From assembly GCA_017610385.1 (NCBI GenBank), contig JAFCCC010000002.1:64001-128000 (forward strand): a stretch of DNA of 64,000 nt, written 5' to 3'. The stretch comes from Candidatus Nanohalarchaeota archaeon (lineage in GTDB: Archaea > Nanohalarchaeota > Nanosalinia > Nanosalinales > JAFCCC01). Under the pieces are notes generated by a model that was not told the origin of the DNA, ran no database searches, and worked only from the letters and a program-made list of their open reading frames with translations. Position numbers and translations under genes: made by a program. Below, piece by piece: positions 1 to 64,000 of this stretch (within the stretch, counting starts at the first letter, position 1; each line of letters begins with the position of its first letter).

Positions 1-2
1 GA

Positions 3-866
3 CAATAACGTATTCAAAGAGGTGCCAGTTTTTGCTTTGATCCATTGTTTTGGACTCACCCAAGGAGCATAAGCTGCAACATACTTTGTGCCAATTTTGT
101 AAATGGTTGGATCATAAGGTCCAGATTCTGTAGCAGAATCTATTTGATTCCACACGGCGCCACCCCACTGATAAATATCTTGGTCTCCGCTGTCTGCCCG
201 AATAAAATAAAGATTGCTTCCTTCGCAGTAAAATTTGGCTGTCCCGTAATTATTGGTTATGTCATACTCAGAACTCCAACTAGTAGTATAATATTTTGAT
301 TTCCAATTATTGCCTAATTGGTATGCAAACCACAGTTTATTATCACAATTAATTGCAGCAAAATGTGCTGCGCCATCTGCCAGCCCTAATTCAATTATAC
401 TTTCGCTCCAAGTTACGCCACCATCATTACTAGACCATTGATATAAAGTCGCATCAGCACCTACATCTACAGAAGCATAAACCCTAACATATCCATTAAA
501 ATATGCAGAATCTGTTTCTCCTTGATAAATATTTGCATTGTGCGGTACATCTATTCTCGTGGGGGTTGCTGTAGCCAAATTTGAAATTGTCGATGCTTTT
601 TTATAATACAGTTCATAATCGTGCGTATCTGGATCAGTGGGATTAGGATTCCCATAATTTCCAGTTACAGTAGCAGAACGTCCATAAAATAGCCAATAAT
701 TAGAACCATCATAAATTATAGATTGTCCTCGTTCATAATGTTCATTATTGGTAAGTTGAATAGGTTGACTTACGTCAATAGTCGCCGCATTTACTGTAGC
801 AACCATGATTAGAAAAGAAAATAAAAAGAATACTGAAATTAGTTTTTTAGCTACCATTACCCCCAT
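3..866 (-). CDS. Secreted beta-propeller/sialidase-like (BNR/Asp-box) surface protein, 5' part only; runs off the left edge and is absent from the ORF track
   Basis: Manual translation gives M(GVM)VAKKLISVFFLFSFLIMVATVNAATIDVSQPIQLTNNEHYERGQSIIYDG... with a signal peptide and an Asp-box (WSSNDGGVTWS). No stop before the window edge; alternative start at 857. Confidence 0.7.
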   Translation of the reverse strand, partial: MGVMVAKKLISVFFLFSFLIMVATVNAATIDVSQPIQLTNNEHYERGQSIIYDGSNYWLFYGRSATVTGNYGNPNPTDPDTHDYELYYKKASTISNLATATPTRIDVPHNANIYQGETDSAYFNGYVRVYASVDVGADATLYQWSSNDGGVTWSESIIELGLADGAAHFAAINCDNKLWFAYQLGNNWKSKYYTTSWSSEYDITNNYGTAKFYCEGSNLYFIRADSGDQDIYQWGGAVWNQIDSATESGPYDPTIYKIGTKYVAAYAPWVSPKQWIKAKTGTSLNTLL

Positions 867-1029
867 CAAATAAGTGTATTGTTTTTAGTGTTTAAAACTC
901 TGTGTAAAGGATTCGTAGTGCGCGTAAGTTCTGCCTATATTATATATATAAGAACTTTTTGGTTCTAAATGAAATGAAGCTTCTCATAAAGTTTATATAC
1001 TGGGCAAGGCAGAAGTAATGTGATCAAAA

Positions 1030-1818
1030 ATGAATAGGAAATACATACCCTTATTTTTAGTTGTTTCATTATTGTGCGCAAGTTTTGTGGCCGCGGAAAA
1101 TACTAATGGAATGAATAATGTTGCTAATATGTCTAACACGACTACAAATGTAACTTCAGGAAATTCTGGGGCAAATGTAACTTCTGCTGTACCTCCTACT
1201 GCGATTGTAAATGCTACTGCTGTTTTAAATAGCACTAAAAAGCAAGTCAATACAAAAAATCAGACTCGTGAAAGAAACGAAAGTGCAATTAAAGCAATCA
1301 ATATTTCCAATATAAGAATAAAGGCGAAAACAGTAAGAGAGTATAGACAAATAATTCAAGAAAGAAAGCAAGTTATGAATCAAACTTTGATTGGGATAAG
1401 TGCCAGAAAAATAAAAATTTACAAAAATCAGAATCAGGTTAGGGAAGCTGTTCATAATCTGTTGGCTTTAGAAGATCTTGCAGGAGGAATAGGCAAGAAT
1501 ATCTCTAAAATTGCACGCGAATTTAATAATTCTGTTCAAAAAACCATAAACGCTGAAGAAAAAATTCAAAATAGAGCACCGTTATTGAGATTTTTTGCAG
1601 GTGGAAATAAAAAAGCAACTGAAGAACTGGAAGCAGAATTAACTCAAAACAGAATAAGAATGGAGAAATTAGTTCAATATCGGGAAAGACTTCAGCCAGA
1701 ATTAAAAGGGCTCTTAAATGAACAAATAACTCAGATTCAACAAGAACAAACTCGGTTAACTGAATTGGCACAAAAAGAGAAAAAGAGCAAGGGGATATTC
1801 GGTTGGCTCTGGAAGTAG
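1030..1818 (+). CDS. Secreted hypothetical protein with N/T-rich linker and coiled-coil C-terminal domain
   Basis: Signal peptide, many N-x-S/T sequons, heptad-rich Q/E/K region, amphipathic end KGIFGWLWK. Confidence 0.7.
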   Translation: MNRKYIPLFLVVSLLCASFVAAENTNGMNNVANMSNTTTNVTSGNSGANVTSAVPPTAIVNATAVLNSTKKQVNTKNQTRERNESAIKAINISNIRIKAKTVREYRQIIQERKQVMNQTLIGISARKIKIYKNQNQVREAVHNLLALEDLAGGIGKNISKIAREFNNSVQKTINAEEKIQNRAPLLRFFAGGNKKATEELEAELTQNRIRMEKLVQYRERLQPELKGLLNEQITQIQQEQTRLTELAQKEKKSKGIFGWLWK

Positions 1819-1975
1819 ATTCAGCTCAATTTTTATTTCTTTAAGTTTTTATATTCTTTTAGTTAGTAGCCCATTGAGAATTAGTTCAATGCAATCATTT
1901 TCAAAAAGGTCTAAGTTTGTTAAGTATATTTAACATATGTAAAAGAGACTTTACACTCGTTTAAACAAGTTTGGG

Positions 1976-2830
1976 CTATTTTTTTAAACTTGTATATTTT
2001 TCTTCGATTTGTTTCTTGATCTGATCAGCCATGAATTCGCCACCGTAGAAATCAACCTTGGACAAAATAGTTAATTTATTTGCAACAAAACGAGCCATTG
2101 CACCTCTTTTTTCTTTTCTGATGCCATTTATTTTTGGATAAAGAAATAAAATGCCGTGTTTTGGTGCTTTTCCTTGTTCTTTTAGGTATCTAAAAAGGGC
2201 TTTTTCTGCACCCAAAACCTGAATAGTTGAAGAAGGCATTCTCGCTAATTTTTGCATAGACCCCGCCAGACTAAGTAAGTGGGCAGCTAAATTTTCGCCT
2301 AAAATATATGATACATTGGGCATAAGTTCTTTAGCAAGTTCTGAAACCTGTTTTTCTACTTCGTCATGAAGTTCTTTTAACTCTTTAATTTTGAATTCAA
2401 ATTTTCTTCCTACATAAGATGTTTCTTTAACATTTTTTAGAGCAAGTAATCTTTCTTTTAATGGGTTAATTGAATTGTCTAAAGCTTGTTGAAGTTTAAT
2501 CAACTCAATTAAATATAAATCTTCAGGTAATGACTCGTTAATTTTCAGAGAAGTATAATTTTGCGCTATTTTTTGTAGTTTATGATAATAATCTTTTTCA
2601 TTTTTCACTATGTTTTCCTGCAATGCAAAGGCTCTAAAATCGAAATCGCTATGATCAAGTTCTCTTATATTCGGATATTTTTTCACAAGGTCTTTCACAA
2701 AGTTGCTCTTTTTTAATAGAATTTTAGCTGCTTGTTCTGGTTCTTTCGGAAGTGGTTTGAATTCGTGAACTTTTCCCTTCTCATTAAAAACAAACGTACC
2801 AAGAAAATTTGTGAAGGATTTAAATTTCAT
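1976..2830 (-). CDS. nop5: Box C/D sRNP protein Nop5 (Nop56/58 family), compact form
   Basis: Nop domain motifs MPN...LAAHLLSLAGS..LARMPSSTIQVLGAEKALFR and PKHGILF. Confidence 0.93.
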   Translation of the reverse strand: MKFKSFTNFLGTFVFNEKGKVHEFKPLPKEPEQAAKILLKKSNFVKDLVKKYPNIRELDHSDFDFRAFALQENIVKNEKDYYHKLQKIAQNYTSLKINESLPEDLYLIELIKLQQALDNSINPLKERLLALKNVKETSYVGRKFEFKIKELKELHDEVEKQVSELAKELMPNVSYILGENLAAHLLSLAGSMQKLARMPSSTIQVLGAEKALFRYLKEQGKAPKHGILFLYPKINGIRKEKRGAMARFVANKLTILSKVDFYGGEFMADQIKKQIEEKYTSLKK

Positions 2831-3005
2831 AAAAATAAATAAGATTAGAATTGTTTTAAATGCGTTTGTTCAAATGATAAATTATCTGAGTTTTGATGAA
2901 GTGAAAAATTCTCAGAAAAACTTTTCATAAAACTAAATTATATTGATTTTTTATATTTTTTAGTCTTTTGTAACTTTTTTATAATAGTCTCACCATAATA
3001 CTTTT

Positions 3006-3209
3006 ATGAATACTCTGAGCAGAATTATCACTGGAACTTTTATGATTATTTTAGGAATGTTTTTAATTGCGCTCGGTTTTTCTGAATGGAGTATATTGCT
3101 GTACGGAATTCCAAGTTTTGTTCTTGGAATTTTCATTCTTTTTCATAAAAATGAAGATTATATTGAAAAAATAAAAACTAAACCATATGGAGGTAAAAAA
3201 ATAAAATGA
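3006..3209 (+). CDS. Small two-TM membrane protein
   Basis: Two hydrophobic segments; ATGA overlap with the downstream YbjQ gene. Confidence 0.7.
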   Translation: MNTLSRIITGTFMIILGMFLIALGFSEWSILLYGIPSFVLGIFILFHKNEDYIEKIKTKPYGGKKIK

Positions 3210-3529
3210 CAGATATACTAGTTACAACAGGAAATGAAGCTCCTGGAAAGAAAATCATTAAGATCCTTGGCATCGTCAAAGGAAGTACAGTAAGAGCAAG
3301 AAATATTGGTAGAGATATTGGTGCAGGATTTAAAAGTCTCGTCGGAGGAGAAGTAAAAACATATACCGGTATGACTAAAAATGCAAGAGATGAAGCATAT
3401 AATAGAATGGTTAATGAAGCAATAGATATGAATGCTGATGCAATTATTGGTGTTCGATTTGCAACTTCGATGGTAATGCAGGGCGCTTCTGAAATGCTTG
3501 CATACGGAACTGCAGTTAAACTTAATTAG
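3206..3529 (+). CDS. YbjQ/UPF0145 family protein
   Basis: GRDIGAGFKSLVGGEVKTY..., ADAIIGVRF, EMLAYGTAV are UPF0145 signatures; GGAGG SD upstream. Confidence 0.92.
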   Translation: MTDILVTTGNEAPGKKIIKILGIVKGSTVRARNIGRDIGAGFKSLVGGEVKTYTGMTKNARDEAYNRMVNEAIDMNADAIIGVRFATSMVMQGASEMLAYGTAVKLN

Positions 3530-3599
3530 AAATAAGGAGATTCAAGAACTCTATTCTTGAAACGAGGAGTTTTCGATAAGAGTTCCATAATAATAAAAA

Positions 3600-4502
3600 T
3601 TATTCATTAGAATATTCGTAATTCAAAACCAAATCTCCTTGATTATTTCTTATAAAAATAGTATCTTTTGCGTTATTCCAGACAGCATTGCACTGTCTTC
3701 CACTGCTGCACCAGTAAAGGCTTTTCTGTGCGTCTATACCACAGCCAGTATACAGAGTTACTTCTGAGTTGCTTTCGAGAACAAAATTTGGGAATACATA
3801 GGGATCTCTTGAAGTTTCATCTGTAACTCTCCAACCAGTTATATCATATGAAAAGCCACAACTATTTTTTAAAGTAATATATTCATCATTTAAATTGTTA
3901 CAGTCGTTTCCTTCTGCATTGGCGTGTATGTAGAAAATTCCAATACAAGTATCTGGTGAAGCGCCTTCCCAAATACATCCTTGTTGTTTTTGCGCTGTGT
4001 TCTCTGCTTCTTCTAATTCTTTTTCATATTTTGTATTAGGAGAAATTATGAATACTGTGGCTAGGCCTTCTTCCACAAGTTTAATGTTGATATTCTTGTT
4101 ATTTAAGAAAATGTAGCGTAAAAGTCTTCCATATTGATCTTTCGTATTCTCATCTGTTTCTAATCGTACTTCTTTGTTTTTTATTAACTCTTCCAATCTT
4201 TTTTTGGCTTCGTTATAACATTTTTGCCCTCTTTCAGGAGTATTTATCCCTAAAAGTCTTATTCTTTCTCCTGTTTCAATTTCTATTGTATCTCCATCTA
4301 TTATTCTTATCACAAAGGCTTTTTCAGCAGGGATCGTTTCAGAAAAATTGTTCTTAGCTATTATGTACCCTTTAGGACCATTCTGACCTTCGTTTGGAGT
4401 AGACCCCTTAATCAAAAAACCAATCAAAATTCCAATTAAAAGCATTAATAAGAAAGAGGCTGTTAAAATGCTTGTTTGTTTTCTGAATAACTTTTTCTTC
4501 AT
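3600..4502 (-). CDS. Membrane-anchored thermonuclease (SNase) with C-terminal lamin-tail domain
   Basis: N-terminal TM; IIDGDTI, RLLGINTPE, DQYGRLLRY; LTD motifs EYITLKN..DITGWRVTD and VWNNAKDT. Confidence 0.9.
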   Translation of the reverse strand: MKKKLFRKQTSILTASFLLMLLIGILIGFLIKGSTPNEGQNGPKGYIIAKNNFSETIPAEKAFVIRIIDGDTIEIETGERIRLLGINTPERGQKCYNEAKKRLEELIKNKEVRLETDENTKDQYGRLLRYIFLNNKNINIKLVEEGLATVFIISPNTKYEKELEEAENTAQKQQGCIWEGASPDTCIGIFYIHANAEGNDCNNLNDEYITLKNSCGFSYDITGWRVTDETSRDPYVFPNFVLESNSEVTLYTGCGIDAQKSLYWCSSGRQCNAVWNNAKDTIFIRNNQGDLVLNYEYSNE

Positions 4503-4785
4503 TGTGTATTATTTTATTACTTTTGTTATTCATACGTGTTTTGGTAGAAAGTAAAAATTTAAAATCCTGTATTTGCTATAGGTCTTGCTAGCGTTTGCGA
4601 TCTTTGCATGACTACTCAAGCAATTGAAAATCATCCTAAAACTCGTTTTAAATAATGAATAAAATCGGCTTTGCCCATTAAGTCCTAAAAACGATTGACT
4701 TTTTGTGCAGGATGGATTTTTGCATAAAAAGTCATAGATTTCTATCGGAACGCCTCAGATACCTCTCAACTTGCATTTGAGTTAG

Positions 4786-4821
4786 AAACTGTTTGAACTA
4801 GGAATCTATCCAGAATTTTAA
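4786..4821 (+). pseudogene. Second, very short remnant of a transposase C-terminus
   Basis: Translates KLFELGIYPEF*, paralleling PELFELGIKPNL* at the end of 4833..5051. Confidence 0.55.
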
Positions 4822-4832
4822 ATATCTTTTAA

Positions 4833-5051
4833 GTGGATTTAAGGTATATGGAAGAAGAATTCTTAGAGCATTATCACAAACGAAGTAACGTAGAATCAAT
4901 AATGTACAGGATTAAATCTAAGTTTGGAGATGGGTTGTTGAGTAAAACTAAAACTGCACAGAGTAATGAGCTTTTGGCTAAAGTTCTGTGTCATAATATT
5001 TGTGTAGTTATCCCGGAGTTGTTTGAGTTGGGTATAAAACCCAACCTTTAG
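4833..5051 (+). mobile_element. C-terminal fragment of a DDE transposase (IS4/IS5-superfamily-like)
   Basis: YHKRSNVESIMYRIKSKFG matches the Y-(2)-R-(3)-E-(6)-K signature; N-terminal catalytic part missing. Confidence 0.8.
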
Positions 5052-5134
5052 GATTTTTTATCGAGACGCACATAAACCTACCGCGTAAATCATTTACATC
5101 AGCTTTTTATCATTTTATACCGCTATATTAATTA

Positions 5135-6490
5135 ATGAAGATTGAGTTAAAACAAAAATTTGACTGTAAAAAAATAATTAAAGAATTAGATTGCTTGGTG
5201 AAATGTGCAGTTTCTCTTTTTGATGATTTTTCTTCTTGTCGCATCAATTCGATTCGCAATTCAAAGAAACTACAAAAACTTGAAACTATACTTCTTATAC
5301 ATTTTCTAGAAAAAACGAACTTTGAAAGCGTATTTGACAATATGAAAGCCAGTTATATCTATACGGATATTGTGGGTCACAATATATTTCATCACTTACT
5401 TTGTAATTTAGGTAAAAAGCAAATGGAACCTACCTTATCTAATTTACTTTTAGTTTGTGAAGAGAGTTTTAAGCAAATACGTCGCAAGCGCCCAAAAAAG
5501 TACAGTTATTATTTACCAACCAGAATTGAACTCGAGTTATCCAAAGGAAAAAAGAGCTACTTAAAAAAAATATTGAAAAATAAAATAGGCATAGAGATTA
5601 GTAGACCCTCTAAAAAACTTTTAGAAAGTATGCACCGCCCAAACCTCAAGGAATTATTTGATACTCGGCAAACAATTTTAAAATTAGAGGTACGAGCAAG
5701 AGATTACGCGTACGTTAATAAAATTTTGGATAGAAAAGTTTTAGCATTAATTGGTGCACTCGCCTTTACTATTAGTTACCAGAATAATCCGCTCATAGGG
5801 TTTCACGCGCCTAATAAATCTGAAATTCTAACTACCCCATTAGAAGATTATATTGTTATTGTAGAAGATGATGAAACTGTTGTTTATCCCGCGTCATCGA
5901 TACATTCCGTATTGCGGCGGGTGGTGGATAAAGATATTAGATCGGTTGGTAAATCCTTTTGGATAATTCACGACAGAGAGACTGGCAATTATAAATTTTT
6001 TAAGAAAATTTTAAACCTCTTAGCCAACCAGACACCAAAAATAAGATCAATAACTGAGAGTAAATTGAAACTTTATTTAGATGCAGTCACTGAAAAACAA
6101 CTAGAAATATCTTTTTTGAAATTTTGGGTAATTATAGAAAGCACAATAAAACTAAAAAATAAGAAACGCGGCGCAGTTGTGGTATCCTCCCTTAAAAAAT
6201 TACTTGCTGAAAAAGAATTAGAACCCTTGATAGATTCTTTATATGCAAAACGAAATTTACTAGTTCATGAATTTGAGGCAGATTATATTTCTCAACAAGA
6301 TAGGAGTTTAGTAAAGATTTTTGTAGATAAAATCATGTTATTTTTAATTGACCAACCCATAAAACTGCGGAATCCACAAGAATTAAAAATGTGGATAGAT
6401 AACGCATTTTTTTCAGATGAGGAGCTTATTAAAAGAAAAGATATTATAACTAAACTCCTTAAAAAAAGATTAAGTTCTAAAAATGGTTAA
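5135..6490 (+). CDS. ApeA/MAE_28990-like protein with C-terminal HEPN domain (putative RNase, defence-like)
   Basis: C-terminal FLKFWVIIES helix and RNLLVH (Rx4H HEPN motif); sits next to transposase remnants. Confidence 0.65.
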   Translation: MKIELKQKFDCKKIIKELDCLVKCAVSLFDDFSSCRINSIRNSKKLQKLETILLIHFLEKTNFESVFDNMKASYIYTDIVGHNIFHHLLCNLGKKQMEPTLSNLLLVCEESFKQIRRKRPKKYSYYLPTRIELELSKGKKSYLKKILKNKIGIEISRPSKKLLESMHRPNLKELFDTRQTILKLEVRARDYAYVNKILDRKVLALIGALAFTISYQNNPLIGFHAPNKSEILTTPLEDYIVIVEDDETVVYPASSIHSVLRRVVDKDIRSVGKSFWIIHDRETGNYKFFKKILNLLANQTPKIRSITESKLKLYLDAVTEKQLEISFLKFWVIIESTIKLKNKKRGAVVVSSLKKLLAEKELEPLIDSLYAKRNLLVHEFEADYISQQDRSLVKIFVDKIMLFLIDQPIKLRNPQELKMWIDNAFFSDEELIKRKDIITKLLKKRLSSKNG

Positions 6491-6694
6491 CTTCTTGTAT
6501 AAATCCAGTCATTAGGTTTTTATAATTTTGCAACAAACTATTACTATGATAAATATTATATCATTTATACTGGGTGGGTTTTCTATTTATTGTCTGTCTA
6601 TACTTACAGTGTGGGTTATAAGACAAATAGGGGATATCTCACCAAAAGATAGATTCTGAACCTAACTTTAATATTAGGTCTTTTTGAAGGGGTT

Positions 6695-7190
6695 ATGTTG
6701 AAAATAGATGTCGTTGCCAAGACGAATGATGGAACTCTTTATTCTATTATGGGTATCAGTTTCTCAAAAAAAGGAGATTTATACGTTTTTGATAAGGCGA
6801 AGGGGGGCGGCAAAGAAGTTTCATTATTCAATTCATCCTAGTGGTAAAATACACCTCAAACTAAATTGTAGAGATGTTGTTTTAAGATGAATTAGCAAGA
6901 TACCAATTCAACAGTTTAAAATACCCTGGACTTTAGGAAGTAAGCTTCTTGACATAAATGAGATTTCAGAGAAATATAAGGTATATAATTCTAGAAAAAA
7001 TAGAGATAGTTTTTTGGTGGACTTAACAAAATATCCTTATAAGAGGGTGTTGATGCAAATAACTCTTTTGACACGAAAAGTTCTGTTAGACTTTCAAAAA
7101 CAATATAAATATTATGAAAAGTCACAAGTTTATACTTTTGAAAATCAGCACATACATGTTGCACTATCTGTAAAAACCTACCCTAAATAA
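6695..7190 (+). pseudogene. Degraded gene with homopolymer frameshifts and an in-frame TGA
   Basis: Frames join as MLKIDVVAKTNDGTL/ILLWVSVSQK/GDLYVFDKAKGG/KFHYSIHPSGKIHLK...VVLR*ISKIP...KTYPK*; GGGG SD before ATG 6695. Confidence 0.55.
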
Positions 7191-7279
7191 ATACTTTTTG
7201 TGCAGAAGGCACTTTATGTGCAACGCCAATAAAATCAAAACCTTTATATGCTTAAAGCACTCAGTTCTTTCAGATTAAT

Positions 7280-7477
7280 ATGGGAAATGTAAGACCAAAT
7301 TTCATTAAGAGAATTGCAGAAGAAATGATTAAAGAGAATAAAGACGTTTTTACAGGAGATTTTGAGAAAAACAAAAAGATTCTTAATGAATTGGACGTTT
7401 TAGACTCAAAAGGATTACGAAACAGAATTGCTGGTCAAATTGTCAGAGATGTTTTGAATAAGAAATATCAAAACTAG
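7280..7477 (+). CDS. rps17e: 30S ribosomal protein S17e
   Basis: MGNVRPNFIKR...FTGDFEKNK...SKGLRNRIAG. Confidence 0.95.
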   Translation: MGNVRPNFIKRIAEEMIKENKDVFTGDFEKNKKILNELDVLDSKGLRNRIAGQIVRDVLNKKYQN

Positions 7478-7540
7478 TTTTCCTTTTTTTTAAATCTAAA
7501 TTTTCTTTAAAAGTCAAATTTTTCTTTAGAATTCAAATAA

Positions 7541-8014
7541 TTAACACCCGTATTTCCGTGCCCATTCTGAATCTCCAAAATCGCTTCGTTCACAATAATA
7601 AGTTAATATTTCTGCAAGCCCTTTTTTAAGTAACTGTTCGTTCAAGTTGATGCCTTTACAATAAATAACACCAATTCTTCGATCATAAGACATTTCTTGC
7701 TGTTTATCAATTAAAACTGTTGCAATACCTCCTATATTGCAAAGATCATGAGCTAATTTCGTTCCAGCCGCTTTAATTTCACCTTTTTCTGGAGTATTAA
7801 CTAAAGATAATCTTATTGGTATTTCGCAAACTTCTAAAGTATCTCCATCTCTAATTTGTGTAACGGGCCCCTTAATGTACTCTTCCGTAACAACACAATC
7901 TTGATTTTTTAGTGAACTAGTAAAAACAAATGCCACAACAAAAATCATAAACCCAAGAAATATTATCAATAATATTTTTACTGTTTCTTTCCATGGTATT
8001 TTTTGGAATTTCAT
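7541..8014 (-). CDS. Membrane-anchored thermonuclease (SNase-like)
   Basis: N-terminal TM; IRDGDTL, IRLSLVNTPE, SYDRRIG, NLNEQLLKKGLA. Confidence 0.85.
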   Translation of the reverse strand: MKFQKIPWKETVKILLIIFLGFMIFVVAFVFTSSLKNQDCVVTEEYIKGPVTQIRDGDTLEVCEIPIRLSLVNTPEKGEIKAAGTKLAHDLCNIGGIATVLIDKQQEMSYDRRIGVIYCKGINLNEQLLKKGLAEILTYYCERSDFGDSEWARKYGC

Positions 8015-8200
8015 AATAAGTTCTCTTGTGACTGTTTTTTATACCAATATAAGAAAATTGGTGAGTTGGGTTTAAATTTTTGTAGTTTTTTAAGAACGCA
8101 ACAACCAACCGAATTTCGGTCGCACCTCCCGCAGACGCAATATAACCTCTAGAAAAGCGATATCCTTATATTCTTTTGGCTATATACTTACCCTTATCAA

Positions 8201-8725
8201 GTGATTAAAATGGTGCAAGATGGGTATGATACTGAAGAAATTGGATTAAATGAAGAATCAGGAAAAAATTTAAGTTATGCAGTTAGTATTCGTGATTATT
8301 TATTAACTAATGGAACTGCACTTCGACAATTACAGGTGGGAACCGCATTAGCGGTACTTGAGAGTTTCTTAGAAGAAATAGCACCTTATGGGGCTCCAGA
8401 ATTAGGTGAGATTACCTATGAATGTATGAACGGTAAACGTTTACGAGATCAAACCCCACATACAGAAAGATTCAGTGATCCAGAACAAGTTTACAGCTAT
8501 GCAGGAAAAAACAATCATAGATTTAATCGGTTTACTGCCCCAGTTTATTTAAACAAAATCCCTATTTTTGTGGCTGATTTTGATAATCATGGAAAATTAA
8601 CAATAACAGCAAATAATCCAACAGATAATCCTTTATGCGAAGCAGACTTGGATCATATTTGGTCAGAAATATGTTCTGAAGAGGTTTTAGGTAACATTTC
8701 AGCAAGTTTTATGCAAAAAGATTAA
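8201..8725 (+). CDS. Hypothetical protein (acidic ORFan)
   Basis: 174-aa ORF with upstream TATA-like sequence; no recognised motif; ATG at 8210 possible. Confidence 0.6.
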   Translation: MIKMVQDGYDTEEIGLNEESGKNLSYAVSIRDYLLTNGTALRQLQVGTALAVLESFLEEIAPYGAPELGEITYECMNGKRLRDQTPHTERFSDPEQVYSYAGKNNHRFNRFTAPVYLNKIPIFVADFDNHGKLTITANNPTDNPLCEADLDHIWSEICSEEVLGNISASFMQKD

Positions 8726-8783
8726 AAAGAAAGAAGAAATGGACATTACATAAAAATATAAATTATGTTGCGAAACAACAATT

Positions 8784-9227
8784 ATGTCTGAAACTGTAGG
8801 TATACAACCCGGATTCATACCAAAAATTCCAGTTGAAGCGTATAAAAGAGATAATTGTGTGAATGCTATACGTAGTGTTCTTGACGGAGGACGAGTTACA
8901 GAATATAGATTGGCTCAAATCCGACAGCTGTTAGATACAATAAATAATTCTTTTGAAGTACATGATGCTTATAAAACGTTAAGTATAGATAACACCCCAA
9001 AAGAAGCGATAAAACAATATTTGGTTACGTTAACTTGGTATACTAAACTTTGCAAAAGAGAACCTGTCATTGAATCCACCGTAGAAAAATATGTGGCTGC
9101 TTTAGGGAATCTTCAACAAACTCTCACGGCCCTATTAAAAAAAGAAAAAATTACAACAGAAGCTGCAGAGATACTTGAATCATATATGAAGGAATATGTA
9201 TGTGAACCTTTGAGTTCACCAATATGA
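8784..9227 (+). CDS. Hypothetical helical protein
   Basis: 147-aa ORF, no recognised motif. Confidence 0.6.
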   Translation: MSETVGIQPGFIPKIPVEAYKRDNCVNAIRSVLDGGRVTEYRLAQIRQLLDTINNSFEVHDAYKTLSIDNTPKEAIKQYLVTLTWYTKLCKREPVIESTVEKYVAALGNLQQTLTALLKKEKITTEAAEILESYMKEYVCEPLSSPI

Positions 9228-9273
9228 AAATAAATTATTTCTAACGAGAAAAAGGAAAAAAGAAAGAATTGGT

Positions 9274-9477
9274 TTATCTTATTGCCAATTCAATATCCTC
9301 TCTTTTAATAGTTCTTCTTTTTGCATGCCGTGATGCCCTTAGTGCTTCATCAGCTACTGCTTGTGCCATGTCTTCTATAATTTCTCTTACTGCGGCAACA
9401 GCATCTTCAGAAACTCTTTCGGCTCCTGCATTTCTCATTAATCTTTCAAGAGGTGCTAATGGTAAAATTTTCTTCAT
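9274..9477 (-). CDS. Archaeal histone (HMf family)
   Basis: LPLAPLERLMRNAGAERVSEDA...HAKRRTIKREDIELA histone fold; GGTGA SD upstream. Confidence 0.95.
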   Translation of the reverse strand: MKKILPLAPLERLMRNAGAERVSEDAVAAVREIIEDMAQAVADEALRASRHAKRRTIKREDIELAIR

Positions 9478-9635
9478 TTTAAGTCACCTATTCCTTTTAT
9501 ATTTAATTCGAAGACATGGTTTATATAGTTTATTGTAATATGGTTCCAATTAGACCTTTAAATAAGATATTTCCTTGAATTTGGCGTTTTATTTTGTACT
9601 TTGAAAAGGATAACGGCAGTGGAAGTGACAGCTAC

Positions 9636-9728
9636 CGAAACCTTTATATACTGGACAAAGATAGTATAAAACTACTCTTAGGGACGGATTTAGTCTATCA
9701 TATATTCTCCAGAAGATAAATTTATATA
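9636..9728 (+). promoter_or_regulatory. Two tandem BRE-TATA boxes upstream of tfb
   Basis: cgaaacc-TTTATATA at 9643-9650 and agataaa-TTTATATA at 9721-9728. Confidence 0.55.
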
Positions 9729-9772
9729 AGGTTAGCTGGAACTATATATGTACTACTTTGGGGGAAATACAA

Positions 9773-10771
9773 ATGGGTCAAGAATTTGAAATCGCAGGTG
9801 AAGAAGAAATCATGGAAGATACCACTCCTCGTTCTGAAGAACCTAAAAAATCAGCATCTAAACTAAAATGTCCTGATTGTGGTTGTACTGAATTTAAAGA
9901 AGATCGAGTTAAAGGTGAAGTAGTTTGTACTCGTTGTGGTTTAGTTTTAGAAGATAATATTATTGATGAAGCACCAGAATGGCGAGCTTTTGATGCAGAA
10001 CAAAGAAATCAAAAAGCAAGAGCTGGAGCTCCATTAACGTATACAAAACATGATATGGGTGTTTCGACTGAAATTGGTATGGGTCTTGGAGAACTTTACA
10101 AAGTTTCTGGAAAGAAAAGGGCCCAATATTATAGATTAAGAAAATGGCACAAGAGACTTACTAAATCCAAAGATAGGAATTTGGGTTTTGCTTTGTCTGA
10201 ATTAAATAGATTAATTTCTCATATGAGCTTACCAAAAACAGTTCACGAAGAAGTAGCTCGTTTGTATGAAAAAGCAGTTGATAAAGGATTAGTTAGAGGA
10301 AGATCAATGGAAAGTGTTATCACGGCTTTAATATATATTGTAGCAAGAAAACAAGGTACTCCAAGAACTTTAGACGAAATTAGTGAAGCATCTGACATTG
10401 AAAAAAGAGAAATAGGAAGAGCTTATAGATATGTTGCAAGAGAACTTGGATTAAGAATTTTACCTGCTAAGGCTCAAGACTATCTACCTAGATTTTCAGC
10501 TAAACTTCAACTTTCAGGAGAGGTTCAAGCAAGAGCCAGAAAAATCATCCAAGCTGCGAAACTAAAGGATCTTTTATCGGGTAAAGGACCAACTGGTGTT
10601 GCCGCGGCCGCTTTGTATATTGCAGCAGTACTAGAAGGAGAAAAGAGAACTCAAAGAGAAGTTGCAGACATTGTTGGCGTGACTGAAGTTACAATTAGAA
10701 ATAGATACAAAGAATTAGTCGATAAGTTGGGTTTAGAGGAAGAAGTCGAAAAGCGAAACGAGGAAGCTTAA
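9773..10771 (+). CDS. tfb: Transcription initiation factor IIB
   Basis: Zn ribbon CPDCG...CTRCG, PEWRAFD B-reader, two cyclin repeats, GVTEVTIRNRYKEL. Confidence 0.97.
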   Translation: MGQEFEIAGEEEIMEDTTPRSEEPKKSASKLKCPDCGCTEFKEDRVKGEVVCTRCGLVLEDNIIDEAPEWRAFDAEQRNQKARAGAPLTYTKHDMGVSTEIGMGLGELYKVSGKKRAQYYRLRKWHKRLTKSKDRNLGFALSELNRLISHMSLPKTVHEEVARLYEKAVDKGLVRGRSMESVITALIYIVARKQGTPRTLDEISEASDIEKREIGRAYRYVARELGLRILPAKAQDYLPRFSAKLQLSGEVQARARKIIQAAKLKDLLSGKGPTGVAAAALYIAAVLEGEKRTQREVADIVGVTEVTIRNRYKELVDKLGLEEEVEKRNEEA

Positions 10772-10772
10772 A
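10749..10772 (+). repeat. 24-bp direct repeat, copy 1 (tfb 3' end)
   Basis: aaaagcgaaacgaggaagcttaaa; 22/24 identical to 11748-11771. Confidence 0.8.
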
Positions 10773-11184
10773 TCTCAGTTAAATATTTTTCTTTTAGGTT
10801 TTTTCTCATTGCAAAAATTTTGAGTAAAAGCAATTTACCTTGTTCAAGATCTAGTTTTGTTCCATAATAGTTTATGCCATTTCGAATATATCTAAATTTG
10901 TCAAAATCTTTGAAATTAAAATTTTCTAAAATAGCATTTAGTAATTCACCAACACACACATGAGATAAAACCTTATAGCCATTTAAAACGCATAACGCAT
11001 CTAAAATCTCTCTCAAAGAATCGTACGCCAATGAAACATACGCTGAAACAGAAATCTCAGTTATTTTTGCCAACTTGATCGTTTGTTCTTTTGAATTCGA
11101 CATTTCAGTCAGAGATTTTACAAGTTCTAGATTTACTCTAGTTTTTTTTATTACACCTTTCCGAAAACACTCGTCTAAATCCAT
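10768..11184 (-). CDS. HEPN domain toxin of a HEPN-MNT pair
   Basis: AYDSLRE, SHVCV and RYIRNGINYYG motifs; overlaps the upstream MNT gene. Confidence 0.8.
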   Translation of the reverse strand: MDLDECFRKGVIKKTRVNLELVKSLTEMSNSKEQTIKLAKITEISVSAYVSLAYDSLREILDALCVLNGYKVLSHVCVGELLNAILENFNFKDFDKFRYIRNGINYYGTKLDLEQGKLLLLKIFAMRKNLKEKYLTEI

Positions 11185-11699
11185 TTTATCGCTCCTTGCA
11201 AAACTAGCCCATTAAGAATGTTATTTATCAGATGTTTGTTTTTTATTTCTTTTAAATCGGTCACTGCAAAAATTTGAAGTTTTCGTCCCAATAATTGCTC
11301 AAATTTTTTCAGTTTTGGAAATTCTTTTGTGGTTTCTGAAATAATCACAAAATCAAAATCACTTGTTTCTGTATCTAAACCGTCTGCAGTAGAACCAAAT
11401 AATATAATCGTAGGTTTTAAATATGTTTTATTTAATTCTGCAATCAGTCCACACGTTTTTATCTTTCTTATACTATAATATACTTTTAAATCTCGATAGG
11501 AATCACTTTCAATATTCGCCTTGTAAAGTTTGAGAGTTCTTTCTTGTCTTGTTTGTAAAATGTGAAGTTCATTTAATTTTTTCAAATTTTTACTGGCGGT
11601 AGCAGGCGCTATTTTTGAAATCCTGGCAACCTCTCTTACATTAAATTCGCAATTTGGTTCTTCAAAAAATAATCTTAATATGTTTAATATTTTGAACAT
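11175..11699 (-). CDS. HTH-fused minimal nucleotidyltransferase (MNT antitoxin)
   Basis: N-terminal wHTH (VREVARISKIAPATASKNL); ILFGSTADG...SDFD NTase motif. Confidence 0.88.
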   Translation of the reverse strand: MFKILNILRLFFEEPNCEFNVREVARISKIAPATASKNLKKLNELHILQTRQERTLKLYKANIESDSYRDLKVYYSIRKIKTCGLIAELNKTYLKPTIILFGSTADGLDTETSDFDFVIISETTKEFPKLKKFEQLLGRKLQIFAVTDLKEIKNKHLINNILNGLVLQGAIKWI

Positions 11700-11747
11700 A
11701 TGTTCATTTTTATAAACACTTATTTAAATAGATTTGTCTTTTGATTA

Positions 11748-11771
11748 AAAAGAGAAATGAGGAAGCTTAAA
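11748..11771 (+). repeat. 24-bp direct repeat, copy 2 (orphan tfb 3' end)
   Basis: aaaagagaaatgaggaagcttaaa, still reads KRNEEA*. Confidence 0.8.
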
Positions 11772-11794
11772 ATTCTTCAATTTAATTTACATAT

Positions 11795-12028
11795 TTGAGT
11801 ATGGACTTTAAAAAAATTCGGAGAATTTTAGATAGAGTAGATTCTATTGTAGAGCCACGTGAAACTTTGATTTATGGCGCGATTAATGTATTTAGTGGTG
11901 GTGTTGTATTTTATGGCCTTTCTTTTGGTTCACCAGAGGAATCTCAAGCTTTGATTAATCTCGTAATACTAATTGGCGCTGCAAGTTACGGTGCAAGCTA
12001 TGGTAAACTAATCTCTAAAAAATACTAA
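11795..12028 (+). CDS. Small two-TM membrane protein
   Basis: Two hydrophobic helices, basic C-terminus. Confidence 0.55.
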   Translation: MSMDFKKIRRILDRVDSIVEPRETLIYGAINVFSGGVVFYGLSFGSPEESQALINLVILIGAASYGASYGKLISKKY

Positions 12029-12059
12029 TTTTAAATAGAATCTGCTTCTTACAGTTCTT

Positions 12060-12572
12060 ATGCCACAATTTATTCGTTACCCGCAAAAAAGACCTAAGAA
12101 AAAGAAAACATGGGTACAAAAAATGAATTCATACAAAGATTTGCCTAAAATTCAAGAGATGAGTGGAAAATTAAAAGAGATTCATGGTTCAGGAAGAATT
12201 TTGCTTCCTGCCCCGTCAGATATTTATGAAATAATGAAAAGTATTCCAGAAGGAACTATAATTACAATTGATCAAATTGGTGAAATCTTGAAAGAACATT
12301 ATAAAGTGGATGTTGTGGATTTAGTTCGTTTAGGTTTATTTGCTAAAATATGTGCTCATGCGTCCCAAGAAAAGCGAAAATTAGATCATAGTGTATTTTT
12401 TCCATTTTGGAGAACCCTGAAAAGAGATGGAAGTTTAAATCCAAATTATCCCGGCGGAATAGCTATTCAGAAAAGACTATTAGAAAGAGAAGGTCATTTA
12501 GTGGTTAAAAGAGCCACTAAATTTATTGTTAAAGACTATCAAAAAACAATGTTTGAATCTGGAGAACACTAA
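12060..12572 (+). CDS. MGMT-family DNA-binding, alkyltransferase-like (ATL) protein
   Basis: MKSIPEGTIIT...PFWRTLKRDGSLNPNYPGG...QKRLLEREGH; no catalytic PCHR Cys. Confidence 0.8.
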   Translation: MPQFIRYPQKRPKKKKTWVQKMNSYKDLPKIQEMSGKLKEIHGSGRILLPAPSDIYEIMKSIPEGTIITIDQIGEILKEHYKVDVVDLVRLGLFAKICAHASQEKRKLDHSVFFPFWRTLKRDGSLNPNYPGGIAIQKRLLEREGHLVVKRATKFIVKDYQKTMFESGEH

Positions 12573-12606
12573 TGATTTGTCTTAGACTTTCTTTTTAGTT
12601 AATTCA

Positions 12607-12897
12607 TTAAAGTGCGTCTTTGACTGTGCCTGTTTTTTCTTTAAAGTTAATTCCATAAGAACTCATTGCACTTTCCATATTTGGACCAAATGCGCCTGCA
12701 ATAACTAACTCTACTTTTTTGTCCTTAAGTACTTTAGCTACTCCAAAACCTGCACCGCCACCCCCCATTCGAAACGGATTTTTTATTGTTTCTACTAAGG
12801 TTCCATTCTCGAAAATTAAGTAGAATGGAGATCTACCTGCCTGTTGACTTATTTCAGAGTCCTCTTGATCGGATAATGCTGCTATAGCTATTTTCAT
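12607..12897 (-). CDS. NifB/NifX-family (FeMo-cofactor-binding fold) protein
   Basis: MKIAIA..., GRSPFYLIF, NP...GGGAG, VIAGAFGPN. Confidence 0.88.
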   Translation of the reverse strand: MKIAIAALSDQEDSEISQQAGRSPFYLIFENGTLVETIKNPFRMGGGGAGFGVAKVLKDKKVELVIAGAFGPNMESAMSSYGINFKEKTGTVKDAL

Positions 12898-13418
12898 TTT
12901 TTCACCCCCACAAACTTTTCTAAAAGATATCCATTAATTATTGAAAAGATAATTGTATATATTGCTAAAATGAATGTAAATGTCCAACCAAAATAAAGAA
13001 CCAACACAGGTAGTAAGGGAATTTTAATTGAGCGATTATACAAAAATGTGGATATTAATGCTAAACGCATTCCTTTTTCTTTAAGTTCACTTAGTAGTGG
13101 ATACCATAGGTAAATTGGACCAGTAGATAATATCCCACCAATAATTGCTATAACCCAGCCTTTGATTTTTGATTTTTGCCCGAGAAAATTCTTAATTTGC
13201 TTTGGTTTTATGAATAAACTAGTTAGGAAAAGTAAAACAATAACTCCTGCGAACGTTGGAAGTATTTTTAAAAATAACCCGCCCGAATAGATAAAAGCGC
13301 GATAAACCAAGTTGGGAGATAAAATAAAAAGGACTAAATAAAGCAAAGAGATTCCAAATACAAAAAGCATTGTACCGGTTATTCTTTCTTTTAATTTCCT
13401 TAATTTATTTAATTTCAT
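12894..13418 (-). CDS. Permease half (DUF318/ArsP-like)
   Basis: Multi-TM; GILSTGPIYLWYPLL, FLYNRSIKIPLLP. Confidence 0.75.
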   Translation of the reverse strand: MKLNKLRKLKERITGTMLFVFGISLLYLVLFILSPNLVYRAFIYSGGLFLKILPTFAGVIVLLFLTSLFIKPKQIKNFLGQKSKIKGWVIAIIGGILSTGPIYLWYPLLSELKEKGMRLALISTFLYNRSIKIPLLPVLVLYFGWTFTFILAIYTIIFSIINGYLLEKFVGVKK

Positions 13419-13843
13419 AGTAACCCCAACGTAAAACTCATTAATATTGCAATTACAATAGCTGCAACAAAACTAATTAAATTTCTAAATATCGCAAATT
13501 TCCGTCCTAACATTAAACTTTCAGCAGGGAATTGAACAAACCCAACAGTCACCCATGCAAGAATAAAAGCAAGTACTGCAAGCAAACTGATTCCATTGTT
13601 CAATAACTCACCACCAACAATGTAAGAAGTAATTGGATTGCCTGCGGCTACACTACCTATTGACGCACCAATTATAGGATCTAGAATTATGTTTTTGGTA
13701 AAAATTTTGGAATAAAATTCTTTTGGAACTGCCACAAAAACTATAGAAACTAATAGAACCATTGCAATTAAAATTGGAATTGTTTTTTTTAGGTTATTCC
13801 AAGTTTTTATACCAGCATCTTTAAAATCTAAAGTCATAATCAT
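13415..13843 (-). CDS. Permease half (DUF318/ArsP-like)
   Basis: Multi-TM; GSVAAGNPITSY, AWVTVG..Q.PAE...LG.KFA..RN. Confidence 0.75.
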   Translation of the reverse strand: MIMTLDFKDAGIKTWNNLKKTIPILIAMVLLVSIVFVAVPKEFYSKIFTKNIILDPIIGASIGSVAAGNPITSYIVGGELLNNGISLLAVLAFILAWVTVGFVQFPAESLMLGRKFAIFRNLISFVAAIVIAILMSFTLGLL

Positions 13844-13922
13844 AATGAATACTTATTCATATTTAAAGCTATTGGAACCTGAATCGAATGCAATCTCGCA
13901 ATTCAATACTTACACCTAAAAC

Positions 13923-15026
13923 TTAGAATTGCTTTAAAATAAAGTCTATTGGCGCATTGGTTTTAAAGGCCGTTGGACTGAAATGCGTTTTTGATGTTTC
14001 ATATCCTTGTTTTTGAAGTTTGGATATCAAACCTTCTAATTTTGGGCAATCCTTATTTGAAATTCTAGCTAGCTCGTGGGATTCATAGAAAGGTACTTTG
14101 ATTTCGCTCTCTTCTTCAATCATTTTTGTGAATTTAGCAGCTTTTTCATAACCTCTTTTTTCAAGATCAGATGCAACTTTTGAAACAAATCTTTGATCGC
14201 TTGTCTGGTCTATCCAAAGTGGTCCAGCATAACTTAGTTTTTCTCTGCAATTTGGGCATTTAATAATCTTTTCAACTCCGAGCGCTCGGAAATTACATTT
14301 ACTACAATGAGAAAGATAACCAAATTTTTTTATCGAACGATTTGCGTGTTTAGCGGATTCTTTTACTTTTCCAAATAATCTGTAATAGTGCCGTTCATAA
14401 AAACCTAACAAAGGTTCAAAAGCCAAATCATGTTTTGAAAGGGTTTCAATCACAGCTTTAATAAAAATTCTTACACCAATTTCGTGACAATATTCTGTTT
14501 TTAGGGGTTTTGAATGATATCTCCTTTTACAGGTTTCTTTGTAAGCTCCAGCTAAAACAGCCAAATCCGTTGCAGTTAAACCAATAAATCCGCCGTTTTT
14601 GATTGAACGTGCGGCCATATCTAAGTAATAAATAGGGGAACCAAAGGGGTCTATATCAACAAAATTAAATGTTTTGTAATTTTCAACTAAAATCAGATTT
14701 GCATCTTTATTAAAAACGTCAATTTTTTTAGATTTATTCAATTTCAGATTTTTTTTAATATTTTTAACTGCTTGGGGATTCAGATCAGAAACAATTAGTT
14801 TTTCTATTCCATTTACTTCTTTTTCATATCTTAAACTTCTAATTCCACTTCCAGCCAATGGTTCACAAATTACAAAATCTTTTTCAGATTGTTCTTGTGC
14901 GACTTGCAAACAAGACACAGAAATATCGCGATTCATTTGCATTTTAGAATTGTAAAAAACTTCTGAACTTTTATTTGGATTCTTTTCCACTTTTAAGTTT
15001 AATTTAATTCCTCTTTCTTCTAGCAT
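13923..15026 (-). CDS. trm1: tRNA (guanine26-N2)-dimethyltransferase Trm1
   Basis: VFYNSKMQMNRD, EPLAGSGIRSLRY, DIDPFGSP, Zn ribbon, GPLW, THF; likely start MLEERG at 15026. Confidence 0.95.
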   Translation of the reverse strand: MLEERGIKLNLKVEKNPNKSSEVFYNSKMQMNRDISVSCLQVAQEQSEKDFVICEPLAGSGIRSLRYEKEVNGIEKLIVSDLNPQAVKNIKKNLKLNKSKKIDVFNKDANLILVENYKTFNFVDIDPFGSPIYYLDMAARSIKNGGFIGLTATDLAVLAGAYKETCKRRYHSKPLKTEYCHEIGVRIFIKAVIETLSKHDLAFEPLLGFYERHYYRLFGKVKESAKHANRSIKKFGYLSHCSKCNFRALGVEKIIKCPNCREKLSYAGPLWIDQTSDQRFVSKVASDLEKRGYEKAAKFTKMIEEESEIKVPFYESHELARISNKDCPKLEGLISKLQKQGYETSKTHFSPTAFKTNAPIDFILKQF

Positions 15027-15096
15027 TTTAATTAATAAGAAACAGAAAGAATTTAAAATAGAAACGTATATAAATCGTGATACAAAGTGTAACTTC

Positions 15097-15306
15097 ATGG
15101 AAACAAAAGTTTTGCATGTTAAGGTTCCTGAAGATCAACTGGAATTTTTAGAGGATATTGTAGAAGAAAACCAATACGTGTCCAAATCAGAAATGATTAG
15201 AGAAATGATTCGTAAATTCATTAATGAATATGTAAGTCAAGAGTATAAACGATTCGAAAATGAAAAAAAGGACTTTATTTCTTGGAAAGAATATAAGGGA
15301 AATTAA
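15097..15306 (+). CDS. Ribbon-helix-helix antitoxin
   Basis: VLHVKVP...YVSKSEMIREMIR RHH pattern; directly upstream of a RelE gene. Confidence 0.8.
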   Translation: METKVLHVKVPEDQLEFLEDIVEENQYVSKSEMIREMIRKFINEYVSQEYKRFENEKKDFISWKEYKGN

Positions 15307-15308
15307 AT

Positions 15309-15575
15309 ATGATATTTGAAATTCAAATTCATCCTCGAGTTATAAAATATCTTGATCGACTTTCAAAAATTGAGAAAAATCAATGTGATAAAAATATAGA
15401 AAAACTTTCAGAGGATCCATTTCATACTCATTCTAGTCGCGACATTAAAAAATTACATGGGGACAAAAAAGATCTTTATCGATTAAGAGTGGGAAATAAT
15501 AGAATAGAGTATTTTATAGAAAATAATTCGGTTTGGTTAACAAAAACATTTAAAAGAGAAAGAGGATATAAATAG
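15309..15575 (+). CDS. RelE/ParE family toxin
   Basis: DIKKLHG...YRLRVGNNRI. Confidence 0.85.
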   Translation: MIFEIQIHPRVIKYLDRLSKIEKNQCDKNIEKLSEDPFHTHSSRDIKKLHGDKKDLYRLRVGNNRIEYFIENNSVWLTKTFKRERGYK

Positions 15576-16145
15576 CTAATTTTGTACAGATTTTACATCC
15601 CAAACATCAGGGAGATTTCTAAAGTTTTCAGCTACGTCTATTCCATAACCAACTAAAAATCGATCTTCCGCTATTCTTTCTCCAACAAAATCTAAAGGAA
15701 TGGTCTCTTTTCGTCCAGCAGATTTATCTATTAAACAACAAGTCCGAATAGACGCGGGATTTTTACTCTTAACTAAATCTAAAACTTTGTGAAATGTTGA
15801 ACCGCTGTCTACGACCGTGTCTGTGATTAAAACATGCTTCCCAGTTATATCTAATTTTAAATCTCCTAACTTAACGTCTCCGGCAGTAGTACCGTTTACA
15901 CCATAACTAGATGCAGAGATTGTTCCATACTTAATTGAAATCTTTTGCCCCTCTGGAGAAATTGCTCGTACTAAATCTGCGCTGAAAAAAACACACCCTT
16001 CTGGAATTCCAATAACATATAATGACTCATTGGATCCATTCAAAACACTAGAATAATAATTGCGTATTTTTTCACCTAACTCTTTGACGAGTTCAGAAAT
16101 CTTATTTCTTCCCAGCACCTTTTCGTTTAAAATATATCTTGGCAC
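15576..16145 (-). CDS. hpt: Hypoxanthine/guanine phosphoribosyltransferase
   Basis: VLITDTVVDSGST PRPP loop, SSYG, FLVGYGID..E.FRNLP. Confidence 0.88.
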   Translation of the reverse strand: MPRYILNEKVLGRNKISELVKELGEKIRNYYSSVLNGSNESLYVIGIPEGCVFFSADLVRAISPEGQKISIKYGTISASSYGVNGTTAGDVKLGDLKLDITGKHVLITDTVVDSGSTFHKVLDLVKSKNPASIRTCCLIDKSAGRKETIPLDFVGERIAEDRFLVGYGIDVAENFRNLPDVWDVKSVQN

Positions 16146-16211
16146 TCAACGAAGTTTAGTTAAACTGATATTAATAAGTATGTATCATAGAAATCTTATC
16201 TAATTTTTCTT

Positions 16212-17387
16212 TTATTTCAACTTTCTGACAGCGGCCTCAATTTGATCCATGGCCTGTTCAATTTTAGAATATTCTGTAGCATAACTAAATCGTAAAAATC
16301 CTTCACCATATACTCCGAATTCTGATCCTGGAACTGCGGCTACTTTTGCATTTTTAAGTAACCATTCAGAAAAATCTAAGGATTTCATTTTAAAATCAAA
16401 TTTAGGAAATAAATAAAAGGCCCCGAATGGTTCATGTGCATAGAATCCGGAAATTTCATTGGTTCTTTTATAAATTAGTTTTCTTCGTTTATTATAGGAA
16501 TCTCTCATGCGTTTAATTTCCTTTTTAGCTTGTTTCCAGTTTTTTAAAGCGTCTCTAACAGCGGTTTGAGATGTTGTGGGTGCTGAGAGAGTAGTAAATA
16601 TATGTAATTTATTCATCGCCTTGATTATTTGAGATGGACCAGCAGCATAACCTATCCTAAATCCCGCCATTGCCAAAGTTTTTGAAAAAGTTTGTAGTGT
16701 TAGGGTGTAGTCTTTCATCCCGTTTAAAGAGGCAAAGGAAATGTGCTTTCTTCGTTCGTAAGTTAGGTATTCATAAGCTTCATCTGAAATAACAATAATA
16801 TTATTTTCAACCACGACGTCTGCGAGTTCTTCTAATGCTTTCTTATTCATTACTGTTCCAGTTGGATTTCCAGGGGTATTTAAAATTAAAGCTTTAACTT
16901 TTTTAGGATCTTTTATGGCGTTTTGAAGAGACTCTTTTGTTAAATTAAACTCATTTTCTTGAGTTAACGGAACTGAAACCGGGTATCCATTTAACATTTG
17001 AACCATTGGTCTATACGCCAAAAAACTTGGATCTGGAACTAATACCTCCTCTCCAGGATCAATTAACGCTAACAAAGCAAGAACAAGTGCTTCATTACTT
17101 CCACACGTTACTGAAATGTCATTAGAATTATATGTAATTTTGTTTTCTCTCTTTAATTTTTTTACAATCTCACGCTTTAAATCAGAACGTCCAGAAACAG
17201 GAGAATAATGTGTTTCTTTTTTATCTAGAGATTTTTTAGCGGCTTCTCGCACAAAATCTGGAGAGTAAAAGTCCGGTTCACCAGGACCTAAGGAAATAAT
17301 ATCTTTTCGTTCCTCTGCGATTTTTAATAATTCGCCTATTTTGAATTTTGGTAGTTGAATTATTCTTTTAGATAAATTGTATTTCAT
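16212..17387 (-). CDS. PLP-dependent class I/II (aspartate/aromatic) aminotransferase
   Basis: LGPGEPDF, NTPGNPTG, SDEAY, FSKTLAMAGFRIG, GAFYLFP, FLRFSYA. Confidence 0.93.
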   Translation of the reverse strand: MKYNLSKRIIQLPKFKIGELLKIAEERKDIISLGPGEPDFYSPDFVREAAKKSLDKKETHYSPVSGRSDLKREIVKKLKRENKITYNSNDISVTCGSNEALVLALLALIDPGEEVLVPDPSFLAYRPMVQMLNGYPVSVPLTQENEFNLTKESLQNAIKDPKKVKALILNTPGNPTGTVMNKKALEELADVVVENNIIVISDEAYEYLTYERRKHISFASLNGMKDYTLTLQTFSKTLAMAGFRIGYAAGPSQIIKAMNKLHIFTTLSAPTTSQTAVRDALKNWKQAKKEIKRMRDSYNKRRKLIYKRTNEISGFYAHEPFGAFYLFPKFDFKMKSLDFSEWLLKNAKVAAVPGSEFGVYGEGFLRFSYATEYSKIEQAMDQIEAAVRKLK

Positions 17388-17438
17388 TACGCAATATTAT
17401 TGAATTTTTCAGTTTAAAAAGAATGTGCTTATAAACAA

Positions 17439-20400
17439 TTACTTATCTTTTTTTAAGTGCAGTTTTAATTTGGAAAATTTCTGGCCTAATTTTTGTCGTA
17501 CTTGCTCTCCCTTTAGTTTTCTTAATGATTTTTCTTGCTCTTTTTCTAGTCTTTTTTCCTCTTGAATTTCCTCTTTTAATGTGCTCATTTTTTTATCTGC
17601 TAAGAAATTATATTCTTTTTTGACTTCTTTTTCTTCGTTTTTTTCTTTATTAAGACTTTTTCTTAACTTTTTAATTCTGCTGGGAATCGGCTCGTTAATT
17701 TGTTTTTCTTTTTTCTTAATTTTGAGCATTTTGATTTTGGGCAAAGATACACCCAATTTCTTAATTAATCTTTTATCTTCTGGGACTAAAGAAAAATATA
17801 AAACAAAAGCTACAATTAAAAGAATAATAATTGGTATAACGATATATATCCAAATTGAAACTTTTTTATTTCCAATAATAGTTTCTAAGGTAGCTTTAGC
17901 AGTTGTTAATCTATTATTAATTTCTTTTTGCAATTGAACCACTTGGGCATAATCTTCACTATTCAAGGAATTATTGGCTTGCTGTATTAGAGACTCTACC
18001 TCAGATAACAAAACAACAATTCCTTCTAAGCTCGTTTGGTTCTCAACTGTTTTATTGGCTTTTTCTAATAATTCTTTAACTTTTCCATATTCTATAATGC
18101 AGTCTGCGATAGTTTTGACATATTGTGTTGAATCATTTATAGCCGGTTGTATCTTCACTTTCAAAGTTGCCGTTGCTGTCGCTTCACTCCCTTGGGCTTT
18201 TAAAGTATAATCATAAACACCAACAGAATCATTTTTAGTGGTATTTAATGTTATTTTAATCAATCTGGTTGCACCAGAACTGATTATAGATATTTCGCTT
18301 GGATCTATAGTATTTAATAGAATTCCTGTTAGTGAAATAGTGGTATTCGCGATATTTTGATTTCCTGTATTTTTTAATTGTATTTCAAAACTGGTTGAGT
18401 TTCCTTGAAAAACATTTATAGCTGTTGGTAAGTTCTGCCAAGCTAAAGAATAAGTGTCTGTAGTAGTTGTTTCATTTGTAGTTGAACTTGAGCTGGAGCT
18501 TGAACCATCAGTGGTAGTAGAACCTGTGGTGGTTAAAAAACTCCAGACTTCATTATCTGAATGACCTACTTTATCATAAACGGTGATATTCATATAATAG
18601 GTTGTGCCTTCGTCTAAACTACGGATGTATATTACACCAACACTACTACAATCATCATAAGATAGAGTAGTATATGTAGACTGAGAAGCTCGTCTCCAGG
18701 ACATTATGCAACTACTTGTATCGATTCCAGATTCTCCATCTGAAAAATTTATTTTTAGAACTGCGTTTGTAACCGCTACACCACTGCCTCTTGGTGATCT
18801 AGAATTATAGTCAATAACTGGTGCTGAATTATCAACAGGGATAACCTGTAGGGTACTATTAATGTTGCCGGCTTGATCCTTACATTGAAATAAATATGTG
18901 TAATTTCCATTGGTGTCTATTGTAAAATTACTAGAATTCGTCCAGTCATTAGAATAACTAGTTTCGTTAACAGTATAAACTGATGCACCAGATATGGCAT
19001 CAGAACACGTAACTACCCAAACAACAGAGTTATTATACCACCCACCAGCGCCAGAATACGGTGCAGTTAGATTAGCAACAGAAATGGATGTGGGCGCATC
19101 AAAATCTGTGGAAATATTATAAGAAATTGTAGTGTTTTGATTTAATGTATCATTTGCATAAAGCACCACAGAATAATTATTATTGTTTTCTAAGTTAGTA
19201 ACACTAAAATTAATTTGATAAAGTGTCTGATTTTGAGATTGTGGCCATATATTAAAAGAAGGATAAGTGCCATTAAAGGTTACATTAATTGAATTATTAT
19301 TAATTCCAGACACATCGGTAATGTTAAGCCATATTGTTAAATTAGTATAATTTGTCCAATGTGTGGGATATTTAATTTCTGTGCCGTTTACGTATCTAGA
19401 AAGTTCTGGTGCAGAGAGATCTATTGTAGCATTTAGTGTGCCTGTTTTTGCAGTATTATTGGCTGCGTCATACGCAGTTAAATTAAATTCATATTGATAA
19501 TCATCAATTAGATTTTCAACTAAATAGTTTGTGCTTGTATTTAGTATACTAGAATTTAGATTGTACCAAGAAGTCCAAGAACCAAAACTTCCGGTTTGTT
19601 GAGATAATGAACGATTTCTTGCTAATAAAACATACTGAGAAATATATGTTTCAGAATCTGTAGCCGCGGTCCAATTAAGTGTTAAATTGTTTCTATTATA
19701 AGTATCATTAGAAGTGGGTGTTTGATCTGCGGTATGATTTATTATAAAATTTGTTGCGGCAGTTGGTGCACTAGCGTCTACATGAAAACTCCAGTATCCA
19801 GAAGATAAATTAAGCTCTTTTCCCCAAGTATCATTTGCACTAACATTTACGAAATAGATTGTATCATCATCTAAATTTGTTACAAAATATGTCAATCTTT
19901 TTCCATGAGTTATTGTAACTGAAGAATCTGGGGTTACTTCTGAATTATTAAAATAAAAACTTATTGTTGAAGAGTTTAAGAATCTATCTAAAACGTCTAC
20001 AGTTAGAGTAACATTCTGATCACTGGTGTAGACGGAAGGAGAATAATTAGCTAAGACGGGTGCACGACTATCTATAACAAAGGTATCTGCAATTGTGCCA
20101 TTTGATTGAATTAGGGTGGTATTTGTCTGAGAATTACCCGCCCAATCCGTTAAAGTAATATTAATTATGAACTCTATTTCGGTTGTTGAAAAAGTATACG
20201 AAAGATTACTTTTGTTTTCATCTGGATAATTCGTCATTAAACTAAAATCAATCAACGTTCCATTAGAATATTCAAAAGAAAGATTCGCGTATCTTACTGA
20301 AAAATCTGCATAATTGCATGTAATTGTATTTGTAGACTGATTTGTTGGAGATGTATTATTTATTGTTGTATTAATGAAAGATGGGGCGGTTCTATCAAAG

Positions 20401-20759
20401 GTTATGGCCCTTGAATCTGAAACATTCCAATTTCCAGTAGTGTTTTGTGACCAAACAGAATAAGTATAATTTGTTTCTAATAAAGAGGTATTTGAAGTTG
20501 TAAGATTTACATACGCATGAGTCAAGGAAGTGTTTGTTAGAGAGAAATTAAAAGATCCTGTTGAATTGCTCCAGGTGATTAAAGACTGATTTAAATCTTC
20601 ATTAGAGGTGACGTTAAGATAAAAATAAGTGAGAGTAGAATTTGCAGCGTTTTCTGGTGTAGACGGAAACTGAATTGTTGCGGCATTTGTTTTAACTGCA
20701 TAACAGAAAACCATTACGAACAGAATCGCGAGTAAGGCAGGTTTATAAGTTTTATTCAT
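17439..20759 (-). CDS. Large membrane-anchored surface glycoprotein (Ig-like/FN3 repeats, CARDB/NEW3-like domain, helical stalk, TM, basic cytoplasmic tail)
   Basis: Signal peptide after AAGGAG SD (start 20759), repeated D-x-x-x-P / D-x-AGN Ig motifs, dense sequons, S/T linker, TM IWIYIVIPIIILLIVAFVLYF. Confidence 0.8.
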   Translation of the reverse strand: MNKTYKPALLAILFVMVFCYAVKTNAATIQFPSTPENAANSTLTYFYLNVTSNEDLNQSLITWSNSTGSFNFSLTNTSLTHAYVNLTTSNTSLLETNYTYSVWSQNTTGNWNVSDSRAITFDRTAPSFINTTINNTSPTNQSTNTITCNYADFSVRYANLSFEYSNGTLIDFSLMTNYPDENKSNLSYTFSTTEIEFIINITLTDWAGNSQTNTTLIQSNGTIADTFVIDSRAPVLANYSPSVYTSDQNVTLTVDVLDRFLNSSTISFYFNNSEVTPDSSVTITHGKRLTYFVTNLDDDTIYFVNVSANDTWGKELNLSSGYWSFHVDASAPTAATNFIINHTADQTPTSNDTYNRNNLTLNWTAATDSETYISQYVLLARNRSLSQQTGSFGSWTSWYNLNSSILNTSTNYLVENLIDDYQYEFNLTAYDAANNTAKTGTLNATIDLSAPELSRYVNGTEIKYPTHWTNYTNLTIWLNITDVSGINNNSINVTFNGTYPSFNIWPQSQNQTLYQINFSVTNLENNNNYSVVLYANDTLNQNTTISYNISTDFDAPTSISVANLTAPYSGAGGWYNNSVVWVVTCSDAISGASVYTVNETSYSNDWTNSSNFTIDTNGNYTYLFQCKDQAGNINSTLQVIPVDNSAPVIDYNSRSPRGSGVAVTNAVLKINFSDGESGIDTSSCIMSWRRASQSTYTTLSYDDCSSVGVIYIRSLDEGTTYYMNITVYDKVGHSDNEVWSFLTTTGSTTTDGSSSSSSSTTNETTTTDTYSLAWQNLPTAINVFQGNSTSFEIQLKNTGNQNIANTTISLTGILLNTIDPSEISIISSGATRLIKITLNTTKNDSVGVYDYTLKAQGSEATATATLKVKIQPAINDSTQYVKTIADCIIEYGKVKELLEKANKTVENQTSLEGIVVLLSEVESLIQQANNSLNSEDYAQVVQLQKEINNRLTTAKATLETIIGNKKVSIWIYIVIPIIILLIVAFVLYFSLVPEDKRLIKKLGVSLPKIKMLKIKKKEKQINEPIPSRIKKLRKSLNKEKNEEKEVKKEYNFLADKKMSTLKEEIQEEKRLEKEQEKSLRKLKGEQVRQKLGQKFSKLKLHLKKDK

Positions 20760-20863
20760 TATATCTCCTTTACTAACTATATTTTGACAATCGTTTTTAT
20801 AGCTTTTTCCTTTTAAATTTATATACTTCAAAAAATCAAAGTTATGGACAAGTGTGATTTAAA

Positions 20864-21502
20864 ATGAAAATTTTGGCTTTGGTTTCTGGCGGAATTGACT
20901 CCCCAGTAGCTATGCATTGTTTTTTAAAAAAAGGTTATGATGTAGAATGTGTTATTTTTGAAAGTACTCCATTTACTAAAAAAGAAGAAGTGATGACTGC
21001 TAAAGAAACCATAAAAAAGCTAAGTCAAAAATATGGAAAAAAGTTTAAAACGTATATTGTACCTCACGGAAAAACCCAAGAAACTTTTTTTAATTTAGTT
21101 AAAGAATCAGATTTAAAGTATAGTTGTATATTCTCTCGAAGAATGATGTTGCGAATTTCTGAAAAAATTGCAAATGAAAATGGATGCTCTTTTCTATTAA
21201 CTGGTGATTGTTTGGGCCAGGTTGCATCTCAAACCTTAGATAATCTAATTTTAATTGGGAACGTGAGTAAAATTCCTGTCTTACGACCGATTATTGGTCT
21301 AGATAAACTAGAAATAATTAAAATCGCTCAAGAAATAGGCACTTATGAAGTTTCTATTAAAGGCGGAATTTCCTGCGCAGTTAATGCAGATTACCCAGAA
21401 ACCCATGGAAAACAAACTGAAATGGAAAGAATTGAAAGCTCTTTAGGAACTGAAAAATTAATGAATGCCGCAGTAAGAAATATGATAATTGAAAAAATCT
21501 GA
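20864..21502 (+). CDS. thiI: tRNA 4-thiouridine synthase ThiI, catalytic domain only
   Basis: SGGIDSPVA PP-loop, GDCLGQVASQT, RPIIGLDK.EII..A..IGTY; no THUMP domain. Confidence 0.85.
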   Translation: MKILALVSGGIDSPVAMHCFLKKGYDVECVIFESTPFTKKEEVMTAKETIKKLSQKYGKKFKTYIVPHGKTQETFFNLVKESDLKYSCIFSRRMMLRISEKIANENGCSFLLTGDCLGQVASQTLDNLILIGNVSKIPVLRPIIGLDKLEIIKIAQEIGTYEVSIKGGISCAVNADYPETHGKQTEMERIESSLGTEKLMNAAVRNMIIEKI

Positions 21503-21562
21503 TTGGTTTGAGATTATTTTAATTTTGGATTGTTCCTCTTTGGATACATTTAAAAAATTTAA

Positions 21563-21802
21563 TTATTGTAAAAGTGATTTTAAAATCGATTCTGCTTCTT
21601 CCTTCGTACAATTTCGGAGAATTAGTCCTGTAGGGGTCAGGGAAATATTCTTTTTGAGGAATTCAAAAATTAGAAGATGTTTGGTATTCATAGAAACTAT
21701 TGCTTTTAGCAAAATCTTTGTCCGAATTGATTCAAACTCAGTTGCTCTGATATCCACTCTATAGCCTTTTTTGGTAGCACATTTTCGTAATCTGTCTATC
21801 AT
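21563..21802 (-). CDS. Small hypothetical protein
   Basis: 79-aa ORF; no clear family. Confidence 0.5.
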   Translation of the reverse strand: MIDRLRKCATKKGYRVDIRATEFESIRTKILLKAIVSMNTKHLLIFEFLKKNISLTPTGLILRNCTKEEAESILKSLLQ

Positions 21803-21912
21803 AATCTATTCTATTTCTCCTAATCTATCTCAACATATTTCAATTTATACTTATATTTTTGTATTAAAATTCTTGTGTTAGAAATTTAAATTTGCAAATT
21901 CTATTATATAGT

Positions 21913-22362
21913 ATGCAGTGTGAAATTTGCGGGAAAGAGGCCAAATTGATTAAAGCGGAAATTGAAGGTGCTGTAATGAATGTTTGTTCTGATTGTGCAA
22001 CTCTTGGAAGAAACTTGGAAATTCATACAACCTACGGGACTTTAACGGGAAATTCCAGTGTAAATTCTGCTTCAGAATTAGTTGAAAATTTTGGGGAAGT
22101 AATTAAAACTGCTAGGAATTCTTTGAATTTAAGCTTGGAAGATTTTGCCAATAAGATAAATGAAAAAAGTTCTGTTTTAAAAAGGGTTGAGAATGGTTCT
22201 TTAAGTCCTTATGAAAAATTAGCTAAAAAAATTGAAAAAGAACTGAATATTTCATTATATGGCATACCACCCAATGCTTTTCAAGTAAAAAAACAGAATT
22301 TTAAAAAAGAAACAACGCTTGGAGATGTTGTACGGATTAAGACCAAACATCAGAGTTCTTGA
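21913..22362 (+). CDS. Archaeal multiprotein bridging factor aMBF1 (Zn ribbon + Cro-HTH)
   Basis: MQCEICG...IEGAVMNVCSDC, HTH, C-terminal TLGDVV. Confidence 0.9.
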   Translation: MQCEICGKEAKLIKAEIEGAVMNVCSDCATLGRNLEIHTTYGTLTGNSSVNSASELVENFGEVIKTARNSLNLSLEDFANKINEKSSVLKRVENGSLSPYEKLAKKIEKELNISLYGIPPNAFQVKKQNFKKETTLGDVVRIKTKHQSS

Positions 22363-22820
22363 ACAAGTTTGTCTAAAATGATGTGTGAATTATAGGCCAA
22401 AAAGCTAAATAAAGCAGGAATTAACGTGTGAAACGTAAATAGAGTTATGATCCCAATAAAAATAGAGAAAATGATAGAAAATTTGAACGTATGTGTAATT
22501 CCTCTGTGTTTTGGCTTAAACCACGTTAACAAAATGTATAAAAACATTCCAGAACCGAAAGAAGCGATAAATGCAATTTTAAGATTGGGGTAACAAATAA
22601 CGCCAATAACAATTATTGCAATGATTATTATAATGGATTTTACCCAGCGATGAATCTTGGAATTTTGATGATCTACATCAGGAAAGAGTGCTGCAAATCC
22701 GATTAATAAAAGAGAAATTGCAGTAGATTTGATATCTAATAAAATCAATTGACGGAATACATAATATAGTATTGCACAAAAAACAAATCCAAAAATGAGA
22801 TGAACTTTATAATCTGGCAT
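22350..22820 (-). CDS. Membrane-bound metal-dependent hydrolase (YdjM-like)
   Basis: H..FG, LFPDVDH, HRGITH, SHIILD motifs in a multi-TM protein. Confidence 0.88.
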   Translation of the reverse strand: MPDYKVHLIFGFVFCAILYYVFRQLILLDIKSTAISLLLIGFAALFPDVDHQNSKIHRWVKSIIIIIAIIVIGVICYPNLKIAFIASFGSGMFLYILLTWFKPKHRGITHTFKFSIIFSIFIGIITLFTFHTLIPALFSFLAYNSHIILDKLVQEL

Positions 22821-22876
22821 ATTATTAATTTATTTTCTTGAGTATATTATTAACTTTCTTTATCGTGACTTTAGGC

Positions 22877-22965
22877 GAATTTAATAGAAATCTAATGATG
22901 AATTTAATATAAATCTAATGATGAATTTAATATAAATCTAATGATGAATTTAATATAAATCTAAT
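22877..22965. repeat. 23-bp tandem repeat, about 3.9 copies
   Basis: Unit gaatttaatataaatctaatgat at 22877, 22900, 22923, 22946 (first copy one mismatch, last truncated); no spacers. Confidence 0.95.
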
Positions 22966-23410
22966 CAAGAGTTAATTCTAATAATTTTTCTGTGATGTGA
23001 TTTGAAAAAAGTTCTATATCATCTGATTTTGCAAGCAAGATATTCTCAGAAAGAGGTTCTTTTAACAAGTTCGCTTCTTTTAAAAGATCTTTAGAATTGC
23101 CAATAGAACAAATAAGTTTCTTTTCTGTGTTAAATTCCATTAAGATTGTTTTTAACTCCTCTTTTTTTCGTATTTTGTGTCTATAATTCACCAAAATTAT
23201 TGCGTCATAGTCTTTAACCGCAATTTCTTCAAAAGAATAATCTGGTATTATCGGAATTCTATTGACAACTGTTTCTTGTGTTTCAGCCGCTAAAGTTATA
23301 TTTACGCCACGATTTTCTATTATTCTCATAACCTGAAATAATTGAGGTTCATTGAATCCAGGAGCAATAATAAAAAGAACTGAAGCATTCTCCAAATCTA
23401 AATCTGGCAT
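22961..23410 (-). CDS. DJ-1/PfpI-fold protein, apparently catalytically inactive
   Basis: VLFIIAPGFNEPQ, PDYSFEEI..KDYDAIIL, KLICSIGNS..LL..ANLL; catalytic Glu and Cys positions appear replaced. Confidence 0.75.
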   Translation of the reverse strand: MPDLDLENASVLFIIAPGFNEPQLFQVMRIIENRGVNITLAAETQETVVNRIPIIPDYSFEEIAVKDYDAIILVNYRHKIRKKEELKTILMEFNTEKKLICSIGNSKDLLKEANLLKEPLSENILLAKSDDIELFSNHITEKLLELTLD

Positions 23411-23526
23411 GTTAGTATTAAGAAGTTAAAGCGTTATATTTTTGAGTATATTTCTAAGGCGTATTATGTGTTTTTTGTGGTGTGGATGAGCATAACAATT
23501 TTAAGTATGTGCCCTATTTTTAGATT

Positions 23527-25254
23527 ATGAAACATTTAGCAGTTATTGATCCAAAGAAATGTAACCCAAATAAATGTCATCACGAGTGTATGAAGGCTTG
23601 TCCTATTAACAGACAAGACAAACAATGCATTCACCTAAATGAAAAAGGAGATTTGGCGAGAATTGATGAAGATTTATGTATTGGTTGCAAATTATGTATT
23701 AAAGCATGTCCTTTTGGAGCGATTCATATTGTTAATCTTGCTGAAGAAAAAGGCCAATTAGTTCATCAATTTGGAAAAAACACTTTTAGATTGTATAATC
23801 TGCCGGCACCAAAAGAAGGGTTTGTTGTGGGCTTGCTTGGACAGAACAGTGTCGGAAAGACAACTGCTTTAAGAATTTTATTTGGAGATATTAAACTAAA
23901 TCTAGGGGATTTTGAAAATGTTCCGAAGTTAAAAGAAGTTATTTCTAAATTTAGAGGAACTGAACTTCAGAATTTTTTTGAAAAATTTGAAAATAAAGAA
24001 ATTAAGGTTGCATACAAATCCCAACAAGTTGATAAAATTCCTATGTTGTTCAAAGGAAAGGTTTCTGACTTCTTGAAAAATAAAAGAAAAGAAGTTGAAG
24101 AAATTTGGAATCGTAAACTAAAGGAGTTAAGTGGGGGGGAACTGCAGAAAATAGCAATTTTTGCTACAATAGAAAGGGATGCTGATCTTTATCTTTTTGA
24201 CGAACCCTCGTCTTATTTAGATGTTAAACAAAGATTAGAATTAGCTAAGGACATTAGAAAATTAGCTGAAACTAAAAAGGTTGTAGTTGTTGAACATGAT
24301 TTGGCAACTCTTGATTTTCTTTCAGATATAATTTATATTTTCTATGGAGATGCAGGAGTTTTTGGGGTTGTGTCTCAAAATAAATCAGTTCGAGATGGCA
24401 TTAATCAATTTTTAGATGGATTTTTGATCCAAGAAAACATTAAAATAAGACCAGAAGAGATCAGCTTTCTGGTTAGACGAAATAAATTTGCTCTAGAAGA
24501 AAGTATTTTGGAGTTTCCAGAAATATATCATAAATTTAAAAACTTTGATTTAAAAATTGAAAAAGGTGAGATTCTAAAAGGAGAGGTATTAGGCATTTTT
24601 GGGGAAAACGCCTTGGGAAAAACTACATTTGCGAGAATTTTAGCTGGCGAATTAAAACCAAAGAAGGGTTCTTTTAATAAAATCAGAATTTCACATAAAC
24701 CACAATACCTAAGTTCTGATTTCAAGGGAACTGTAAGAGAAGTATTAAGCTTGAAAAATGATATTTATTCTACTGAATTTAGAACAAAATTCATTCAACC
24801 ATATGATTTAGAGAAATTAATGGAGAAAAAAGTAGATGAACTAAGTGGGGGGGAATTGCAGAAAATAGCAATTGTTTTGTGTTTGGCGCAAAAAGCTGAT
24901 GTTTATCTTTTGGATGAGCCTTCTGCATATTTGGATGTTGAAACTCGAATAAAACTAGCCAAAGATTTGAGAACTTTTGTTGAGAAAAATAATACGTCAG
25001 TTCTAATTATTGACCATGATTTATTGCTTTTAGATTATGTTTGCGACCGAACTATTGTTTTTGAAGGAATTCCAGGAATAAGCGGACATGCAAGAAGTCC
25101 GGTTCCATTGAGAGAAGGCATAAATGAATTTTTAAAAAATCTAAATATCACCTTTAGAGTAGATCCAAGAACTGGCCGACCAAGAGCAAACAAAATTGGA
25201 TCCCAGAAAGACAAGGAACAAAAGAAGAAGAAGGATTTTTACTGCGCCGCCTAA
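23527..25254 (+). CDS. abce1: Ribosome recycling factor ABCE1/Rli1
   Basis: N-terminal 2x[4Fe-4S] (CNPNKC..EC...CP; CIGCKLCIKACP), two ABC domains with LSGGELQ, C-terminal GRPRANK. Confidence 0.96.
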   Translation: MKHLAVIDPKKCNPNKCHHECMKACPINRQDKQCIHLNEKGDLARIDEDLCIGCKLCIKACPFGAIHIVNLAEEKGQLVHQFGKNTFRLYNLPAPKEGFVVGLLGQNSVGKTTALRILFGDIKLNLGDFENVPKLKEVISKFRGTELQNFFEKFENKEIKVAYKSQQVDKIPMLFKGKVSDFLKNKRKEVEEIWNRKLKELSGGELQKIAIFATIERDADLYLFDEPSSYLDVKQRLELAKDIRKLAETKKVVVVEHDLATLDFLSDIIYIFYGDAGVFGVVSQNKSVRDGINQFLDGFLIQENIKIRPEEISFLVRRNKFALEESILEFPEIYHKFKNFDLKIEKGEILKGEVLGIFGENALGKTTFARILAGELKPKKGSFNKIRISHKPQYLSSDFKGTVREVLSLKNDIYSTEFRTKFIQPYDLEKLMEKKVDELSGGELQKIAIVLCLAQKADVYLLDEPSAYLDVETRIKLAKDLRTFVEKNNTSVLIIDHDLLLLDYVCDRTIVFEGIPGISGHARSPVPLREGINEFLKNLNITFRVDPRTGRPRANKIGSQKDKEQKKKKDFYCAA

Positions 25255-25255
25255 A

Positions 25256-26605
25256 TTACTCAGCCATTAACTGATCTAGGCTTTCTTTAAAAGAGGGATT
25301 TTTTAGTGAAATGTCTTGTGCAATAGCTCGCGCAATGTCTCTAATTTCCCATTGTGCGGCTGGTTTTAATCTATCACCCATAAATCCAGAAACAATATTC
25401 CATGCATTTAATTTTATCAAACTGCAGATTTCTGTTGCATGTGGTATAACGCCTATTGCTTCGCTTTTTGGGATTCCCGAACCCACCATTGCTTCATAAA
25501 GATCAAAAGATCTATTACACGTATCCTGAAATGCAGTAAAATATGAAGAGTTTCTTATTGTTTCTGGGACTACAATTTCACCTCTTTGAGCCGCTGAATA
25601 AATTGATTCATAAATCTGAGGAATAGTATCATGCCGTTCCAATTGATGTAGTGCATTTAAAGACATTTTTGCTACATAACCGGTTATATTCCCTACAGAA
25701 TTTGATAAACTTAACATAGCCTTTTTTGCTAAATCTTTACCTCTTGCAAATTCGATCATTTCAGAAGTTAAAGGAATACTGACTAAAATGGGTTTAGAAA
25801 GCGAAAGATTACTTAAATATTTGCTTAATTTATCATCTTCGGAAATAAATATATGCGCCATTCCTGGGAATTTTCCTTGCGCAATAAATGCTTCAACATT
25901 TTTGGGAGCATATAACGTTTCATATCTTTTTTCTAATTGCGTAAACGTTAGTTTTAAAGTTCGGGTTAATAATTCAGGAATCCAAGTATTGTCTTCTGGA
26001 TCATAAGCCGCTTTTAGACCTGTAAATGATGCAAAATTTCCGTGTCCGTGAAGATATTTAGCAGCGACTAGTAAAGGATGAATAAATCTAGCGTCCTCTC
26101 GTGGAATTTGGTTTGCTGAATGTGGCTCTGTCATTTGCATATATATCCCAAACGAATCTTGGAATAATTGCAAAACTTGATCTTCAAATTCTGTGCCACT
26201 AATTGCGGCAGGCATAAAATATTCTCCTGATCGATTCTCTTCACCAGATCGTGTATATCTTAGAGAAGTTTGTAAAAATTTAGTAAAATCATCAGCACAC
26301 AAACCTAAAGTAACTAATCTTGGAGCTACGACTTCAATTCCGTGTGGTGCTTGATAAAAAACAGAAGTATGTCCTCCTTCTGCGCATGCAAAGAACAATT
26401 TTTCAAGTACGGCTTTTCTTTCTTCACTAGAAATTCCTTTTAATTCTTTTTCATAAATTTCGTAAGGACCTAATTGAGAGCGGCTATATGCTGTACGTGC
26501 TGTACCAAATGTAATCTCTTCAACACCATAGTCGGGATTCTCTTGGTTTTGAGCGCCCCATCGTAAATTTGCTTCTGGTTCCCGAATTATAATTTCTCTT
26601 CCCAC
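25256..26605 (-). CDS. thyX: Tandem-domain FAD-dependent thymidylate synthase (ThyX-like)
   Basis: GHTSVF, QTSLRY, IPREDARFIHP in the N half; QLERH, GIPKSEAIGVIP, AQWEIRDIA in the C half. Confidence 0.75.
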   Translation of the reverse strand: MGREIIIREPEANLRWGAQNQENPDYGVEEITFGTARTAYSRSQLGPYEIYEKELKGISSEERKAVLEKLFFACAEGGHTSVFYQAPHGIEVVAPRLVTLGLCADDFTKFLQTSLRYTRSGEENRSGEYFMPAAISGTEFEDQVLQLFQDSFGIYMQMTEPHSANQIPREDARFIHPLLVAAKYLHGHGNFASFTGLKAAYDPEDNTWIPELLTRTLKLTFTQLEKRYETLYAPKNVEAFIAQGKFPGMAHIFISEDDKLSKYLSNLSLSKPILVSIPLTSEMIEFARGKDLAKKAMLSLSNSVGNITGYVAKMSLNALHQLERHDTIPQIYESIYSAAQRGEIVVPETIRNSSYFTAFQDTCNRSFDLYEAMVGSGIPKSEAIGVIPHATEICSLIKLNAWNIVSGFMGDRLKPAAQWEIRDIARAIAQDISLKNPSFKESLDQLMAE

Positions 26606-26784
26606 AACTCAAAATATTAGAATTTTGAATTAAAATAGCTTTGTAATGTGAACGTAATGTGCAACACATAAGGAATAGAAACTTCTAAAAAAATACAAGA
26701 TTTAGTTAAATTTGAGAAATGTTAATTTTGCTAATGTGAAATACAAATCCAAATCCATAAAAATCTTCGTGTTAAATCAAAACT

Positions 26785-27336
26785 ATGAAAGAAAATATTG
26801 TTTTTAGTAAGATAGGTGCGGAAATTGCCAGGCAACTTCGTACATTGCACCAGGTTAAAGAAGAAAGTAGATATACTACCGCAATACTTTTTCCAGACGA
26901 CGAAAGACAATTGCATGACGTAGTTCCTTATGGAACTTCTGCCCTTCAATCTTGGTTGCGTGATGGGGGAACAAAATTTCACACTGAAAAACGCGAAAAA
27001 ACAGTGATTGTGGAAGATTATGAACGTACTAAACAAAACAGAGATGCACTTAATGCGTTCTGTTACCAGCACACACCCCAAAGCGTCATGTTTTTTAGAC
27101 AAATCTATGAGGCATTTGAACAAGAAACACCTTTGCCAGAATTCATATATAAAACCGTAAAAGACACTGTTGGGGTGCTCGAACACCTCGCATCAAATGA
27201 AATTCCTGAAGCATATACTCTTTTAGAACAATATGCAATACCAGACAGCGACAGAGCAGATCCACTAAATCAGCTTTCTTTAGAGATTTCTTATGCATTG
27301 GACAGACTTACTGAACTCAGTTCTACTAATCAATAA
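26785..27336 (+). CDS. Hypothetical protein (ORFan)
   Basis: 183-aa ORF, no motif recognised. Confidence 0.6.
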   Translation: MKENIVFSKIGAEIARQLRTLHQVKEESRYTTAILFPDDERQLHDVVPYGTSALQSWLRDGGTKFHTEKREKTVIVEDYERTKQNRDALNAFCYQHTPQSVMFFRQIYEAFEQETPLPEFIYKTVKDTVGVLEHLASNEIPEAYTLLEQYAIPDSDRADPLNQLSLEISYALDRLTELSSTNQ

Positions 27337-27394
27337 ATTTAAATGCGGCATAATTTAAATATGATGCAGAAGTTCATAGGAGGGCAGTATAAGC

Positions 27395-27658
27395 CTAATA
27401 GATTGATTCTCCGCATGAAACGCCTTCTATACCACTTAAAGAACTTTTCATCTTCTTTAATTTAGTCCTAATCCGGTCAATATCTAAATCCATACCACGA
27501 AGATCCATTTTAGTCTCTTCAACACCTCTAAAGTCACTTAGAATTTTAAGAGTTATCGCATCAACACCTTTGATTTTAGAGAGTTCTTTTACAAAACTTA
27601 TTGAATCTATATCTGTTGGTTTAAAAATGCCCAAAGTTAATTTGTTGATTTTTGTCAT
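27395..27658 (-). CDS. DUF211-like small ferredoxin-fold protein
   Basis: KLTLGIFKP...LSKIKGVDAI...G.DLD...SSLSGIEGVSCGE resembles DUF211. Confidence 0.65.
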   Translation of the reverse strand: MTKINKLTLGIFKPTDIDSISFVKELSKIKGVDAITLKILSDFRGVEETKMDLRGMDLDIDRIRTKLKKMKSSLSGIEGVSCGESIY

Positions 27659-27752
27659 AAAGTATTATTTGCTTTGTGGTTTTATAAAATTTAGTTAGAA
27701 CAACACAATCATTTTTATATCTTTTTACTACTATAATAAGACAAGCGATTTT

Positions 27753-28472
27753 ATGTCAAATTCACCATATTCTATAGCTATGAAAAATGGAAGAGTAAGT
27801 TATTGGGCTACTGGAATAACAAATGACGGATTTCCGCGGGGCGGAACTCTTGAGGTAAAACACATAAATCATGGTAATTCTTTTGCAGTGGTCTTTGGGT
27901 GTTATGATTCTGAAAAAGACGTATCAGTTTATTGTACACCAGACACTCAAGAAATTAGAATAACTGGTTCTTGCGCACCAGAAGCAATAAAAGCTATTTT
28001 AGGCGCTACAAGAGACTTAGATCAACTATCTATAAGAAAATCAAATCATAATTCGGGAAACAGAACCATAATCCCCCTAGAATTGTGGAAAATAATAGAT
28101 CAAATAGAAGATCCAAAATTGACACCATATTTTCCTAGACGTGAAATAACTTGTTTTCCATATGCAGAAGATCATGATAGTGGAAAAGATCTGGGTTTCC
28201 TTAAGTTAGTAGCAAAAGAACTTGATGTTTTAGATGATGCAGCAAAAGAGGGTTTTGGAATTATTGGTAGAGATTCTAGAGTAAAAAAAGTACGTGGTTT
28301 TGATATTGCACGGACGGTAGCCAAAGGACTTAAATTATTCTTGTCTTCTGACGGACGAGATGAATTTCATGGGATCCGTTGTTATTCAGATAGTGGTGAT
28401 GGCGTTATTGAACTAGATGCGCCTGCACAAGAAAGACTTCAACAATTTTTAGAAAGCGAATATTTTCTTTAG
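27753..28472 (+). CDS. Hypothetical protein (ORFan)
   Basis: 239-aa ORF with TTTTATAT about 30 bp upstream. Confidence 0.6.
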   Translation: MSNSPYSIAMKNGRVSYWATGITNDGFPRGGTLEVKHINHGNSFAVVFGCYDSEKDVSVYCTPDTQEIRITGSCAPEAIKAILGATRDLDQLSIRKSNHNSGNRTIIPLELWKIIDQIEDPKLTPYFPRREITCFPYAEDHDSGKDLGFLKLVAKELDVLDDAAKEGFGIIGRDSRVKKVRGFDIARTVAKGLKLFLSSDGRDEFHGIRCYSDSGDGVIELDAPAQERLQQFLESEYFL

Positions 28473-28550
28473 AAAGTGCGTATTTATTTGATTAAAAAGC
28501 GAGAATCCAATTTAAATCAGAAGAAATATATTTTAATCATAAAACTTCGC

Positions 28551-29069
28551 CTATAAGAATCGTCGCTCAGAACTCGGAGATGAAGAAAAATCAGGTGAAA
28601 ATGGATTTATTCGTTCTGGTTCTTTTTCAGGCGGCGCTTTAAAAGAATTATCAGTGGAAACCTCTGCTGAATTCTTATTAGATTCTTTCATTTCTCTTAA
28701 TAAACTAATCATTTCTATATTTTGGTCTCGGATTTCCTTTAGAATTTCAACAATAGGATCATTTAATTTTGATTTTGGTGGTTCTGGTTTTGGTTGTATG
28801 GGTCTTTCAAATAAGGGTTTTTCAGAATCAGACAAATCTCTTATTTCTGGTTCAGGCTCTTTTTCCTTCTTAATCGGAGATTGTTGTGAACTGTATTTTT
28901 GTGCCTGTTGTTTAAGAAAATCAAGAGAAGTCGACGTTTTTGGTTCAATGTTTTCTGGGTTCTTTTTTTTATCTAACAAAGGATTTATTTTAGGATCCAT
29001 TTTAGGAATCACAGAATTATTCTCATGTTCTTTTCTAATTTCGTCTTTAATTGTGTCAAAAAATGTCAT
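28551..29069 (-). CDS. Disordered P/S/E/K-rich protein with short coiled coil (paralogue 3)
   Basis: ILKEIRDQNIEMISLLREM motif; GGTGA SD overlaps the previous gene's stop. Confidence 0.75.
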   Translation of the reverse strand: MTFFDTIKDEIRKEHENNSVIPKMDPKINPLLDKKKNPENIEPKTSTSLDFLKQQAQKYSSQQSPIKKEKEPEPEIRDLSDSEKPLFERPIQPKPEPPKSKLNDPIVEILKEIRDQNIEMISLLREMKESNKNSAEVSTDNSFKAPPEKEPERINPFSPDFSSSPSSERRFL

Positions 29070-29071
29070 AT

Positions 29072-29419
29072 TCACCAAAGTCTCCTTTCTTCAAAAGGTT
29101 TATCATAATACTGTGAACTTGATTTAGATTCCACTGAAGATGAAATCGGATTTTGTTTTTCTAAATCTCTCTTTTTTACTATTTCTTCAAGTAATCTTAT
29201 AATTCTTTCGTTTTGATCTAACATTCGATCAATTTTCGAAATTATAGAATATTGAGATTCAGAAGAATGAGGCTCCATTCCAGGCAAATTAAATAAAGTA
29301 TTCATTTTCTCAGAAGTATCTTGAATTTCAACTTCTTCGTTTGTATCTGAATCACTATAATGTTGAACTCCAGTAGGTTTAAGTTCAATCTCTGTTGGCT
29401 CTTGCTTTTTTCTAAACAT
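29072..29419 (-). CDS. Disordered protein with short coiled coil (paralogue 2)
   Basis: KIDRMLDQNERIIRLLEEI motif; starts 1 bp after paralogue 1. Confidence 0.75.
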   Translation of the reverse strand: MFRKKQEPTEIELKPTGVQHYSDSDTNEEVEIQDTSEKMNTLFNLPGMEPHSSESQYSIISKIDRMLDQNERIIRLLEEIVKKRDLEKQNPISSSVESKSSSQYYDKPFEERRLW

Positions 29420-29420
29420 A

Positions 29421-29855
29421 CTATCGCCTCATTTTGTAATTTAAATTCATATTAATTTCTCTTAAAAGTTCGATTATTGTTTGATTTTGGGTTGTCATTA
29501 CATCTAGTTTAGCTGTTAAACGATCATTTTGTGAAACTTCAGGGGTTGTTGATCTCTCATATAATGATCTTGTCCTTTCACGATATTGCGGGTTTTCTTT
29601 TGCATATGAACTAAGTGCAGAAGGGGTGGATTGCATAGTCGACCTGCTTTGTAATATCTGAGAAGCATTCTTTTGCTCTCTTTGTGGTGAATTTTGAATA
29701 GTATTTGAATAATTTCTTTCTGGATATTTCAGAGTTTCTGAACTTGGTTGATTTATCTGGGATTTTTGTGAAAGATAATTTGACGAGGAATATTTTTGAG
29801 TGGTTTTTGTATTTTCTCCTTTCAAGAATTTTTTAAATTTACTAAAAAGCCCCAT
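29421..29855 (-). CDS. Disordered S/Q-rich protein with N-terminal amphipathic helix and C-terminal coiled coil (paralogue 1)
   Basis: MGLFSKFKKFLKG start; KLDVMTTQNQTIIELLREI motif. Confidence 0.75.
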   Translation of the reverse strand: MGLFSKFKKFLKGENTKTTQKYSSSNYLSQKSQINQPSSETLKYPERNYSNTIQNSPQREQKNASQILQSRSTMQSTPSALSSYAKENPQYRERTRSLYERSTTPEVSQNDRLTAKLDVMTTQNQTIIELLREINMNLNYKMRR

Positions 29856-29955
29856 CACCACAACCTCTTATTTACTATAAACACAATATTTATTATAAAT
29901 ACCGTTTGTTATAAATACAAATAGTATATTGCTCCTATAGTATTTATGTAATGTG

Positions 29956-30007
29956 GCTATTGAAGTGAGAAATGTATTTATATAATATAGCTATTGAGGT
30001 GAGAAAT
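29956..30007 (+). promoter_or_regulatory. TATA box flanked by an 18-bp direct repeat (candidate operator)
   Basis: gctattgaagtgagaaat (29956-29973), TTTATATA (29977-29984), gctattgaggtgagaaat (29990-30007, includes GAGGTGA SD). Confidence 0.6.
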
Positions 30008-30009
30008 TA

Positions 30010-31539
30010 GTGAAGGATTATTGTATGCATGGCTGTTATCCGGTTGATAGTACTTTTTTTGAAGGTTCTGGAATTGATGCTGAAAAATTTATTAAAAGCC
30101 TAAAGCTGGCTGAAGACATAAATAAAAAAGTTCTTGAAACCCTAAAGGAGCTTAAAATAACGCATATAGACGGTCTGTATTCTTATCGTGTTCTTATTAC
30201 TTTATTATCAGATGTGGTTGGCTCAGATGTTGGTGAAAGGATTTTAGATGAAATGGGAAGCACATTACACTATAAATCTGGCCTAGGAGAACCATATGTT
30301 GCAAAAGGAGATAGAACATTAGTTATTGGTGCTAAAAAACAAGGTAAGCCGATGGGCGCATATAGAACATTAGGTTCTCTGTTAGGTTTTCAATATGGAT
30401 ATCAAAGGCATAAAGTTAATGAATGGTTAAATGTAAGTCCAAGATCTCAATTTTACAATGAAATGATGGGTCGGAGAGGGGAGGCAGAACAACAAGTTAA
30501 TCGAGTTTTAGCAACGCTAAGTGATCTTTATCAACAGAAACACTTGTTAGAACATGATATTAGAAAATTAAATGAAAGGATTTCAAGTTTCAAAATATAT
30601 GACGAAAGTAAAGGGGAACGAGAAGAGGCGCTTAAAGCAGATTTTATTGATTTGGTGGATATTCAAACAGGAAGACATAGTTTGTTAACTATGCAGAGCG
30701 AAAATATTTTTCCAACTATTACTGCTGATTTTTATAGAATGAAAAAACCAGAGGATTTAAAAACTGGTGCTCCGATGGGAAATTTGCCTGAATCTGAAAA
30801 AGCCATGTTAAGAAAAAAATGGTATTTGTATGACAAATGGAAAAGTGAATACCAACAGGTGGTTGCTGGTAAAGTTAAGGATCTTGATATGCGATTAAAT
30901 TCAATTTTAACATCCATTAAACAGAATGAGGAAGGAATTAGACCATATGTCAGAACATTAGTAGAATTACGTGGTACATCTACGGAAGAGTTAGATCGTA
31001 TGACAGATCTTCAGATGATGCAAGGATATTCTTCAAGCTGGAGAGGTATGAAATTAGTATGCTACAAGGCCGTGCGTGAAAATCCGGGTGGAGGAGATTC
31101 TCATTATGATGTTTTGGTTGTTAATATAGATCATCTTACGCTTGCCAATACTGAACAGCCTGCAGCTCCTGGAGCTGGTGGTGCAGCATTGATTTTAAAA
31201 TTTAAAGAATATTTGGTTTGTAAACATGTTTTTGATTTAGCTTTTAAGCCACAAATTGATAATAAAAAGGGTGAAGTTGAAAAATTCATGGATTTATATA
31301 CGGGAAAATCACCATGGATAGATACAATTAAAAAATTAGAGCCACATTTAAAAACAGTTAAAGAATTTAAGAAATCTGCGAAACCCAGTAAATGGGCCTA
31401 CGCAATGGGAAAAGCAGATGGATTCTATGTTCGTTTAGAAGAATTAGATGATTTAAGAACGAAACTGGTTGGGCCACCACATATATCTCCTCTTTATCTA
31501 GATTTGAAATATGCAATAGGAATGTTTGTAACAAGCTAA
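30010..31539 (+). CDS. Uncharacterised large helical/coiled-coil protein
   Basis: 509 aa, GTG start after GAGGTGA; two long heptad segments; no TM. Confidence 0.8.
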   Translation: MKDYCMHGCYPVDSTFFEGSGIDAEKFIKSLKLAEDINKKVLETLKELKITHIDGLYSYRVLITLLSDVVGSDVGERILDEMGSTLHYKSGLGEPYVAKGDRTLVIGAKKQGKPMGAYRTLGSLLGFQYGYQRHKVNEWLNVSPRSQFYNEMMGRRGEAEQQVNRVLATLSDLYQQKHLLEHDIRKLNERISSFKIYDESKGEREEALKADFIDLVDIQTGRHSLLTMQSENIFPTITADFYRMKKPEDLKTGAPMGNLPESEKAMLRKKWYLYDKWKSEYQQVVAGKVKDLDMRLNSILTSIKQNEEGIRPYVRTLVELRGTSTEELDRMTDLQMMQGYSSSWRGMKLVCYKAVRENPGGGDSHYDVLVVNIDHLTLANTEQPAAPGAGGAALILKFKEYLVCKHVFDLAFKPQIDNKKGEVEKFMDLYTGKSPWIDTIKKLEPHLKTVKEFKKSAKPSKWAYAMGKADGFYVRLEELDDLRTKLVGPPHISPLYLDLKYAIGMFVTS

Positions 31540-31632
31540 ATTGCAAATATAATGGGGGATTTTTTATGAGTTTGATTGAAATCATTTGATATTTCAGTTG
31601 CTTTTATAATTCACGGATGACAAGAATATTTT

Positions 31633-33669
31633 ATGGGCTCGGTTTTGGAACAATTTCGAGAATTTCTTAGAGGAGAGCATAAATCAAAGAGACTGTATCA
31701 TTATTTGGGTTGCTCATCTGGAGCTCCAGTTTCTGATAAGATACCTGTTTTATTGGGCAGACGAGCGGGGTGGGCCACGCGGCAAGGAGCCAATTTTATA
31801 GAATTGTTTACAGGACCGCCTTCTGAGTTGATTATGGAAAAAGAAGAATTAATTAATACTGCGGCCAGATTAGGCCTTAATTATTCTATTCATCCCTCTG
31901 AGCAATTGGGCTTAGATAGTTCTTATGTCATGGCGAGAAATGGATATTTAATTGCTCAAGAATATTTACGAAAAATCATAATTTATGCGGGATTATTAAA
32001 ATTGGGGTTAATCGAGCGATTTAAAAAAGAAAGATTAAATACAGATGAAGTTCTTACTTCAATTAATATTCACATTTCAAACAAGCCAATTCCACCTTTT
32101 GCTGAAAAATTGGCGGGGGATGTTTCTCTGGATCCATTTGGAAATGATATTAGAAAAGTACGATTGAAAAATGAAAAAGGAAAAGAGATTCCTCATCCGA
32201 TTTTCTCAAATAAGTTATTCAGAGAACGACTTTGGAAACACTATATTTTACCGAATGAGGATAAACTGATATTAGTAAGATTATTGGCTGAAAAAATAGC
32301 TAGAAAGCCCTTTGAAAAAATTTTTGAGAGCTATTTTAATAATCTTTTACAAAATCAACAATTTTCAGAAGACGAAGAAAAAAATAAAGAGATTATAAAA
32401 AAAGAAATGGCATTCCCATTTGATATACGATTTAAACGCCATACAAATTTACAAACGCCCGCAGTTGAACATACCATACAAGACAAAAACATGTTTAAGG
32501 CGGTGGAGAAATCGTTTATAGAAAAAATTGATGGGATAGAAATTTTATGGGGAGGTCGTGTTGAATGTTTGAATCCAGATAAAATTCTTCAAGAATCTTT
32601 TTTGTTTAGGGAACTTTTGCCGAGATGGATGCCACACGCAAAAGAAAAACCAATTAGAGATATTTGGGAAGGAATTGTTGGTAAAAAATATAATGGTTCT
32701 GAAAAGGATGTCACTCAAGCTGAAAAAAAGCTTATAAAACTTCGTGCAGCTGTCAGAGGAGAACAAAAAATTATAGCAGCTTCAGCAGGCGCATATACTT
32801 GGGGACATCTTACTCAATACACGGATTGGGCTCCGGGAGTTCCAGAGTATGATGGAAGCAATAAAAAAAAGCCTAAAAAGGCCACATTAGCTGAGCTTTT
32901 GGCACATTTTAAAATTCAAATTACCCTAGAGTGTCATATGTCGGGGGGGTTAGGAGAAACTATACGAATTTTTGCTCCAGAGGATGTTCTAGTTATTGCA
33001 AAAGCCGTAAATGAAACTAAAAGTCCATTAACAAAAAAAACATATGATATTGCAAGAATAACCATTGACATGGAACAGATTTCAACAATGGGTGTAGATC
33101 CTATTTGGATGATGAAAGGAGATAAAGCACAAGGATTCAAAGGATTATCCATTAAAAAACAAGATGGAAAATTCATTAGAGTGGTGCACGTCACACACCC
33201 CTATATTATGATGGGTGGTTCTGGACACCAACACGGACCAATAAGAAGAGGGGATACGCAGGTATTCAAATATCTTTACCTGATGAATGAAAGAGGAATG
33301 GGAAGTCGCGAAAATGAAAAAACAATTATAATGTATGAAATTGGAACTGAAAAAGCAGAATCTGTTTTTATGATAAGATTGATGATTGAAATGATTGAAG
33401 CAGGAATAACTCCAAAAGATTTAAAAGTTGAGAACATTCAAGAGTTAATGGATAAAGAACCACGAGATTTAAAGGAGAAACTGATTCAAGAATTCTTTGG
33501 ATTGAGTGAAGCTGAAATGAGACAAGAATGGGCACAAATTCAAGAGCATACTACAGACCCGTTAAAGGGGATGTTAGGATCTACAAAACCAGATCATACT
33601 TGGACTGGAAAAGCGGCACTAGATCGAAGAAATGCTCCAGAAGAATATAAAGGAGAACAATATAAGTAA
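31633..33669 (+). CDS. Xylose-isomerase/endonuclease-IV-like TIM-barrel protein with a large helical insertion
   Basis: Strand-end ligand pattern YSIHP, INIHIS, TLECH, TIDME, VVHVTH, HQHGP, IMYEIG. Confidence 0.65.
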   Translation: MGSVLEQFREFLRGEHKSKRLYHYLGCSSGAPVSDKIPVLLGRRAGWATRQGANFIELFTGPPSELIMEKEELINTAARLGLNYSIHPSEQLGLDSSYVMARNGYLIAQEYLRKIIIYAGLLKLGLIERFKKERLNTDEVLTSINIHISNKPIPPFAEKLAGDVSLDPFGNDIRKVRLKNEKGKEIPHPIFSNKLFRERLWKHYILPNEDKLILVRLLAEKIARKPFEKIFESYFNNLLQNQQFSEDEEKNKEIIKKEMAFPFDIRFKRHTNLQTPAVEHTIQDKNMFKAVEKSFIEKIDGIEILWGGRVECLNPDKILQESFLFRELLPRWMPHAKEKPIRDIWEGIVGKKYNGSEKDVTQAEKKLIKLRAAVRGEQKIIAASAGAYTWGHLTQYTDWAPGVPEYDGSNKKKPKKATLAELLAHFKIQITLECHMSGGLGETIRIFAPEDVLVIAKAVNETKSPLTKKTYDIARITIDMEQISTMGVDPIWMMKGDKAQGFKGLSIKKQDGKFIRVVHVTHPYIMMGGSGHQHGPIRRGDTQVFKYLYLMNERGMGSRENEKTIIMYEIGTEKAESVFMIRLMIEMIEAGITPKDLKVENIQELMDKEPRDLKEKLIQEFFGLSEAEMRQEWAQIQEHTTDPLKGMLGSTKPDHTWTGKAALDRRNAPEEYKGEQYK

Positions 33670-33732
33670 GATTGTTACTATGAAGTAGAAAACTATATAT
33701 ATCGTAAGAAACAATACACAGGTAGTGGAGAA

Positions 33733-34995
33733 ATGTCATCAAAAAAAACAACTAAAGCTAAAAAACCTGAAACACTTTCCTCAAAAACTGTTTTAAAAAA
33801 TGGTAAAATTGATTTTACAAAACTAGATAATTCTAAAGAAGCAAGACTTGCAAGTGTTGATAAATTTGCAAAAGAATTAGTCAAAAAGTTAGGTGATAAA
33901 GTAAAATGTGTTGTTGTATGGGGTTCTGTAATTCGAGGAGAACATACCCCGGAAAGTGATATTGATACGTTTGTTTTATTAGATGATACAAAATTAGCCG
34001 AAGATGTTCCTTTGGATGTCAAAGAAAAAATACGGTGGAAGGTTGCAGATTTAGCAAAAGAAATTGATCCTAGGATTACTTTACAATATTTTACGTTTTT
34101 AACAGAGTTTTGGGATGACATGCGACACGGAGAACCATTGGTTATTGATGTTCTAAGATGGGGTCATATTATTTATGATGTTGGAATTTTCGCTCCAGCT
34201 AAAAAATTATTAGAAAGAGGAAAGATTTCTTCTAGTAGAGAAGCTATTATGAGAAGATTGAGTATAGCCTCTTCTGGCTTTAAGCAATGCGATTATAGAT
34301 TAAAAAAATCTATTCCATTTCAATTAGAACAAATTATGGCAAATGCCGGTCAAGCACCAATAATGATTTTAGGAAGTATCCCTCCTGGAAAAGAAGCTAT
34401 TGGCAAAACATTAGATGAACTTTTTGTAAAAAGCAAAATGTTAGAAAAAGAATATGTGGATCTTGCTAATGATATTCATGAATTCGCGAACAAGGCAGAA
34501 AAAGGAAAAGTCAAAGTTACAGGAATGCTGCTTGAAGAATATATGAACAAAACAGATAAATTTATCAAGAGAATGTATGCGCTTGTTAGTCAATTAGGGA
34601 ATAGAAGGAAAGCACAAGATTTAATTGAAACTTACAAATTATTTTTGAAAATTAATGTTGCGGCGTTAAAATCAAAGGGAATTGATCCGCCAAAAAACAA
34701 AGAGGATTTACCTAAAATTATAAGAAACAATCTACAATTTAAGGAGTCTTATTTGAATTTATTTGGTCGCTGGGATGATTTAATGGAGAAAATAAAAGAG
34801 AAGAAACTGAAAGAAATTGATGGTAAAACTATTTATGAATTAAAGGGGGATACAAGAGCATTTATTTCTGAAATTGGCAAAGATTTACGGAAAGCTGGAG
34901 TGGGTGCATTTAAAAAGAGTGATACCAATTCAAATAAATTATCTGGTAAGGCAAAATCAACTAAAAAGAAGTTAAAGCCAGCGAAATCAAAATGA
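33733..34995 (+). CDS. Pol-beta-family nucleotidyltransferase with C-terminal helical (HEPN-like) domains
   Basis: VVWGSVIRGEHTPESDIDTFVLLDD (GS...DxD) followed by all-helical domains. Confidence 0.8.
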   Translation: MSSKKTTKAKKPETLSSKTVLKNGKIDFTKLDNSKEARLASVDKFAKELVKKLGDKVKCVVVWGSVIRGEHTPESDIDTFVLLDDTKLAEDVPLDVKEKIRWKVADLAKEIDPRITLQYFTFLTEFWDDMRHGEPLVIDVLRWGHIIYDVGIFAPAKKLLERGKISSSREAIMRRLSIASSGFKQCDYRLKKSIPFQLEQIMANAGQAPIMILGSIPPGKEAIGKTLDELFVKSKMLEKEYVDLANDIHEFANKAEKGKVKVTGMLLEEYMNKTDKFIKRMYALVSQLGNRRKAQDLIETYKLFLKINVAALKSKGIDPPKNKEDLPKIIRNNLQFKESYLNLFGRWDDLMEKIKEKKLKEIDGKTIYELKGDTRAFISEIGKDLRKAGVGAFKKSDTNSNKLSGKAKSTKKKLKPAKSK

Positions 34996-35069
34996 AATTT
35001 GAAATATATTTATTAGATTAAGTCTAATTTATGTCTATGAGGATTATTCGTCATATAACGATTAATTTT

Positions 35070-35618
35070 ATGAAGAAATTCAATTTTAAAAATAAATCTC
35101 TTCAAATTAGTTCATTTCTTGCAGGACTTGCAGTTATTGCGTTGATTATAGTTTTATTGTACTCATCAACACAAACTGAGGATGTATCGAAATTAATTCT
35201 TTCTAAAAATATAGAACCTTTTGAATTAGTGGATAATTCTACATTAAATACGGCTCTTTCTTCTAATATCATATCACAAGGTATTGAAGAAATTGGAACA
35301 GGTGTTTACAATGTTAATAATGCTTTCGCAGCATATTTACAAATAACTAAATTTAATAGTCAAGAAAATGCTAAGAAATATTTTTCTGAAAAGGTAACTT
35401 TTTGGAAAGAAAAGAGTCAGAAATATGAGCAAATGAGTTTTTCTCAGGTTAAAATGACCAATAAATTAGTTTTACAAGGAATCACGAAAGGAACAAAAAC
35501 ATCAACCTATGACTACGTTTGGAGAGATAGAATTTTTATTTACGAGGTATCTGGTAAAAAATTAGACGTAAATTATCCCTTAAAACTAAGTAAATTGCTT
35601 TGGGGTGATTTTCAATGA
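35070..35618 (+). CDS. Membrane-anchored extracytoplasmic protein
   Basis: N-terminal TM then an alpha/beta domain; ATGA overlap with the vWA gene; start could also be 35031. Confidence 0.65.
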   Translation: MKKFNFKNKSLQISSFLAGLAVIALIIVLLYSSTQTEDVSKLILSKNIEPFELVDNSTLNTALSSNIISQGIEEIGTGVYNVNNAFAAYLQITKFNSQENAKKYFSEKVTFWKEKSQKYEQMSFSQVKMTNKLVLQGITKGTKTSTYDYVWRDRIFIYEVSGKKLDVNYPLKLSKLLWGDFQ

Positions 35619-37741
35619 AAGTATCAGCTTTAATGAACTTTTCAGCTTTGCTTTTACTTTGCCTTCTTGCAATTGTAAGTCTAAATCTTATTGAAAATGT
35701 ATTTGGTGCAGAGAGCTATATTACTCCCAATGGAAAATGGTTTAGTATGGACAATGTCGAATTTAAAATTGATATGGGCGGTTTGGACCCTGAAGATTAT
35801 GTTAATTATAGTTGTAACTATGAAATCATTGAAAATTCAGATGTTTGTCCTGAAAGTGAAACACAATTTATAGAATCATTGGGCAGCTCTGGAAATATAA
35901 CTTGTGACCCTGGTGCCCTATGCAATAAGGTAGTATGTTATTATTGTAAAGTTAATCGAACTAATAGAACCCGAATTCATGATCCAGAAAGCAATAAGCC
36001 GTGGAAATTCATCTGGTTTGTTGAAAATTGGACTGAAATCTACGGAATAAACAGAAGTGACCCTTTTATAATTAATATACCAAATGGCAGTATTGAGGTA
36101 ACTGTAAATAAAACATTAGAAGGAGAATTAATTCTTGGTGCGCCAGTTAATATTATTTTAACTGGGACTGTTAATTTTTTAACTCAAACGATTCCTGTCG
36201 ATGTTATGCTAATAATGGATAGGTCTGGTAGTATGTCCGGAGATAAAATAACACAATCAAAGACAGCAGCAATTATTTTTACCAATCAAATATTATCTAA
36301 AGATAGAATAGGACTAACTTCTTTTGCAAGTACTGCAACCCTAGAAGCAGGACTGACTACAAATAAAGATTTGGTAAAAACTAAAATTAATTCCTTGGTT
36401 GCTTCTGGTATGACTGCAATGGGTGATGGAATGTATGTCTCACTCAAGGAACTAGAAAATAATGCTCGTTCTGACGTACTAAAATTTGCTGTTCTATTAA
36501 CAGATGGGCATCATAATTCCGGCAGTAAAACACCTTTAGAAGAAGCACAATGGGCCAAAAATCTTAATATTTCTATATATACAATTGGATTAGGCGCGGG
36601 AGCAGATGAAAACCTATTGATTAAGATTGCTAGCGAAACCAATGGAAAATATTTCTTTTCTCCGACCGAAGAAGAATTAGGTAATATTTACCAGCAAGTT
36701 GCTCAAGATATTTATGCAAGAGCAAGTAACAATAAAATTTATGATTTTCTACCTCTTTCTGCTGAAGTAATAGATTCAGATGGCGGCACAGTTAATCAAA
36801 TTACCTTAAATGAAGAAACATATCGCATAATTGCTTGGAATCATGGTTTAATAACTCCCTTAACTCCTTTGCTTATTAATTATACTGTGGCTTTCCATGA
36901 GTTTGGAGAACAACAAATTTGCTTTGAAAATAAATCTGTTATTTCATACGCCGATGTTGATGGATCAAAACAATTCAAATATTTTCCATTGATTAATGGT
37001 TCTAAGACTGTACAAATACCATATATTGATCTTGCATTTTTAGACTTGGATGGCATAGTTAAAAAAGATTTAAGTTCTAATTTAAACTCTGTTATTTTAA
37101 ATAATGGAACTATTACGTCTATACCAACCAAAATTGCGTTTTATAATAAAAGTGCTTTGGGAAATAAGTTTGGAACAGTAGAAGTTTCTTCTTTGGTAGT
37201 AAATGCTTCAGATGAATTTACTTTTATCTGGAACATTCCAGACAATAATACCTTAAAATATGAAATTTATGGTGTTGTTGATCCTTATAATGAAATAGAA
37301 GAACCTAATGAAGATAATAACATACGAGAATTCATATTGTGGAATGATTGGACTCCACCACAAGTATTCTGTGATCAAGCATATGAACAAGAAGATGTTA
37401 ATTTGATTTTCTCTCCAAAAATCAAAGATGTGGGTGCTGGTGTTGGGCGTGTACGACTTTGTAAAGATGCTTATTGTAAAGAAGTGTTTTGCGAATATGA
37501 TGGAAATGAAACCAGTTCGTGTGTATATGCTGTTGATGAATGTACATTTGAGAATGTTGGATTTTGGATATTTGCATCAGATAAAGCATTAAATACTAAT
37601 TTAACGTATTGCGGGGATATTGAAGTTAAAAAATCACTTAATTGTGTGTGTTCTTACTCTACTGAATGTGATTCTGGTCTTTGTGAGGGGGGGCCAACAC
37701 TTTGTACAGAAAATCCCATACCACAACTATACTTTATATAA
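35615..37741 (+). CDS. Secreted vWA-domain protein with CARDB-like domain and Cys-rich C-terminal domain
   Basis: Signal peptide; intact MIDAS (DRSGS, GMTAMG, LLTDG); VDPYNEIEEPNEDNN CARDB end; ends ENPIPQLYFI. Confidence 0.88.
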   Translation: MKVSALMNFSALLLLCLLAIVSLNLIENVFGAESYITPNGKWFSMDNVEFKIDMGGLDPEDYVNYSCNYEIIENSDVCPESETQFIESLGSSGNITCDPGALCNKVVCYYCKVNRTNRTRIHDPESNKPWKFIWFVENWTEIYGINRSDPFIINIPNGSIEVTVNKTLEGELILGAPVNIILTGTVNFLTQTIPVDVMLIMDRSGSMSGDKITQSKTAAIIFTNQILSKDRIGLTSFASTATLEAGLTTNKDLVKTKINSLVASGMTAMGDGMYVSLKELENNARSDVLKFAVLLTDGHHNSGSKTPLEEAQWAKNLNISIYTIGLGAGADENLLIKIASETNGKYFFSPTEEELGNIYQQVAQDIYARASNNKIYDFLPLSAEVIDSDGGTVNQITLNEETYRIIAWNHGLITPLTPLLINYTVAFHEFGEQQICFENKSVISYADVDGSKQFKYFPLINGSKTVQIPYIDLAFLDLDGIVKKDLSSNLNSVILNNGTITSIPTKIAFYNKSALGNKFGTVEVSSLVVNASDEFTFIWNIPDNNTLKYEIYGVVDPYNEIEEPNEDNNIREFILWNDWTPPQVFCDQAYEQEDVNLIFSPKIKDVGAGVGRVRLCKDAYCKEVFCEYDGNETSSCVYAVDECTFENVGFWIFASDKALNTNLTYCGDIEVKKSLNCVCSYSTECDSGLCEGGPTLCTENPIPQLYFI

Positions 37742-37926
37742 AAAATAGAATATTTAACTCATTTAACTCATTTTAGAAGACAATATTTCTTTTAGAATAT
37801 AATGTGGGCTTGTGGTTACTGTAAACATAATTATTTGATAGTATGTCTATCTTATTTGATAATACATCTCTCTTTTTTCAAAACAGAGTAGTAAACTATA
37901 TTTATCAACAAAATCTAAATTAGGTT

Positions 37927-39534
37927 ATGAGAGAACATTTAATACTTTTATTAGTATTTTTTCTAATTGTTGGTGGAACTGTTTCTGCAGAGGAGAATAT
38001 ATTTTATAACGGAGGAATGAAAATCGAAACACAAAAAATACATTATCTTCCGGGAGAGTCTTTTGAGGGGAGTGCAATCCTATTTAATGAAGAAAATTTT
38101 CCATTAATTAGTGCATATTTGATAGTAGTTCTTCAGGAAGGATGTGAAAAACCCACTTATCCTACACAATTCTCAGATTGCGATAATATTTTTTTAGAAG
38201 ATAAAATTGAAAATATAAATTTGGGTGCAAATTCACAAAAAAGAATTGATTTTTCTTACAAATTGCCAGAAAATCTCAAACAAGGAGTTTATCGGGCGGA
38301 TTTCTATTTTAAAACAAATAGAACGCCAATAGTAGGTCTTCCATTTATTTTAAGTGGAAGCAATTATGTGAGCTTTACAATAGATGGATCCGCGCAATTC
38401 CCTTCTGTAAAAATACTAAGAACCAAAACGTATTTTAAAGGAGTAGAACGTGAATTGGGCGTTTGGAAGAATGATTCGGAATACCCTAAGTGGCCCTGGA
38501 GTGCAGGACCAGTTGGAATTCCAGTAGAATCACAAATTATTGGAAATGTTAGTATTCAAAATGAGATTTCAACCGCAACAGACAACTTAGAGCTTCTTGT
38601 TTCTGTTTATGGGTGGGATGACACCTCGTCTGAGTTAATCTCTTCAAAAAAATATAACTTTTCACTTAATCCCTCAGAACAAAAAATCATCCCAGTAGAA
38701 TTAAATGCTCCAGAAAAAGCAGGAGCATATACCATTAGATTAGAAGTTCTGCAAGACAATCAGAAACTTTCTGTTTATAAAACAAGGGTAATTGTTATTG
38801 GAGAAACTGCGAGAATAAGAAAACTTTATGTGAATAAACCTTATTTTAAGGAAAATGATGCGCTTCAAATTAATATGCTAGTTGGTACTTCGCCAGATCA
38901 TTATACAAAACCTACAATGAAGGATTTAACTGCTTCTGTAGAAGTAATAGATTTATCTACTGGTGCTCTGGTTCTTCGGAGCTCTAAAAAAATCAGTGAA
39001 CTATCTTCGGAAAACAAATTAATTTTGGTAAATTTCACAAAGAAACTCAAAAAACAATTAAGCAATTTTAAGGTTACTGGAAAAATCGTTTCTTCAAAAA
39101 AGGAAGTTTATGATGTGTATGAAATCGTAGTGAATTCTGAAAATTTCGTTTCAGGTGTGGATAATATAACAGTCGCTTTGGAAAATTATGACTCTGAAAC
39201 CAGAAATTTAACTATAAAAATCTGTACTTTTAACAAAGATCAAATACCGGTAAGTACAGAGATTCAAGCAATTTTGCGGGATGACTTGAATATCATAAAG
39301 AATCAAAAACTAAGCTGTTCTCCTTGTACATATCTAAATTTCATTGCAGAAAAACAGAATTACACATTATTTGTAAGTGCAAATAAACAACAATTTAATT
39401 TTCCAATTAGTGTACCAGAGAACTCAATTTCAACAAATGATAAAGAATCTTCAAGTTTGATTTGGGGATTAATTGGTGGGGCGGCAATTATTGTTTTAAT
39501 AAGTTTGTTCTTGCTTTGGAGAGGGAAAAAATGA
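37927..39534 (+). CDS. Secreted Ig-like multi-domain protein with C-terminal TM anchor
   Basis: Signal peptide; beta-rich repeats (PENLKQGVY, PEKAGAY); TM LIWGLIGGAAIIVLISLFLLW followed by RGKK. Confidence 0.78.
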   Translation: MREHLILLLVFFLIVGGTVSAEENIFYNGGMKIETQKIHYLPGESFEGSAILFNEENFPLISAYLIVVLQEGCEKPTYPTQFSDCDNIFLEDKIENINLGANSQKRIDFSYKLPENLKQGVYRADFYFKTNRTPIVGLPFILSGSNYVSFTIDGSAQFPSVKILRTKTYFKGVERELGVWKNDSEYPKWPWSAGPVGIPVESQIIGNVSIQNEISTATDNLELLVSVYGWDDTSSELISSKKYNFSLNPSEQKIIPVELNAPEKAGAYTIRLEVLQDNQKLSVYKTRVIVIGETARIRKLYVNKPYFKENDALQINMLVGTSPDHYTKPTMKDLTASVEVIDLSTGALVLRSSKKISELSSENKLILVNFTKKLKKQLSNFKVTGKIVSSKKEVYDVYEIVVNSENFVSGVDNITVALENYDSETRNLTIKICTFNKDQIPVSTEIQAILRDDLNIIKNQKLSCSPCTYLNFIAEKQNYTLFVSANKQQFNFPISVPENSISTNDKESSSLIWGLIGGAAIIVLISLFLLWRGKK

Positions 39535-41579
39535 AAACGTATGTGAACAGTAGGTTGTTGGTTTTTTTAATAATACTAGTTGCTATCTTCGTTGTAAAAA
39601 CTCCTTTTTCAGTTGCTAATGCTTGCGCTCCAGAACATGATTATAAAGCGTGTTCTTCTGGTGATCTCTATTGGTATGATGCATGCGGGATCAGAAATGA
39701 TCTCGCGGAATCTTGTGGTAGTGATTCGTGTGGTTCTTGGGGTTCAAATTATTGTAAATACGGAGATGTTTATCACAAAAGAACTTGTTATGATCGCGGA
39801 TGTAGTAGTGGATCCTGCTATAGTAATTCTTACACGGACGAAGATTTGGTAGAAGAATGTTATTCGAGTGAAGCTTGCATAGATGGAAAGTGTTATGTTG
39901 GGTCTGAATTCAGTTTTGTAGTAACTGTTGACGAATCTTACCCGAATTCAGCCATTCCAATTAAAGTGGCGAGCAATGTTTGGTTGGGTTCCTCTGTTGA
40001 CTTTGATTTTACATTAAATGATATTGATATTTCGAATAGAGTAGATGATGGCATTTGTACTGTTGAGGGGGATGAAGGGTGGTATATTTTAAATGTGGGA
40101 GATACGTGTGAAACCCGTGTTCCAGACAACATAGTGCCAGGAACCTATGTTTTAAAAGCAGAATGGGATTTCTTAGGTCATCATGAAAAAATATTAGATT
40201 CTGCTTTTGAGATTAAAGCAGGATATATTTGGTCTACAACAGAAAGCACTCACGGAGGTTATATAGATGGTAGCGTACTCTACAACAAAGGATTCAGTCA
40301 AAATTATGTTTTAGAAGATAATAAATATTTTACTTGCCCAGGAAATTCATTAAATATTCAATTAACAGGGACCGTCGTGACAGAATGTTCTAATGGTGCT
40401 ACATCGTCTTCAATTCCTGCATCAATAGCGTGGGTATATGAAGGAGCAACAAAAATAGGGACAAAAAATAATAATATGTTTAACGGGTGCTGTAAGATTC
40501 ATGAGGGAATAACTCGATCTGAAATCTTATTAACTCCAAAAGGATATAGACCAGAAGATTCTGGCTGCTCTTGTGATCTGGGATGGACTTTTGGTGGTTC
40601 AAGTTCTTGGCAAGCCGCCACATTTAACAATAAAGGAAATTATGCGGTTTATTTAGATTATATTGGCGCGATGTCAGACGCACCAGCAGATTTTATTTGT
40701 CCAAAGGGCGGGGCGTATTGTACTACCAACTGGGGACATAAACCTTCAGAATATTATAATTTGGCAAATTTGGAAGTTTTAGATGTTTCTGTAATTGATT
40801 TAGCAGCAGAGTTAACTGAGAATGTTCTTAACGCCGAATGGAATGGCAGTTTATGGAAATTAAACGCGAATTTTGTGGGAGATTCAATTGAGAATACATT
40901 TTTAATTGAATATTCTGTTAAAAATGTCGGTATAGGTTCTATAGAACTTACCGGAGGCAATGCACTATGTTCTGAAGAAATGAATTGTTCTGTGATTACG
41001 CCATTACCTTTAGTTGTAAAAGAAGGGGCATCTGCTACAATTTTAGTTAGTACAGATATGCCTATTAAAATTGGATTAAAAGAATTAAATTTTACAACGG
41101 AATATCAAAACGCGTATGGATTTAGTTGTGAGGTTGGAAAACACATTTCAAAGAACATCCAATTTGAATGGAAAGATGATATTCCACCGGTAATTAATTG
41201 TGAAACAGAAGATAAAAAGGGGATAACAAGCATTTTATTTAATCCAGACGTATATGATCCAGATCCGTCTTTTGGGTTTTTAGGCATTGATGTGTGTTTG
41301 GATGGAATATGCAAACAGATCGGGTGTTCAAATACCTCTACTATATGTGAAACACCTATTTCTGACTTGGAACTTGGTTGCATTTATTTGAATAAAGAAT
41401 ACTGGATTAGAGCAACGGACATTATGGGAAATTCAGACATTAAAAAGTGTGGAAATATTGAAATGAAAAAAGATTTGGATTGTATTTGTTCATACGATTC
41501 TGAATGCAATTCAGGATTGTGCGATGGAATTCCGCAAGTGTGTATGGAAAATCCAAAACCAGAAATGTACTTTATCTAA
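39531..41579 (+). CDS. Secreted Cys-rich protein sharing the C-terminal domain of the vWA protein
   Basis: Start MKTYVNS (ATGA overlap); signal peptide; Cys-rich N-terminal repeats; ends ENPKPEMYFI. Confidence 0.82.
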   Translation: MKTYVNSRLLVFLIILVAIFVVKTPFSVANACAPEHDYKACSSGDLYWYDACGIRNDLAESCGSDSCGSWGSNYCKYGDVYHKRTCYDRGCSSGSCYSNSYTDEDLVEECYSSEACIDGKCYVGSEFSFVVTVDESYPNSAIPIKVASNVWLGSSVDFDFTLNDIDISNRVDDGICTVEGDEGWYILNVGDTCETRVPDNIVPGTYVLKAEWDFLGHHEKILDSAFEIKAGYIWSTTESTHGGYIDGSVLYNKGFSQNYVLEDNKYFTCPGNSLNIQLTGTVVTECSNGATSSSIPASIAWVYEGATKIGTKNNNMFNGCCKIHEGITRSEILLTPKGYRPEDSGCSCDLGWTFGGSSSWQAATFNNKGNYAVYLDYIGAMSDAPADFICPKGGAYCTTNWGHKPSEYYNLANLEVLDVSVIDLAAELTENVLNAEWNGSLWKLNANFVGDSIENTFLIEYSVKNVGIGSIELTGGNALCSEEMNCSVITPLPLVVKEGASATILVSTDMPIKIGLKELNFTTEYQNAYGFSCEVGKHISKNIQFEWKDDIPPVINCETEDKKGITSILFNPDVYDPDPSFGFLGIDVCLDGICKQIGCSNTSTICETPISDLELGCIYLNKEYWIRATDIMGNSDIKKCGNIEMKKDLDCICSYDSECNSGLCDGIPQVCMENPKPEMYFI

Positions 41580-41698
41580 CGGAGCGTTAAAGTTAGTTTT
41601 ATAAACTAATAGGGTAATTTAAATTCAGCTCCTTCTAATTAGAGTTTAACTGCTCTTAAATTAAATTTGATAAATTAAGTAAATTAAATGTGATAAAA

Positions 41699-43498
41699 AT
41701 GAATATTAAAAAAATAGTGCCAGATACAAGCTGCATTATTAATGGAAAATTAAGTCAGTTGATCTGTGATGGAAAATTAAAAAGTGTTGAAATTATTATT
41801 CCGGAATTTGTTTTTAATGAGCTGGAAAATCAGGCAAATCATGGAAGAGAAACTGGCGATACAGGATTAGCTGAAATTAAAGAATTAAGGGAATTGGTGG
41901 AAAAAAAGAAAAATATTACAATTAGATATAAAGGACGACTTCCAACCATGGAAGAAATTAATTTGGCAAGATCTGGTAGAATCGACGCCCTAATAAGAAA
42001 AATTGCAGAAGAAGAAAAAGCTATTTTATATACTTCTGATAAAGTTCAATTTTTGGTTGCAGAAGCAAAGGGAATTGAATGTCAATATTTTCAACCAGAA
42101 CACGAAATTAAGTTTTCTCTAGAAAAATATTTTGATGAAGAAACTATGAGTATTCATTTAAAAACTGATTGTATTCCAGTTGCCAAGAAAGGCAAACCAG
42201 GCAAAATGAACTTAACGAAGATTAGTAAATCAGAATTAGACAAAGAGTATATAGAGGCATTAATCAAAGAAACAATTGAAAAGGCAAAAAGTTCTGATCA
42301 CGGACATATTGAAATGAATAAGAGAGGAGTAACTGTTTTACAAATTGAGGATTTAAGAATTGTTATTACCAAACCACCATTTTCAGATGCATCAGAAATA
42401 ACTGCTGTTCGCCCAGTTAAAAGATTTGATTTAAATTATTATCAGTTATCAGAAAAGCTAATGAGCCGTTTGGACAAAACAGCAGAGGGAATTTTAATAG
42501 CGGGATCGCCAGGACACGGAAAAAGCACATTTGCGCAGGCTTTGGCTGAACATTATCTGAAAAAGAAGAAAATCGTAAAAACAATGGAGCAGCCCAGAGA
42601 TTTGCAGGTAAGCAAAGAAATTACACAATATAGTGCCTTGGATAATTATTTTTCTAATACTGCGGACCTTTTGCTTTTGGTTAGACCAGATTATACTGTT
42701 TTTGATGAATTAAGAAAAACAAAGGATTTTGAAGTTTATGCGGATCTGCGTTTATCAGGAGTAGGTATGATTGGTGTAGTACATGCTTCGCGGGCATTAG
42801 ATGCAATTCAAAGGCTAATTGGGCGCTTAGAGTTGGGAGTTATTCCACAAGTGGTTGATACGGTTATTTTTATTGAGAATGGTGAAATAAAAAAAGTATT
42901 CAAAATGTCATTAACAGTCAAGGTTCCAGAAGGAATGACTCAAGCAGATTTGGCTCGTCCAGTTATACTTGTCAAGGACTTTGAAACTGAGAAAGTAGAG
43001 TATGAAATTTATACTTTTGGGGAAGAAACTATGGTTATTCCTGTTTCTGAAACCAAGAAATCAGGAAGAGATCGATTTGCAATAGACTATTTAGAAGATT
43101 ACCTATCTAAATACGTGAGAGATCCAGAAGTTGAATTTCTTTCGGAAAATCATGTGAAAGTTTTGGCAGAAGAAAGTGAAATTCCATATATTATTGGAAA
43201 GGGTGGAGCTAAAATTAATAGAATAGAAAAAAAACTTGGTTTACGTATTTCTATTGAACCAAAGTCAAATACATTAAAAAAGAAAAAGGCCTACATTTTA
43301 GAAGAAGTTGGGAATTCTTTGGTTTTGATTGTTGGCCAAGAACATTCTGGTAAGGTTGCTGATGTGTACAATGATAAAGACTTTTTATTTTCAGCTACAA
43401 TTGGAAAGAATGGCCAGATTAGAATAACAAAGGATTTTGAGCTTTCAAGAAGGGTTTTAGGGGCGTATTCAGCTCAGAGATTGAATATTTATTTCTAA
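41699..43498 (+). CDS. PIN-domain ATPase with KH domain (PINA-type)
   Basis: VPDTS PIN, GSPGHGKSTFAQALA Walker A, RPDYTVFDELR, KH IIGKGG. Confidence 0.92.
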   Translation: MNIKKIVPDTSCIINGKLSQLICDGKLKSVEIIIPEFVFNELENQANHGRETGDTGLAEIKELRELVEKKKNITIRYKGRLPTMEEINLARSGRIDALIRKIAEEEKAILYTSDKVQFLVAEAKGIECQYFQPEHEIKFSLEKYFDEETMSIHLKTDCIPVAKKGKPGKMNLTKISKSELDKEYIEALIKETIEKAKSSDHGHIEMNKRGVTVLQIEDLRIVITKPPFSDASEITAVRPVKRFDLNYYQLSEKLMSRLDKTAEGILIAGSPGHGKSTFAQALAEHYLKKKKIVKTMEQPRDLQVSKEITQYSALDNYFSNTADLLLLVRPDYTVFDELRKTKDFEVYADLRLSGVGMIGVVHASRALDAIQRLIGRLELGVIPQVVDTVIFIENGEIKKVFKMSLTVKVPEGMTQADLARPVILVKDFETEKVEYEIYTFGEETMVIPVSETKKSGRDRFAIDYLEDYLSKYVRDPEVEFLSENHVKVLAEESEIPYIIGKGGAKINRIEKKLGLRISIEPKSNTLKKKKAYILEEVGNSLVLIVGQEHSGKVADVYNDKDFLFSATIGKNGQIRITKDFELSRRVLGAYSAQRLNIYF

Positions 43499-44106
43499 AT
43501 GTTTCGCGCTTGAAATTCACAATATTCATCGCCTTTGGCCGAGCATTTTGTTTCTATTACATTCCAATATGTGTTTGTATAATCTTCTAAAATTCCTTGA
43601 AAAAAACCACTCATGAAGTAACAAATAGTTCTATTTTGCCTTATGTTTTTTGAAAAAATATTGTCTATAAGCACAAAATCTATGGAAGACTGATCAAACT
43701 TCTTGATTCGTATTTTTCCTGCGTTCCATTTTTCAATCAGATTATTAATCTCTAAAATATACCTTCTAAAATCTATTTCTTGAACGGTCTTTCCTATTTG
43801 TAATCCCAAATTTTTTCCAGCACTATGCAGAACAGTTTTGCCTGCAAATGTATCTAAAACATCTAAATTTAATTTAGAAAGTGCCTTTGAGTTGACTAAC
43901 AACTCTTTGTTTTTTTCTAAATCAAAGGTCATTTGATCAATCAAAACAGAGCGCATTTTGTTAAAAACTTCTTTTTTAATTGGAAATGTGTGATCTGAAA
44001 GAGATGTTGTGTTATAAACATATTGAGCAAATTTTTTTGGTGCTATTTCTAAAATAGAATATTCAAAGGCCTGTCTGAAAAGCAAATTTACGTCAGTCAT
44101 TTCCAT
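43495..44106 (-). CDS. V4R domain protein
   Basis: WNAGKI..., CYFMSGFFQG, ETKCSAKGDEYCEF. Confidence 0.85.
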   Translation of the reverse strand: MEMTDVNLLFRQAFEYSILEIAPKKFAQYVYNTTSLSDHTFPIKKEVFNKMRSVLIDQMTFDLEKNKELLVNSKALSKLNLDVLDTFAGKTVLHSAGKNLGLQIGKTVQEIDFRRYILEINNLIEKWNAGKIRIKKFDQSSIDFVLIDNIFSKNIRQNRTICYFMSGFFQGILEDYTNTYWNVIETKCSAKGDEYCEFQARNI

Positions 44107-44137
44107 TTAAAGTTGAATTTGATAGAATAAAAGGTTG

Positions 44138-44713
44138 TTATTCTGCTTCGGGGATTCTCTGAATGTATTGGTAAATTTGATACCAAGAGGTTGCTACAGT
44201 AATTCCATCTGGAGCTTCCATAGTTTGAAGGGGAAACCTGCATAACCAAATTAATTCATGGGTTGTTAGAGTTTCAAGTTTTCTTAATTCATCATCAATA
44301 TAAACATCTAGTTGAGCGCAAGCCTCTTGTTTTGGTCTGCCCTTACCAACGCCAATAATTGGAATATCTAATCCCTTTTGTTTAAGCCATTCCTCTGCAA
44401 GAGGTATGGATTTTTCCCAATGAGAAGTAATGATACTTAAGTCATGGCCATCTTCTTGTAACTTTCTTACTACATCTAATGCACCGGCTACAGGATTCAT
44501 ACGATCTGTTCCAAAGGTTTTTGTATTATATACTAAAGCCAAAATCATCTCATACTGTTCTGCACTTAGTACCGTCTCTCGAAGAACATATTCTCTATGA
44601 AAGTAAATGGGATCAACAGTAATCTTAAATCCACTTGAAGCGATTGCAGATTTTAAGCTAACACTATCTGCAAGTGTATCCCCATAATCTATACCAATAC
44701 GTAATTTAGGCAT
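44138..44713 (-). CDS. HAD-superfamily 5'(3')-nucleotidase-like protein
   Basis: IGIDYGDTL, PVAGALDVV..L, IITS, YIDDE. Confidence 0.75.
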   Translation of the reverse strand: MPKLRIGIDYGDTLADSVSLKSAIASSGFKITVDPIYFHREYVLRETVLSAEQYEMILALVYNTKTFGTDRMNPVAGALDVVRKLQEDGHDLSIITSHWEKSIPLAEEWLKQKGLDIPIIGVGKGRPKQEACAQLDVYIDDELRKLETLTTHELIWLCRFPLQTMEAPDGITVATSWYQIYQYIQRIPEAE

Positions 44714-44813
44714 AAAACAAACTTGTTTAAAAATTATTTAAGAAGCTGTGTTGGGTTTGTAGTGCATCATCACGAGAGATAGATTTAAATATTATAACCT
44801 GCTATAGACCGCT

Positions 44814-45032
44814 ATGGCAACTACAATTCAGATTAGTGAAGAATTGAAAAAGGAATTGAAGGACAGAAAAATGTATGATAAGGAGTGTTATGAGGACATA
44901 ATTTGGGATTTGATAGAAGATACGATGGAATTATCTGAAGAAACTTTAAGAAACATTAAAATTGCAAAAAAGGAGATTAAAGACGGAAAAATTCATACAC
45001 AGGAGCAAGTAAAGAAAGAGTTGGGCTTGTAA
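44814..45032 (+). CDS. Antitoxin (RHH-like)
   Basis: MATTIQIS..LK..L....YEDII; ends EQVKKELGL; TAATG overlap with relE. Confidence 0.8.
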   Translation: MATTIQISEELKKELKDRKMYDKECYEDIIWDLIEDTMELSEETLRNIKIAKKEIKDGKIHTQEQVKKELGL

Positions 45033-45286
45033 TGCATGTTCTTATTTATTCTGATTTAGTTCTGAAACAGTTAAAAAAACTAGATGGAGAAAACAAGAAA
45101 AGAATTATTTCTGTTCTAGAGCGAACACGAATTCGACCGCATTTACATATTAAAAAACTAATAGGAAATCCCTATTTTAGTCTGAGGGCCGGCAAGTACC
45201 GAATTATTCTTGATGTACAAAAAGATAACCTTGTAATTTACGTTATTGGACTGGGACTTAGAAAGAAATTTATAAAAAGTAACTGA
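45032..45286 (+). CDS. RelE/ParE family toxin
   Basis: KQLKKLD...KRI...KKLIG.PYFSLRAGKYRII. Confidence 0.87.
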   Translation: MHVLIYSDLVLKQLKKLDGENKKRIISVLERTRIRPHLHIKKLIGNPYFSLRAGKYRIILDVQKDNLVIYVIGLGLRKKFIKSN

Positions 45287-45350
45287 GCGGAACAGAACTA
45301 TGCATAGATTTAAAAACTTTTGAAAGGTTTAATTAATTTAGGTTATTAAA

Positions 45351-45593
45351 ATGGTAACGTTCGAAACTGTAAAGAGCGAAGAATTAAAGTTTGGGAACAA
45401 TAACTTCATCGAAGTTGCTTTGAAGAAAGCAGTCACAGAGGAAGGCGAAAATCAATTTATCTCCTTGACAAGAGGTTTCTTTACACCTAATGGAAATAAA
45501 AGGTTTAAGAGGAATTTTTCCTTGCCAATAGAAAAAGAAGTTCTTGATTTTATTGTCAAACAAATTCCCAAAATGGTCAAAGCAAAGAAATGA
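45351..45593 (+). CDS. Small putative nucleic-acid-binding protein (PC4/PUR-like fold)
   Basis: beta-beta-beta-beta-alpha pattern: FGNNNFIEVALKK...FISLTRGF...KRFKRNFSLP...helix. Confidence 0.5.
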   Translation: MVTFETVKSEELKFGNNNFIEVALKKAVTEEGENQFISLTRGFFTPNGNKRFKRNFSLPIEKEVLDFIVKQIPKMVKAKK

Positions 45594-45705
45594 GCTAAGG
45601 ACTAATTGAAATTTTTTTAATTTCCTTTTTTCTCTTATTTTTTCGGAAAGTACAGTTTCTAGTGGTTATATCTTTATATACTGCTACTACCTAATAGGAA
45701 TTACT

Positions 45706-46398
45706 ATGTTAAATTATAGGCGGAAACTTTCAATATCTGAAAAAACATTCTTAAAAAGCAGGGTAGACAAAATATTAGAGTTTTTACCGAAGGAATTGGG
45801 AGCTACAAGTTCTGCGTGGGATCGTTGGAGTAAGGTTTATGGAGAATCTGTTCGTAGTAGTTTAGAAGGATTACAGCCTATTACAGCACTTAATGGAGAG
45901 GATATTAAATTACTTGGTCCTGCATACGTTTTTGGCCAGACTGCGCCATACTATGGAACCACATTCCAAAGAGGCGGTGTTTTAGATGGTACAACTTTTA
46001 ATATATCAGAAAAAGATGAGATATTAAAGAGTATAACTCCTTCTACTACGTATTCTGCTATGCTAACACTAGTCAATCATTTATTAGGTGATTCGCAATA
46101 TTTGAAAGACGTCTTAGGATCAACAGAGTTTAATCCGAAGAGAGATTTACTTTTTGATCCAGAAACAGGTTTCGTACAAATTGACGGACAATTACCAATA
46201 CCAGACATATCCCTAGAAAACCTTACACAAGCATATGCAAAAGAAATAGTAGAATCAACTTATGATGCACTATTAACTGGTGCTGCACATATTGGAAGTA
46301 GAAGTGGTGCATTAGATGCTACATTTAATACAGGACTACCTGGGAAACTCATTGATAAAAAGGTAAAGGCTATGGAATCAAGGATTTTTAAATTTTAA
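45706..46398 (+). CDS. Hypothetical protein (ORFan)
   Basis: 230-aa ORF with TTTATATA upstream. Confidence 0.6.
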   Translation: MLNYRRKLSISEKTFLKSRVDKILEFLPKELGATSSAWDRWSKVYGESVRSSLEGLQPITALNGEDIKLLGPAYVFGQTAPYYGTTFQRGGVLDGTTFNISEKDEILKSITPSTTYSAMLTLVNHLLGDSQYLKDVLGSTEFNPKRDLLFDPETGFVQIDGQLPIPDISLENLTQAYAKEIVESTYDALLTGAAHIGSRSGALDATFNTGLPGKLIDKKVKAMESRIFKF

Positions 46399-46709
46399 TC
46401 TTCTATTTTACTTTTTTCTTTTCGAACAATTGCCTCTAATTTGTTAAGTCCTTCATCTATGGCGTCTAATAAATCCCATTTTTCTACTTTTATTGTGTTC
46501 ATACCGTATTCGCTCTCTAATTTAAATTCTAATTCGTATAAATGACGAATACCTTCTTTTTCATGTTTTTTATAGCGAACTTGTAATCTTTGGGGATTCT
46601 TTAAAATTCGTAGAGGGCCTCTTAAAGCCGTTGTAACTTTATCCCGAATCGATTCTTTTTCTTCGGGAGTTTTTACTCCAATTATATCAACTTGAAAAAT
46701 ATCTGTCAT
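46395..46709 (-). CDS. Stand-alone HPF/RaiA-like domain (putative ribosome hibernation factor)
   Basis: LQVRYKKH...YELEFKL...WDLLDAIDEGLNKLE pattern of the archaeal HPF-like domain. Confidence 0.55.
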   Translation of the reverse strand: MTDIFQVDIIGVKTPEEKESIRDKVTTALRGPLRILKNPQRLQVRYKKHEKEGIRHLYELEFKLESEYGMNTIKVEKWDLLDAIDEGLNKLEAIVRKEKSKIED

Positions 46710-46819
46710 TTTTGTTTATTGAATTTTTCGAATTATATACCTAAGTTATTGCAAAGATTTTTTGGTGGTATGAAGTAACTTAACCAAATGAATTTAAAAT
46801 TTAGTGAGAAGTTAAAATT

Positions 46820-47314
46820 ATGACCTTATATCCAGTTGCAGAAAAACCATCTTTAATAGATCGTTGTAGAGGATTAGTGGGTTTACATATATTTCAAGAG
46901 CGTATGCCAATTACAGACGCAGAAAAAGGGGAGTTTGTGCAGTATCAATCTTCGTTTATGCCTTATGTTAGTAAAATCTGGACTCCTGCAGGAGGACTCT
47001 TAGTGTGGGATTTGGGTGCAATTGACCCAGAACTGTCTTCTGAAACAGATCCTCGGGTTTATGGATTGATTTTAAATGGAATCTCTCATATCGTCGCAGA
47101 GTTACCTAGAAATTATTTTACTACATATACCGGGGCTGCTAATGCAAGAACTTTGTCTTTTGATGAGAGATTATTTGCTTTTGGAAATGAGAGAGCAGAA
47201 GATGTTTTAGAAAAGTTAGCTAAAAACCTTAAAATTCCCGAAATAGAATACTATCAAGAATTAATAAGACCCCACGTAAAAGGAGCAATATTAAAAGAAC
47301 TATTACACCTCTAA
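46820..47314 (+). CDS. Hypothetical protein (ORFan)
   Basis: 164-aa ORF. Confidence 0.6.
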   Translation: MTLYPVAEKPSLIDRCRGLVGLHIFQERMPITDAEKGEFVQYQSSFMPYVSKIWTPAGGLLVWDLGAIDPELSSETDPRVYGLILNGISHIVAELPRNYFTTYTGAANARTLSFDERLFAFGNERAEDVLEKLAKNLKIPEIEYYQELIRPHVKGAILKELLHL

Positions 47315-47319
47315 GAGAG

Positions 47320-47463
47320 TTACTGATCTTCTTGTAAATCCATTACTAGTCTTCGTGTTGCGTCTCTAATTATTTCACTTCGATTAGAATAGTAACCAGT
47401 ATTAATCAATGTATCTAGTCTTTCTAAGATGGATTTTGTTAATCTTACTTGAACCGGAATCAT
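47320..47463 (-). CDS. CopG/RHH transcriptional regulator, 47 aa (absent from the ORF track)
   Basis: Manual translation MIPVQVRLTKSILERLDTLINTGYYSNRSEIIRDATRRLVMDLQEDQ*. Confidence 0.88.
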   Translation of the reverse strand: MIPVQVRLTKSILERLDTLINTGYYSNRSEIIRDATRRLVMDLQEDQ

Positions 47464-47612
47464 AAGTTATTACTACACGGTAACTTTTTTAAAGTTATCA
47501 TTAAGAAGTAGTTGATAAATACTACAACTGATTGCCAACGGCGATATATTGGTAGTGTTTATGAAATTTTCCGAAGATTATATATACTGAACAAAGTTAA
47601 TTAATTTCTGAA

Positions 47613-49496
47613 ATGGAAAGTGAAGTTCTAGAAAAATCAGGGAAGACGGTTGTTTTGTTGGGTAATGAAGCAATTGCACGAGGAGCAATGGAAGCTGGAG
47701 TTGGTGTCGTTGCTGCATATCCTGGAACACCAAGTTCTGAAGTTCCTGTAACTATGGCAGGAATAGCCAAGAAAATAGGTTTTTATTTTGAATATTCTTC
47801 AAATGAAAAAGTTGCTTTTGAAACTGCTGCGGGAGCTGCGTGGTCTGGTGTAAGAGCATTGACTACAGTTAAACATTTTGGATTAAATGTGGCTGCTGAT
47901 TCTGTTTCGCCTGTCGCTTATGTAGGTGTTAAAGGTGGTTTTGTTATCATGGTAGCTGATGATCCAAATGGATGGAGTTCAGCACAATCAGAGCAAGATA
48001 CACGTTATTATGCGCGTATGTTTAAAATACCAATGTTTGAGCCAAGCAATCCCCAAGAATGTTTGGACTTTACTAAAAAATGTTTTGATATTTCTGAAGA
48101 ATTTGAGATGCCGGTTTTTTTAAGAACGACAACAAAAGTAAGTCATTCGATTGGTTCTGTAAAATTAGGAAAAATTAAGAGTCCGAACAGAAGAGGTCAT
48201 TTTGAGAAATCTGATCGTTATTATAATTTAAGGCCAAAACTTCAAGAAATGCATCAAGCAATTGATAAAAAATTAGATGGAATTTGCAAAAAATATTCTA
48301 AGGTTTTTAACACAATAGAAGCTGGTAAGGGAAATATTGGAATAATTGCTAGTGGTGTAAGTTATGGGTACGCTAAAGAATTAATGCATGTTTTAAATCT
48401 AAAGGTTCCTCTTGCAAAGGTTGGGTTGAGTTTCCCTCTTTCAACAGAGTTTATTTCTAAGTTTATTAAAGGAAAGAAAGAAGTTTTAATTTTGGAAGAA
48501 TTAGAATCTGTTTTGGAATCAGAAATTAATGCAATTGCCAAAAATGTTAATCCAAAAATAATTGTGCATGGAAAGGATATTTTGCCAAATTATGGAGAAT
48601 ATACTCTAGAGCTTCTTGCTCCTGCTTTTGAAAAGATTTTCAAAAAGAAATTAGGAATTAACTTTAAGAAACAGCAAAAAATGGTTAAAAAAGTAGATGA
48701 GAATTTGCCACCGAGAAAACCAGTTTTTTGTCCGGGTTGTCCTCATAGATCTACCTTTTATGCAGTTAAACAAGTTTATGGAGATAATGCGATTTATGCG
48801 GGAGATGTGGGTTGTTATGTTTTAGGAATATTTGAACCATATAAAACAATTGATTTTATGATTAGTATGGGTGCCAGTTTAGGTTTGGCGCATGGAATTT
48901 CTAGAGTAAGTGCGCAAGATATTGTTGCATTTATTGGTGATTCTACATTTTTCCACGCAGGATTACCTGCTTTAGCAAATTTGAAATTCAATGACGGAAC
49001 TTCTCCATTGATTGTTGTTTTAGATAATAGCGTAACTGCAATGACCGGTCATCAACCACATCCAGGAACAGGAAGAACTGGAATGGGGGACATAACAGAA
49101 AAGATCAAAATTGAAGACGTTGCAAAAGCTATGGGTGCTGAAGTTAGAGTTGCTAATGCATTCAATCAAAAACAACTAATTGAAACAATAAAAGAAATGA
49201 GAAAAATGAAGGGATTAAGGGTGTTGGTTAGTAGAGGAGAGTGCAGATTAGTTACAAAACGTAAATTTGAGAAACAAGGAATACCTTTACCAGTATTTGA
49301 AATAGATCCGGAAAAATGCGTCGACTGTGAAAAATATGCTAATACTTTTGCTTGCCCAGCAATAACTAAAGTTAAAGATACAAAAGGTGGTGAACCAAAA
49401 TATGAAATCGATCCTGATCTTTGTTTAGGTTGTGGTGTATGTATGCAAGTATATCCAAAAGGAGCAATACGTGTTAAAAAGGTGAATAAAAAATGA
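47613..49496 (+). CDS. iorA: Indolepyruvate:ferredoxin oxidoreductase alpha subunit
   Basis: LLGNEAIARG, YPGTPSSE, NEKVA, FCPGCPHR, GDVGCY, IGDSTFFH, C-terminal ferredoxin. Confidence 0.95.
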   Translation: MESEVLEKSGKTVVLLGNEAIARGAMEAGVGVVAAYPGTPSSEVPVTMAGIAKKIGFYFEYSSNEKVAFETAAGAAWSGVRALTTVKHFGLNVAADSVSPVAYVGVKGGFVIMVADDPNGWSSAQSEQDTRYYARMFKIPMFEPSNPQECLDFTKKCFDISEEFEMPVFLRTTTKVSHSIGSVKLGKIKSPNRRGHFEKSDRYYNLRPKLQEMHQAIDKKLDGICKKYSKVFNTIEAGKGNIGIIASGVSYGYAKELMHVLNLKVPLAKVGLSFPLSTEFISKFIKGKKEVLILEELESVLESEINAIAKNVNPKIIVHGKDILPNYGEYTLELLAPAFEKIFKKKLGINFKKQQKMVKKVDENLPPRKPVFCPGCPHRSTFYAVKQVYGDNAIYAGDVGCYVLGIFEPYKTIDFMISMGASLGLAHGISRVSAQDIVAFIGDSTFFHAGLPALANLKFNDGTSPLIVVLDNSVTAMTGHQPHPGTGRTGMGDITEKIKIEDVAKAMGAEVRVANAFNQKQLIETIKEMRKMKGLRVLVSRGECRLVTKRKFEKQGIPLPVFEIDPEKCVDCEKYANTFACPAITKVKDTKGGEPKYEIDPDLCLGCGVCMQVYPKGAIRVKKVNKK

Positions 49497-50110
49497 GTTT
49501 TAGTGTAATGTTAACTGGAGTTGGTGGAGAAGGAGTTCTAACTACGGGTGTTTTGCTTGCTAGAGCTGCCAACTTGGATAATTATTATGTTAGAGGTGTA
49601 CAACTTCATGGATTAGCACAAAGAGGAGGAACAATTCCGACGTTCGTAAGATTCGGAAAAGAAAACGAAGTATATTCTCCTGCTATCATGCAGACAGATG
49701 CCGACCTAATATTAGCATTTGAACCATTGGAAGCAATTCGAGCTACATATTATGCTAGTAAGAAAAAAACTACTTTTGTAATAAATGATTCACCATATAT
49801 GCCTATTTACGGAAATTTAATGAAGTTATCATATCCGACTAAAAAAGAAGTTTTAAAAAGAATAAGCCCATTTTCCAGAGATGTGTTTATGTTTAAGGCG
49901 TCGGAAATGGGAGAAAAACAATTTGGAAAGACACTTTTTGGAAATATTATTATACTTGGTTTTGCAGTAGGTCATGGTTTATTGCCTCTTTCTAAAGAAG
50001 CAATTAGAAAAGCAATCAAAGCCACAGTACCCAGATCTGTTGATCTTAATCTCAAGGCGTTTGAATCGGGCATAAAATATGGAAAAGGGATTGAAAAAAT
50101 AATAGATTGA
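49493..50110 (+). CDS. iorB: Indolepyruvate oxidoreductase beta subunit
   Basis: GVGGEG, HGLAQRGG, FEPLEAIR, NLKAFE.G. Confidence 0.93.
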   Translation: MSFSVMLTGVGGEGVLTTGVLLARAANLDNYYVRGVQLHGLAQRGGTIPTFVRFGKENEVYSPAIMQTDADLILAFEPLEAIRATYYASKKKTTFVINDSPYMPIYGNLMKLSYPTKKEVLKRISPFSRDVFMFKASEMGEKQFGKTLFGNIIILGFAVGHGLLPLSKEAIRKAIKATVPRSVDLNLKAFESGIKYGKGIEKIID

Positions 50111-50160
50111 AAGTAAAAACAAAGGGTTTTTTAAATACGCAGTACCATTCTTAAAGTCTT

Positions 50161-50769
50161 ATGTCCATTAAATACATTATATTTGATTTTGCAGAAGTTT
50201 TTGCTAAAGGGCTTATTGGCATAGAAAAATCTATATTTGAAATTACCGGGATTCCTGAAAAATTAATTGAGAAACATTTGAGACACGAAGAACTTTATTT
50301 ATTTTTTAGAGGTAAATTAACAGAAGAGCAATACTGGAAAAAAGTTATTAATCGGGGTTTAAGTGGAATTTCAGTGGATGAACTTAAGAAAATTATAAGA
50401 TATAATTTTGACGAGATTCCGGGAACTAAGAGTCTTTTGGAAACTTTAAAAAAGGCAGGATATACAATAGGATTATTATCTGATATGCCAAAAGAATGGG
50501 CAGAACAACTTGTAGTTAAGTATAACACTTTATTTTCCCTTTTCGATATAATACAGTGGTCTTATGAAATTGGTGCGAGCAAAGAAGATGAAGACGCATT
50601 TGAAAAATTTTTGAGAAAAAGTGGTTTTATTCCTGAAGAAACATTATTTTTAGATGATCGGGAAATTAACTTAAAAATGGCGAAAAAGCAAGGAATAAAA
50701 TATACTATACAATTTAAAGACGCAAAAAGCGCTAAAAAAGAAATGTTGCTTTTGGGCATTAAACTATAG
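50161..50769 (+). CDS. HAD-family phosphatase
   Basis: IIFDFAEV, GLLSD, SYEIGASK, FLDDREINL. Confidence 0.85.
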   Translation: MSIKYIIFDFAEVFAKGLIGIEKSIFEITGIPEKLIEKHLRHEELYLFFRGKLTEEQYWKKVINRGLSGISVDELKKIIRYNFDEIPGTKSLLETLKKAGYTIGLLSDMPKEWAEQLVVKYNTLFSLFDIIQWSYEIGASKEDEDAFEKFLRKSGFIPEETLFLDDREINLKMAKKQGIKYTIQFKDAKSAKKEMLLLGIKL

Positions 50770-50887
50770 TAGTTTACAAAAAGGAGTTTATTTTTATGCT
50801 TTAATAGTATGATTTTATATAAAATAGGCGTAAAATTTAAAAATGTTAATCTAATTACATGTATTACAAAAAAATTATATTACTAAA

Positions 50888-51421
50888 ATGGTGAAAAAAA
50901 TCAGTCAAAAAGCATCTGAAAAACAATTGCAAGAAAAAATTAAAAAACTTCGAAAAGAGTTAGAAGAAAAAACAGATCTTGCCGAAGAGAGATTTACTCA
51001 ATTAAAATATTTGCAAGCAGATTTTGAGAATTACCGTAAAAAATTTGAAAAAGAAAGAGAAAATATAATAGAATTATCTAATGAGAAGCTAATAAAAGAA
51101 CTTTTGGTAATACTTGATGATTTTGAAAGAGCTTTACAATCAATAAAAGATGAAAAAAACAAAGAAGGTTTAAGATTACTTTACCAAAAGTTTTTTAAAA
51201 TATTAGAACAACAGGGATTAAAGAAAATTAAAACAGTGGATAAAAAATTTGATTCATATTATCATGATGTAATATCAAAAGAAAAATCAAAAAAAGATGA
51301 TGGCACTATTTTAAATGAAATTCAATCAGGATATATGCTAAAATCAAAAATCATAAGACATTCAAAAGTAAAAGTTGCAGATAATAAAACTAAAATTGAT
51401 GTAGGTAATAAAAATGAATGA
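50888..51421 (+). CDS. grpE: Nucleotide exchange factor GrpE
   Basis: [26 protein letters not shown]...IIR..KV. Confidence 0.95.
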
Positions 51422-53318
51422 TAAACCAAAAAAAGAAAGAATAATTGGAATTGATTTGGGAACTTCAAATAGTCAAGCTGCAGTTCTGATGGGTGGGAAA
51501 CCTACTATTATACCGTCTGCAGAAGGCGTTACTCTTTACGGAAAATCATTTCCATCTGTTGTTGCATTTACAGAAAATGAGGAATTATTAGTCGGGGAAC
51601 CAGCAAGAAGGCAAGCCGTCTCAAATCCAGAGGGGACCATAACAGGAGCAAAAAGAAAAATGGGAACTTCCTTTAAATATAAAATTAGAGGTAAGGAATA
51701 CACACCTCAACAAATATCTGCTTTTATTTTACAAAAAATAAAAAGAGACGCAGAAGCTTTTCTTGGAGAAAAAATTGAAAAAGCAGTAATAACTGTTCCA
51801 GCATATTTCAATGATAATCAAAGAACAGCTACAAAGGATGCAGGAAAAATTGCAGGTATAAATGTTGTTAGATTGGTTAATGAACCTACTGCCGCGTCTA
51901 TGGCATATGGAATAGATAAAGATGGCGAGCATAAAATTTTGGTTTTTGATTTCGGCGGTGGAACTTTAGATGTTACAGTAATGGAATTAGGAGACGGAAT
52001 TTTTAGTGTTTTGTCAACCTCTGGGGATACTCATCTTGGTGGACGAGATATGGACGAAAGTCTAACAAAGTTCATAGTCGATGATTTCAAAAGCAGAGAA
52101 GGAGTAGATCTTACTAAGGATGATTCAGCGATGCAGAGAATAAACGAAGCTGCGGAAAAAGCGAAAATTGAATTATCAAACGTAGTAGAAACAGAAATTA
52201 ATTTGCCATATATAACTGCAACAGATAAAGGTCCGAAACATTTGGTAATGAAAATAACTAGAGCCAATTTAGAAAAATTAGTTAAACCAATAATTGAAAA
52301 ATGTGAACATCCACTACAACAAGCAATAAAAGATGCTAAATTATCAAAAGATAAAATAGATAAAATTATTTTAGTTGGTGGACCTACTCGAATGCCTATT
52401 GTTCAAAAATTTATTGAAGAAAAAATAGGGAAAAAAGCAGGAAGGGGTATTGATCCAATGGAGTGTGTCGCGCAGGGCGCAGCAATACAAGGAGCGGTTC
52501 TTTCCGGTGAAATAAAAGATTTGGTTCTTTTAGATGTTATACCCTTAACATTAGGAATAGAAACTTTAGGCGGTGTAAGGACGTCATTAATAGATAGAAA
52601 TACTACCATTCCAACCAAAAAGAGTCAAATATTCTCAACAGCGGCTGATAATCAAACTGCAGTCACAATTCATGTTTTACAAGGAGAAAGATCAATGGCG
52701 ACAGATAACACTAGTTTAGGACAATTTAATTTAGTCGGAATTCCTCCTGCACCACGTGGAATTCCTCAAATAGAAGTTACATTTGACATTGATGCGAATG
52801 GAATTCTAAATGTTTCTGCAAAAGATTTGGGAACTGGCAAAGAGCAAAAAATAACTATTGCTGCATCAACAAAATTATCTGACGAAGAAGTTGAGAAAAT
52901 GGTTAAAAATGCAGAAAAATATGAAGACGAAGATAAAAAAAAGAAAGAAGAAATCGAAGTTAGAAATAATGCAGATTCTCTAATATACACAACTGAAAAA
53001 ACACTTTCAGATTTGGGAGATAAATTAAGTAAAAAACAGAAGGATGAAATCTCAGCTGCTTTGAAAACGGCAAAAGAGGCATTAGAAGGAAAAGATATAG
53101 ATAAAATAAAGAAAGAAACAGAGAATTTACAAAAAATTATACAAGAAGCAGGAGCTTCAATATATCAGGAAGCCGCAAAAAAAGCTGCAGAAGAACAATC
53201 AAACCAAAAAACAGAAGCAGAAAGTGAAAATTCGGAAAATAAAACCTCAAAGGAAAAAAATAAAGATGAAAAAGTAGTAGATGCTGATTTTAAGGTTGAA
53301 AAAGACGAGAAAAAATAA
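51414..53318 (+). CDS. dnaK: Hsp70 chaperone DnaK
   Basis: [40 protein letters not shown]. Confidence 0.98.
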
Positions 53319-53400
53319 TTGTTCTCAAAAATGTAAATAAACCCGCATATACCATTATTGAAGATTAAAATTTATGAGTCTAAATATGAGTTGACGCTCT

Positions 53401-54513
53401 ATGACAAAAAAAGACTATTATAAAATTCTAGGCATAAGTAAAACAGCGTCACAAGAGGAAATTAAAAAAGCATTTAGGCATCTAGCTAGAAAATATCATC
53501 CAGATATTGCGGGAAAAGATTCTGAAGAAAAATTTAAAGAAATAAATGAAGCGTTTCAGGTTTTAAATGATCCACAAAAAAGGGCACAATATGATCAATT
53601 TGGTCATGCTGCATTTAAACCAGGAGATTTTAGTGGATTTAGATGGTCTAATTTTGAAGATTTATTTAGGGATTCTGGTTTTGGAGATATATTTGATATT
53701 TTTTCAGGGGCCAGAGGTAGAACAAGAAATAATCCAGAACAGGGAGAGGATTTAAAGTATGAGTTAGAAATAACATTGGAGGATGCTTTTTCTGGTTTAG
53801 ATAAAAAAATAAAGGTTCCTAAAGTTGTTCTTTGTGAAGAGTGCGGTGGTAGTGGTGCAAAACCAGGTTCTCTTAAAACCTGTCCAAAGTGTCAGGGCAG
53901 TGGTAGACTTAGAAGAGTCCAGAGATCCGCGTTTGCACAGCTTGTGAATGTTGTCACGTGTGATGAATGTGGTGGTTCTGGAAAAATAACAGAAACGCCC
54001 TGTAAACACTGCAATGGGACTGGAAGAATCAAAAAAACAAGCATAATAACTGTTAAAATACCCCGAGGAGTAGATAATGAGTCTTATTTGCGAGTTACAG
54101 GTCAAGGAAATGCAGGGTATAATGGTGGTCCTTCAGGCGATTTATATGTGGCTATTAATATAAAATCACATTCAATTTTTGATAGATATGAAAATGATTT
54201 ATTTTGCAAAACGACAATTTCTTTGGGACAGGCGATTTTCGGCACAGAAATAGAGATTCCAACCATAGATGGTAAAGCGAAATTAAAAATTCCTGTTGGA
54301 ACACAAAGTCACACCATTTTTAAACTAAAAAATCAAGGCATGCCTGACGTACACACTAAAAAAAGAGGTAATCAACTAGTAAAAGTTGTTGTAAAAATTC
54401 CTGACAAATTAAACAAAAACCAAAGAATCATTTTACAAAAATTTGTTGATCTGAACGAAGAAAAAATTAAAACAACAAAAGGATTTTTTGATAAGATAAA
54501 AAAACACATTTGA
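53401..54513 (+). CDS. dnaJ: Chaperone DnaJ
   Basis: HPD J-domain, G/F region, four CxxCxGxG. Confidence 0.97.
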   Translation: MTKKDYYKILGISKTASQEEIKKAFRHLARKYHPDIAGKDSEEKFKEINEAFQVLNDPQKRAQYDQFGHAAFKPGDFSGFRWSNFEDLFRDSGFGDIFDIFSGARGRTRNNPEQGEDLKYELEITLEDAFSGLDKKIKVPKVVLCEECGGSGAKPGSLKTCPKCQGSGRLRRVQRSAFAQLVNVVTCDECGGSGKITETPCKHCNGTGRIKKTSIITVKIPRGVDNESYLRVTGQGNAGYNGGPSGDLYVAINIKSHSIFDRYENDLFCKTTISLGQAIFGTEIEIPTIDGKAKLKIPVGTQSHTIFKLKNQGMPDVHTKKRGNQLVKVVVKIPDKLNKNQRIILQKFVDLNEEKIKTTKGFFDKIKKHI

Positions 54514-54549
54514 ATTAATTTTTCAGGCGTAATTCCTTAGCTCTGTGTA

Positions 54550-55290
54550 TCACATATATTGTGCGAATAACTCATTCTGTTTAATAACCTTTATTAAATC
54601 TCGGGAGAATCCTGTTTCTATAAGTTCACTTGTGTTTCCTATTGCTTCTTCAAAGTCTTCATCAAAATGTATTGAACCTAAAAAAGCCACATCAAACATT
54701 TTCAGTTGATTTTTCACTAATGAAAGATTTGTAGTTTTCATATTTTCCAGAATGCCTAAAATAGGAATCTTTAGCTCTTTCAGCAGTTTTAACATTTTTT
54801 TGACAATTTCTAATGTCACTTTTGATTGTGTAGTTACTATCAGGAACTCGATTTTTTTTATCAGACGAATTACGTCCATGGTTGTATCCCCAATGCCAGG
54901 GGGCATATCTATGATTAAAAAATCTAATTTATCCCAAATAGTAATTGCTAATAATTCTATTAACGCATTTGAAATATCAATACCTCTTACAGGCAATGGT
55001 TTGTCGCTAGCATAATATATAATTGACATAAACTTAATGCCATGAATTTCCGGGGGAATAACTCCATTTTTTTCTTCTGGGAAAACATTACCAATATTTA
55101 ATATAGTATGATCTGATGGACCACAAAAATCTAAATCCATCAAACCAACCTTATGACCGGTTTTAGATAAATTTAGAGCCAAAACAGAAGCAACTGAACT
55201 TTTACCAATTCCTCCTTTGCCACCAGAGACTGCAATTATTCTTTTTATGTTTTTTAATCTTTCATCAATGATGTTTATCCTTGCGTCCAT
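54550..55290 (-). CDS. Mrp/NBP35 family ATPase
   Basis: SGGKGGIGKS, DLDFCGPS, IDMPPGIGD, ENM. Confidence 0.9.
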   Translation of the reverse strand: MDARINIIDERLKNIKRIIAVSGGKGGIGKSSVASVLALNLSKTGHKVGLMDLDFCGPSDHTILNIGNVFPEEKNGVIPPEIHGIKFMSIIYYASDKPLPVRGIDISNALIELLAITIWDKLDFLIIDMPPGIGDTTMDVIRLIKKIEFLIVTTQSKVTLEIVKKMLKLLKELKIPILGILENMKTTNLSLVKNQLKMFDVAFLGSIHFDEDFEEAIGNTSELIETGFSRDLIKVIKQNELFAQYM

Positions 55291-55292
55291 AA

Positions 55293-55697
55293 TTAATTCA
55301 CTCCTTTAATAGAATCTACCCAGACTCCGCGTCCTTTTATTATTTCGAAATCTGGGCTTTTACACTTAGGACATTTGATATAAATATGAGAAACTTCAGG
55401 AACAAAATGAATAAGCTCTGCTTCATCGTCATTTAGACTTGCTAGAGCATCACGGAAATTCCAGACATGGTTACAAACTCTACATTTTAAAATGGCGTCT
55501 TCTATTTTGATTTTTATTTTTGCGTCTATTTTCTTGAATTGGGCGATTTCATGAAGAGCAAATTCAAAAATCTTCTGATCAATTTGCTGTAATTTACCAA
55601 GTTTAACACTAATTTCAGTTATTTTTTTGAGTTTATTTTCATTCTGATATTTAATTGCAGTATAAATTACTGCCTGTGCCAAGGACCATTCGTGCAT
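55293..55697 (-). CDS. hypA: Hydrogenase nickel incorporation protein HypA
   Basis: MHEWSLA, CRVC...CPKC, with a Thermococcales-like insertion. Confidence 0.93.
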   Translation of the reverse strand: MHEWSLAQAVIYTAIKYQNENKLKKITEISVKLGKLQQIDQKIFEFALHEIAQFKKIDAKIKIKIEDAILKCRVCNHVWNFRDALASLNDDEAELIHFVPEVSHIYIKCPKCKSPDFEIIKGRGVWVDSIKGVN

Positions 55698-55753
55698 AGT
55701 ATATTACTCCAATCTGATTTGTATTTTCATTAATGTAAAGGCATTTGACAAAA

Positions 55754-56029
55754 TTATTTTGGCCGCCAAGTGTATACGGCATCATGATGATCAAAATAGT
55801 AAACTTCTATAACCTTGCGATTATGATCTATGTGAAATATCAGAACAAAGTGCTTATCAATATGAACTCTATTGAACTTATTAAGTGGTTTTCTTAAGAC
55901 TTTGTAACCTGACGAATTTTTTCGAATTTCTTGTATTTTTTTATCAATAATTAGTAATTGTTTCGGATTCTTCTTTGCTAACTTTGAAAATATCTTATCA
56001 GCTTCGGGTTTGATTTCTAAATCATACAT
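55754..56029 (-). CDS. RelE/YafQ family toxin
   Basis: YKVLRKPL..FNRVHIDKHFVLIF...FDHHD..Y. Confidence 0.85.
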   Translation of the reverse strand: MYDLEIKPEADKIFSKLAKKNPKQLLIIDKKIQEIRKNSSGYKVLRKPLNKFNRVHIDKHFVLIFHIDHNRKVIEVYYFDHHDAVYTWRPK

Positions 56030-56049
56030 CAATTACCAGCTCTTTTTTA

Positions 56050-56286
56050 TCAACTTCTTAGTCCATATCGCTTTGCAAAATTAGTGACTTTTATACTTTT
56101 CTGCTTTTTAATTTCTTTTATTTTTAGAATAAATTCAGGTTTCAATTCCGGCTCGTTTTCAAAGTCAATATATTCAGAAACCACAAATTCAATAGCGGCT
56201 CCCTTATCGTTAAGTCCAAATTTTGCCTTAACAATATTTAATACACGATTTGTATTATCATTAATTTCAACAAGTGCTTGTACCAT
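56050..56286 (-). CDS. DUF2683-like antitoxin
   Basis: MVQALVEI...NRVLNIVKAKFGL.DK..AI, EPELKPEF, ends FAKRYGL. Confidence 0.8.
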   Translation of the reverse strand: MVQALVEINDNTNRVLNIVKAKFGLNDKGAAIEFVVSEYIDFENEPELKPEFILKIKEIKKQKSIKVTNFAKRYGLRS

Positions 56287-56568
56287 CTTAGTTCACCTAA
56301 GTTCGTATAATCTTCGCTTAGTTATAAGCTTTTCTGTTAGGCCCTTTGTTTTATTTTGGTGGAAAGAATGTGGATATAACACATCATGCGTAAACGAGGT
56401 TATGGATGTATAGAGCAATTTTGGAGAGTGAAGTGCAACGAGCGAACCGGTTAATTGTTGTTATGGTCTCTGAACTAAGTGAAGGTCGAGAATTTTTCTA
56501 AAAGAAAATTCGGAGGAGCCTCAAGGCGGTGAGAAGTATTTAAAAGACTTCCATTTTATCTATGTAAT

Positions 56569-57255
56569 ATGTCAAAGCTCTATGATTTATTAAACAATTA
56601 TTATGGCTCAAAAGGAGCGTGGGTAGAAGTAGAGGCAGTTTTCAAAGAAGAAGGAATACAAATTAATATGAATGATATGTATAATCCATTCAAAAACCTT
56701 ATTATAGGTATTCTCTCACAAAATACAAGTGATAGAAATAGCACGCGAGCTTATATTGGTTTATCAAACCAATTCAAAATAACACCCACTGAACTATCTA
56801 ACGCATCAATTAATAAAATACGCGATTCAATTAAAGCAGGCGGATTATATAATATGAAAGCTAAACGAATCAAAGAGCTCGCACAAACTGTTTTGAAAAG
56901 ATTTCATGGTGACCTATCTACAATAACCAAATTGCCAAAAAATAAAGCGAGAGAAGCCCTGCTAAATCTAAAAGGAATTGGTGTGAAAACTGCTGATGTG
57001 TTTCTAGCTTATTGTATGAACCAAGATACATTACCAATAGATACAAATATTGAGCGCGTTGCTAAACGAATTGGGATCACTAAATGTGGGGTAAAATATG
57101 GGGAAATACAAAAAGCACTCGCTAAAGTTATTCCGCCCATGCGACGTGCCAGAGGACATGAACTTTTAATCAGATTGGGAAGAGATTTTTGTAAAGCACA
57201 AAAACCCCTGTGTAACAAATGTCCTGTAATTTCTATATGCAAGAAACAGCTTTGA
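56569..57255 (+). CDS. nth: Endonuclease III (HhH-GPD glycosylase with 4Fe-4S)
   Basis: ILSQNTSD, LKGIGVKTAD, IDTN, C.AQKPLC.KCP...C. Confidence 0.9.
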   Translation: MSKLYDLLNNYYGSKGAWVEVEAVFKEEGIQINMNDMYNPFKNLIIGILSQNTSDRNSTRAYIGLSNQFKITPTELSNASINKIRDSIKAGGLYNMKAKRIKELAQTVLKRFHGDLSTITKLPKNKAREALLNLKGIGVKTADVFLAYCMNQDTLPIDTNIERVAKRIGITKCGVKYGEIQKALAKVIPPMRRARGHELLIRLGRDFCKAQKPLCNKCPVISICKKQL

Positions 57256-57275
57256 CAGGGCTGCCGAGCAATTGC

Positions 57276-57424
57276 ATTTAACATCGGGATTATACGAAGT
57301 TCAAATCCCCTCGTAAGAAAAATCTCCCTCGACTTGTCAGAGTTGGAGATTTTTTGATACAGAGTTGGGATTTGAATTTGGGTCGAGAGCCTGCAAGGCT
57401 CGAGCCGTATAAGCCATGTTAAAT
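57276..57424 (+). mobile_element. Integron attC-like recombination site
   Basis: R'' ATTTAAC (57276-82) and R' GTTAAAT (57418-24) are exact reverse complements matching RYYYAAC/GTTRRRY; inner ttatacg/cgtataa; long imperfect stem; lies between two single-gene ORFs. Confidence 0.7.
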
Positions 57425-57440
57425 CCGCCTTAGTAGTGTT

Positions 57441-57857
57441 ATGACAGATGAAAAGTATATGAAAATAGCTATCGAAGAAGCAAAGAAAGGCGATTTTTCA
57501 TTTGGAGTGGTGATTGTTAAAGATAATGAAATTCTTGCCAAAACTCACAATACTGCATCATTAGATCCAACCGCCCATGCTGAAATAAATGCAATAAGAG
57601 AAGCATGTAAAAAATTAGGAAATATAGATTTGAGCGGTTGCACTTTGTATTCTACTTGTGAGCCTTGCCCGATGTGTTTTACAGCTTGCTGGTGGGCAAG
57701 AATTTCTAAAATAGTTTATGGGGCAGAAGGAGAGGATGTCCCAGAAGATGAATGGAAAATCGACGTTAAGTGTAGCTATTTGAATGAAAAATCTGGAAAT
57801 AAAATAGAAATTAAGGGCGGATTTCTAAGAGATGAATGCCTTAAATTGTTTAACTAA
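57441..57857 (+). CDS. Zn-dependent nucleoside/nucleobase deaminase (guanine deaminase/TadA-like)
   Basis: DPTAHAEINAIR and CEPCPMC. Confidence 0.9.
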   Translation: MTDEKYMKIAIEEAKKGDFSFGVVIVKDNEILAKTHNTASLDPTAHAEINAIREACKKLGNIDLSGCTLYSTCEPCPMCFTACWWARISKIVYGAEGEDVPEDEWKIDVKCSYLNEKSGNKIEIKGGFLRDECLKLFN

Positions 57858-57877
57858 TTTTCGGAAACTCAAATTGG

Positions 57878-57954
57878 ATATAACAATTTATATACGTAAT
57901 TTTATATCTAATTTAAGTGTATAAAACTATATGGGCGAACTTGAAACGTTGAAT
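57878..57954 (+). mobile_element. Degenerate attC-like site
   Basis: ATATAAC...tatatacg...ttttatat/gtataaaa stem...GTTGAAT, just after the deaminase stop. Confidence 0.45.
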
Positions 57955-58110
57955 TTGGAATTCTTTTATCTATCTGATCTTTAGAATGCTGGGAGACGAG
58001 ATTCAAACGCAACTGCGGTCAGTTGCATCAACACGTAAAACTCTTACGAGTTTTCCTAACTTGTGAACAAAATTCACAAGCACAGCGGATTACTGCGTAA
58101 CTTACTTCAC

Positions 58111-58142
58111 TTTTCGCTTAAGCCTTTTGTTAAAAAGGCTTA
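58111..58142. repeat. 32-bp palindromic (REP-like) element, copy 1
   Basis: ttttcgcttaagccttttgttaaaaaggctta. Confidence 0.75.
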
Positions 58143-58145
58143 TTT

Positions 58146-58228
58146 TGCGAGGGACGAGATTTGAACTCGCGGACTCCTACGAGACTAGGCCCTCAACCTA
58201 GCGCCTTTGACCACTTGGCTACCCCCGC
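58146..58228 (-). tRNA. tRNA-Leu(GAG), intronless, CCA not encoded
   Basis: GCGGGGGTAGCCAAGTGGTCAAAGGCGCTAGGTT-GAG-GGCCTAG, long variable arm, GTTCAAATC T-loop, acceptor stem pairs. Confidence 0.95.
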
Positions 58229-58293
58229 AACTGAAACGCCAGCTGGTACCAACAGCGAATTATTAATATAACTCATTTTCATTTTCAGTTTAA

Positions 58294-58325
58294 TTTTCGC
58301 TTAAACCTTTTACTGAAAAGGTTTA
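58294..58325. repeat. 32-bp palindromic (REP-like) element, copy 2
   Basis: ttttcgcttaaaccttttactgaaaaggttta. Confidence 0.75.
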
Positions 58326-58411
58326 GAATAAGAAGGAATATTAATCTTTCTTTATTGCTTTTTTCGTGTTTTATACAAATTTATAATAACTCTATTAGCC
58401 AATTTTTGAGT

Positions 58412-59773
58412 ATGCCGTTTGAAGAAACTAAAAAGTTGGAAGGTCATGAAGAACAGGTTTTCATAAAAAGAATTTTAGTTTCATTATCTCTTGCAGTTGT
58501 TTCTTGGGTTTTAACTCCGGGTCTGATTTATGAACAAAGAATTGTTCTTTGTATAACTGTCTTAAGCGTATTATTGTGGGCGACTGCGGCTATTCCGTTA
58601 TATATCACATCTTTGCTTTTGCCGATCTGGTTAACGTTATTTGGACTTTATTTGCCAATTAAAATTTTGCCTTTGTTTTTTGATCCAGTAATTGTTCTTT
58701 TATTGGGTGGATTATTAATTGCAAGAGCGATGCATAATCTAAAATTAGATGAGAAAATTGCTATAACATTGGTTTCTTTGGCTACGAATACAAAAAATAT
58801 TGTGATATTTTTGATGATTACAACAGCTTTTCTTTCAATGTGGATGTCCAATACAGCTACAACCGCATTAATGCTTCCTATAGGAATAGTTCTTTTGAAG
58901 AAATTAAAATTGGAAACCAAAATTTATGCGAAAGTTGTGGTGTTGGGTATTGCGTTTGCAGCGAATATTGGAGGAATTGCTACCTTAGTTGGCTCTCCGC
59001 CGAACGCATTAACTGCTGGCTTTTTAAAAGAATTAACTGGGAATGTAATTACTTTTGGAGGGTGGATGATGTATGCCTTGCCTCTAACTATATTATTATT
59101 ACCTATTTGTTGGAATTTATTGTGGTATTGGTTTAAACCAGAATTTAAAGAAGTACAAATTAAAAAAGAAAAATTTAAAATAGGAGGGAAAGAAAGAATT
59201 TTTAGTTTAATTTTCTTCTTGACAATTGTGGCTTGGTTAACTACTCCACTTCATGGAGTTTCTAGTTCAATTATTGCTTTAGGATCTGCTATTATACTTT
59301 TACTTCTTAGATTCATTAAAAAAGAAGATTTAAGTAAGATTAGCTGGTCCACCTTGTTTTTGGTGGGTGGAGGGCTAATTCTTGGCCACGCCATTGTTGA
59401 ATCCGGATTATCAAAAAGTTTTATTCAGTTATTAGGTAATAGTTTACTTACTCAACCATTATGGATTATAGCTTATGGCTTAATTGCAGTTGCAATGTTC
59501 TGGGGGGTTTTTATTTCTAATACTGCTGCGGCTGCGTTAATTGTTCCTTTAATTATCCCACTATCTGCACTTTTGGGAGTTAATCCTATAATTTACGCTG
59601 TATCAGTAGGGATCGCTGTCTCATTAACTTTTATTTTTCCAATAGATACGCCTCCATTGGCCCTGGCTTATGCTACGGGGTATATAAAAATTAAAGATAT
59701 GCTGAAAGTTGGATTAGTTATGACTTTGATTTCTTTAATTTTGGTTGGGTTGTTTGCTTTATTTATTTGGTGA
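58412..59773 (+). CDS. SLC13/DASS family anion:Na+ symporter
   Basis: SMWMSNTAT, ANIGGIATLVGSPPNA, FISNTAAA, DTPP.ALAY; likely start MPFEE at 58412. Confidence 0.93.
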   Translation: MPFEETKKLEGHEEQVFIKRILVSLSLAVVSWVLTPGLIYEQRIVLCITVLSVLLWATAAIPLYITSLLLPIWLTLFGLYLPIKILPLFFDPVIVLLLGGLLIARAMHNLKLDEKIAITLVSLATNTKNIVIFLMITTAFLSMWMSNTATTALMLPIGIVLLKKLKLETKIYAKVVVLGIAFAANIGGIATLVGSPPNALTAGFLKELTGNVITFGGWMMYALPLTILLLPICWNLLWYWFKPEFKEVQIKKEKFKIGGKERIFSLIFFLTIVAWLTTPLHGVSSSIIALGSAIILLLLRFIKKEDLSKISWSTLFLVGGGLILGHAIVESGLSKSFIQLLGNSLLTQPLWIIAYGLIAVAMFWGVFISNTAAAALIVPLIIPLSALLGVNPIIYAVSVGIAVSLTFIFPIDTPPLALAYATGYIKIKDMLKVGLVMTLISLILVGLFALFIW

Positions 59774-59850
59774 GGTCCGAGTACTCGGATATCTTGATTT
59801 TATTGGCTTTTAGAAATATTTATAAGAATACTACCACTTATAAATAATAA

Positions 59851-60576
59851 ATGCCAGAAAATACGGTAGATGATGTATGGAATGCCTTTAAGGTTGATGA
59901 CGTATGGAATGCCTTTAAGGTTGATCTTTCTAGAAGAGATTGTCCAGTAGGTTTAACTCCGAAGAAATTCGAAGGTGGAGAATTAATCTATGGTCCAGAA
60001 GATGCAGATCAAATTCTATATCTTATTTCAGGGTATGCAAAAGGAATAAAATATGGTGGGAGGGTTCTTATCGTGGATATTTTTGGTCCTGCCACAATTA
60101 TCGGCGAATTAAGAATACCAGAAGCTCATGAAGAAATAGAATATCAGACATTAATCAGAGGAACATATGAATCTGCATCTTTAACAGATTTTAAAATATT
60201 TTTAGCAAATAATCCAGAATATGTTTTTCCATTATTGGTAAACAATTTAAGAAATTCTAATAACTTTATTAATAAAATATCTCATTTCGACATGGAGCAA
60301 ACTTCAAAAAGGATTTCTTACATTTTAGGTGAATTAATGGATTGTTTTGGAGAACAAACAGATAGAGGTACAATACTTCCGTTTCCAGTAACACATGAAG
60401 AAATAGGTCAATTAATAGGGCGTGCTAGAGAAAATGTTACTCTAGAATTAAATAGATTAACCGAATATGGAATTGTAGACATAAAGAGGAGAGATATTGC
60501 AGTTATAGACCTTGAAAAATTGAAAAGTTGGCCAAATTTGTCTAAATCAAAATTTAAAGAAACCTATCAATCCTAA
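59851..60576 (+). CDS. Crp/Fnr family transcriptional regulator
   Basis: cNMP-binding-like beta roll (LYLISG, IIGE) and HTH VTHEEIGQLIGRARENVT..LNRL...GIV. Confidence 0.85.
   Translation: MPENTVDDVWNAFKVDDVWNAFKVDLSRRDCPVGLTPKKFEGGELIYGPEDADQILYLISGYAKGIKYGGRVLIVDIFGPATIIGELRIPEAHEEIEYQTLIRGTYESASLTDFKIFLANNPEYVFPLLVNNLRNSNNFINKISHFDMEQTSKRISYILGELMDCFGEQTDRGTILPFPVTHEEIGQLIGRARENVTLELNRLTEYGIVDIKRRDIAVIDLEKLKSWPNLSKSKFKETYQS
59866..59925 (+). repeat. In-frame 27-bp tandem duplication (VDDVWNAFK x2)
   Basis: gtagatgatgtatggaatgcctttaag / gttgatgacgtatggaatgcctttaag. Confidence 0.9.
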
Positions 60577-60717
60577 AATTAATGTAAGTAACCCTATTGC
60601 CAACAATAGATGACCAAGCCAATCATCTTTAACGTGTTTGTTTGTTAGAAGTGTATGTGCGTATTTTACTATTCCTAAAAAAATAGGTATTGCAGTCAAC
60701 AGAATTCTTGCATCCAT
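60547..60717 (-). CDS. Small two-TM protein, 56 aa (absent from the ORF track)
   Basis: Manual translation MDARILLTAIPIFLGIVKYAHTLLTNKHVKDDWLGHLLLAIGLLTLILGLIGFFKF*; tttaaa TATA-like upstream. Confidence 0.55.
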   Translation of the reverse strand: MDARILLTAIPIFLGIVKYAHTLLTNKHVKDDWLGHLLLAIGLLTLILGLIGFFKF

Positions 60718-60803
60718 GGTAAAAAGTTAACTTCTGTTGTTTAAATAATTTAATAAAATAAAAAAAGGAAAAGAGATGATTTGATTATTTTGTTCCTCTA
60801 ATC

Positions 60804-61001
60804 TTAATCTTTTGTTTCTATGATCTTAATTGCACCAACAGGACATGCTGCTTCAGCATCTTTGTTGCATCCAACAACATCTAGATTTATCTCTATTGGA
60901 TTTGACTTTCCTTCTGAGGTCATTTCCCAATTATTTGGACAAATTGCAGCACAAGAACCACAACCAATACATGCTACTTTGTCGTGTTTTATTACAAACA
61001 T
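60804..61001 (-). CDS. Single-cluster ferredoxin
   Basis: CIGCGSCAAICP...AEAACPVGAI; GAAGGTGA SD. Confidence 0.93.
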   Translation of the reverse strand: MFVIKHDKVACIGCGSCAAICPNNWEMTSEGKSNPIEINLDVVGCNKDAEAACPVGAIKIIETKD

Positions 61002-61036
61002 AATTTCACCTTCTTCTAGTATGGAGTTGCGCGCTA

Positions 61037-61336
61037 TTAATAGTTTGTGGGTCTGGGCAAATAATCAGAGTCTAATTTCATCATAAGTTCGTCGTATATT
61101 CCTTGTACGGGATTTCTGAACTTGGAACCGTGTTGCTCAAGAAATTGCGTGGCCAATACTCCACAAAGATATGGTTGCGCAAAACCAATAACACCTAAGG
61201 CTGCAGCAGAAAACAACATTGATTCAGAAGAAAGTACATGGGTTGTTATCTCAAACGAAGTATCTGAAACTGCACCCAGTACATTCTTAATAATATCTAA
61301 AACAACCATTTGAATCACTAAATTCCCCAGAACCAA
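61037..61336 (-). CDS. Hypothetical protein
   Basis: 99-aa ORF with one hydrophobic segment; start uncertain. Confidence 0.45.
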   Translation of the reverse strand: MVLGNLVIQMVVLDIIKNVLGAVSDTSFEITTHVLSSESMLFSAAALGVIGFAQPYLCGVLATQFLEQHGSKFRNPVQGIYDELMMKLDSDYLPRPTNY

Positions 61337-61473
61337 CCCATTAGAATATAGTATTAGATAGAATATAAAGATTCTATAAAGAAATCCTAAGGTATAAAAA
61401 TTCTATAGAATAGTGCTGAAGCAACAGATTGACAGTAATAAAAGTAATATACTCAGAGATTTAATTTAGCTTT

Positions 61474-62211
61474 ATGCAAAAAAAACCGTCATTAGGCTTT
61501 TTCTCATTCACCGGTTGCTCTGGATGTGAATTTACTGTTTTGTTTATTGATGGCATATTAGATATTCTAGATAAATTTAATATAGAATATTTTCATTTGC
61601 TGAAAGAGAAAAATAGAGAAGCGCAATATGATTTGGCATTTGTTGAGGGTGCAATAACAACTAAAAGAGAGATTGAAAAACTAAAACGAATTAGAAAACA
61701 AAGCAAATTTTTAGTTGCAATGGGTGCCTGCGCTACTCACGGAGGAATTCCGATTCAACGAAATTTTATTGAAAAAAAAGAATTACAAAAATATGTTTAC
61801 AATCAAAAAATGTTGAAAGATTCTATTGATGTTGCGCCGATAGACAAATTCATCAAAGTGGATCATTATTTATATGGATGTCCAATCATTAAATCAGAAT
61901 TTATTGAGTTTATTGAGGCATATTTGAAAGGTAAGAAAAAAGAACAGTTTAAAGGGCCAGTTTGCATGGAATGTCCTAGAAGAGGTAAAGACTGTTTCTT
62001 GAACCAAGGGATAGAATGTCTTGGATCTATCACGCAAGGAGGTTGTAAGGCGCTTTGTACATCTCAAAATGTTCCTTGTACTATGTGTAGAGGACCTTTA
62101 GAATCTGCAAATTTCCCTGTTGAAATTAAGCTTTTAGAATCTTTTGGGCTGAGTAAAAAAGAAATATTAAATAAATTAAGATATTTTACAGATAAGGTGA
62201 AAAGCAAATGA
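61474..62211 (+). CDS. [NiFe] hydrogenase small (delta) subunit, group 3b-like
   Basis: TGCSGC, VEGAI, AMGACATHGG, GCP, PVC.EC, CLG.IT..GC.A.C, C.MCRGP. Confidence 0.9.
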   Translation: MQKKPSLGFFSFTGCSGCEFTVLFIDGILDILDKFNIEYFHLLKEKNREAQYDLAFVEGAITTKREIEKLKRIRKQSKFLVAMGACATHGGIPIQRNFIEKKELQKYVYNQKMLKDSIDVAPIDKFIKVDHYLYGCPIIKSEFIEFIEAYLKGKKKEQFKGPVCMECPRRGKDCFLNQGIECLGSITQGGCKALCTSQNVPCTMCRGPLESANFPVEIKLLESFGLSKKEILNKLRYFTDKVKSK

Positions 62212-63482
62212 AAAACATTAAATTAGATCACGTAACGAAAATAGAAGGACACGCGAAATTACATGTTATCATTGATAAAGGAAAAGTAAAAAAAGCGGAT
62301 TTACAAGTATTTGAAGGTTCTCGTTTTTTTGAGGGCATTTTAAAAGGAAAGAGATATGATGATTTAAGTCCTATTTCTTCTAGAATTTGCGGGGTTTGTT
62401 CTGTTGTTCATGCAATAACTGCATTAGAGTCTGTTGAAAAAGCAATGGGGGTTAAAGTATCTAAACAGACTAGAAAATTAAGACAAGTAATGAATATTGC
62501 AGGGACACTTCAAAGTCATACGCTTCATTTATATTTCATGGTTTTGCCAGATTATTTTGGTTTTTCAAATGCGTTAAAACTAGCTGCAGAGAATAAAGAG
62601 TTAATTGTAAGAGCACTAGATTTGAAGCGGTTTGGAAATAGAATTGTAAGAGCAATAGGGGCTAGAGATGTTCATCCGTTCACGTTCGTGGTTGGAGGGA
62701 TTTCTAGATCTCCAGAGCAAGAAGAATTGGATTCTATTTTACAGGAATGCAAAAAATTAATTCCTGCAGGTAAAAAAACAATGGAACTTTTTGCTAAAAT
62801 TAAAGTTCCAGATTTTGAATTAAAAAGAAATTATTATGCACTAACAGGCGGCAATTATTTTTGTGGCGGAGATAAAATAACTTGTTATTCTAATGAAGAG
62901 ATTTCAACTCAGAAATATGAAAATCATGTTTCAGAATATTTTCAAGAAGGAAGTACCTCGGAATTTGTAATGGATAAAAAAGGAAACAGTTACATGGTCG
63001 GAGCGATGGCTAGAATACTAATTAAAGGAAATCTGCTTTCTGAAGAATCAAGAAAATATCAGAAGATTATTGAAAAAAATAAATTTAATCCTTTTTATAA
63101 TAATTTAGCTCAGGCTATTGAAATTTTTGAATGTTTGAAACAGATTGAGAAAATTTTGACAAATTTTAAAGTTAAAAAGGAGTTACCTATTAAATTTAAA
63201 GAGAAAGCGGGGAATGGTATTGGCGCATTCGAAGCGCCCAGAGGTATTTTATTCCATAGATACACCATTGATAAAAACGGATTTTGCACTAGTGCAAATA
63301 TAACTACTCCAACTTCCCAAAGCTTACAAAATTTACAAGAAAATATCAGAAATTTCTTACCTAAAATTGTAAATCAAAGTGAAGAAAAAATAAAATTGAT
63401 GGTAGAAGAACTAATAAGAGCGTATGATCCATGCATATCTTGTTCTACACATTTTTTAGAATTAAAATTAGAAAGAAAGTGA
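62208..63482 (+). CDS. [NiFe] hydrogenase large (alpha) subunit, group 3b-like
   Basis: TKIEGH, RFFE, L1 RICGVC, EAPRG, L2 RAYDPCISCSTH plus cleavable tail. Confidence 0.93.
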   Translation: MKNIKLDHVTKIEGHAKLHVIIDKGKVKKADLQVFEGSRFFEGILKGKRYDDLSPISSRICGVCSVVHAITALESVEKAMGVKVSKQTRKLRQVMNIAGTLQSHTLHLYFMVLPDYFGFSNALKLAAENKELIVRALDLKRFGNRIVRAIGARDVHPFTFVVGGISRSPEQEELDSILQECKKLIPAGKKTMELFAKIKVPDFELKRNYYALTGGNYFCGGDKITCYSNEEISTQKYENHVSEYFQEGSTSEFVMDKKGNSYMVGAMARILIKGNLLSEESRKYQKIIEKNKFNPFYNNLAQAIEIFECLKQIEKILTNFKVKKELPIKFKEKAGNGIGAFEAPRGILFHRYTIDKNGFCTSANITTPTSQSLQNLQENIRNFLPKIVNQSEEKIKLMVEELIRAYDPCISCSTHFLELKLERK

Positions 63483-63487
63483 GAGCG

Positions 63488-63859
63488 TCATTCTACCGAA
63501 CAGTCTTGTAATAGTTCTAGTACGTCTGATTTAATCTTAGAAATATTGCCTTTTTGAGGAACCCCAATAATTCTTATTTTGTCAATGTTGCCCATATCTT
63601 TTAACAGGTTTAGGAAAAAGGCCACATCTAAGTCATGCGTCGTAATAGAACTTACTTGCTCAAATTCTTCTAGACTGTTAAATAATTTTACTTTATGTAA
63701 ATTTTTGACAACATCTACAATAACAAACTCTTCTCGAAATTCGATTTGTTCGAGTGTGTTAACTTGATTAAATTCAAAGGAACCTTTCAGAGATTTCATT
63801 ACTCTTAAAGCTAAATTATCTTCTTTGAGAAATCCATTTCCTAAAACATATATTTTCAT
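63488..63859 (-). CDS. Hydrogenase maturation protease-like protein (HyaD/HycI-like, reduced)
   Basis: VLGNGFLKEDNLA, VIVDVV, TTHDLD, IIGVP. Confidence 0.75.
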   Translation of the reverse strand: MKIYVLGNGFLKEDNLALRVMKSLKGSFEFNQVNTLEQIEFREEFVIVDVVKNLHKVKLFNSLEEFEQVSSITTHDLDVAFFLNLLKDMGNIDKIRIIGVPQKGNISKIKSDVLELLQDCSVE

Positions 63860-63888
63860 TATATTCACTTAGTCACTTTTCACCGTAC

Positions 63889-63999
63889 TCACTCAGTTAC
63901 AAATGTGCTTTTTATTCTTCCAATTTTATAAGCACCAATTAAGATTAAAAAGGATCCCAAAAGAGGTACTATTCCAAGAGGTTCTTTGAAAATCAAAAT
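63889..63999 (-). CDS. 3' end of a probable EamA/DMT transporter; runs off the right edge
   Basis: ILIFKEPLGIVPLLGSFLILIGAYK...TE* resembles an EamA terminus. Confidence 0.5.
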   Translation of the reverse strand: MLIFKEPLGIVPLLGSFLILIGAYKIGRIKSTFVTE

Positions 64000-64000
64000 T

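Follow-up and report, generated by a model that had tools for sequence, protein, structure and literature searches.

DPANN archaea are found attached to the cells of a host, and to our knowledge little has been described of the way in which they retain and exchange their surface adhesins. In the type V pili of Bacteroidota (FimA/Mfa1), the C-terminal strand of one subunit fills the absent N-terminal strand A of another; the pilins are bacterial lipoproteins that lose strand A to a protease and form head-to-tail polymers. The WxL/Elr pilus of Enterococcus faecalis is described as an assembly in which the fold of an incomplete Ig-like domain is complemented, and its authors report it as confined to Bacillota (10.64898/2026.10.17.759780). 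Donor-strand filaments are also described in archaea, namely the Sulfolobus threads (PMC9715654) and the Pyrodictium cannulae (PMC12518558).

The window analyzed here (the whole stretch of 64,000 nucleotides from a Candidatus Nanohalarchaeota genome) contains four consecutive genes, A to D, all on the forward strand. Gene A (35070..35618; 182 aa) has one N-terminal TM (residues 9-36 in a Kyte-Doolittle scan) and matched no Pfam or NCBIfam family. Gene B (35615..37741; 708 aa; head 1) is composed of a signal peptide, a Cys-containing N-terminal region, a VWA domain (36200..36697; residues 196-361; PF00092, E 1.2e-25, 91.2 bits against a cut-off of 23.8), a CARDB Ig-like domain (37073..37327; residues 487-571), and a putative docking module at the C-terminus (37334..37738; residues 574-708). 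The DxSxS MIDAS motif was found as DRSGS at residue 202, while the Thr and Asp positions further on in the domain were assigned by eye only. Gene C (37927..39534; 535 aa) encodes a multi-Ig protein with an N-terminal signal-like segment and a C-terminal TM (residues 507-534; Kyte-Doolittle scan). An atlas look-up gave, as a lead only, a resemblance of C to CARDB/NPCBM_assoc-like DPANN proteins, and its match to WxLIP_PGBD was sub-threshold (21.9 bits against a cut-off of 27.3). Gene D (39531..41579; 682 aa counted from ATG; head 2) has a signal peptide, 37 Cys, and a second copy of the module at the C-terminus (41163..41576; residues 545-682); it matched no family in Pfam or NCBIfam, and its orthologue was detected in a related genome (G001; E 2e-110).

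Several statements in an earlier note on this DNA agree with our results. Both B and D carry a signal peptide but no TM anchor, as the Kyte-Doolittle scan recovered a single hydrophobic segment at each N-terminus (residues 1-32 in B and 1-33 in D) and none elsewhere. Each is coupled by an ATGA overlap to the gene of a membrane protein upstream, as read from the sequence, the stop of A lying over the start of B at 35615-35618 and C overlapping D at 39531-39534. Likewise, B and D are similar to each other only over the C-terminal ~135 aa and their N-termini are unrelated; BLASTP aligned residues 576-708 of B with 547-682 of D (50/139 identical, 36%; E 8e-27) as the sole significant segment, all of the remaining segments having E values of 0.84 or more.

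The shared module is built from a sandwich of the FN3/PKD-like type, a small disulfide knot, and a tail of 11 residues. The tails of B (TENPIPQLYFI; 37706..37738; residues 698-708; the predicted donor strand) and D (MENPKPEMYFI; 41544..41576; residues 672-682) both fit the pattern P-x-hydrophobic-x-hydrophobic-end, closing with LYFI and MYFI, respectively, and in both the stop falls 11 aa past the last Cys. Among 46 terminal proteins, 41 fit the tail pattern and 38 stop 11-13 aa past the last Cys, and P130 is invariant across alignment A1. The assembled genome contains two copies of the module, those of B and D only. No Pfam or NCBIfam family matched the module, and a single-sequence word-index search with residues 574-708 of B found only the query itself. 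The sequence search of PDB chains against A1 and A3 gave nothing below an E of 0.027, and Foldseek and VIA-align matched only generic FN3/PKD/Ig folds (best Z 9.6). The Ig part of the module is also found in giant proteins as 5-25 tandem repeats. The payloads on the heads vary (Laminin_G_3, beta-helix, PKD, VWA+CARDB, Big_13, or none recognisable), and the view that the module behaves as an attachment cassette that is portable between unrelated heads is supported.

A search of 1.84 billion representatives with profile A1 yielded 1173 matches at E <= 1e-3, and architectures were counted in the 150 best of them together with the window's own proteins. The whole module was present in 61 of these proteins. 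It lies no more than 9 aa from the C-terminus in 47 of the 61, and 10 run on for 135-151 aa past the module, nine of which end with xPGL/APxL, a TM and basic residues. In the fused forms, the tail (e.g., IPPSVSFT) leads directly into the following domain, which in some relatives is an additional Ig-like domain that carries a membrane anchor resembling PGF-CTERM. In the AF2 model of a natural fused form (pLDDT 94.8), the tail-equivalent residues 127-132 form a strand, and the second domain continues with strands at 139-144 and 147-156. Residues 125-135 are modeled as coil when the head is taken alone (pLDDT 93.5). As modeled, the tail is the first strand (strand A) of the following Ig-like domain in the fused forms. 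The earlier note expected the module to be strictly terminal and took a match to a known self-contained module that also occurs internally as speaking against its idea. The module is internal in about 10 of the 61 representatives, as well as in four related genomes (knot and tail only in G008 and G014). Formally, this tells against the docking idea, yet the internal cases do not refute it because they reveal how docking could work.

An HMM of the fused-form extension detected a 165-aa protein, hereafter designated as the stub, in the same genome (E 2.7e-17) but on another contig, outside the window (G000:C5:7040-7537). A fused form is likewise present at C18:9688-11265. In the stub, a signal peptide is followed by an Ig domain, starting just past the strand-A position, and by an anchor made of APDLNW, a TM (residues 139-164) and KIWKK. 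Since the match begins at position 16 of the extension model, with the signal peptide in place of strand A, we regard strand A as absent from the stub. Strand A is an edge strand, and a domain devoid of it need not be unstable or require a donor. The stub belongs to no Pfam or NCBIfam family, was matched by none of the NCBIfam CTERM models, and retrieved only itself in a single-sequence word-index search. A search with profile A3 retrieved nine small proteins, the named ones being annotated as 'hypothetical protein [Candidatus Nanohaloarchaea archaeon]', and a resemblance to small DPANN hypothetical proteins was obtained as a lead from the atlas look-up. The genome possesses two Exosortase_EpsH-like/archaeosortase-like genes (PF09721, above the cut-off), and the stub anchor may be processed by an archaeosortase.

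We predicted a complex between the B module and residues 24-138 of the stub. The ipSAE values were 0.75, 0.77, and 0.77 against 0.00 for the best of three controls, to be read with the reservation that the language model may recall fused homologues and the pass may reflect likeness to a fused domain, not binding in trans. In the calibration, 58 of 80 solved complexes passed, as did 2 of 110 mismatched pairs; these rates hold only roughly here as the score was calibrated with other alignments. At least 95% of the contacts agreed among the runs, with a partner pLDDT of at least 84. Residues 116, 118, and 125-135 of the module are predicted to face stub residues 37-48 and core residues in an antiparallel register (132-40, 131-42, and 134-37/39), placing the tail against strand B of the stub.

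We propose, with a probability of roughly 0.6, that the heads dock on the stub in trans via strand complementation. B (with a MIDAS vWA domain) and D (Cys-rich, of unassigned fold) would be secreted adhesin-like heads, and their tail would be the strand A detached from an Ig domain of the CARDB-like type, whose remainder would be made separately as the stub. After export, the tail would slot antiparallel to strand B of the stub and complete the sandwich, which would in turn tether interchangeable heads to the membrane. Extended to DPANN archaea of the Nanohaloarchaeota type, the proposal becomes a plug-and-socket display, in which one Ig domain is split across two genes and a universal socket serves many heads; we consider the odds of this generalization to be evenly balanced. 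The plug would be the 11-residue tail behind the disulfide knot, and the socket would be the membrane stub lacking strand A. The heads bearing the plug would be unrelated to each other (lectin-like, vWA, beta-helix, PKD, and Cys-rich), lineages would move between fused and split states, and one anchor would allow a minimal-genome cell to exchange or combine its heads for host attachment. What has been shown, in silico, is the homology, the existence of both fused and split architectures, the co-occurrence detailed below, and the predicted interface; on cells, the heads presumably bind the stub and may mediate attachment to the host.

An ORF of 160-230 aa for a stand-alone stub was detected in 11 of the 11 genomes with terminal heads, a co-occurrence that tracks phylogeny (families f1, f2, f3, and f5 against f4) among genomes that are not independent of each other. 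The phylum is represented in the collection by 70 genomes, all from one order, and the full module was found in none of the 50 genomes of family f4 at E <= 1e-10. In two g15 genomes, the heads are fused to the anchor and no stand-alone stub was found. Stub-like ORFs but no terminal head were found in G008, G010, G013, G014, G019, and G026 (72-93% completeness), and in G008 and G014 the knot and tail are fused to the anchor. Head-less G036 has a small anchored Ig protein, and the stubs of G016 and G013 have no TM anchor. Stub and head genes were never neighbours in the loci seen. By eye, the charges of tails and stubs appear to match in genus g3, with acidic tails (e.g., PEIEFLE) and basic stub B strands (e.g., FFIKVR), and G001 departs from this apparent match.

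The part of the earlier note that stands is that the terminal strand is predicted to dock on a membrane-anchored protein; its choice of the adjoining, coupled membrane proteins A and C as the partners is highly improbable in our judgment. The ATGA overlaps of A/B and C/D, the C-D gene pair kept in G012, and the Ig-like domains and C-terminal TM of C are in favor of that choice. On the other hand, the natural fusions point to the unlinked stub as the partner, none of 60 relatives has a homologue of gene A, C occurs in only two of the 60 (G012 and G036), neither of which has the full module, and the head loci of nine relatives (11 loci) contain no homologue of A or C. Furthermore, the D homologue in G012 stops before the module position and is still coupled to C; therefore, any contact between C and D needs no module. 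The same note also raised a possible adhesive fibre, for which the heads would have to polymerise by donor strands into a pilus-like filament. Archaeal donor-strand filaments are described indeed (the threads and cannulae), but the sandwich of the module keeps its own first strand in the AF2 model and thus no acceptor groove is evident in it. The heads are of many unrelated architectures, and a strand is missing from the membrane-anchored stub alone. As the heads offer a donor strand without an evident acceptor, and the stub, which has the acceptor, ends in a membrane anchor, we disfavor the fibre as extremely improbable.

Two further explanations dispense with strand complementation. The module may be the end of a stalk or spacer and the tail a leftover linker, B and D being released or held otherwise, for instance by glycans or S-layer contacts, and the stub being a small surface protein unrelated to them. 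The tandem repeats of the Ig part in giant proteins imply a generic stalk unit, the fold matches generic FN3/PKD, and stub-like ORFs reside in genomes with no terminal head found. Nevertheless, we judge this explanation to be unlikely: the stop lies at a tightly constrained distance from the knot (11-13 aa past the last Cys in 38 of 46), the tail has no pairing strand when the head is modeled alone but contributes a strand to the next domain when fused, the stub begins exactly past the tail-equivalent strand, and the complex of the B module and the stub passes while the controls score 0.00. It is very unlikely that the tail serves as a signal for sorting or processing, recognised at the C-terminus by an enzyme that would cut the protein or attach it through a covalent bond. 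The motif is short, conserved, and, in the terminal proteins, strictly C-terminal, and two archaeosortase-like genes are present. However, a TM helix and a basic tail are described for every known signal of the exosortase, archaeosortase, sortase, and rhombosortase systems (10.1101/2023.06.07.544157), and the Kyte-Doolittle scan found no C-terminal TM helix or basic tail in B and D. The same segment is, moreover, an ordinary internal strand in the fused proteins.

If the heads dock on the stub as proposed, the tail of 11 residues together with the 165-aa stub would constitute a concrete attachment joint, and an unannotated C-terminal module common to many secreted, seemingly 'anchorless' DPANN surface proteins would be explained. 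Strand complementation, which the pili, threads, and cannulae compared here employ for polymerisation, would serve for 1:1 membrane tethering of modular payloads. A pair so small and self-contained could be used as a natural protein-ligation or display tag. Full-text searches of the literature found no title or abstract describing such a split-Ig head-anchor system.

The parallel with type V pili drawn in the earlier note is useful as an analogy and no further. In both, a C-terminal strand is donated into a partner lacking strand A, a feature that is no more than predicted for the system proposed here. The acceptor here would be born without strand A, with a signal peptide in its place, and is membrane-anchored at its C-terminus; the docking is apparently 1:1 and in an archaeon. 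B and D have ordinary signal peptides and keep their own first strand (AF2 model), no pilin family in Pfam or NCBIfam matched them, and no sequence or specific fold relation to type V pilins was found in the sequence and fold searches. The WxL/Elr pilus, as described, resembles our proposal in complementing an incomplete Ig-like fold and in having a membrane-anchored component (ElrE) and tip adhesins made of an invariant attachment module and a variable payload, while N-terminal donor strands, WxL domains, a chaperone displaced later, the ElrD polymer, and sortase anchoring are particular to that pilus. Apart from the sub-threshold WxLIP_PGBD match of gene C, Pfam reported no WxL or usher family at E <= 1, and the fold searches recovered generic Ig only. 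The threads and cannulae, as described, share extracellular donor-strand complementation in archaea without a chaperone, but they are homopolymeric filaments, whereas the joint proposed here connects many different heads to an anchor. In a manner reminiscent of the PGF-CTERM/archaeosortase A substrates, the stub and the fused forms end with a motif (APDLNW, xPGL), a TM, and basic residues; this signal is not on the heads B and D.

In cohesin-dockerin display, two folded domains bind each other. Both this display and, as described, two-component S-layers such as SlaA/SlaB (PMC10903991) place variable secreted parts on a common anchored part via a conserved joint, as would the heads and the stub. 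In contrast to cohesin-dockerin, the joint proposed here would be a single beta-sandwich split over two polypeptides.

The cluster at 35070-41579 comprises four genes, all in one direction, and belongs to a 788-kb genome (93.5% complete) in which the window corresponds to positions 64001-128000 of contig C11. Gene A (35070-35618; 182 aa) has a single N-terminal transmembrane (TM) segment, gene B (35615-37741; 708 aa) bears VWA and CARDB domains, gene C (37927-39534; 535 aa) possesses a signal peptide and a C-terminal TM segment, and gene D (39531-41579; 682 aa counted from the ATG at 39531) matched no family in Pfam or NCBIfam. The VWA domain of B was detected with an E value of 1.2e-25 and carries DRSGS at residue 202. 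The earlier note regarded B and D as unanchored, secreted proteins that are alike only at the C-terminus and coupled to upstream membrane-protein genes, and the analysis agreed on each point: BLASTP found one significant segment, the C-terminal ~135 aa (E = 8e-27, with 36% identity across 139 columns), and gave E >= 0.84 for all other segments, the sole hydrophobic segment of each protein is N-terminal and signal-like, and ATGA overlaps join A to B and C to D. The genes flanking the cluster, encoding a nucleotidyltransferase, a PIN-ATPase-KH protein, and a V4R protein (43495-44106), are unrelated to it. The second of these (41690-43498; 602 aa, with a T2SSE-like P-loop ATPase) lies directly downstream of D and is probably an RNA/NTPase housekeeping protein outside the surface cluster. 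Two large ORFs just upstream of the cluster (31633-33669, 678 aa; 30010-31539, 509 aa) had no Pfam match at E <= 1e-3.

The C-terminal region common to B and D (the module) was modeled by AF2 from an alignment of 16 rows (A1) with a pLDDT of 93.5, as a beta-sandwich (residues 3-101) with a small Cys-rich knot after it; the final 11 residues (125-135) are unpaired in this head-only model. The module found no sequence match in Pfam, NCBIfam, or PDB, and its fold matches (Foldseek, VIA-align) were generic FN3/PKD/Ig domains only (best Z of 9.6). Invariant columns of A1 include three knot cysteines and P130 in the tail, and the combination of knot and tail occurs only in B and D within the assembled genome. 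The A1 profile, searched against 1.84 billion representative proteins, yielded 1173 matches at E <= 1e-3 (215 of them with E <= 1e-10 and 32 with E <= 1e-30), which were either giant tandem-repeat proteins or whole-module proteins. The giant proteins contain the sandwich part alone in 5-25 tandem copies, and thus we regard this part as a common stalk repeat. The source genome has a weak match to the sandwich part (E about 1e-3) within a 4835-aa ORF (contig C8, 69726-69980).

The whole module was found in 61 proteins among the best 150 of the 1173 matches together with the window's own proteins. In 47 of them (counting B, D, and one duplicate of D) the module ends <=9 aa from the C-terminus, as the earlier note expected of a strictly terminal module, but 10 extend 135-151 aa further; of the rest, three are Cys-repeat proteins of another kind and one has 26 aa past the module. 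The terminal proteins of this set comprise 46 distinct ones; in 38 the last Cys lies 11-13 aa before the stop, and 41 fit the tail pattern P-x(1,2)-h-x-h-x(0,3)-end. The payloads vary from protein to protein: in the 55 proteins scanned for families at E <= 1e-5, we detected Big_13 (8 proteins), Laminin_G_3 (5), PKD (4), Big_7 (3), beta-helix/NosD (2), and VWA plus CARDB as in B (1; P0066), and no family was matched in 24 of the 45 scanned proteins without a long extension (44 terminal ones and P0051). P0066 (790 aa) and another module-bearing protein, P0133 (1781 aa), are recorded on the same ~480 kb contigs, and a second small genome therefore has at least two terminal heads (i.e., secreted proteins ending in the module).

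In nine of the ten extended proteins, as well as in the relatives G020 and G028, a further Ig-like domain comes after the module and ends in xPGL/APxL, a TM segment, and basic residues, and the tail (with sequences such as IPPSVSFT and VPPDVKFT) is continuous with that domain. AF2 modeled the fused protein that occurs naturally in G020 (alignment A4; pLDDT of 94.8) with the tail equivalent (127-132) as a beta-strand, ahead of strands 139-144 and 147-156, which belong to the second domain. From this architecture and the modeled strand, we infer that the terminal proteins stop exactly after strand A of an absent domain. An HMM of the extension run against all ORFs of the source genome matched two. 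One is a 165-aa protein (contig C5, 7040-7537; E = 2.7e-17), the stub, which is matched from model position 16 and has its signal peptide where the fused forms have strand A; judging from the sequence, TDYITLKV is likely the mature N-terminus, aligned with the A' strand. The stub ends in APDLNW, a TM segment, and KIWKK, and no NCBIfam or Pfam model matched it. The other is a fused form (contig C18, 9688-11265, minus strand, 5' open) ending in Ig-like repeats and the fused anchor domain. It probably forms the 3' part of a gene whose product is a Gly-rich surface protein (judged by eye to be beta-helix-like); this gene starts on C5 (8038-8445), ~500 bp downstream of the stub gene, and is 3' open at the contig end, where C5 and C18 probably join. 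By eye, C5 also carries PCNA-, eIF2alpha-, and ribosomal-protein-like ORFs. Two short ORFs above the cut-off for Exosortase_EpsH (PF09721), at 58620-58982 of C11 (163 aa; ~5 kb ahead of the window) and 27105-27554 of C13 (197 aa), are candidate archaeosortases for APDLNW/xPGL-type anchors, and from these we infer that archaeosortase processing of the anchor is possible.

Within the phylum, the module is present in families f1, f2, f3, and f5, and terminal heads were found in 11 genomes (the source genome G000, and G001, G002, G004, G005, G007, G016, G017, G022, G023, and G025), all of which have a stand-alone stub-size ORF (160-230 aa, with the match starting at model position 12-24). Thirteen such ORFs of relatives, covering nine of the ten head-bearing ones, were checked by sequence, the stub of G017 being taken from the match table alone; a signal-like N-terminus is present in all 13 and a TM anchor in 11. 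The TM-less homologues of G016 (L034, contig C2) and G013 (L035, contig C11), ending in ...LRRLLGMG and ...LKRLLGIG, respectively, may be variants that are soluble or attached in another way. No stand-alone stub was seen in G020 and G028, where heads are fused to the anchor, and the knot and tail are also fused to the anchor in G008 and G014. Counter to a strict rule, stub-like ORFs occur in six genomes in which no terminal head was found, and a small Ig protein with an anchor is present in G036 (f4). None of the 50 f4 genomes has the full module at E <= 1e-10; all but one of the f4 matches, in ORFs of 240-9433 aa, end by model position ~105. As the head/stub pattern follows phylogeny, the genomes are non-independent cases. 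Stub and fused forms were interleaved within the nanohaloarchaeal clade of a tree built from 27 anchor domains, in which many forks were unresolved; the named stub relatives are Candidatus Nanohaloarchaea.

The earlier note put forward the anchored neighbours A and C as candidate docking partners of B and D, and a conserved linkage of heads with them was not recovered. Homologues of A were found in 0 of 60 relatives and those of C only in G012 and G036, both without the full module, and the head-bearing loci of nine relatives (11 loci, several on very short contigs) contained neither. In the complete f4 genome G012, the C homologue is likewise coupled by overlap to a 661-aa D homologue that stops just short of the module position, within a three-gene unit (L063/L067; contig C1, 1096508-1105000) whose third product (435 aa) has a signal peptide, Ig repeats, the anchor domain, and a TPGIGLL-TM end. 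Thus, C and D constitute a conserved pair independent of the module, which is an add-on. Upstream of this unit are V4R-domain-like genes (by eye), and a V4R gene is likewise present in the window.

The B module (A1) was co-folded with residues 24-138 of the stub (A3, an alignment restricted to stand-alone stubs), fused anchor domains being present in neither alignment. The ipSAE values were 0.75, 0.77, and 0.77, against 0.00 for the best of three controls; at least 95% of contacts agreed among runs, and partner pLDDT was >= 84. Of 80 solved complexes, 58 attained the pass mark, as did 2 of 110 mismatched pairs; these counts are only rough with the present alignments. The ipSAE is a model confidence rather than a measurement, and a pass may mirror likeness to the fused homologues. 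The predicted interface involves L116, E118, and the tail (T125-I135) of the head, and D25, R37-M48 (strand B), and residues 106-121 of the stub, in an antiparallel register (132-40, 131-42, 134-37/39) matching the expectation for strand A beside strand B. On this body of sequence, comparative, and predicted-structure evidence, we consider, with a probability of roughly 60%, that interchangeable heads dock on the unlinked stub by strand complementation. The idea that a terminal strand docks interchangeable heads onto an anchor is thereby kept in part: the predicted tail-stub pairing and the varied payloads favor it, but the partner indicated is the unlinked stub, not A or C.

Donor-strand complementation is used by chaperone-usher and type V pili, and head-stub docking is a variation on this already-known principle. 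Archaeal threads (PMC9715654) and cannulae (PMC12518558) are described as using donor-strand complementation, and the WxL/Elr pilus (10.64898/2026.10.17.759780) as combining it with a membrane-anchored chaperone and modular tip adhesins. No description of such a split-Ig docking system was found in the literature searched, judged mostly by title and abstract. In apparent contrast to those pili, threads, and cannulae, a single Ig domain would here be shared out between two proteins, a secreted head and a stub anchored at its C-terminus, with a C-terminal donor strand and an absent N-terminal strand. The predicted assembly is apparently 1:1 without a polymer, and the joint would be common to many unrelated payloads.
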